DNA from: Catajapyx aquilonaris
Lineage: Eukaryota
Length of the DNA stretch: 36,633 nt
Direction of reading: 5' to 3'
Assembly (NCBI GenBank): GCA_000934665.2
Contig: JYFJ02003907.1
Coordinates: forward strand, 1-36,633
The notes beneath the pieces are model-generated. The model was not told the DNA's origin. It searched no databases and was given only the letters and a program-made list of their open reading frames with translations. Each line of letters opens with the position of its first letter. Positions within the stretch are counted from its first letter, which is position 1. Positions 1 through 36,633 of the stretch are shown here, piece by piece. The position numbers were made by a program, and so were the translations under genes.

Positions 1-95
1 TCAACTTTTTCCCCTTTCCTCGTATCTGGGCATGCGCAGTTGGCTCCTCGCGGCTCCTCGTATGCGAGAATCTCGTGACACGTGGATACCGGCCT
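1..95. mobile_element. Probable right end of a PIF/Harbinger-type MITE truncated by the window edge
   Basis: Ends GTGGATACCGGCCT|TAA, similar to the GTGGATACCACCCT|TAA end of the 23014-23241 element. Left end not visible. Confidence 0.4.
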
Positions 96-288
96 TAATA
101 TACCTAGAGAGAGCACTCGGGATGAAATGTGAGGAAGGCAACAATATTACCTGAGTAAAGATGACATTATTGGACTAATTGTTGTCCCAGTTGCTAGGCA
201 ACTGTTAGAACAACAATATTGCCTGAGTAAAGTTGGCTGCTGCCTCAGCCTGGCTAATGTGAAAGGATAGGGAGTACTTCCTCTAGGT

Positions 289-530
289 CAGTGGTTCCCA
301 ACCTTTTTCCGGTCGCGACCCCCTTTTATGATAGTCAAGTAACCTGCGACCCCCTCCCCGAGTGTAAGTAGATGTTGAAAAATCCCTTCGTGATGAAATT
401 TTTTATAGAATTTATGTTATTATTTTAGTTATTTTTTATTTTATAAAAATAACCGCGACCTCTCACGGCCCCCCTGGACCTGCTCCATGCCCACCTTGGG
501 GGGTCGCCACTCCCAGGTTGGGAACCACTG
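289..530. mobile_element. hAT (Buster/Charlie-type) MITE
   Basis: TIR CAGTGGTTCCCAACCT/AGGTTGGGAACCACTG; perfect 8-bp TSD CTCTAGGT (281-288, 531-538) with central TA. Confidence 0.95.
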
Positions 531-1188
531 CTCTAGGTTTATTATACATTACAGCAGAACTCTTTGGCTTTACTATGCACATACTGTTTCCATGGTAATG
601 TAATCAACAACAATCAATCATTGTTGGTACCATGGTAACCTGTTGCCATGGAAGCCAAACCTGGACAAACAAACACACAAACATAGGGTGGAATTTTTGT
701 ACCACTGCTGGCCACTGTTAACAACAAACTGATAACCATGGTAGCCCATGTGAGTGTGCCTTGCTAATTTTACTTGTGCCATATATCTTCAAACCCATTT
801 TTATGCAGTCCACTTGCTGGAGCAGATTATCACAGTACTAGAATACCAATAAGTCCCAGAAGTCAGCTAACCTACGTATTGTCAGAAATTTTGCATGCAC
901 TCCTGAGTGAAATACTACTTCAGTAGTTTTTAGTACTGTCTGCATTTTGAAATGCTTATATCAGCAGAACTAAGACCATCGGTTTATTTGAAAAGTCCAA
1001 GAACAGATTTCATGTAGTTGGTATTTATGCATTGTGACTCCCTGTAGATTTGGCAACCTTTCTGTCCCACCCATCCTCATTTTTGCTGCAAATTAAAATA
1101 TATTTCACAAGACCTGGGCCAAGTTTGTTAAATATTTCTGTCATTTTATATCATGTTCACAGTATTATCTGTAGTTACAGGCAGCATC

Positions 1189-1500
1189 ATGGCTTCAGGA
1201 AAGGGGGATTCTGGAACTACCACAGAGGAGGAAGAGACTCCCCATGTGCAGAGAGAGCAGAAGAAAGGTAAAGGTGCTACTCCTGGTTCGAGAGCTCTTT
1301 GGAAAGGAGATAGCAATGAGGACATGCAAGAACTGTTGACCCAATCGATGGACACTGATGAAGGAGCAGGGGGGGATAACTCACAGCTGGCATCAGCAGG
1401 CAAGATTGACAAGAGGAAATCGGTTGGAGGACTGGCAGGACTCACTCAGGCGCAAATTGCAGACCACTATAAGAAGTGCATCCAGCTCTCTACTGAGAAT
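1189..1500 (+). CDS. NCAPH: Condensin complex subunit 2 (kleisin NCAPH/barren), first visible coding exon
   Basis: Encodes ...QIADHYKKCIQLSTEN, the N-terminal kleisin motif, and ends at a GTGCGT donor (1501). An acceptor ACAG at 1177-1180 means the start may be ATG 1189 or lie in an upstream exon. Confidence 0.85.
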
Positions 1501-2298
1501 GTGCGTTGATGTAAATGTAGAATTGTAGATCATCAATGAGATGGTGACATCAGTGTGAAAATTATTGAAATTGATATTATAGCATGACCCACAGTTTGGG
1601 AAGCACTGAGTCATAGCACATAGCATTTGAAGTACACTGTGTAGAACTGTAGATGTTACTACCGAAGCAGTTTGGAGTAGGGGATATGGTGTCCGACTGC
1701 TAATCGGGAGGTCCTGGGATCAAATCCTGGGGCCGGCAACTCTGACCGTGGTTTTCTGTGGTTTCCCACAGTCCTTCCAGGAAAATTCCGGAGTTGTTTC
1801 CGTAATTAATAGGCCACAGCCGCTTCCTTCCGTCCCTATCCTATCCCAAAAAGCGCAGTAAAATGAAAGCAAAGAGTTCCAGGCAAAACAAAACTTCCCC
1901 CCCTAAAGAGCCAATAGGCTGATAATGGGATATGAATTATTATTATTATTCTTATTCTTATTATTATTACTAGCAGGTTACCTGGCGTTGCCCGGGTATG
2001 TTGGGGTGCTGGTAAAGATAGGGGTACATATCTGTGATAGATTACCTGCTTGTCTTATAGTGTACAGTCGACACGGATATTCTGATTGGATGTGTAAAAG
2101 GAGGAATGCGGATGGAGTAGGCCCAGTAAAAGACTGCACAGCCATGTGTTTTTCCCCCTGCATTTTTGACCCCTTGACCCCCTCCCCCCAACCCCACTTC
2201 ACCCCCCACCTCGTTCCATATGTTTGCTCTGAATAACTTTAGAAATGTACGTACAGATGTATGATGGGAAATTTTGTTTTCAACACAGAGTAATATAA

Positions 2299-2585
2299 AG
2301 TGGCGCTGCGGGAACGTCAGGTTCAATCCCAGCCCGGGGTTCACTCCTTCATCCCGTGCAGAGTTGGGTCGTCTCTGGCTTCGTTTCGGGTGGAATCTCC
2401 TCAGACTAATCCACCCGGGGGAGTTCACAAAATATACCGTTTGAGAATTGCACTTGCACCTTGCACATCCCCTCCCAGTCACCCTGCCCGTGGGCCCGGG
2501 TGCTTTGTCAAAAAGGTTCCATCAAGACAAAATAAAGGTTCCCTCCCTGCGGTACGATGCAGGGAGGTAAATAGCTAAAAAAAAG
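2299..2585 (+). mobile_element. tRNA-derived SINE (family B), nested copy
   Basis: B box GGTTCAATCC; core GCAGAGTTGG..TCTCTGGCTTCGTTTCGGGTGG shared with the 24567 copy; 3' hairpin plus A-tail. Confidence 0.85.
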
Positions 2586-2639
2586 AGAGGCATTTCCATG
2601 GGAATGCAAATTGATTTATTGTTATTGCTGTAAGCTTAT

Positions 2640-2840
2640 TTTTTTATTTATTTTTATTTTACGTTACCCCGTGATAAGGCTGAGCCTTTTTAGGGGGGTG
2701 GAATACCACCATTTCACTCCATTTTCTGAATTAACTTCATACACCGGTGCAGGGAATCAAGGACGTTAGGTAAGGATAGGGATTTTTGGGGAGGGAACAT
2801 TGGTGCAAGTGCAATGTCGGTAAAGGGGTCATGTGCTGGA
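2640..2840 (-). mobile_element. 3' part of SINE (family C)
   Basis: Aligns by eye to 22895-23310 (GGGGTGGAATACCACCATTTC etc.); T-rich tail on the left. 5' extent uncertain. Confidence 0.7.
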
Positions 2841-3030
2841 TGTAAGCTAATTGTTGAGGCAGGAATATGCGTGTTGTGGGAGTTTTCGGAAGCTGAAACA
2901 TGCGGCGTTAGATTCCTTGGAAAAAGTAACCCCCGATATGCTAATTTAAGGCGGTGTAGGGGCCTTCCCCTGGATTTCTATAAGGGACAAACATCCAAAC
3001 TTGCTTATTTATAGATATAAGAAGATAAGA

Positions 3031-3056
3031 TTATTATATTTATTATCATTATATTA

Positions 3057-3148
<92 letters not shown>
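3031..3148. repeat. (ATT)n microsatellite
   Basis: Direct read; pure from about 3060. A companion tract lies at 1936-1969. Confidence 0.97.
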
Positions 3149-3150
<2 letters not shown>

Positions 3151-3202
3151 TGTAGATGTTACTTTGCCTAAGTTGGTGGTCTGCCAACTGGTAATGTTGT
3201 AG

Positions 3203-3705
3203 TAGAGTGATGGATCAGTTATTGCTGGCTGTGTGAAAAAAGTGCTCATTTGAATGGCTGTCCAGAGTTCCAGTATATATTGAGTACGTTACTAAACTCA
3301 GAGGCTGCCACAGAGGACTGGTATACAGGTCGTTGCTAAACTCATTGCTGAGAAAGCGGCTTCCGCAGCGACGGCAGCGGGGTTTAGGGCCACTGAGTAC
3401 AGATGGCCAGGTGTTGTTATTCAACAAGGTTTGCCAGGTGAAGCTCCTTTATCATGGGCGTGATCATGGGTAATCTTGTTTGAATTTCTCTGATGCAAAT
3501 GGTGGCCATCTTGGAAAAGTGGAACTAGGCAGCAAAAGCATTGTTCAACCCAGCAGAGATTGACCAATCAACAAGCTCAGTAGTGCTGACAGCTGCTGAT
3601 TCTACCACTTCGTTTAGCAACGTACTCATTGCATTACCTTAACAGCAACTGATGACAGCCATTCAAATGCTGACTTTGTTGACATTGCCAGGGGTAATCA
3701 CTCAA
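3203..3705. mobile_element. Degenerate MITE with long imperfect inverted arms
   Basis: Paired blocks CATTTGAATGGCTGTC/GACAGCCATTCAAATG and TGAGTACGTTACTAAAC/GTTTAGCAACGTACTCA; ends GAGTGAT/ATCACTC. Confidence 0.6.
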
Positions 3706-3970
3706 TCTCTCCCATGTGACACTTATGATAGATAGAGAAACATACTCTCTAATATGGTAGTCTGATATTTCGATGTGCCTGGTAATTATGTTCAGGTACA
3801 TTTCACCTTATGGGGAAGTTAAAGTACCGGTATCACTTATTTTGGACTCTAGATGGTGTCTAGATGGTGGTACTTCCTTGGTCTCTGCTGCAAGGGGGGA
3901 TCTGACCTGTAAAAATGGGTTCTACCACTGATGATCAACGAAAATTGTACTAATGGGCCATTCCCAATCA

Positions 3971-4189
3971 CATGGGTCGAATTTTAAAAATTTTGTCCAG
4001 ATGCAACGTTTGCACTCCAGACTTTAATCTGTAGTGCAAATTGCTTTCTTGGGGTGCTTAATTTTTAATTACTGGGTACAGCCACGTTTAAAAGCAGAGC
4101 AAACTTTGCACTCCAAGGCTCAGTTTGGCGTGCAGATGACAATTTTGGAGTGCAAATTGCATCTTTGCATCCGAATATTTCGACCCCTG
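3971..4189. mobile_element. Old MITE (hAT-like ends)
   Basis: CATGGGTCGAA ... TTCGACCCCTG with repeated subterminal TTTGCACTCCA/TGGAGTGCAAA motifs. TSD unclear. Confidence 0.55.
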
Positions 4190-4339
4190 TAATCAGAAAT
4201 TTATTGCAATTCCAAGCTTGGATAGAGTATTCAATTCAGCTTAATATTAGCAGTTAATACTTCTGATAACCACCCAAAGTAACCACCCAAACACAAACTG
4301 TATAATTGGTACTAATAATTTTTCTTCCTGTATCCACAG

Positions 4340-4432
4340 AAAATCAACGTGAAGAATGCTTTTGCATTGCAAATGATTGACTACATGTCAATGATGCTCA
4401 AGAAGAAAGATTCAACTATGAATGATTTTCAG
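4340..4432 (+). CDS. NCAPH: NCAPH/barren exon (not in ORF track)
   Basis: CAG|...|GTATGG, 93 nt, phase 0/0. KINVKNAFALQMIDYMSMMLKKKDSTMNDFQ continues the STENKI.KNAF.L.IDY motif. Confidence 0.93.
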
Positions 4433-4820
4433 GTATGGTATAACTGCATGTGAAGGAATCTATTCAGTGAGCTCGATTTTTTCATAAAGTTTTTGGTATT
4501 TACTTGCTGCCAGAGAATTGTACTGTACACTAACAAAAATTGCAGCTAAATCTCTCAACACTTGTTGGAGATATACCATGAATGACGAGAAGTGAAAGTA
4601 CTCTCCCCATGTTCACCAGGTGCCATGACTTATCAAAAGGCGAAGAAGGAGAAACTGATTCTGATTGTATAAGGAGGCACTTAGTTTTATTCTCTCTCCC
4701 TCTCTCTTCCCCCCCCCCCCNCCCCCCCCCACCCCCCTTGTCCGAAAAGGAGAATGAGTCGGAGCTATTCTTGCCTTCAATGTAAAATCTGAGCTCAAAG
4801 ACCCCAAGACATGAGCTAAC

Positions 4821-5058
4821 TGGACCGTGTTATGCAATAATGAGACACACATGAGAACAGTTTTGAGAAAAATTGTTGTTTAAGGTCACACCTGTGAAGT
4901 TAATTCAGTGTTCTTTTCGGTCATTTATGGCAGAAGTATGCAGATTTCACCAGCGTGATTTTAACTGAATGAAGTAGGATCCTTTAGGTATATGTTCCTG
5001 GGCCTAACTCAATTTTGACCTTTTTGTGGGTTGGCCCATTATTGCATAACAACGTCCA
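4821..5058. mobile_element. MITE with about 22-bp TIR
   Basis: TGGACCGTGTTATGCAATAATG ... CATTATTGCATAACAACGTCCA. Confidence 0.65.
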
Positions 5059-5093
5059 TACTACAGCAATCTTAATAATACATATTCCTTTAG

Positions 5094-5904
5094 ATTGCAA
5101 GTTTCACATTGGATGCAAGCACTAAGATCTACGCTTGTCGTGTGGATCGTGTGCACAGTGATGCAATGAAGATTTCAGGAAGATTAGGATTGGCAGAAGG
5201 CAATGTTGGTGAAGAAGAGGCACCTCAAGAAGGTCAAGAAGATGATATTGTTGCTGCCCCCAAAAAAAAACCAAAGCGTCATGGAAATAAGCGAACAGTG
5301 GAGACTAATAAGAAAAACCTAATGATGGATCCTAATGAGTTGGGATCTGCATTTAATGCTCGTGGCAAAGTTGCTTTTGCACATTTGGATGCATGTAGGG
5401 ACAATCTAGATTATATGCTTCACACTCTGGATACTAATGACCAGATGGAGTTGGAACTATACCATTGTGAGTCTAGTGACCCTCCTGCAGATGATTGTCC
5501 TGAAGCAGAGTGGATTGACGTAGCCATTCCAGAACTTCCTGATGGTGTTGAAATAGCACCCATAATGTCTGGCTTTGAGTTCACAAATTGGACTCCCAGT
5601 GAAGATAATTCAGAGCTTGCATTCAATTTGGCACCAGGTCCCGATGCAGCTGATGAAGATGTTGACCAGGATGATGTGTTTGGTGATAATGGTGATAATG
5701 GTGATGCATATCAGGATAATGAGGACCTCCCAAGTGACCATCCTGGGGATGAAGATTCTATTGCCAGAGAAGGAAAGTCACAGGGGGTTATGGACTTGAT
5801 TTCTTTCCTGTCCACCAAGCCAAATGATTACTCCTACTTCGACATAGCCCGTCTGAATGCTGGTGCTGGCCCTAAACATTGGAAGCTGCTCCCTATGTTA
5901 AAAG
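5094..5904 (+). CDS. NCAPH: NCAPH/barren exon
   Basis: TAG acceptor at 5091-5093. Encodes IASFTLDASTKIYACRVD and YSYFD...AGPKHWK. Donor G|GTAATG, phase 1. Confidence 0.95.
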
Positions 5905-5986
5905 GTAATGGTATGCCCACTATGATAGGCCCAACGAAGAGTTGTGGCTGACAAAATTTTGTAGAATCAACTTAGATTGCCTAGCT

Positions 5987-6333
5987 CAGTGGTTCCCAAC
6001 AATTTTTTGCTTGAGGTGACCCTAAGCACACTGAAAATTCTGAAGGCATCCCTAACTGTATACTTATCAGTGTAACACTTATTGTGAATAGTCATAGGCT
6101 GTATTTCATAGTGAAAAGTGAAATAGTAAGTAGAGTTGCATTCCATTTCAACCAGCACTATGACACTTATTATACGTATTATTATTATAAATAGAAATAA
6201 ATTCCACAGTATAAACTGTTACCAATGTACATAGCTTTCTCCTCCCAATTTATTCATTTTTGTCTTTTCTTTCATTCATTATTTTCTCGGCACCCCTACA
6301 TGATATTCCGAGCACCCCAGTTGGGAACCATTG
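5987..6333. mobile_element. hAT (Buster/Charlie-type) MITE
   Basis: TIR CAGTGGTTCCCAAC/GTTGGGAACCATTG; perfect 8-bp TSD GCCTAGCT (5979-5986, 6334-6341). Confidence 0.93.
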
Positions 6334-6945
6334 GCCTAGCTGGATTACCTACAGTTAGGTTGGCCAATTAGAATTCGAACACTGAAATACCATATTAAGT
6401 AGTGTGCGCTTCATATAAAACTGACATTGTAGTGAAGTACTATCTCATTCTTCCCATCACCAATCACGTATAAAAATCACATGCAACAATGGTTAGCTGA
6501 TGGGGAGAGAGGTAGGAAAGGGAAATTCCACTCCAAGATAACCCTAGATGTAGTACAACTTGAATATTTAAAACAAGGCATTTATTATGGGGAATTACGT
6601 AATTGTCCATATATTTTAGTGGTGTGGGATTATTTTAAGAAATATAATGCCATCACAGTCAACAATGTCAAAATTGAATTTGTGTGAATTCTGGAACAAT
6701 TTTTGAAAATATTTGCTTGGGCGCAGTTTCAAAAGTTGAAAACAGGCTGAATTTTTGCATGTCAGGGTGCTAAAGAGTTGGTAAACCACATGAAATTACC
6801 ATATTATGACTTTGACCGTATTTTATTGGATTTTACGACTGCAACAAGAAGCAAGATTTTAAGTGCATGAATTGATACAAAAATGGATTATCCATTACAC
6901 CTTATTGAAAGAAAACTTATAGAAAGCTTTGAAGTCCAATGATGA

Positions 6946-7119
6946 AGGTGCGTTTACATGTGAGCGATTTGGTCGGGCGATGTCATTGCTGAGCGACAAA
7001 TCCGATTGTTTGGGGCGAAAATCGATTGTTACCATGATTGTTACTTTCGCCCCAAACAATTGGACTCATCTCTTGGCGATGACATCGCCCGATCGAATCG
7101 CTCACATGTAAATGTACCT
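6946..7119. mobile_element. Palindromic PIF/Harbinger (Tourist-like) MITE
   Basis: AGGTGCGTTTACATGTGAGCGATT ... AATCGCTCACATGTAAATGTACCT, arms about 75 bp, flanks TGA/TAA. Confidence 0.85.
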
Positions 7120-7147
7120 TAATTGACACTCTTTGTTATATTTTCAG

Positions 7148-7917
7148 GAAAGAAGAATGATGGTAAGCCAAAGGCACGCCGCTCCCGCAAGGAATTTGAC
7201 CTGTCATTTTGTGAGATTCCGGACAAATGGAAAGAAACCTGGACTGGTCTCACAGGGAAGAATAAAGAAACTCTGAAATTAAGTGACCGTACAACAAGCA
7301 CGTGGACATCAGATGATTTAGAGCAACAGTTGGACTTTCAGCAGGCAATTAGAGATGAAATGGCACATCTTTTTATGCGACCCCATATCACGCTTGTACC
7401 TGTTGCGGGGGATGAAATAGAGGAGCTACACTCAGATAGACAAGAAGAGCCTGATAATGATGGAGGTGGTTTTTTTGACAATGTTGATGTTGACAGTGAT
7501 TATGGTGATGCCCAAGAAACAGCACCTACAGCATCAGGTTTTCCTATGACAGATGTTGTTGGTGGATTTACATACGATGAGCTGTTGACTGCACCTGGTT
7601 TGGTTTTTCGAGCACAACGTCCGTCTATGGGGATGACAGCAAAGCAGGTGGACATGAAAAAGTTGAAATCAAGCATGTGGCGCCATCTGGCACGCCCTTC
7701 AGAGAATAAGGAGGATGAAGAAAAACCTAAATCTCTGACTACTACTTTTGTGGATGTTTGCAATAAGATTCCATCATTACTGCCTATTAACATTACACGT
7801 AACCTGAGTGTATCACTGGGATTAGTGTCATTGCTGCATTTGGCAAACGAGAAAACTCTTAAGATTACCCAGCCTGGAGAAGGCATATACTCGAATTTGA
7901 AAATTGAACAAGACTGA
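7148..7917 (+). CDS. NCAPH: NCAPH/barren terminal coding exon
   Basis: TTTTCAG acceptor, phase 1 matches the previous exon. C-terminal kleisin motifs AKQVDMKKLKSSMW and NLSVSLGLVSLLHLANEK; TGA stop. Confidence 0.95.
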
Positions 7918-8378
7918 ACTGTGGAAGATTTGAGGGTTGTCTGATGTTACAGCCACAATTCAACTGAATGACTACTTTTGTTTTATATATGCCATGAAAT
8001 GATTTTTTAAGGACCAGATGTAACAGGTTTTGAACTAACTCTAAATGTAAAGACAGCTATGCTCTTGTTTGGTAATTTCCTCGAAATTTTACTGTTGTGA
8101 CTAATCTTGAGTACTTAAAAAGTGTTATGAAATTGACTAATACAGAAATGGCCAACTTATGTTCAAGTTTTAGAAGTGCATTTTAAAAACTAGCGACATA
8201 TAATGCATATCTTGACGAATTTTTCATGAGCATACCTTAGATGAGAGTTGAGCAGACAAACTTAACATATTCATTGGAGACCGATTTTATTTCATTCAAA
8301 ACTGCATTGATAATCCTGTTTAGTGGAGAGTTTTTGTTAGCATAGGTGTGCACAGAGTTACCTGTTTGCAGGTCAAGA

Positions 8379-8523
8379 CACAACAAAAATAGCAACAGGG
8401 AGATGAGCCAACTGATGGGGGCCAACTGAGATGGGCTAACTGACAAGTTGCAAGCAAAATTTCTCCTGCCATTCTACCATCCTCTCAACATTGGCCTATC
8501 CCAGCTATGCTATTTTTGTTGTG
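8379..8523. repeat. Short inverted-repeat element (probable decayed MITE)
   Basis: Perfect 16-bp inverted repeat CACAACAAAAATAGCA/TGCTATTTTTGTTGTG. Confidence 0.55.
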
Positions 8524-9739
8524 CCTCCTTGTATTACCACCTTTCTCATTGTATATCCTGCCCGAGATATTTATAAGCAAATAATAACAATCAATCCCTG
8601 ATGTAAGGTAATTTTGTGGGGTTTGGGCATGTGTCTGTTAGAGAGTGGACTAATGCTTCCTGTCTTCTTTCTGTGTTAGAATTACATGAGAAATGGTAAT
8701 GCCTTGTAAAATGTTGTAAGAAAAAAGGACTGTGTACAGTGCAAGAGAATGGAATGTGAATAAAATTGTACATGGATGAATGATGTACGTATACAGCACT
8801 CTATATTATTTCCAGGTTTTAGAACCATCTGCCAAAGCTGAGAAAGCTACTACTCAAGCATATCTATTGAAGTGTTACGGAAATGCGTTGTGATAGGGAA
8901 AATGTGTAGTGATTGTCCACCTTGTAGTAAATAGACTCTTTCATCTATTGCTCTTGACAAGATATGTTGTCACAGTTCCACATTTAGAAATATGGGAGCA
9001 TAATTATACAGATCTTTCTTTACTGACTTGACACGAGTGATGAAATAGTTGAAGCAATATTTCTACTAGGTGTGAAGTGCTGGCTCATTATGAATCTTGA
9101 GGACTAAATGGATGCCATCAGACGATAGATCATTTCAAATGATACTTAATTGTATTTTAAAAAACTAAATTGTCAAAATTGCACTTCTGCATTCCAACAA
9201 TGAAGGTAGAATGTAAATGAAAAGATACTTTCAATGGCCTTGAAAATGGAGTATCATAGACTATGCTCCTGACTGAACTTTTAAGAGTTTTTAAAATGAA
9301 GCCAACAATGAATGGATTGTTACCTTTGTTGGTACCAATTAGCAGCTGGAAATAATTTTTGAGCTGCTCATGTGCAAATGACTGTCCTGCAGTGGACAAT
9401 CGCTCCCACGTTTTATATACAACTTTTAAAATACTGTTAGGAATCCTTAAGTAATGCAATACTTTCAGCTCATTGCTTGATAAGTAGCCTTTCTCGAGAA
9501 AATTGACTTCTTAGTAGACATGCAGCCTATAATATCGTTTAAAATCGCCCTTCCGTAATAGTTCTTACGTTCTCAGCTATAAGGAAATGTGAGTTGTTTT
9601 TTTTTTTGCATAAGTGCTAAACTTTTTGTGCAGTATACCAGGGCCCTGAGTACACGCAGTAGCCTGTTCATACAGTACTGTACCCCGCGCAGTACCTAAT
9701 ATACTAACCTAATATAATGTGGTGCAGTTACATTGGTAG

Positions 9740-10250
9740 CAGTTGCGAGGCTATCAGCCGCTATCAGCATTTGAAGGCAGCCGCTACGCGTTTTCGGTTG
9801 CGTCATAATAGGATTTGCAAATGGCGTCTTGTGAATAGTCCCAGGAACGGACGTTTGGATATACTTCCTCCTATATTTTTGTAGACCTCCGTTTGGAACC
9901 CCTTTTCCTTCCACGTCTCGTTGAGTGCGCGAGCCCGACCCTTTCGATTAGGCTTGTTATTAGAGGATGGCGACTAGCGCGGAGTGCAGCGTCGGAGGGG
10001 AGGAGCAGCAGCAGTTCTGCCTGAAGTGGACCAACTTCCAGTCGAGTCTGCTGGCGTCGTTGCCGCAGCTGCTGGACGGGGACGACCTGACCGATGTCAC
10101 CCTCATCGCGAGCGGCTCCAGCCTCAAGGCGCATCGGGTCGTGCTCTCTGCCTGCAGCACCTTCTTTCGGGATCTGTTCAGGGTGAGGCGGGGCACCACC
10201 AGCCACTCCCATTTGCTCCACTCATCGTCAGGAGGGGACTTATCTGAATA
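9740..10250 (+). promoter_or_regulatory. CpG-rich promoter/first exon of the BTB-ZF gene
   Basis: Abrupt CpG enrichment around the start codon; TGCGTCA (9799-9805) and AAATGGCG (9819-9826) motifs. Confidence 0.5.
9967..10182 (+). CDS. Ttk-type BTB/POZ-C2H2 zinc-finger transcription factor, exon 1
   Basis: QQFCLKWTNFQ...LTDVTL...LKAHRVVLSACSTFF is the Ttk/Broad/Bab-type BTB N-half. Donor AGG|GTGAGG. From memory it most resembles Drosophila CG32121 (unverified). Confidence 0.93.
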
Positions 10251-10850
10251 GCTAGGAGTAAAGCTGCAGAGGATACCACATGCATACACTTGTCCAACCC
10301 AAGTCATTTCTAGTATTGCAACACTTGGCCCCATGCTCGCAAGCTAATGTAGGCATGCTATTTACCGCAAGAGTAATGTCGCACTGTTATGAGATGGTGG
10401 CCGCGACTTGTTTAGCGTGGGCGTTGCCGAGTTACGGATGTTAATTTGGCAATATTCTGGAATCCACAACCCATGATAAACTACAAGTCGCGGACGCCAT
10501 CACATAACAGTGTGACATTACTTTTGCTGTTAATAGTACCATATGCATCTCCACACAACATACCCATGATAACGCAAATTATTTTAGTTCATATTGATAC
10601 CTACTGTGACTTCGGTTTACGAACTGTCATGGGAGAGTAGGCTGATTGCACCAAGTGCTCATGTTAGCTTCAAGAGAAAAGTTGCGGGAGCAGAGCGGCC
10701 AGTTGCCATGGGAACATTCTCATTTGAAATGGGATCCCCAAAGAATACCAGACCCAAATGCATTGTGGAAAAAAGCAGCAAGAATTACATATGGCATGGC
10801 TTTCAAAGGCAACACTTGGTTACTGAAAATATTAACTGATCATATTGCAG

Positions 10851-11039
10851 GCATTGCAACCTAGTCATCATCCAGTGGTGGCCCTTCCAACACTACCCTT
10901 TGATGACTTGAGATCTTTGGTCACCTTCATGTATCGTGGGGAGGTAAACATTTTTGAAGACCAGCTGACTAGCCTTCTGGGGACAGCTGAAGCTTTGAAG
11001 ATACGTGGTCTTTCAGATGTTCCGCGCAGAGGACTCAAG
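10851..11039 (+). CDS. BTB-ZF gene exon 2 (BTB C-half)
   Basis: TTGCAG acceptor; HPVVALP...LVTFMYRGEVNI...LLGTAEALKIRGL; donor AAG|GTTAGA, phase 0. Confidence 0.92.
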
Positions 11040-11715
11040 GTTAGATATCCTAATATGTGTTGCACATTTGCACTGACTGTGGCATTCTGACAGTCATAAG
11101 GGTTCAACCTTCTACACAGGAAATTCTGAGTGGCATTCCAACTTTCCTGGGCGCCATTTCCTATAACATTAAATGTTCTAGGTGACTCTTGGTGATTGAA
11201 AAAACATGCCACTCCTAGTGGATTACAATCCTATAAATAATTGACAAGATAAAGTCACTGGGGTTAAAACACTATTGCAAGTTTGTTGTCTCATGCTCAC
11301 TTACAGTTCTCATGGGAGGGGCTCAAGAGTACATATTACCACGCATAAAGCAGCATGTCGGTGTAGTCGAGGTTGACCAGATTTTAGAAGTGCATGATCT
11401 CGTGGCTCTACTGGCATGTCGGTATGAGGCGAGGTTTTCACGTATGTTATCCTTTCAGAGCTTGATATTTGCCTGAAATCGAAATCCATGAAATGGCTGT
11501 CCAAAAGGCACATTTTCCCCATTGGTACCATACAGTATATTGTTTTCAATTACAGTGTGTGGCGATAATATCTATACACTATAGGCTACTTTGCATTGTA
11601 GAATATAGAGATCACTTGACGACTTAATTCTTACTTTCATTATCCCTCACTTCATTGATTTTTTTGGAAGATTTTTTAAAGTTAAACAGAAGTTGCACAT
11701 ACTCACAGGCCTGTA

Positions 11716-12119
11716 CAATACCCTGCATTAATGACTACGCACAGATATCACCACCTGTCCAAGAATGAGCGGAATTAGGCGTCAGGGGGCTGCGTCCAAT
11801 ATACTTGGACAGCTCAATATATCGCGGTAGATTCAAACGCTTGCTACAAAGATGGATCACAGCGGATCACAGATATATCTGTAGGATGAATTATAAGGCC
11901 ATTACGATTCCTATCAATGTATTGAGGCTCTGAACCAGTTATTACACGGACCACGCGAATGCCTGTTAATCCACCGCGATATCTTGAGCTGTCTAGAGCG
12001 GTCTCATGAGCAGTCTTGAGATCAAAGTATTTTTGGACACAGGCCGGCCACCGATGCATAGTTCCGCTCAATCCCGCCAGGTGGTGATGTCTGTGCATAG
12101 CCATTAATGCAGGGTACTG
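11716..12119. mobile_element. Tc1/mariner (pogo/Tigger-like) MITE
   Basis: About 42-bp TIR CAATACCCTGCATTAATGACTACGCACAGATATCACCACCTG and its reverse complement; TA on both flanks. Confidence 0.9.
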
Positions 12120-12445
12120 TACTCGCCCATTTTTTAAATTTTTTACCATAACATTATTTTAGTATGGTACCAGAAGCATTCCAAAATAATATTGGACAAT
12201 TATGAAAGTTATGAAAATCTACCTCAGTTATTGCGGCATGCCAGCCACCCCCGGGGAATACTGGCATGCTGGTCGACCTCATTTTATAACGCTATGCCGC
12301 TTAATGTTAAGTAATACGGTAATACATGCAAGGCAGTCGTGCAGTACATCCACTCTATCCGATGGTTCAGCAAACAGGTTAACATTAAAGGTTTTCAGGA
12401 AACAATGTCTCAAAAATTCTAATTATGGGATAATACTATCTGCAG

Positions 12446-12755
12446 CAGTCCATGACACAGCTGGATGAGCAACCAGAGCCTCCTGCTGCCCCTGAGCCAG
12501 CTCCAACTCCTACTCAGACACTGTTGCAAGAATCAGAAGAGGTGACACCACCGCCACCGAAGAGAATCAGGGGAAATAATCGCCCACGACCCAAAGCTGT
12601 GCCTCGGTCAGTTCTCAAGTTGCCTGCCACCAGGAAAAAAGCAGAGAAACGAGGTGCTGCGAAGCCTGTGGAGGAAGAAGACGCATCAACTGGACTTCAA
12701 ATAAAAGAAGAGCTTGTGGAAGATGGACAGGAAAATCATGAAGGTGCAAGTGAAG
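12446..12755 (+). CDS. BTB-ZF gene exon 3 (Pro/Glu-rich linker with basic NLS-like PPPKRIR)
   Basis: TGCAG(CAG) acceptor in phase 0, open frame, donor G|GTGAG in phase 1. Confidence 0.8.
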
Positions 12756-13022
12756 GTGAGCTGAACCCCTAATGTAGTTGGATGAAATTCTTATCAGGCC
12801 AGAATATTAATCTCTTGTCAAGATTGCTGGTTACATATTTTTGTAGATGCCGTCATGTATTATCTGTAGATATTTTCAGCTTGTTATTCTGGTATTTGGA
12901 ATGATATTACTCATGTTGACATTGTGTTGTAATCTTTGAATTGCAGTATAGTACTGCAGTAAGTACTATTAATGTGCTCTGATAGTGACGCATTAATGAA
13001 GAGTGTTTGTATATTATTACAG

Positions 13023-13327
13023 CCCTGGAGATAGATATGAGCTCTGCAGATTCAGCCGGTGACACTTCCACAATAACAACTCTTCCCCAACCCACACCAT
13101 CACCAACATCGCAGACTCCAGGGGGACGCCGGAAGCAAGTGACAGCATTTTGTCCTGTTTGTGGAAAGCAGCTGAGCAACATGTACAACCTCAGAGTGCA
13201 CATGGAGATACATCAGAATCGAATCTATGCTTGCTGTTATTGTTCGCATGTCTCACGATCTAGGGATGCACTTCGGAAGCACATGGCATACAGGCATGGG
13301 AAGGTAAAGGACCCACCTGTGCCTTAA
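13023..13327 (+). CDS. BTB-ZF gene terminal exon with two C2H2 zinc fingers
   Basis: TTACAG acceptor, phase 1. CPVCGKQLSNMYNLRVHMEIH and CCYCSHVSRSRDALRKHMAYRH; TAA stop. Confidence 0.92.
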
Positions 13328-14244
13328 ATTGGGCCTGTTTGTATAGAAATGTCAGGATAGTTGCTACAACAAGGAGCAATCTAATACCAAAAATAGTCTG
13401 GTGTGCATGCATCAATTATTCAAACATCAAGACTTTGCATACTTGTTGGGAGCCAACTTTATAGGGTAGCCACATCGAAATTTTGCCTTGCTGCAGGAAG
13501 CTCATTTATTATTAGGAGCACCAGCATTTTTCAGGAAATGCCTAGCATATTAGTGGATATGAAGAATTTGATACGGTTTTACCTGCTGTAAGACTTGGGC
13601 GTTTGTGCACTTCTTCAAATGGCCTGTAACATCCATGTCCCAATCACAGTTATTTTATATCTCTTTCACCCCCACCCCGCAGCAGATGTTTCAGTAGGTG
13701 GTGTTAGCCATCAGCAATTCCAGTTAAGTGCTGCAGTTACTGAACCTGTTTAACTGGATATTGTCAGAATATGGTGCAGTTAGTATTTACAACACCATCC
13801 ATGTTTCACAAGTCCTGAAGACACATGAGTTACTAGGTGTGGCATTTGTTTAATTCGCAACACTTCTAGTAGGTTAGCTTTGTCCCAAAGTGTATTTCAT
13901 TTATGACAGCATGCCGGAAGACAAGAAACATTAGGGCTGTCCTGATAATTTTAGACATGCGAGACCTGCAAATATTCGAAGGTGAAGTGCTAGACATTCC
14001 ATGGAATCACATTATACTGAAATACACTTTCATTTTATTAATTTTTGTTATACATTATGACATGGCTGTTCAACTGGCAGGCCTCAGTTTGGATCCAGAC
14101 CCCAAGGCAATTATGCCCAGACCACTTCCATGACTGCATTTTAAAGAACTAATGTAGGAAAGTACAAGTTCATGTGTACAGACCCTCAATGCGTGCATGT
14201 GGCTTTTACTTCTTAAAGCTGCTGGATGCAAGTAGTTTCTGGAA

Positions 14245-14660
14245 TTGATTGGTTAGATTGGTTAGATTAGGAAGGAGCCAAAGCAACTATGACTCTCTGG
14301 CTATTAGAAGTTATGGAAAGTCAAAGAGAAAAAAGAAGAGAGGAAAGACTGGAATCTCTGTCTGTCTCCTACCCCAAAGATCTGTCTGGCTTGGGAGGCC
14401 ATGCCAGTAGACGCCATAGTTACCCCCGGCATAGCTATTCAGTTTTACAGGCATGTGAAGTGCTGGGTCAATGTTGGTCTGGGTCATATTGTGCTTTTTG
14501 CCCCTGGGTGGTTAGTCCAGTGCAAATCCCACCTGAAATGAAGCCAGAGATGATCTAACTCTGCATGAGATGAATGGGGGAAAGACCCTGCTTTAGGATT
14601 GAACTCAGGACCCTTCTATCCGTGGATGCATTTGTTACCACAGACCCACTTCGCTTCTTC
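14245..14660 (-). mobile_element. Diverged SINE family B copy with an RTE-like 3' half
   Basis: Minus strand reads GAGTTCAATCC B box, core GCAGAGTTAGATCATCTCTGGCTTCATTTCAGGTGG, then AGCTATGCCGG...GGCCTCCCAAGCCAGACAGATC. Confidence 0.75.
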
Positions 14661-15849
14661 TTGTTTTAAACATACCTGTGTTTATGTGAATGTATGAGGA
14701 TGGGGAAGCTTTTCATGTGGACCATCATTGAATTGGGAAATGTTGACACTGGATCTCCTCACACATTAGTTGAGTAGGCCTGTTCTACCGCCTGAAAATT
14801 CTTCCAAACGGTGGCCTGTTAGACGAATCATCAAGTTGTCAGTTTTTAATAGTGGCAAGTATAAGGGAAAATCCAACCAATGTTACAGTTATAAGTAAAT
14901 ATCATTAAAAACAAAGTTTTCAAGTACTTGGTACTCCAATGATTTTGGTTAACATTGACCCTGGACCATCATCATAGGCTGCTTTCTGCCGCTTCTCTCT
15001 AACTAAATGAGAAGTCTGTTGTGACAGTGAGTTTCCTGTAGCAGCTTAATCAATATGCCTTTTTGTGGATACCCTAACACAAAAGTTCTGACTTGTTACA
15101 TTGTTACCGCACTAATTATTTTATTTTTGCCCAGTGCCTTAGAAAAAAATCATGTTATGTAGATGTAGCATATCTTATTCAGTATGTAACTAGTCATAGG
15201 TTTATTTTTAAAAACAAAATATGATTGCATGGAATTTGTTTTCAGGACATTGTTAACATTACTGCAGGGTGAAGGGGTTTATTTAATCATGTACGATACT
15301 AAATTGAAAAATGCCTCCTTGTCAAGTTTTCTTGAAATTACTGCCATGTGAAGCTCACCAACACTGTACATAATGAGTGGACTGACAATAGAGTGCCTTT
15401 TATTACAGGAAGACAACCACTGTTCTTATGCACATGATTGTTATTGTTGGAATATGCCTTATTTTTGTAAGCTAGTCCAGAGAGCATTGTGCCTTGTGTA
15501 TAAGCATGTTAAAACATCTTGGAAAAATAGGAGGCAATAAACCAAAGAAATGGTTACTTTGTCATTTCATTTATAAAAACCCTATTTAGTGCACGTAAGA
15601 GTTCGAATGGAAAGTCATGTTCCATGCCTGATTTATTCCATGAAGTTGTGAATTCCAGTTTTCATCCCCCTTTCATAAGTATAAAGGAAACAATGCGCAG
15701 CACTACCTGCAGATGCAGCCAAACTCTCTATCTCCCTGCACCAGCAGGTGAAGTTGCAAAACATGCATTGCAACTGTCTCAGATTTAGGATGAGTCTTAG
15801 AAGTGAGGCACAGCTTGAAATGACTTGGCAATAGAACATGCAAAGGTGA

Positions 15850-16180
15850 AAGTCAACTTTGGGCTGCTATTGAACCTGAGTGATCTTATAGTTAGTGCTG
15901 CCTACCCACATTGAGTGGTTGACTTATGCAAATAGGCCAAAACAAGTATTGATATGGTTATGGGGGTAACACCACAATATTAGGAGTGAGATTAGCATAA
16001 TTTTGCAAAGATATGGAGAAGAAAAATTCCTGAAATTGTTCTTGCAAGATGCTGACACAAATGCAGCTGAGTCAAATCAAAATTTGATGGATATCATCAT
16101 TTGGTGTTTTCTGTGGGTCCCAAAGATGTCAATGTGTCATTGGTGTCAGATATTTTGATTGGTGCATTCAATTTTAATTG
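15850..16180 (+). pseudogene. Possible decayed DNA-transposase remnant (Kolobok/Mutator-like C-terminal region)
   Basis: Frameshifted fragments QLWAAIE, YGEEKFLKLFLQDADTNAAESNQNL, IIW...PK and ILIGAFNFN echo the LL..CL.G.TQN.NES.N..IW...PK...AV..FN pattern, recalled from memory. Confidence 0.35.
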
Positions 16181-16462
16181 ACTGATCAAAGCAGTTGCAG
16201 CGTGTGATGGATTCAAATAGTGCACCACAAGGCCACTTACTTACACTCTTTATACACCTTTTGGTGTGTATACTGTACCAGGAGTACGTCCACAGTTCTG
16301 AAATGTACTGTACCACTATGAAAGATGAACCCGCATTCTCACAGTTCATTGGAAAAATATGTGATGCAAATATGCAGTAATGCAATAATGTCATAATCCT
16401 GTATACCGATCCTGTCCTAAGACTTGGCTGCACGAGCAGAGGCATCAATGGTTTTCCATTAA

Positions 16463-16755
16463 CCCTGGAACCGTGCCGTGCCTGCGAGTATTACGGCAAC
16501 CGTGCTGTGGGGTCTTTTCGGACCCCACCATATTTTAATTTTTATTAATTATTATATAATACTTTTCAATGTATTAATGACTATGTACAATCATTCTTTG
16601 AACAATACCTAAAAGGATCGCTAATTCAAAATAAACCTGCACTTCCTGTTATACTGTTATACTGTAAAAAAAATGGCAAAAGTTCATCGATCATGATCAT
16701 TTTAATGCATTTTATACCTTGGGGTCCAAAAAGACCCCACGGCACGGTTCCAGGG
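16463..16755. mobile_element. piggyBac-type MITE
   Basis: TTAA on both flanks; perfect 18-bp TIR CCCTGGAACCGTGCCGTG; subterminal GGGGTC..GACCCC palindromes. Confidence 0.95.
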
Positions 16756-16902
16756 TTAAACTTACTGGTGTGAAGACATACCGGTACATTAGTTACTTGA
16801 CATGATACTGCATTAATAATTGCAGCAATACAGTACCTCCAGAGTGATATGGCTCAACTTCATCTTTTTGGCTGCAATGGTACCTTGATTATTTTAATTT
16901 CA

Positions 16903-17403
16903 TTTTCGAGCAGCGAATTTTAGACTTTTTCTCATCGAAAAAGTCTTATCACGGCTCTGTCCATCCATCTGTGGACAGGCATCAGGGCCTAAACTGCAAG
17001 AGATAGCAACAGACGGTTTTAGGGTATATAATTATGCTCCCTGGTATATTACCAGGGAGCATATAATTATATGTAGTATATACACACATACCAGTAACCA
17101 AAATAGGTTTCATGGCCAACTTCCGCTGACCGGCCACTTCCGGTTTTTCGGGTACACTATAATCCACCAAGATAAAATCTGTAGGCAGGTAATGCAGGTA
17201 ACCGTATATTGCGTTCCTTGGTAATGAGAAATGACGACACTGACAACAATATCCATGTAGTTGTTGTCCAATTAGAATAGCATCGTGTCAGCTCCCTGAT
17301 CGTGTCGTGTCGTATCGGGTTTATTGTCAGCCTCATTTCTCGCTTCCCAATGAGAAAAAGTCAACTCGAATCACGCTCATCGCGCTATTTGCCAATCTTG
17401 TTT
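16903..17403 (+). mobile_element. Helentron-associated (DINE-1/HINE-like) non-autonomous element
   Basis: 13-bp subterminal inverted repeat GACTTTTTCTCAT (16923-16935)/ATGAGAAAAAGTC (17350-17362), adjacent partial repeat (16937-16945), CTGTCCATCCATCTGT microsatellite, CTTGTTT end. Confidence 0.7.
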
Positions 17404-17699
17404 GGATGTAACTTTACAATGTACGTATAACGAGAATTTCTCTTCTTGGTTTTTCGCATTTTTCAGCAACTGCCGAAATCATTACGGCCAGTGCGTATGC
17501 TAACTAAGGGGTGTCAAGGGCATGCATGATGGATAGCCTGGAAGTGGTTAGTCATTATAGGGTGTGTCCACTGGCCACAAAATGCTTGGCGGGCGACTCT
17601 CTGTATGTCATGCTGTAGAGGCTGCCATAAAGGTCCCAGACGCCGAAACCTTCCATTGACTAGGGGATTGGGACGAGGCGTCTCTCTCCCTCTTTTATT

Positions 17700-18160
17700 T
17701 CCTTTTTCCGGAGCCTGCATTGATTGATTTGTGTCAAGGCCTCAGCTTCCTTCCTCGATAAAGAATCCTGCCCTAACCGTGCACATACACACTCCCAGCC
17801 TGCTCCGCTCGCTCCTAGGAACAAACCGAAAAATCGTTTTTCAAAATATCCGGGAAGTCTGTGCGGGTTTCTTTGGGGGCGGAAGTGACGTCATTTGCCC
17901 CCCCCNCTCAGCCCTTTCCTCCCACCCCCAACCACCCCCCGGAGAGTTTTGTGGCGATTACGATTAGTGGAATCCAAGATGGCGGAGGGCGCGGAAGCAG
18001 CAGTCCGATCGCTCCTGTTCTAATCGGTATCGCTGGTCAAATATAGGCGGAGGAAGGGAGCTGGCTGGCTGGCAGGGACCTAATCGGGAGTGGTCCTGGG
18101 CGGACTGGGGGGCAAGCATGCCGTGGAAGCCTGTTCGGGACAGGGACAAGTATGCTGTGG
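17700..18160 (+). promoter_or_regulatory. CpG-rich promoter/5' region of DOCK1/mbc with ETS-CRE composite and YY1 motifs
   Basis: GCGGAAGTGACGTCA at 17879-17893 and CAAGATGGCGG at 17975-17985. CpG is visibly denser than in downstream exons. Confidence 0.65.
18118..18160 (+). CDS. mbc: DOCK-A family Rac GEF (DOCK1/myoblast city) exon 1
   Basis: ATG-PWKPVRDRDKYAV then G|GTGAGT. Resembles the DOCK1 N-terminus (W....EKYGVA.YN) and joins exon 2 in frame. Confidence 0.85.
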
Positions 18161-19419
18161 GTGAGTTTACTCGAGGGTGACACTCCCTAGTCACAGGTGC
18201 ATGTTTATGCAACTGGGGGGGATGGCAGGTGGCACACAGGTTGCACCCGTGCTTTTGCGGAATGTCCGGCTCAGATTGCACTTCTGGAACCTCACACTTT
18301 TCAAGTTCCCACTGTGGAGATGCCCTCGCAACAACAATAGGAATCAACAGTGAAGAACATTTTCCCTGTTGTTATTCCTGTTGTTGTGTGAGGTCATCTC
18401 CATGGAAATTCGAAAAGTGGGAGGTTGTCAGATGTCCTTTGACTATACACTTCCAATTTTTTAAAGGTTACAGGTGATTGCTGCTGTTGTTGTAACTTGA
18501 TTAGCAATGCTAATAAATTATGTGATGTCATTAGGACCTTATAAAAAATGGAAGGTAGTAACGTGCTGTGCCTTGGTCGGCAGTGCTGAGATTTCTTGTG
18601 GTTTATTTTTAGTGGCAAACTGAGCTGTGAAGAGCGGAAGACTTACAGTTACCAGGATGTAAAATTAGTCTTGCCAATGAATGTAATAAAAAGTGGCCTT
18701 TCTCCCCCTCTTCGTTATAGAGCTGGAAACCATGAGGAAAAATTGAAATTTCGCTTTTTGCAAGGTGCAGTAGGACTGTAACCAAGGAAGCTCAGCAAGC
18801 AGTGGTGTTTGTAAAGTGCTAATAAGTTTGACTTATGTTAGGGTAATTCCCAATATCTGGATCACTGAGTAATTTGTGCTTGAACCAGAAGCGACTGGCT
18901 GGTGTAGTTGTAGAAGGCAATAGGTTCCGACCATGTTCATATGATGACCTGGGAAAATGAATTATTACTGTGCAGTCATGTACTTTTTAAAATCAAGACA
19001 GACTTTAGTTACTTTCCATGATAATGCAGAGGAATGAATACAATTTGTGCTGAATAACCATCCTTATTGAACTCATTGTAATATGGCTATGCAAAAATAC
19101 TACCAGAGTGATGTGATACATTGTAATCATTCTGCTGTCTGAAAGGAAAAAGCCCTTACACTAACCCATCCCCATGGGCCAGGGATGCAGGGCCCTGCCT
19201 GCTACTTTCATTCTTACCAGTTTTGTTGATATGGCTTTTTTCCTTGGGATGGCAGTATACAGCAATGTAAAGATTCTGTACTATCAGGTGAGTCATATTT
19301 TAAATTTTTTTTATTCGCTGACAATTTTAAAAGTAGGGTGCAATCAAAATATTGTGCAGTCACGTATAAAAATGTTGTATTGATGGCTGTATTGCTACAA
19401 CTTCAGTTTCCATTTTCAG

Positions 19420-19600
19420 CAATACACAACTTCCTGCAGGAGGCGGAATACAGAATCAAGTTGAATGTCGGGGATACCGTGCACATCAGGGAGGAACTTG
19501 GAGACTGGTACTTTGGCTATGCCACAGCCAACAAGGCACAGAGAGGGATCTTCCCAAAGGCATTTGTGCAGATAAGGGATTCGCATATTGACAAGACTGG
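19420..19600 (+). CDS. mbc: DOCK1/mbc exon 2 (SH3 domain)
   Basis: AIHNF...LNVGDTVHIREELGDWYFG...RGIFPKAFV; CAG acceptor, GTAAGA donor. Confidence 0.95.
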
Positions 19601-20657
19601 GTAAGACCAAAGGTTGTGCTTCTGCAATTGGTTATTGCGTTATTTGTGGAGCTACTGTAAATTTAAGGATTTTACTATGTACCTTGTCATCTAACAATAC
19701 AAAAAGAAAAATGAAACATTGTGGAGCGCTACATCATCATCATCATCATCAACAACAACATTCTGCAATTTCCTTATAAAATGGCTAGTCAGTGACAAAG
19801 ATGATAGCTAACCCCCTTTTATAGAGAAATGTCATGATCATGATGGTGAAGTGGCTCTATAGATGACTAATTCATTTTTCGTTTCTAAGATTTACAGTAA
19901 AATATGAATTTTTCAAAGCACAGCTGTTGAGAATGTGTTATAATTGATTTTAGTTATTTTAGTATTAGTTTATTTGCATTGAAAGTTCGGTCTAGTTGTA
20001 GTGTGGATGCACAAGTTTCTGATATAAAATGGCATAGCATTTGCATGTAACCTATGCACATCTTCCTGTATACTATAAATCAGCTCTAGATTATGTATTA
20101 TACCTAATACAAATGTGTATATTACATAAAAAGTAGTTACACTACAATGTAGTTCTCAGAGCACCACAAATTCAAGTTTTGTTTGTTGGTCTTCCCCTAA
20201 AAAGCCCAAGGGGCTTATCCAGGGTATCCATAAGAAATAAGTTTTGTTTGTTGGAATTTTCTGGAATGTAATTTAATTTTTTGGTTTCGTATTTTGAATC
20301 CTCATATGCAGAGGGCCAACTGTACCAGTGCATCTCATTCTTTGGGTGATGTTGCTTTGGGAAAATTATTAAATGCATTATGCTTGTAATGAGAAGTGCT
20401 AATTTCCATTGTGAGTTGTTGTACTGCCAACAGATTTCTGCAGTGACTTCCACCATCTCCAGGCAATTTTGCTCTTCGTTGTGGGTGTACTGTCTGGCAT
20501 TAGCTGTGGGGACGCAAGTGTGTGTTTCAACTATAACTGTAGGGACACTGACCCAATTGTGGGGACATTGCTGGTCCCCACAATTGATTTTACTGGTTGG
20601 TATTGCTTTAGGCATGTCCCCACAATTTGGGTTTATAAAATTCCATTTTTCTCAGCC

Positions 20658-20710
20658 TAGGTTAGTTACAGTAGGATAGGTTACGTTAGGGTAGGTTAGG
20701 TTAGGTTAGG
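20658..20710 (+). repeat. Interstitial degenerate (TTAGG)n arthropod telomere-type repeat
   Basis: TAGGTTAG...GTTAGGGTAGGTTAGGTTAGGTTAGG; resumes as GTTAGGATAAACTAGG at 21131-21146. Confidence 0.85.
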
Positions 20711-21130
20711 TCAGCATAGTCGATTGAGAGTTTCAGTGGACCTTATCGTATGTCACGAAACGAAACTCCGTGGGCCCCGAAGAAGCATACCGAAGTGGTG
20801 ATTGGACCGGTGGTTCCCCCTGCTATCGTCTACCCAGTCTGTACGTTTTGTCTCCCGATACGGGTGGGGTGATAGCGGCACACGATACCCATGCCGATGA
20901 CCGAAACCATCGCACTGCTACCACCTTAACCTAGATGAGGCGGTGTGCACGTTGCCGCATGTGGGTGCAGGACTAACAGTGCAAGGGTTGGTAGCGTACA
21001 AGGGTTGGTAGCGTACTAGCTCACCTGACACCTGAAACACTCCTACCGTGTCAAACGATACGCTTTCAGGCGGGGCGGAGCTGCGATGCGTTCGTCTTTC
21101 GTTACGTGTCGGAAAACGGATCCCCTTTAT
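20711..21130 (-). mobile_element. CpG-rich structured insert inside the TTAGG array (putative non-LTR retroelement 3' UTR or derivative)
   Basis: Sharp composition change, TTAGG units on both sides, and several hairpins that need G.U pairs on the minus strand. Confidence 0.55.
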
Positions 21131-21475
21131 GTTAGGATAAACTAGGTTTGCAAGGGTGTGTTATCCATGTCCCCACAGCTAATGCCGTACAAGACTGGAT
21201 GCGTGTGTGGGTGTGTGCATGAGGGGGGGAGGGGGAGAGAGTATTGTATTGTCCTAAATGGTCAGAAATTAGGTGTACTTGGAATGGTATGCCAGGTGAT
21301 AAGGAAGCTGCAGTGTATTCATGAATATACAGTATTATACCAACTGCATGCTTCCTTTCTCACAACCAAGAATAGAACGGTCCATAATTCTAGTGGGAGA
21401 TTTGCTGGTGGTGTAGTAATGAGCATTCTTTTTGTACATGCTAGAAACTTACATTGTAATGTTGCTCACTTTTAG

Positions 21476-21572
21476 ACCAAATGAAGTGATAATTCCACGC
21501 CAACCTCCAATAGTGCAAGAAATTACTACAGTTCTTCGAGAATGGGGCCACCTACTGAAGAGACTATATGTT
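21476..21572 (+). CDS. mbc: DOCK1/mbc exon 3
   Basis: PNEVIIPRQPPIVQEITTVLREWGHLLKRLYV; TAG/GTAAGG, phase 2 to 0. Confidence 0.93.
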
Positions 21573-21633
21573 GTAAGGACTGATGTTTCATTAATAGGTG
21601 GCCAGTGAACTAACTCTCCCTTACTTGTGGCAG

Positions 21634-21779
21634 GCTCACGACAAGAGCTTCGAGAAGGTCCGTGTTTTGATGTACGAACTAGTAACATACCGTAGTAAGA
21701 TTCTGTCTGAGACTCTCCCAGTGGATGAGCTAAAAGAACTGAAGCAGTTGGTCACTGCCAAGATTGATACTGGAAACAA
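21634..21779 (+). CDS. mbc: DOCK1/mbc exon 4
   Basis: [38 protein letters not shown]. Confidence 0.93.
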
Positions 21780-21846
21780 GTAAGTATAGTAATAAGTAAA
21801 ATGCACTAGTTATTAGTTCAGTTACTAATTCTTCTTTTACTTGCAG

Positions 21847-21970
21847 TCTCTTAGGGTTGGACTTGGTAGTTAGGGATGAGCAGGGTAATATTCTCAATCC
21901 AGATATCACTTCTACTGTGCAATTGTTTCGTCAGCATGAGCAGACTACTGAAAGGATTAAAAGAGTTACG
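21847..21970 (+). CDS. mbc: DOCK1/mbc exon 5
   Basis: LLGLDLVVRDEQGNILNPDITSTVQLFRQH; CAG/GTGAGT. Confidence 0.93.
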
Positions 21971-22382
21971 GTGAGTGTGAACCAAAGCTGGAAACTTTCG
22001 TGGGCTGATTAAAACTTTGCTGATGTTTTTTAAATCATTTTGGGAGGGTCAGCAAAAAAAATCTGCTGAATTTTTATTACTTACACGATATAGGTATGTA
22101 ATGATTGAAATTGGTCGGAGTGTTTGCGGCTGGGGATGGTTATTTTGTTTTGTTTTTCCCGCTGTTTGATGAGACCGGTTGGTATTAAGTGAACACCATA
22201 GGTTCATCACCTTTTTTCAATCACTTCTACCAGTATACACCCCTTGAACTAACTTTTCTTATGGCTGTGACAGCCTGCAATAATTTAATTTATTTGACAC
22301 CTGGTAGGTCTCAAGATCCTTGCAGGTGACTGAAATGACCCAATGTGAATACGAATTTCCATGTTAATTTATATCGTTGCAG

Positions 22383-22610
22383 GCTAACAGATCTCTGACA
22401 CCAGTAAGATCAGCACCATACTACAGCCGTGTCCTCTACGTCTCAGTCAGAAATCTGGTGTTTAAGGTCCAGGAGGACACTGAGCTTCTACTGGTCTTAT
22501 ATGATCCTAAGGAAGGAAAGGCCATCTCGGAAAACTATGCCATGAGATGGGGCAGGGATCGAGTCAGTCGGCACTTGGAGCAACCAAACAGCCTGCGAGT
22601 CCTCTTCACG
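22383..22610 (+). CDS. mbc: DOCK1/mbc exon 6
   Basis: LYVSVRNLVFKVQEDTELLLVLYDPKEGKAISENY...LRVLFT; CAG/GTCAGT. Confidence 0.92.
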
Positions 22611-22894
22611 GTCAGTACATGTGCCAATACTGGATTACAAAACTCCCTATTTTTATGCCATTGCAGCCAAAGTGCAAGGCATTTCACATTGTAAAAGGGT
22701 CAGACCTTCATCATATCTCCTCCAGGGGAGCATTCTCCATTGCTTGTGTAGTTGGTGACAGTTTAATTATTTTTGAAACCCATACTTCTCTTGAGGTAAG
22801 TTTTGGTGGGATATTATGATGTGTGGGGTATCCTCTCCATGCTGAAATCAGAAGGTTAAGGTGTACACTTTTTTTGCTGCAGGATTTTTGAAAA

Positions 22895-23461
22895 TTTTTG
22901 TTACCTCATGATAGGGCCACAGACCCTCTTAGAGGGGTGGAATACCACCATTTCCCCTCAATTTTTTGCATTTTTCTTCAACTCCGGTACAAGGATGAAA
23001 GGACATGGGGTGAAGGGTGGTATCCACTGCTCAATATCAAGGGGTTTCAGCCCGTTCAACCCCTTGAATCCACCCCTTGAGGGGGCTTGAACCGAGCAGA
23101 GAGTAGAGCACGGCCCTACTTGATTCAACCCATTGAATTCAAGGGGTTGAATCAAGTAGGGCTGTGCTCTACTCGGTTCAAGCCCGCTCAAGGGGTTGAA
23201 CGGGTTGAAATCCCTTGATATTGACCAGTGGATACCACCCTTAAGGATGGGGATTTCTGGGGAGGAGACACAGATGCAGGCGCAATGTCTGAAAAAGGGT
23301 CACGTGCAGTCTCCCTGGAGGTTAGGCTGCCAGACGCCTCCAAGGCGCGGGTCAGAGACCCTCCTGACGCAAGCAAAAGGGAACTCCTGGGTGGGGTTCG
23401 AACCTGGGACCTTCTGCAAAGCAATTCGAGACATTACCGTCTTGGCCACCGTGCCTCTCTC
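22895..23461 (-). mobile_element. tRNA-derived SINE (family C) interrupted by a MITE
   Basis: Minus-strand A box TGGCCAAGACGG (23437-23448), B box GGTTCGAACC (23395-23404), 3' hairpin and A-tail near 22895-22940. Confidence 0.85.
23014..23241. mobile_element. Fully palindromic PIF/Harbinger MITE nested in the SINE
   Basis: AGGGTGGTATCCACTG...CAGTGGATACCACCCT, symmetric about GAATTC (23135-23140); flanks TGA/TAA. Confidence 0.92.
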
Positions 23462-23751
23462 TCCCCCCCCCCCNCCCCCCCCCCCCCCACTCATTCATTC
23501 ACACCGTGGCTTGTCTCTAATTGAAGGGGTACCCAGTGGTAGCAAGGAAATGCAAGAATGACATGCTACTGTAGTCCTATATGAAAAAATGAAAATGCAA
23601 AGAAAGCATTCCTTTGTGTCACAGCACTTGCATTTTAGCAATAGAATTTTTTTCGCTGCTCTTGCAGTACATGCATCACATACAGTCAGAGTGAGTGTTG
23701 TCATGGCCATTTTAAAACCAGCTCATGTCAATTTCACCTATTCTTTTTCAG

Positions 23752-24047
23752 GACCTTGGGGCAAAGGATTTATCCAGGGAGAAGCTCTACCTTGTGGCAT
23801 ATGTGATTCGTGTCGGTAGCATGGAAGCCAAGGAAAGCACAGCAGGAGAGAAGGACTCTAGAACCTCACGTTTCTCTACCGTTTCGAATTCTTCTTCATC
23901 ATCTGGAAATGCCGTTCCCAACCTGAAAAAAGGCCCACATGAGTTGCTGAGGCGGCCCTTTGGAGTTGCTGCCAAGGACATCACAGACATACTTTCAGGA
24001 AAGCTTGATGTCTCTGAAGACGAGGAGCACTTTATGCCTGTCCTGCA
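23752..24047 (+). CDS. mbc: DOCK1/mbc exon 7
   Basis: DLGAKDLSREKLYLVAYVIRVGSM...LRRPFGVAAKDIT; CAG/GTACGT, phase 2. Confidence 0.92.
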
Positions 24048-24135
24048 GTACGTATAATGAAAACTTGATATTTTGAAGTGTTTTATATAATTGTAGAAAA
24101 CTTGACTGTGACTGTACTTATTTTGCTTCTCATAG

Positions 24136-24535
24136 ATGTGGAGAAAAGGATCACTTGGATGGTACCTTGAAGAAGCTGCTGGGCCTGAAGGAAGTAGGGG
24201 CAAAGGAGAGTAAAGGCCAGGGATTGTGGTGCTCACTCAAAGTCCTGCAAGGTGACCTAAGACAAGCTAGGGAAGATCATCCACACCTCTTAGTGGCACC
24301 TGGCGGAGGAGTAGTTGGAGGGGGAGTTGTTGGAGTTGGCAATCCTGCAGGTGTGGGTGTAGGAGTAGCAGTTGCCAGGAAGATGGGGTTTCCAGAAGTG
24401 ATCCTACCAGGGGATGTCAGGAATGATCTGTACCTGACTCTCATCTCAGGGGAATTTTCCAAGGGTTCCAAGTCTACTGACAAGAATGTTGAAGTCACTG
24501 TCCGGGTGTGTGACAATAGAGGAAAAGTACTACAA
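24136..24535 (+). CDS. mbc: DOCK1/mbc exon 8 (start of DHR-1/C2 domain)
   Basis: GQGLWCSLK...VARKMGFPEVILPGDVRNDLYLTL...KNVEVTV; TAG/GTGAGT. Confidence 0.95.
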
Positions 24536-24566
24536 GTGAGTCAGGTCTTTAATATTGCTGTTTAAT

Positions 24567-25061
<495 letters not shown>

Positions 25062-25926
25062 CTGTTTAATCCAGGGAAGAAGTGTTTCATGTTCAGTCAG
25101 AATCACGAGATGCAGTTATGCATTTTCAGGACTTATTGTTATTTTTGAACCACTGTCTACACATACTGTCCAATCTCTAATGGATGGTTTACACTGTTTG
25201 AAATTGATAATTTTTAAATGAACATGCATCAACCAATGTCACTTCTATTACTGGAAGCAAATAATATAGTCTGATATAGTCCTTCTTGGACACACCTTCA
25301 GTCACTTTGGCAATTTTGCTTGCTCAATACATGTATACTGGCAACAAAAGGGAGATTTAACTCTTGACGGGATGGACGGGTAGGTTGATCATGACCTATC
25401 TCACCTTATCAGTTACTTCACTTTGGTTTGTTATTTGACTCTGGCCCAGGCCCTTTAATGTTAAAAAGAATTGCTAAATCCTTATTCATGATTTTGATCC
25501 AGATTTCTCAGTTGGGGATATAATTATGTAGAAAGTGAATTTCACTTTTCCATCAAATATTAGGAACAACTGTACTAAGAACTATTGATTTTTGCCAATA
25601 CCAGTATACTGGAACCCATCCTTGGTACTATAATGAAGCATTTCAATGACACAGAGCTCAAGATTCTGCAAGCTAAGTCATAACGTCACTGGAAAGGGTG
25701 TCAATGAAGGACTAGGAAATGGGTTGATATGAACGAGACACCAGCGGATATACGTACAATCTGACCGAAAAAAGAGTCTGCTTTTAAAGGTTGTGAAGTG
25801 ATTAAAAAGGTAGTTGTGAAACTCTGATAACATCTGGAAGGCATTGGATCAGAATTAGATATTGATTGTTGTGTTTTTCTGAGAATATATTTTTCCCTTT
25901 GTTGATAAACTCTCTTCTTTTTCTAG

Positions 25927-26377
25927 AATGTGGTGGTAATGGGTGGTGGTGTGGAGCCTCAGAGTGAATATCACTCAGTGATTTATTACCATGAAGACAA
26001 ACCAAAGTGGCTGGAAACAATTCGTGTGGCCATCCCAATAGACGAGTTTTATGACAGCCATCTACGCTTCACCTTCAAGCATAGGTCTTCAAATGAAGCC
26101 AAGGACCGCTCCGAGAAGAGTTTTGCTTTAGCTTTTGTTCGCTTAATGCAACCTGATGGCACCACCCTGGGAGATATTGCCCATGACCTCCTAGTTTTCA
26201 AGCTGGACCATCGGAAATGGGAGGAGGAGTCTGCTGCATATCTTACTCTTCCAGCCACCAGGAAGGAGATGGCAGCTGGAAATGGTCACAAGCCTCAGGC
26301 ACAAGGAATGTCACTCAGCTCCAAGGACTCTTTTGCTATTGCTACCACTGTTTGCTCCACTAAACTGACTCAAAATG
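25927..26377 (+). CDS. mbc: DOCK1/mbc exon 9 (DHR-1/C2 domain)
   Basis: YHSVIYYHEDKPKWLETI...HLRFTFKHRSS...CSTKLTQN; TAG/GTAAGC. Confidence 0.95.
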
Positions 26378-26865
26378 GTAAGCGGCACTCTGCTTTGGAT
26401 GCCAGTTTTTTTTTTCTACATTATTTTGGTGACTGGCTCAACTTATTCATTTGAATAAACCTTGTAATAGTTTCAAACACTGGGCTTTCCTAACTATTAC
26501 TGCATTTAATTATTAATATAAATTGTTGACTGATTGTTACAGAGGCAAAAAAAAAATTGTAATAAAACCAAAAAATGTAAGTGTGTTGAACTTACAAGTT
26601 GGGGCATGGAGCACTGCTGAGTAGAAAAAATACAGCCTGATAGCACTTGTTATGATTTGTTGACAAAAACTAACCAGTAATTAGAAATAAGTGCAATACG
26701 ATTGAATTTGGTGTTCCCTGCCCTTAGAGTAAAATTAAGAAGTCATATTATACTGTACCAGGATATTACCCTATACTGCCACCTGTCTCCACATTATACA
26801 GATTTGGGAAAGCACCCCAACTTCAGAGGCTTTTACTTAAGCCTTTTTTTTTTATGTACTTATAG

Positions 26866-27053
26866 TTGATTTGCTGGGCTTGCTGCAGTGGTGGTCCAAT
26901 GAGGATGGACTTCAGAAAAGCTTGCAGGCGTTCATGAAGGTGGATGGAGAGGAGGTGGTAAAATTTTTGCAGGATGTTCTTGATGCTCTTTTTAACATCC
27001 TCATGAAAAATTCTGACTCTGACCTTTATGACAACCTTGTATTTGAATGCCTG
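26866..27053 (+). CDS. mbc: DOCK1/mbc exon 10
   Basis: DLLGLLQW...[30 protein letters not shown]. Confidence 0.95.
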
Positions 27054-27118
27054 GTAAGTAATAGCATTGTAGAGCATCATTTTTCTAAGGAACCTAATTG
27101 CTTGGCTTCATATGCCAG

Positions 27119-27219
27119 ATTTACATAATTGGACTGGTGTCAGATCGCAAGTACCAGCACTTCCAGCCTGTTCTGGATGTATATATACAGGAGAACTTCA
27201 GTGCAACTTTAGCCTACAA
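27119..27219 (+). CDS. mbc: DOCK1/mbc exon 11
   Basis: [42 protein letters not shown]. Confidence 0.93.
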
Positions 27220-27281
27220 GTAAGATTTGCTAATTTTCAGTTTGTCAAGGCTTGTCATTAACTCCTTTCTCAATATTTTAG

Positions 27282-27416
27282 CAAGCTAATAGTTGTACTC
27301 AAGTATTATGTGGACAACGCCAACTCTCAAGAGAGCCAGGATATACTTCTGAAAGCCATGAAATGCTTACAGTACCTTATGAAGTTCATCGTCAGGTCAC
27401 GTCAGTTATTTGCAAC
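27282..27416 (+). CDS. mbc: DOCK1/mbc exon 12
   Basis: KLIVVLKYYVD...LLKAMKCLQYLMKFIVRSRQLF; TAG/GTAAGT, phase 2/2. Confidence 0.93.
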
Positions 27417-27646
27417 GTAAGTAGAAGTTGTAGCACATATGTGACTGTTTTTTCCCTGTTCTTCCACAATAGTTTGCACTTAGTTATGATGAGATGGTTC
27501 AAAATAATCAGACTGTGGCATAAAGTTCTTATGAAGGAAGACAGTATAGAGTACGTGCCCATCCCCAGTGTAGTTTGCCCGCCCCCAAAAAATGTAATGG
27601 TGGGGTAATAAACAAAATGTGATAAAAAATCACCGTTAAGATTATA

Positions 27647-28011
27647 CAGGGTGATCAAACTTTTTTGTCTTTTTAGTTATTGACAAATTCAGTCTAAGCT
27701 GCTTATATTGTAGCCCGTTCCCTGGCAACCCCGTCCGGTGGGCCAATTCAAAAATCAGCCCATGGAGAGCGCTTCCATTGTTGCCACTGTTTACAAATCG
27801 AGTGAGTGACGCGGACGACCCAGCGACGGGTCTCTTCTGCCTGCTCACTCACTCACTCGATTTGTAAACAGTGGCAACAATGGAAGCGCTCTCCATGGGC
27901 TGATGTTTGAACTGGCCCGCCGGATGGCGTTGCCAGGGAACGGGCTACAATATAAGCAGCTTAGGCTGAATTTGTCAATAACTAAAACGACAAAAAAGTT
28001 TGATCACCCTG
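27647..28011. mobile_element. Palindromic Tc1/mariner-type MITE
   Basis: TA|CAGGGTGATCAAAC ... GTTTGATCACCCTG|TA; about 163-bp near-perfect arms with a loop of about 39 nt. Confidence 0.95.
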
Positions 28012-28734
28012 TATAGACTTTTGAATAGATAATCATGAAGCGTAACAATGGAGTTAGGCACACACCAAAGTTGAAGTTGATTTGACAGTTAACAACTGAA
28101 AAAAATATGATTACACCTTGAAGTGTGAATTTCTGTGGGGTATAGTAAAAATTGCAGCCACTACTTTTATACGTTACTTAGCAGGACATTAATTTTAATA
28201 ATGAACCTACGGGGCCACACAAATCCGAAGAGTGTATTAAAATCAATTACAAAAAAATCTAACACAGAATTAAAAAATATTATGGCTCGCGGACTTTTTC
28301 TGAATTTGCTACACGTTGGTGTACAACATTTAACAGCGTTATTTATAAATAAATAAAAATGTGACAACATTGTCTATTTAGACCTCAGTCCAATGTGCTA
28401 CGATTAAAAAATTTCAATTCAATTAACGTGAAATGGTTTTTAAAATTCCTGCATTAAAAATGTACAGAAAATTCGACATCTGCAAGCCGTGATAAACATT
28501 TTAAAATTCCGTGGTAGATTTTTTGTAATTAATTTTAATGCTGTCTTAGGATTCGTGGGGCACCTCAGGTTAATTTTTAAATTAATGTCCTGCTTAAGTA
28601 ACATACCAACGTAGTGGCAGCAATTTTTACCAGACCCCACAGAAATTCACTGTCCTAGGTGTAATCATATTTATTTCAGTTGTTAACTGTCAAATCAACT
28701 CTCCAATGTTACAATTAATAATTATCCATTCTTA

Positions 28735-28988
28735 CAGTGGCGTAGGCAGGAAATTTTTTCGGGGGGGGCCCATGGCTGATCGGTCCGTTTCATAATATTG
28801 TAACCTATTGTAAGACTTTTTTGACGTATCATAACAGTATTCGAGTCGGAGGGGGGAGGGGGAGGATTTCATAAACCGCGAAAATTTTCTTTACTGTTAC
28901 ATAATGTAATGCATTTATTGATTTTTCTTAACATTTCAGGGGGGCCCCGGCCCCCCCGGCCTCCCCCCCCCCCCTGCCTACGCCACTG
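28735..28988. mobile_element. MITE with CAGTGGCGTAGGCAGG TIR and 7-bp TSD (hAT/P-like)
   Basis: Perfect 16-bp TIR; ATTCTTA at 28728-28734 and 28989-28995. Confidence 0.92.
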
Positions 28989-29357
28989 ATTCTTAAGTCC
29001 AGATAATCTTATGGATATTTTGTATAACATTTTGTTTATTACCCTCGCCACTCCACTTTTTGGGGGTGGGCGGACTACACTGAGGTTGAGCAAGTATACC
29101 ATTAATATTGTTATAGTGTCCATCTTAATGCCTTTTTGAAATGTTAACTCTGTTGCACGAATCACTAAATTCAGTACTTTCCTTTGTTCCCTGCATTGTT
29201 AGGTACAAAGGATCACTAAGGAGTGATAGTGACGGTTGATCCTTGTTTCCTCTGGCAGGAACCAGTGGAAGTTAATAGCATTAGCAAACAGAAACATGCC
29301 TTTAAGATGTGAATAATATAGGCACCAACAACTTAATTAAGGCACCGTTTTTCTCAG

Positions 29358-29712
29358 ATTGTATGAAGGCAAGGGACAGGAGACATTCTGTGAATCCCTG
29401 TGTGGGCTTCTACAGAGCTTGTCTGGCCTGATGCTCCACAGTGCTGATGCCACACTGACTGCACAAGGGGCCTGCCTCAAATATCTCCCTTCAGCCATCC
29501 CAGATCTTCTAGCCGTGTTTGATGCTCGACAGCTCACTAGGCTTCTTGTGGAGCTAGTGTCAAATGTTCCTGCTGGAAGACTGGCCAAACAGAAAATGAC
29601 CACTGTCAATGATCTGGTACACTCCAGGCTCTTCCTGTTCCCTGACTGCAGGGCCCTTCTGCTACCCACAGTTGCAGAGAAGGTCAGGGAGTTGCTTCAG
29701 GGTTCAGATGAG
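29358..29712 (+). CDS. mbc: DOCK1/mbc exon 13
   Basis: LYEGKGQ...QGACLKYLPSAIPDL...LVHSRLF...CRALLLP; CAG/GTAAGT. Confidence 0.93.
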
Positions 29713-30537
29713 GTAAGTACAGATGATATTCTTGGGTGTAAGATTTTTGGGAGTGAATATATCTTGGAATTGTGACAAGTTCTAGTTTTTTCATTACACT
29801 TATTTGAGTAAAGGACAAAACATTGCTTAATGGTTCCATGTTTAATGGTTTAATGGCTGAGGTGGTATAGTGGTTTGGTCAGTTTGGTATTGCTAAGATA
29901 GTGACTCAATATCACACAAGTCAATAGTGTACATGCAAATCACACTAATCTACCTTCATTTTTCTTGAGAGATTCTGATACATGTATTTGCATTATTATT
30001 ATTATTAAGTTAACTTCCATCATAATATGGTTTTACTCACTACATCTTTCATAGGGAATAATGTGATGAGTTTTTGAAATGAGACATCAGCACTAGTAGA
30101 ACTAACATTTGATTTGGAATGATGTGCTTAATTACATGTGATATGATATAATTATGACAGAACATTTGAAATGAGCAACTTATGATTAAGCTGAAAACTG
30201 AACCATCACTTGATGCACTTGGTTGTAATAAACTCAGGGTTCCAGGTAGGATTCATCATCAAATATATGGCACTGAAAGAACAGGGAATTATGTGGCCCT
30301 AGATACAGTACCATGCAGCAATGTTGGGGGTTTTCCCCAGTAACAATGATGTGAAAGTTGGTTAGGTATTGCAAATTTTAAGGAGTAGTGCTACATACTT
30401 ATTGAACATGACATTTTCTTCAGTGAAGTAATAATGATGACGATATAAAGGCCATTCAAATGAAAACAAGCCAAGGTCTTGAAAATTACTGGATGAGTTT
30501 CTCATGGCATATTCTACACAAAACAAAGGTGGTAGTG

Positions 30538-31083
30538 CTGTAGTGTTATAATGCACTGACAGATTGTGATTCAATGCTGCGACACAGTAGCATTGTGCCT
30601 TTGTTAAGGACTCCCATCAAAAAAATGGTATAGTCAGATATGGAAGCAGGTAGCATTGAGCAGTGAGAGGGGTATTCTGCTTTTGAACTACGGAGTGTGT
30701 CAGGAATACAGGAATCCATCACCATATGAGTACCATGTACAAAAACTGTCTTTGTCACGTGTTAAAGCTTGGAGTAATTGGTTCAGAGAAGGGCAGTCAT
30801 TGTTGACTGATGATTCTAGTCCAGAGCAAGCAAACCATTTACCCCAGGCTTTAACATCTGACAAAGCCATGAACTTTTTGTACATGGTACTTATATGGCA
30901 ATAAATTTCTGTACTCCCGACACTTTCTGTAGTTCAAAACCATCTTACTACTTGCTGTTCAACATTCCTCGCTTCCATATCTGACTGGATGGTTTTATTG
31001 ACAGGGTTCCTGAACAAAGGCACACTGCCACTGTGTCATTTGATCAAATCATAATCTGTCAGTGCATCATAACTAGAGTACAG
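30538..31083. mobile_element. Aged near-complete palindromic (fold-back) MITE
   Basis: Paired blocks ATGCACTGACAGATT, AGTCAGATATGGAAGC and AGTACCATGTACAAAAA with their reverse complements converge on about 30810. Confidence 0.85.
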
Positions 31084-32862
31084 ATTTTGAGGCAAATGCC
31101 TACTTACAGTTAGTTCCTTTACAGTTGGGATGGTTTTGTGAAGACATCTATCAGTTTCATAAGTGCAGGATGTGGAAAATGCAGGTTTTATAGTGCCTAC
31201 AATTGCCTATTTCCTGGTTTTGGGAACTATGTTGCATCTGGCTTTTCGCGACTTTCCATGCCTATTTTACCTATTTTGGGATAGTTTTTTATGGGATTTT
31301 TATGGGATAGTAGAACTTTTTGAAGCAATTTCGGGACTTTATGGGCCTATTCTCAACCTATTCCTTCAGAGGCGTGTTTGTTTTTTGCGTAGTGTTTTTT
31401 GTGGTCCTGAAATGACCAAAATCGTTCGAAGTAATTACAGGGTGATTCTTTCGAAACCTAACCCAAACATTCCTCAATGACTTTGTAATTATTGTACAGT
31501 TCTCAATGAAAACTGTCATGTACTTACCCTGTATGATGCCAAACAAGGTCTGCATAAAGCATATGCTGGAAATACTCCCCTCCAGCACCCAAGAATTTTT
31601 GAGTGAGAGTCTGCATACTGACATATACATGGCCGTGCAGAGGGGAGCAGGGCAGCCAGGTACACCTGCCCTGCCTTGGCCTTGCCTTGGAGTGGGGTAT
31701 AAGTGTGAGGCGGCTGGGTGCACTGGGCCTCGGAGAGTTACGGAGACCGAGGAGGACCTGCACGGGAGCAAACCAATTCGCGCCGCAGGCGCGCAAGTGG
31801 GGCACAGCCCCATGGGGGGTGGGGGGTGGGGGCGAAGCCCCCCCGCCTTGCAAAGCGAGTCAAGTGTATATAATCAAGAAAAATATTTGGTAACATACTG
31901 TGGAAGTGGAAACGGGCTAAAAGAGCTCAAGGCCAGAGCAAGTGACACTTTCTTGCACTTTGTGTCTTTTGGCCCAGTTTTGTGATTTTCTGTCAGTTTA
32001 TCGTTGTTTTTTTGGTTTTTGCTGTGGTTTGTGACCTTATATTTATACTTTAGGCCTATAATTTTCTGTAACATTATCTTCCATATGCTCGCAAAAGTAA
32101 AATTTCTGTGCCTATTTGAGTGCCCATTTCAAGGTTTTTTTGTGCCTAAAATCTGGACTCGAGTCATAACACTACAGCAGTACACCTTCATTCTGTGTAG
32201 AAGATGCTGCGGCAAACCCATTCTGCACGTGCTATGGCCTTGGTTTGTTTTCATTTGAATGACCCTTATTCTTCCCATCACTGCTTTTTCCTAGAGAGGG
32301 ATGCCAGTGATTACAGGAAACAGCAAGAATGCTTTACTTGCTCGTAATGATGGTGGTGGTGATGATGCAATTAGAGAGCAACACAATCATACAGCAATTT
32401 TCATTGTAGAAATTCATGTCTTTACTGTGTGTCTAAACACCCACAATCACTGCCACCTGCACCATCTCACATTTTACACCTGACAAATGTTCGATTTTTT
32501 TCCCCCTTCCAAAGGATGACATTTCATCAGGACCAAGCAATTTTAAAGGTTACTCTTATTTCCAAAAGCATCCAAGACAAATGAAGCAGGTACGTTACAC
32601 CTAACTGCAAGGATTGCCAAAGCACAATGTCCAGCAGTTTGTTCTACGTCGCTTCTCGTGGCTTTTATCGCCAGTCTTGCTTTCTGAGGTCCTGTGTGAA
32701 GCGAAACTGAAATCAGCGCTTTAAAAGCATCACGCTTGCCTGCCCACTGCAGCCACAATTTGGCAACCAGTTATTTTTGAACATTTTTTGCTCTATGATT
32801 TTCACATAGTCCAACTCACTTGGCCTCCTTTTTCCCTTTACCCTCCAAAAAAATACCATCAG

Positions 32863-32979
32863 GGAGGGTCTAGGAGCTCAGTCGAGTTGCGCAACAAGAC
32901 CAAATCAGTGGCCAAGGTTGCCAAGGTGTTGGGGGCCAGCAAGAGTAAGCTGCACAATCATGCAGGGCCCTCTGAGGAG
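32863..32979 (+). CDS. mbc: Candidate in-frame cassette exon of DOCK1/mbc (39 aa)
   Basis: Pyrimidine tract plus CATCAG acceptor, GAG|GTATGT donor. 117 nt, stop-free, phase 0/0 matching the flanking exons. Confidence 0.7.
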
Positions 32980-34729
32980 GTATGTCTTGCCCGCAATCAT
33001 TGGTTTCTGCCCCATACCAGGGGTATGCATAATATCGGTTCTGGCCAATAATTTCTAATCCCATGCAAACAACTTTGAACTTGTCTTCCCCATTTCCTAA
33101 AGAGATAAACAATTCCTCACATACTTCCTTAAAAACTACCCATAGTTGTTTCCAAAAAATTAATAACTGTGAAATGCTATTCTCTGTTGACACTGTTTTT
33201 CTGTTGCCTAATTGTCCACTTTAGTCATGGGATTTAGTTTACTAATTTATTGCTTTTATGATTTAAAAAAAAACTAGACAGCATGAACGTTAACCCTTTA
33301 GTTGCAATCTGTCATCTGTTGAGGTCATTNGGGGGGGAATGTATTATAATATGAATGGATAGTAAAAAAAAGTTTAGATGGTGTGTTGGCATGGAGTAAA
33401 TATTTCAATAGTGCAATATATTTTGTTGTTATTTGGGGACATTTTAATTGAAATCACCCCTATAGCTGAGACATAAATCCACCCAGTACTACAATTATTC
33501 ATATCTTACAATGCTTGATTTGATATTGCAGCTGCAAGGTTATGGGTTACAATCGCAGCAGCCATGCTGGCAGTCTCCATTGTAATTAGAATATATTTAA
33601 TGTTGATGATGTATACAGTTGTGAAATATCATTTAGTTTATGCTTGTCTAAAATGCAGGTCACTGCATTTCATTCATACAATGTAGTTTTCTACACTGAA
33701 ACCTGTCTATAGCAGTGCCACTCTGTAGTTTAGTTCAATAATTTTCCAAACTGAACAGGGGTCTGTTGTAAGTTCGTACCTTTTAAAGATGTATTACACA
33801 TACTTTTATTCACTGATAGATGCAGAACCTTCTGTCGTATCTAGTCAACACATGTGGAATGGCAATGCAGATTAATGTTATGGCTTTTATGTGTAATCCT
33901 CCAGAAAGTTAAACTCCAGAGAGTGAAGCAGACTCTGGACAAAGCCAGGAGTAACTCAGCTTCACATAAAATGAAAGTGGGAAGCCCAGTCTTGCCATTT
34001 AACTTAGGAACCTTCTATATGTAGGTGCAAATGTTACTGATAATGGCCTATTAGGAGCACCTAAACAAAGACACTAATATTATGACTGGCTCTGGCTTTA
34101 AATTTTGCCCAGTATAAGGAGAGCGACAGCATATTCTTGGAGTTGAGCAGTTACAGTATTTACTTGTTAGAGAACAATCTGATTCCATTTACAGTATATG
34201 AATACCCAAAAGAAGGTGAAGATAAAACTACAGTGTAATGGAAACTGCCATTGCATATCAATTAGGAATGGAGATGTTGTTAATGCATGTGCTGAAGAGG
34301 TGGAAAACATTTATATCTCACTATAGGTTCTAAAGTTGAAAGTATAATTAGTAACAATGGAATTTGAAGGAGGGTAATTCTAACATAGATCAGCACCTTC
34401 AGATGAAGTGGTGCCATATTAATAACATCTAAGTGTTGTAGTCTTGTTGCATGCCAATGTCGTTATGCTGTGGTGGAGTAGTATTGATTTCTAACTGTAG
34501 TTGTTAACCTACCACAACACTCAAATCCAAAATCACCTTGCACCATATTACAAGAATAAAAAATCAGGGATGAGGTAGGGCATGAAGAGGATGCTTGGTG
34601 TTGTTCAGCTGAAGGGAGTTCCTTTCTACAATCCTCACTATCACACCTGTTTTCTCCATGAAGCTGAACAACTGCCGGGCTGGCTTCTGCAGTAACATTT
34701 TCACTTAATTGATTTTTTTCCTGTCTCAG

Positions 34730-34885
34730 ATGGGAGTGTGTGTGAAGATCCTTAGTGATGTGATGGAAAAGCTTCACCGCAAAGACCTTGGTCCCACCCA
34801 TGCTGATGTTGAATGCATCATGATGTGTGTCCTCAGAACAGTCATCCAGTCAGTTGCTGCCATGGACCTTGAAAACCCACTGCTG
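34730..34885 (+). CDS. mbc: DOCK1/mbc exon 14
   Basis: CVKILSDVMEKLHRKDLGPT...LRTVIQSV; CAG/GTGTGT, phase 0/0. Confidence 0.9.
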
Positions 34886-35213
34886 GTGTGTATAATATTA
34901 GACCTCAAGGGCTGTTCCAGTAAATGAAGAGATACACAAAGCTAGATGTGTTCTTCTTGACTGGTAAACAGAGATGATCAGATGATGGGACATAGATAAG
35001 TACAGTTAATGAAGGAGTCCCAGGATTGATGCCATTGTAATGTAGTTGAAATGTATCTTTTGGCAGTCATTAACTTCATTCTTTGTACAAAAAGGCTTTC
35101 CATTTTGATATACAAAATATGTTTCTAGTATTCAGTTGACCTGATAAGGTCAGTTTCACCTTGGTTACCAGATTGTAGAGCACCAGTAACCGATGCATTC
35201 CCTACATTCGCAG

Positions 35214-35640
35214 GGCAACATGGTGGCAGTGATGGTAGCTATATTTCGTCAGATGAACCCCTTGCACTACCAGCACTATCTAGACCAGTTTGCCACACGC
35301 TCAGACCTCCTGGACTTCCTAATGGAGATTATGACCTTGTTCCAGAACCTTGTGTCAGATTGTGTCTATCCCTCAGACTGGTGTGAAATGATCATGCTGC
35401 AGAACAATGTGATCCTGAAATCCCTACGGCATTTTTCACATGTGATTCGTGACAGGTTTACTAGTCCGTTTGAGCTGGATCTATGGAACAACTTTTTTCA
35501 TTGTGCCATTGCCTTCCTCACCCAGAAGCCTTTACAGCTGGAGGACTTTTCACAGAATAAGAGGAGTAGGATACTGTCTCGTTACAGGGATATGAGAAGG
35601 GAGACTGGCTTTGAGATCCGCAGCATGTGGTTCAATTTGG
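35214..35640 (+). CDS. mbc: DOCK1/mbc exon 15 (gene continues beyond window; DHR-2 not reached)
   Basis: VYPSDWCEMIMLQNNVIL...LWNNFFHCAIAFLTQ...YRDMRR...MWFNLG; CAG/GTGAGT. Confidence 0.95.
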
Positions 35641-35757
35641 GTGAGTTACCATATTTACGTAGAAAAAATTAGTTTCCTTGGGAGGTATGTTCGTAGCTGC
35701 AGTGCACAACTTTCCCAGATACTTACTAATGAAGGACGAGAATACAAAAGTATAATT

Positions 35758-36006
35758 GAAGACCTGATAGCAAAAAGGGCAGATGTCATGAAAAATGCAA
35801 TTTGCAGATAGCGACGCCAAGTGGTAGTCAGTAGCAATGCGGAGGTCCCCACAAATTCCATTCCGTGAAAATGGCAGTAGTCTGGTAGAAAAACATCGAC
35901 AAAGATAGTGTTATAATATCACCGTGCATGGGAAGCAGGGAAGTTTTTCTTTGTTTTCTCGAAACTATCCATCATTGACATCTGCCCTTTTTGCTATCAG
36001 GTCTTC
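35758..36006. mobile_element. MITE with perfect 31-bp TIR and AATT flanks (Sola-like?)
   Basis: AATT|GAAGACCTGATAGCAAAAAGGGCAGATGTCA ... TGACATCTGCCCTTTTTGCTATCAGGTCTTC|AATT. Confidence 0.88.
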
Positions 36007-36171
36007 AATTTTGGTTGTTCTTGAAGACATTTCGTTTATATTTTGAGATATTGTGTGTGATGCTAAAATGTTTATTTTATATCATGGTTTAACCCTTTGA
36101 TGGCGGAGTTTTTGAGGGATTGCATTACCCCAGGGCCTGAGTTTTTTTTTCCCCCTTTTCCGGAAATTTTG

Positions 36172-36633
36172 TGACCTCACCTATTTTCTTCAAATTCGGT
36201 GCGTAGGTAGCCCACCCCAAGGGATGAAAAACGCACCTATAGTGACCTGATCAAAATGACCCTGTGACCCAATTTTGAGGGGGGCAGAGGTCAAATCATA
36301 AAATTTTGACCTCACCAATTTTCCTCAAATTCGGTCCATTGGTATCCCACACCAAGGGATGGCAAACGCACCTATAGTTCCCTGCTCGAAATGACCCTGT
36401 GACCCATATTGGAGGGGGTCAGAGGTCAAATTTTGACCTCACCGATGTTATTCAAATTTGGTGCATAGGTAGCCCACCCAAAGGGATGAAAAACGCACCT
36501 ATAGTTACCTGATCAAAATGACCTCGTGATCCAATTTTGAGGGGGGCAGAGGTCAAATCATAAAATTCCGACCTCACCGATTTTCTTGAAATTCGGTGCA
36601 TTGATAGCCCACACCAAGGGATGACAAACGCAC
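36172..36633. repeat. Tandem repeat of about 127-135-bp units with dimeric higher order, running off the window
   Basis: Units start at 36172, 36307, 36434 and 36569 (GACCTCACC...CAAGGGATG..AAACGCAC). Confidence 0.93.

What the first reader, a model, noticed from the sequence alone, without database searches (positions are those of the whole stretch)
20711..21130. Strand-specifically structured RNA cassette inserted into an interstitial TTAGG array
Seen: a 420-bp CpG-rich block interrupts TTAGG-type repeats on both sides, in otherwise CpG-poor intron. On the minus strand it reads CCTAAC|ATAAAGGGG...ACTATGCTGA|(CCTAA)n, with no poly(A) and no tRNA head. Its hairpins pair fully only on the minus strand, via G.U: CGATGGT-TTCG-GTCATCG, ACCGCCT...AGGTGGT and CACGGAG-TTTCG-TTTCGTG. 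It also has GCTATC...GATAGC enclosing CCCG-TAT-CGGG, five TTCG motifs, and a 17-bp tandem duplication (20982-21015). Known: R1-clade SART/TRAS retrotransposons target TTAGG repeats and SART depends on structured 3' UTR elements. Inference: this is a 5'-truncated or non-autonomous telomere-repeat-targeting retroelement, or a retrocopied structured ncRNA, that uses TTAGG arrays in DNA-transposon MITEs as non-telomeric landing pads.
Basis: partly seen in the sequence, partly recalled or inferred. Interest (0 to 1): 0.72.

Follow-up and report, generated by a model that had tools for sequence, protein, structure and literature searches.

The report
Repeat copy nested in TTAGG tract
A 406-base, CpG-rich, non-coding copy of a moderately repeated element sits inside the TTAGG-like tract of a small DNA transposon in a gene intron; it is probably an ordinary nested mobile-element insertion, and the claimed RNA structure is no better than chance.

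Summary
The block is real. It is CpG-rich (34 CpG, o/e 1.10, against 0.44 for the window). It sits beside a degenerate TTAGG tract inside a MITE-like element, in an intron of a DOCK-family gene.

Contigs from four runs of one sample show three things:
- The block is repeated at about 2-25 times single-copy depth, and other copies are 82-95% alike.
- Eight joints skip the block, and 7 of 8 land at 21126-21129. Host copies without the block therefore exist, which resets the insert to about 20720-21125.
- The joints leave no target duplication longer than 1 base.

The strand-specific structure claim fails:
- Whole-block fold z is +0.39 on the minus strand and +0.06 on the plus strand.
- No 120-nt window scores below -1.5.
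- Minus-strand hairpin count equals chance: 7 against 5.9.

No Rfam family, tRNA, ORF or Pfam domain was found.

My verdict is a nested copy of an unclassified, non-coding interspersed repeat. A poly(A)-less retroposon primed from the TTAGG strand is the likeliest mechanism, at about 0.4, but it is not shown. The main rival is an internal segment of a longer transposon that most MITE copies have lost. Interest is low.

The parts
20491..20660 (.). Left arm of the MITE-like host element, with the terminal inverted repeat at 20491-20513
   Evidence: Inverted repeat I1: 23 nt, 91% complementary to 21169-21191. Depth is 478-1544 against about 22-37 in the unique flanks. CpG o/e is 0.12.
20661..20719 (+). 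Degenerate TTAGG-like tract of the host. Three perfect TTAGG units lie at 20696-20710. The last 9 bases (TCAGCATAG) are probably a decayed part of the tract.
   Evidence: TRF gives 20672-20711, period 5, 8.0 copies. Depth reaches 175,000-203,000 in bin 20679-20709. Joints leaving at 20718/20719 have the longest support.
20720..21125 (-). Nested copy of a moderately repeated, non-coding, CpG-rich interspersed repeat (406 bases). The sense strand is inferred, not shown. The left border is uncertain within 20704-20720.
   Evidence: Joints that skip it, depth 52-783 against flanks of 22-37, and other contigs at 82-95% identity. CpG o/e is 1.10. There is no ORF, Pfam domain, Rfam family or tRNA.
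20982..21016 (.). 17-base tandem duplication inside the insert
   Evidence: TRF gives period 17, 2.1 copies, 100%. A 1079-nt contig of another copy carries 17 extra bases over 20960-21080 (records 7, 15, 23, 30).
20881..21015 (.). Weak imperfect palindrome inside the insert. It can pair equally on either strand.
   Evidence: nhmmer of the insert against the window aligns insert positions 162-271 to the reverse strand of 20904-21015, E 5.1e-05.
21126..21191 (.). Right arm of the MITE-like host, with the terminal inverted repeat at 21169-21191. Repeat depth continues to about 21205.
   Evidence: I1. Depth is 640-2290 in 21144-21205 and falls to 22-37 from 21237. CpG o/e is 0.34.

Best explanation
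The block (about 20720-21125) is one copy of an unclassified, non-coding, CpG-rich interspersed repeat. It was inserted into the degenerate TTAGG-like tract of an older MITE-like DNA transposon, in an intron of a DOCK-family gene.

Shown: it is repeated elsewhere in the same genome; host copies without it exist; it left no target duplication longer than 1 base; and it has no poly(A), no terminal inverted repeats, no coding capacity and no known RNA family.

Inferred mechanism: it is a short non-autonomous retroposon whose sense strand is the window's minus strand. A nick or break in the TTAGG strand gave a 3' end (...GCATAG-3'). That end primed reverse transcription of the element's RNA from its 3' end (target-primed reverse transcription by an enzyme supplied in trans). 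This places the element's 3' end against (CCTAA)n, the orientation known for TRAS-type elements. Its high CpG content marks it as a later arrival than the CpG-depleted sequence around it. The RNA need not be specially structured, and nothing here says it is.
For: -: unique flanks have depth 22-37, and the 12 bins of 20741-21112 have 52-783.
- at least six different non-window contigs (308, 200, 130, 159, 301 and 1079 nt) match parts of the block at 82-95% identity.
- eight joints skip 406-457 bases. Of these, 5 of 8 land at 21126 and 7 of 8 within 21126-21129. 'Both' is 0-1, so any target duplication is at most 1 base.
- the 301-nt contig (X4, record 31) stops matching at 21126 with 192 further bases unlike the window. 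The 308-nt contig starts matching at 20726. The unit therefore has defined ends in other contexts.
- CpG o/e is 1.10 in the block, against 0.12 and 0.34 in the host arms.
-, table 3: several places where the window has T before G read C in the other copies (20796, 20811, 20821, 20849). The family is thus richer in CpG than this copy, which has begun to decay.
- no terminal inverted repeats at the block's ends; no ORF or Pfam domain.
- Orientation and need for a TTAGG tract fit what is reported for telomere-repeat-specific elements. TRAS1 nicks the TTAGG strand, SART1 needs at least three TTAGG units, and poly(A)-less donors can start reverse transcription at internal sites (passages of PMC7265360).
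Against: - There is no poly(A) or simple-repeat tail at the proposed 3' end.
- There is no target duplication.
- There is no pol III head: no tRNA, and no 5S, 7SL or snRNA match.
- No reverse transcriptase was seen anywhere, and no genome was available to look for one.
- Depth does not rise towards the proposed 3' end. It is lowest in 20803-20864 and high at both ends.
- The junction is 9 bases beyond the last perfect TTAGG and not at the TT/AGG site reported for TRAS1.
- Only this one insertion site was seen in full, so target preference rests on one case chosen after the fact.
- All four runs come from one sample, which may be the source of the window.
Confidence: 0.4

Rival explanations
1. 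The block is an internal segment of a longer DNA transposon from which the MITE family derives. On this reading the window holds a less deleted family member, and the contigs that 'skip' the block are deletion derivatives, not empty sites.
For: - MITE families commonly arise by internal deletion of longer elements (established knowledge).
- Block depth (2-25 times) is lower than arm depth (about 15-60 times), as expected if only some family members keep it.
- Loose ends at 20683 (4-7 contigs per run, consensus agreement 0.68-0.70) show other TTAGG-like tracts. These are followed by letters that resemble the block's left end, as if the tract-block junction recurs.
- The 1079-nt contig that shares 20960-21080 and then runs on for 938 bases could be the longer parent.
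Against: - CpG o/e is 1.10 in the block against 0.12 and 0.34 in the arms. That is hard to reconcile with one shared history, unless the arms were always CpG-poor.
- The 301-nt contig stops matching exactly at 21126 and continues for 192 bases unlike the MITE right arm, although many arm copies pass the 80% threshold.
- A single fixed right border, with left borders that differ only inside the repeat tract, fits one event and does not fit many independent deletions.
Confidence: 0.25
2. A fragment of an unrelated repeat (DNA or cDNA) was captured during repair of a double-strand break in the fragile TTAGG-like tract, with no element-encoded targeting.
For: - There is no target duplication, no poly(A) and no terminal signature of any transposon class.
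- Interstitial telomere-like tracts are described as breakage-prone in the reviews listed. I saw the search listing only; the rest is recalled.
Against: Other copies end their likeness at or near the same two borders: 21126 in record 31 and 20726 in record 2. A random captured fragment should not share both ends with other copies.
Confidence: 0.12
3. A retrocopy of a structured non-coding RNA, such as a small nuclear, telomerase-type or other folded RNA, read from the minus strand.
Against: - No Rfam family reached gathering score over the whole window. At E up to 10 only two chance-level hits appeared.
- Fold energies equal those of shuffles on both strands.
- The minus-strand hairpin count equals chance, and the plus strand has more.
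- The family is multi-copy with 5-18% divergence.
- Most other copies carry C at 20912 (+ strand). That breaks the closing pair of the best hairpin, unless an unlisted partner change exists (table 3).
Confidence: 0.05

Closest known systems
TRAS/SART telomeric-repeat-specific non-LTR retrotransposons (R1 clade; Bombyx TRAS1, SART1)
   Same: The block lies in a TTAGG/CCTAA tract, in the TRAS-like orientation if the minus strand is sense. Three perfect TTAGG units lie next to the site. A donor RNA can be mobilised in trans through its 3' UTR (passages of PMC7265360).
   Different: - There is no poly(A); genomic SART1 copies average about 20 A.
- The junction is not at the TT/AGG nick site but 9 bases into a decayed part of the tract.
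- No APE or RT ORF was seen.
- It is a 406-base unit with defined ends, where a 5'-truncation series would be expected.
- The site is interstitial, inside a MITE, not at a telomere.
Non-autonomous retroposons (SINEs, and internally deleted derivatives of site-specific LINEs such as the R2/R1 'SIDE' elements; the latter name is recalled)
   Same: It is short, non-coding and moderately repeated, with defined ends. A longer contig shares only its inner part (the 1079-nt record), as a partner element would.
   Different: There is no pol III head, no A-rich or simple-repeat tail, and no target duplication.
Endonuclease-deficient Penelope-like elements (Athena, Coprina)
   Same: These elements attach through reverse-complement telomeric repeats at their 3' end to G-rich telomeric DNA (Introduction passage of PMC8557442). 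The orientation relative to the G strand is the same here.
   Different: - No hammerhead ribozyme motif was found in 20500-21300 at E up to 10.
- The CCTAA tract belongs to the host, because it is present in copies without the block. It is not the element's own tail.
- The site is interstitial.
Internal segments or filler DNA of MITE/DNA-transposon families
   Same: The block lies between two arms with terminal inverted repeats, and other family members lack it.
   Different: CpG content is nine and three times that of the two arms. At least one other copy continues into sequence unlike the MITE arm.

Membership tests
TRAS/SART (R1-clade telomere-repeat-specific LINE) | ORFs with apurinic-type endonuclease and reverse transcriptase | not testable with these tools
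   The 406-base block has stops in all six frames and 0 Pfam families at E up to 1. No genome is held to extend longer copies. The 938 extra bases of the 1079-nt contig could not be read.
TRAS/SART (R1-clade telomere-repeat-specific LINE) | Poly(A) tail between the 3' UTR and the telomeric repeat | tested here: not met
   On the minus strand the sequence reads ...CAATCGA then CTATGCTGA then CCTAA units, with no A run.
TRAS/SART (R1-clade telomere-repeat-specific LINE) | Insertion at a fixed position inside perfect (TTAGG)n, at many independent loci | tested here: inconclusive
   Only one site was seen. The junction lies at or up to 16 bases beyond perfect units (20704-20720) and is not at TT/AGG. 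Other loci are not retrievable. A weak hint of recurrent tract-block junctions appears in the loose ends.
TRAS/SART (R1-clade telomere-repeat-specific LINE) | Fixed 3' end with variable 5' truncation | tested here: not met
   Depth does not rise towards 20720. It is lowest at 20803-20864 and high at both ends. One other copy shares the 5' border at 21126. This rests on contig depth from one sample, so the test is weak.
SINE | Pol III head derived from tRNA, 5S, 7SL or snRNA | tested here: not met
   ARAGORN found 0 genes in 20400-21400. Rfam at E up to 10 gave no such family.
SINE | A-rich or simple-repeat tail and target-site duplication | tested here: not met
   There is no tail. The joints have 'both' = 0-1.
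Endonuclease-deficient Penelope-like element | Hammerhead ribozyme motif next to the element's own reverse-complement telomeric repeats | tested here: not met
   No hammerhead family was found at E up to 10. The tract is present in host copies without the block.
Known structured RNA family (Rfam) | Covariance-model match at gathering score | tested here: not met
   There were 0 matches over the window. The best weak hit was mir-87, at 16.2 bits against a gathering score of 49, E 1.8.
MITE (for the host element) | Terminal inverted repeats, short non-coding body, many copies | tested here: met
   The TIR is 23 nt, 91% complementary. The element is about 295 bases without the block. Arm depth is 15-60 times the flanks. 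A target-site duplication was not identified.

The most novel reading that the evidence does not exclude
The block is a member of a poly(A)-less, non-autonomous retroposon family that specifically targets TTAGG tracts, so that interstitial tracts carried around the genome by MITEs serve as landing pads away from telomeres. One transposon family would then be creating the target sites of another.
Probability: 0.2. Interest if true: 0.55.

Novelty: new member of a known kind. Interest (0 to 1): 0.25.

Why it matters
As it stands, this is a nested transposable-element insertion in an intron, which is routine in repeat-rich animal genomes. It would gain interest only if the family proved to insert regularly into TTAGG tracts. 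It would then be a short, tail-less passenger of a telomere-repeat-specific machinery, acting at interstitial sites that MITEs disperse. That would bear on how target-specific retroelements escape telomeres. The CpG contrast is a useful relative clock for the two nested elements.

Tried and rejected
- Whole-genome search: no genome is held for this window.
- Earlier notes of the scan: nothing by place, sequence or words.
- Exact 24- and 25-base stretches of the block in metagenome contigs, and a 21-base stretch in viral contigs: 0 matches each.
- Plasmid collection by blastn: no match, so no sign of vector or bacterial origin.
- A second copy in the window: none by blastn or nhmmer, apart from a weak internal palindrome.
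- RNA evidence: no RNA holder was listed among the 5 runs found. This says nothing about expression.
- Identifying the taxon through proteins: one search returned no hit at the default lengths. The Atlas gave only 'condensin subunit 2', with no useful taxon. I did not pursue this further.
- Helitron reading: rejected. The ends are not TC...CTRR and the site is not A|T (motif recalled).
- Solo LTR reading: rejected. There are no TG...CA ends and no duplication (motif recalled).
- Telomerase-RNA retrocopy: rejected. The only telomere-like internal motif (CCTTAACCTAG on the + strand) does not template TTAGG, and the family is multi-copy and diverged.
- Covariation analysis: could not be run, because the other copies are visible only as difference tables.
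- Literature: three searches listed no paper on MITE-borne TTAGG tracts as retroelement targets. Only listings were read for these, and the library misses most subscription journals.

Full report
WHAT IS THERE

The window is eukaryotic nuclear DNA with three genes on the + strand:
- exons of a condensin subunit 2 gene;
- exons of a BTB zinc-finger gene;
- from about 19230 on, a DOCK-family gene with SH3, DOCK_N, DOCK-C2 and TPR_DOCK matches.

The finding lies in the intron between the SH3 exon and the exon that starts near 21470. No whole genome is held for the window. Everything about other copies therefore comes from one laying of public contigs.

THE OBSERVATION

- The block holds 34 CpG (o/e 1.10), against 0.44 for the window.
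- The sequence around it is CpG-poor. The two arms of the surrounding element score 0.12 and 0.34, and the intron 0.18-0.23. Only the CpG island at about 9746 is denser.
- To the left lies a degenerate TTAGG tract: 20672-20711, 8.0 units, 85% matches. Six of the window's 7 near-matches to three TTAGG units lie in 20676-20715, against 0.08 expected.
- To the right there is no array, only one GTTAGG at 21131-21136.
- The quoted hairpins, the five TTCG and the 17-base duplication are all present.
- There is no A run and no tRNA.
- The surrounding element has 23-nt terminal inverted repeats at 20491-20513 and 21169-21191, 91% complementary. It is repeated, so 'MITE-like' is fair. I did not find its target duplication.

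OTHER COPIES AND EMPTY SITES

The four runs are one sample, which may be the window's source.
- The unique flanks have depth 22-37.
- The MITE arms have 310-2290.
- The TTAGG bin has 175,000-203,000.
- The twelve bins inside the block (20741-21112) have 52-783, about 2-25 times single copy.

At least six different contigs that are not the window's own match parts of the block:

|---|---|---|
| 308 | 20726-20950 | 87% |
| 200 | 20789-20935 | 82% |
| 130 | 20798-20927 | 83% |
| 159 | 20842-20966 | 86% |
| 301 | 21018-21126 | 89% |
| 1079 | 20960-21080 | 95%, plus one extra 17-base unit |

Eight joints skip 406-457 bases. They leave the tract at 20703-20719. Five land at 21126, one at 21127, one at 21129 and one at 21169. 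Seven of the eight are seen in all four runs. So host copies without the block exist.

The block's right border is 21125|21126. The left border is blurred by the repeat. The two joints with the longest matching sides (39 and 48 letters) put it at 20719|20720. The insert is thus about 406 bases.

The overlap at the joints is 0-1 base, so there is no target duplication.

Two contigs bear on the unit's ends and context.
- The 301-nt contig stops matching exactly at 21126 and has 192 more bases unlike the MITE arm.
- The 1079-nt contig matches only 20960-21080 and has 938 more bases on the 21081 side.

Depth shows no steady rise towards either end. It is lowest at 20803-20864, where the visible other copies are also the most diverged.

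Where the window has T before G at 20796, 20811, 20821 and 20849, the other copies read C. The family is even richer in CpG than this copy.

THE STRUCTURE CLAIM

This does not hold.
- The whole block folds to -132.2 kcal/mol on the minus strand (shuffles -134.2, z +0.39) and -141.0 on the plus strand (z +0.06).
- Eight overlapping 120-nt windows give z from -1.17 to +1.88 on the minus strand and from -1.44 to +1.51 on the plus strand.
- Counting hairpins with 7 or more pairs, G.U allowed, the minus strand has 7 against 5.9 in shuffles (38% of 300 reach it). The plus strand has 13 against 7.6 (4%). If either strand stands out, it is the other one.
- TTCG is mildly enriched: 5 against 1.8, reached by 2.2% of 1000 shuffles. 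It was chosen after looking at the sequence.
- A weak internal palindrome (20881-20990 against the reverse of 20904-21015, E 5e-05) pairs on either strand.
- Rfam gives nothing at gathering scores over the whole window. At E up to 10 over 20500-21300 there are only two chance-level hits: mir-87 at 16.2 bits against a gathering score of 49, and a CRISPR repeat model. No hammerhead, tRNA, 5S, 7SL or snRNA model matched.
- All six frames have stops, and none matches Pfam at E up to 1.

WHAT IT IS

The evidence supports a nested copy of an interspersed repeat family that is separate from the host MITE and younger at this site.
- Empty host copies exist.
- The block occurs in other contexts.
- Its CpG content is nine and three times that of the arms.

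The class is not established. It lacks terminal inverted repeats, LTR-type or Helitron-type ends (those end motifs are recalled), a target duplication, a poly(A) or simple-repeat tail, and a pol III head.

I commit to a short non-autonomous retroposon read from the minus strand, inserted by target-primed reverse transcription from a 3' end in the TTAGG strand (confidence 0.4). The reasons are:
- the absence of any DNA-transposon signature;
- the defined unit ends shared with other copies;
- the longer contig that shares only the inner part;
- the orientation, which matches TRAS-type elements.

Passages of PMC7265360 report four relevant points.
- TRAS1 endonuclease nicks the TTAGG strand between T and A.
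- SART1 needs at least three TTAGG units.
- SART1 proteins can mobilise a foreign RNA carrying the SART1 3' UTR in trans.
- Donors without poly(A) often start reverse transcription at internal sites.

The same paper states that genomic SART1 copies carry about 20 A, which this block lacks. The junction here is also not at TT/AGG.

RIVALS

- Internal segment of a longer DNA transposon (0.25). The block would be a segment that most MITE copies have lost. The lower depth of the block than of the arms fits. So do loose ends (4-7 contigs per run, agreement 0.68-0.70), in which other TTAGG-like tracts are followed by letters resembling the block's left end. That hint fits the retroposon reading equally well.
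- Capture of a repeat fragment during break repair (0.12). The shared ends argue against it.
- Retrocopy of a structured RNA (0.05). The fold, Rfam and copy-number results argue against it.

COMPARISON WITH KNOWN SYSTEMS

The block works most like a passenger of a TRAS/SART-type machinery. It cannot be filed there. The poly(A) feature was tested and not met, the ORFs are not testable, and the target rule rests on one imperfect site.

It resembles endonuclease-deficient Penelope-like elements only in orientation. Those carry their own reverse-complement telomeric repeats and hammerhead motifs (Introduction passage of PMC8557442). Neither is present here: the tract belongs to the host.

Three literature searches listed no paper on MITE-borne TTAGG tracts as retroelement targets. 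I read only the listings for those, and the library lacks most subscription journals.

VERDICT

The composition, tract, motifs and duplication are real. The borders need correcting, there is no right-hand array, and there is no excess structure.

The block is a mobile add-on with empty sites. That it is a retroelement, that it targets TTAGG and that its RNA is structured are not shown.

This is an ordinary nested repeat until a genome-wide census says otherwise. Interest is 0.25. The boldest reading still open is a tail-less non-autonomous retroposon that uses MITE-dispersed TTAGG tracts as landing pads. I put its probability at 0.2 and its interest, if true, at 0.55.

Noticed in passing
window 36164-36633: Tandem repeat with a 135-base unit, 3.5 copies, about 80% matches. 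It runs to the end of the window, so the array is probably longer.
   Followed up: no
window 27552-29096: Nested inverted repeats in a DOCK intron. 28075-28281 pairs with 28495-28700 (84.6% over 208 bases), inside 27552-27645 paired with 29003-29096 (81%). This looks like a foldback or MITE-like element.
   Followed up: no
window 2320-2485, 24622-24788, 14501-14653: Three copies of a short interspersed repeat, 86% and 72-75% alike. The one at 14501-14653 is inverted.
   Followed up: no
window 24891-25059 and 3030-3149: Long simple repeats: an A-rich run followed by (AT)69 with 100% matches, and (ATT)40.
   Followed up: no
window 4721, 17906, 23474, 33330: Four single N. Two of them lie inside long C runs (4709-4737 and 23463-23488), so homopolymer lengths there are uncertain in the assembly.
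   Followed up: no
window 20679-20709: TTAGG-type 31-mers have a contig depth of about 175,000-203,000, against about 30 for unique sequence. Perfect TTAGG arrays are therefore very abundant in this genome, consistent with TTAGG being its telomeric motif (the link to telomeres is inference).
   Followed up: partly
window 20683 (loose ends, table 7): Contigs leaving the tract here continue with TTAGG-like units and then letters resembling the block's left end (agreement 0.68-0.70). Other copies of the block family may abut TTAGG tracts at the same end.
   Followed up: no
window 9744-10250: This is the densest CpG block of the window (35 CpG in 406 bases). It overlaps the first BTB-domain exon and is probably the promoter island of the BTB zinc-finger gene.
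   Followed up: no
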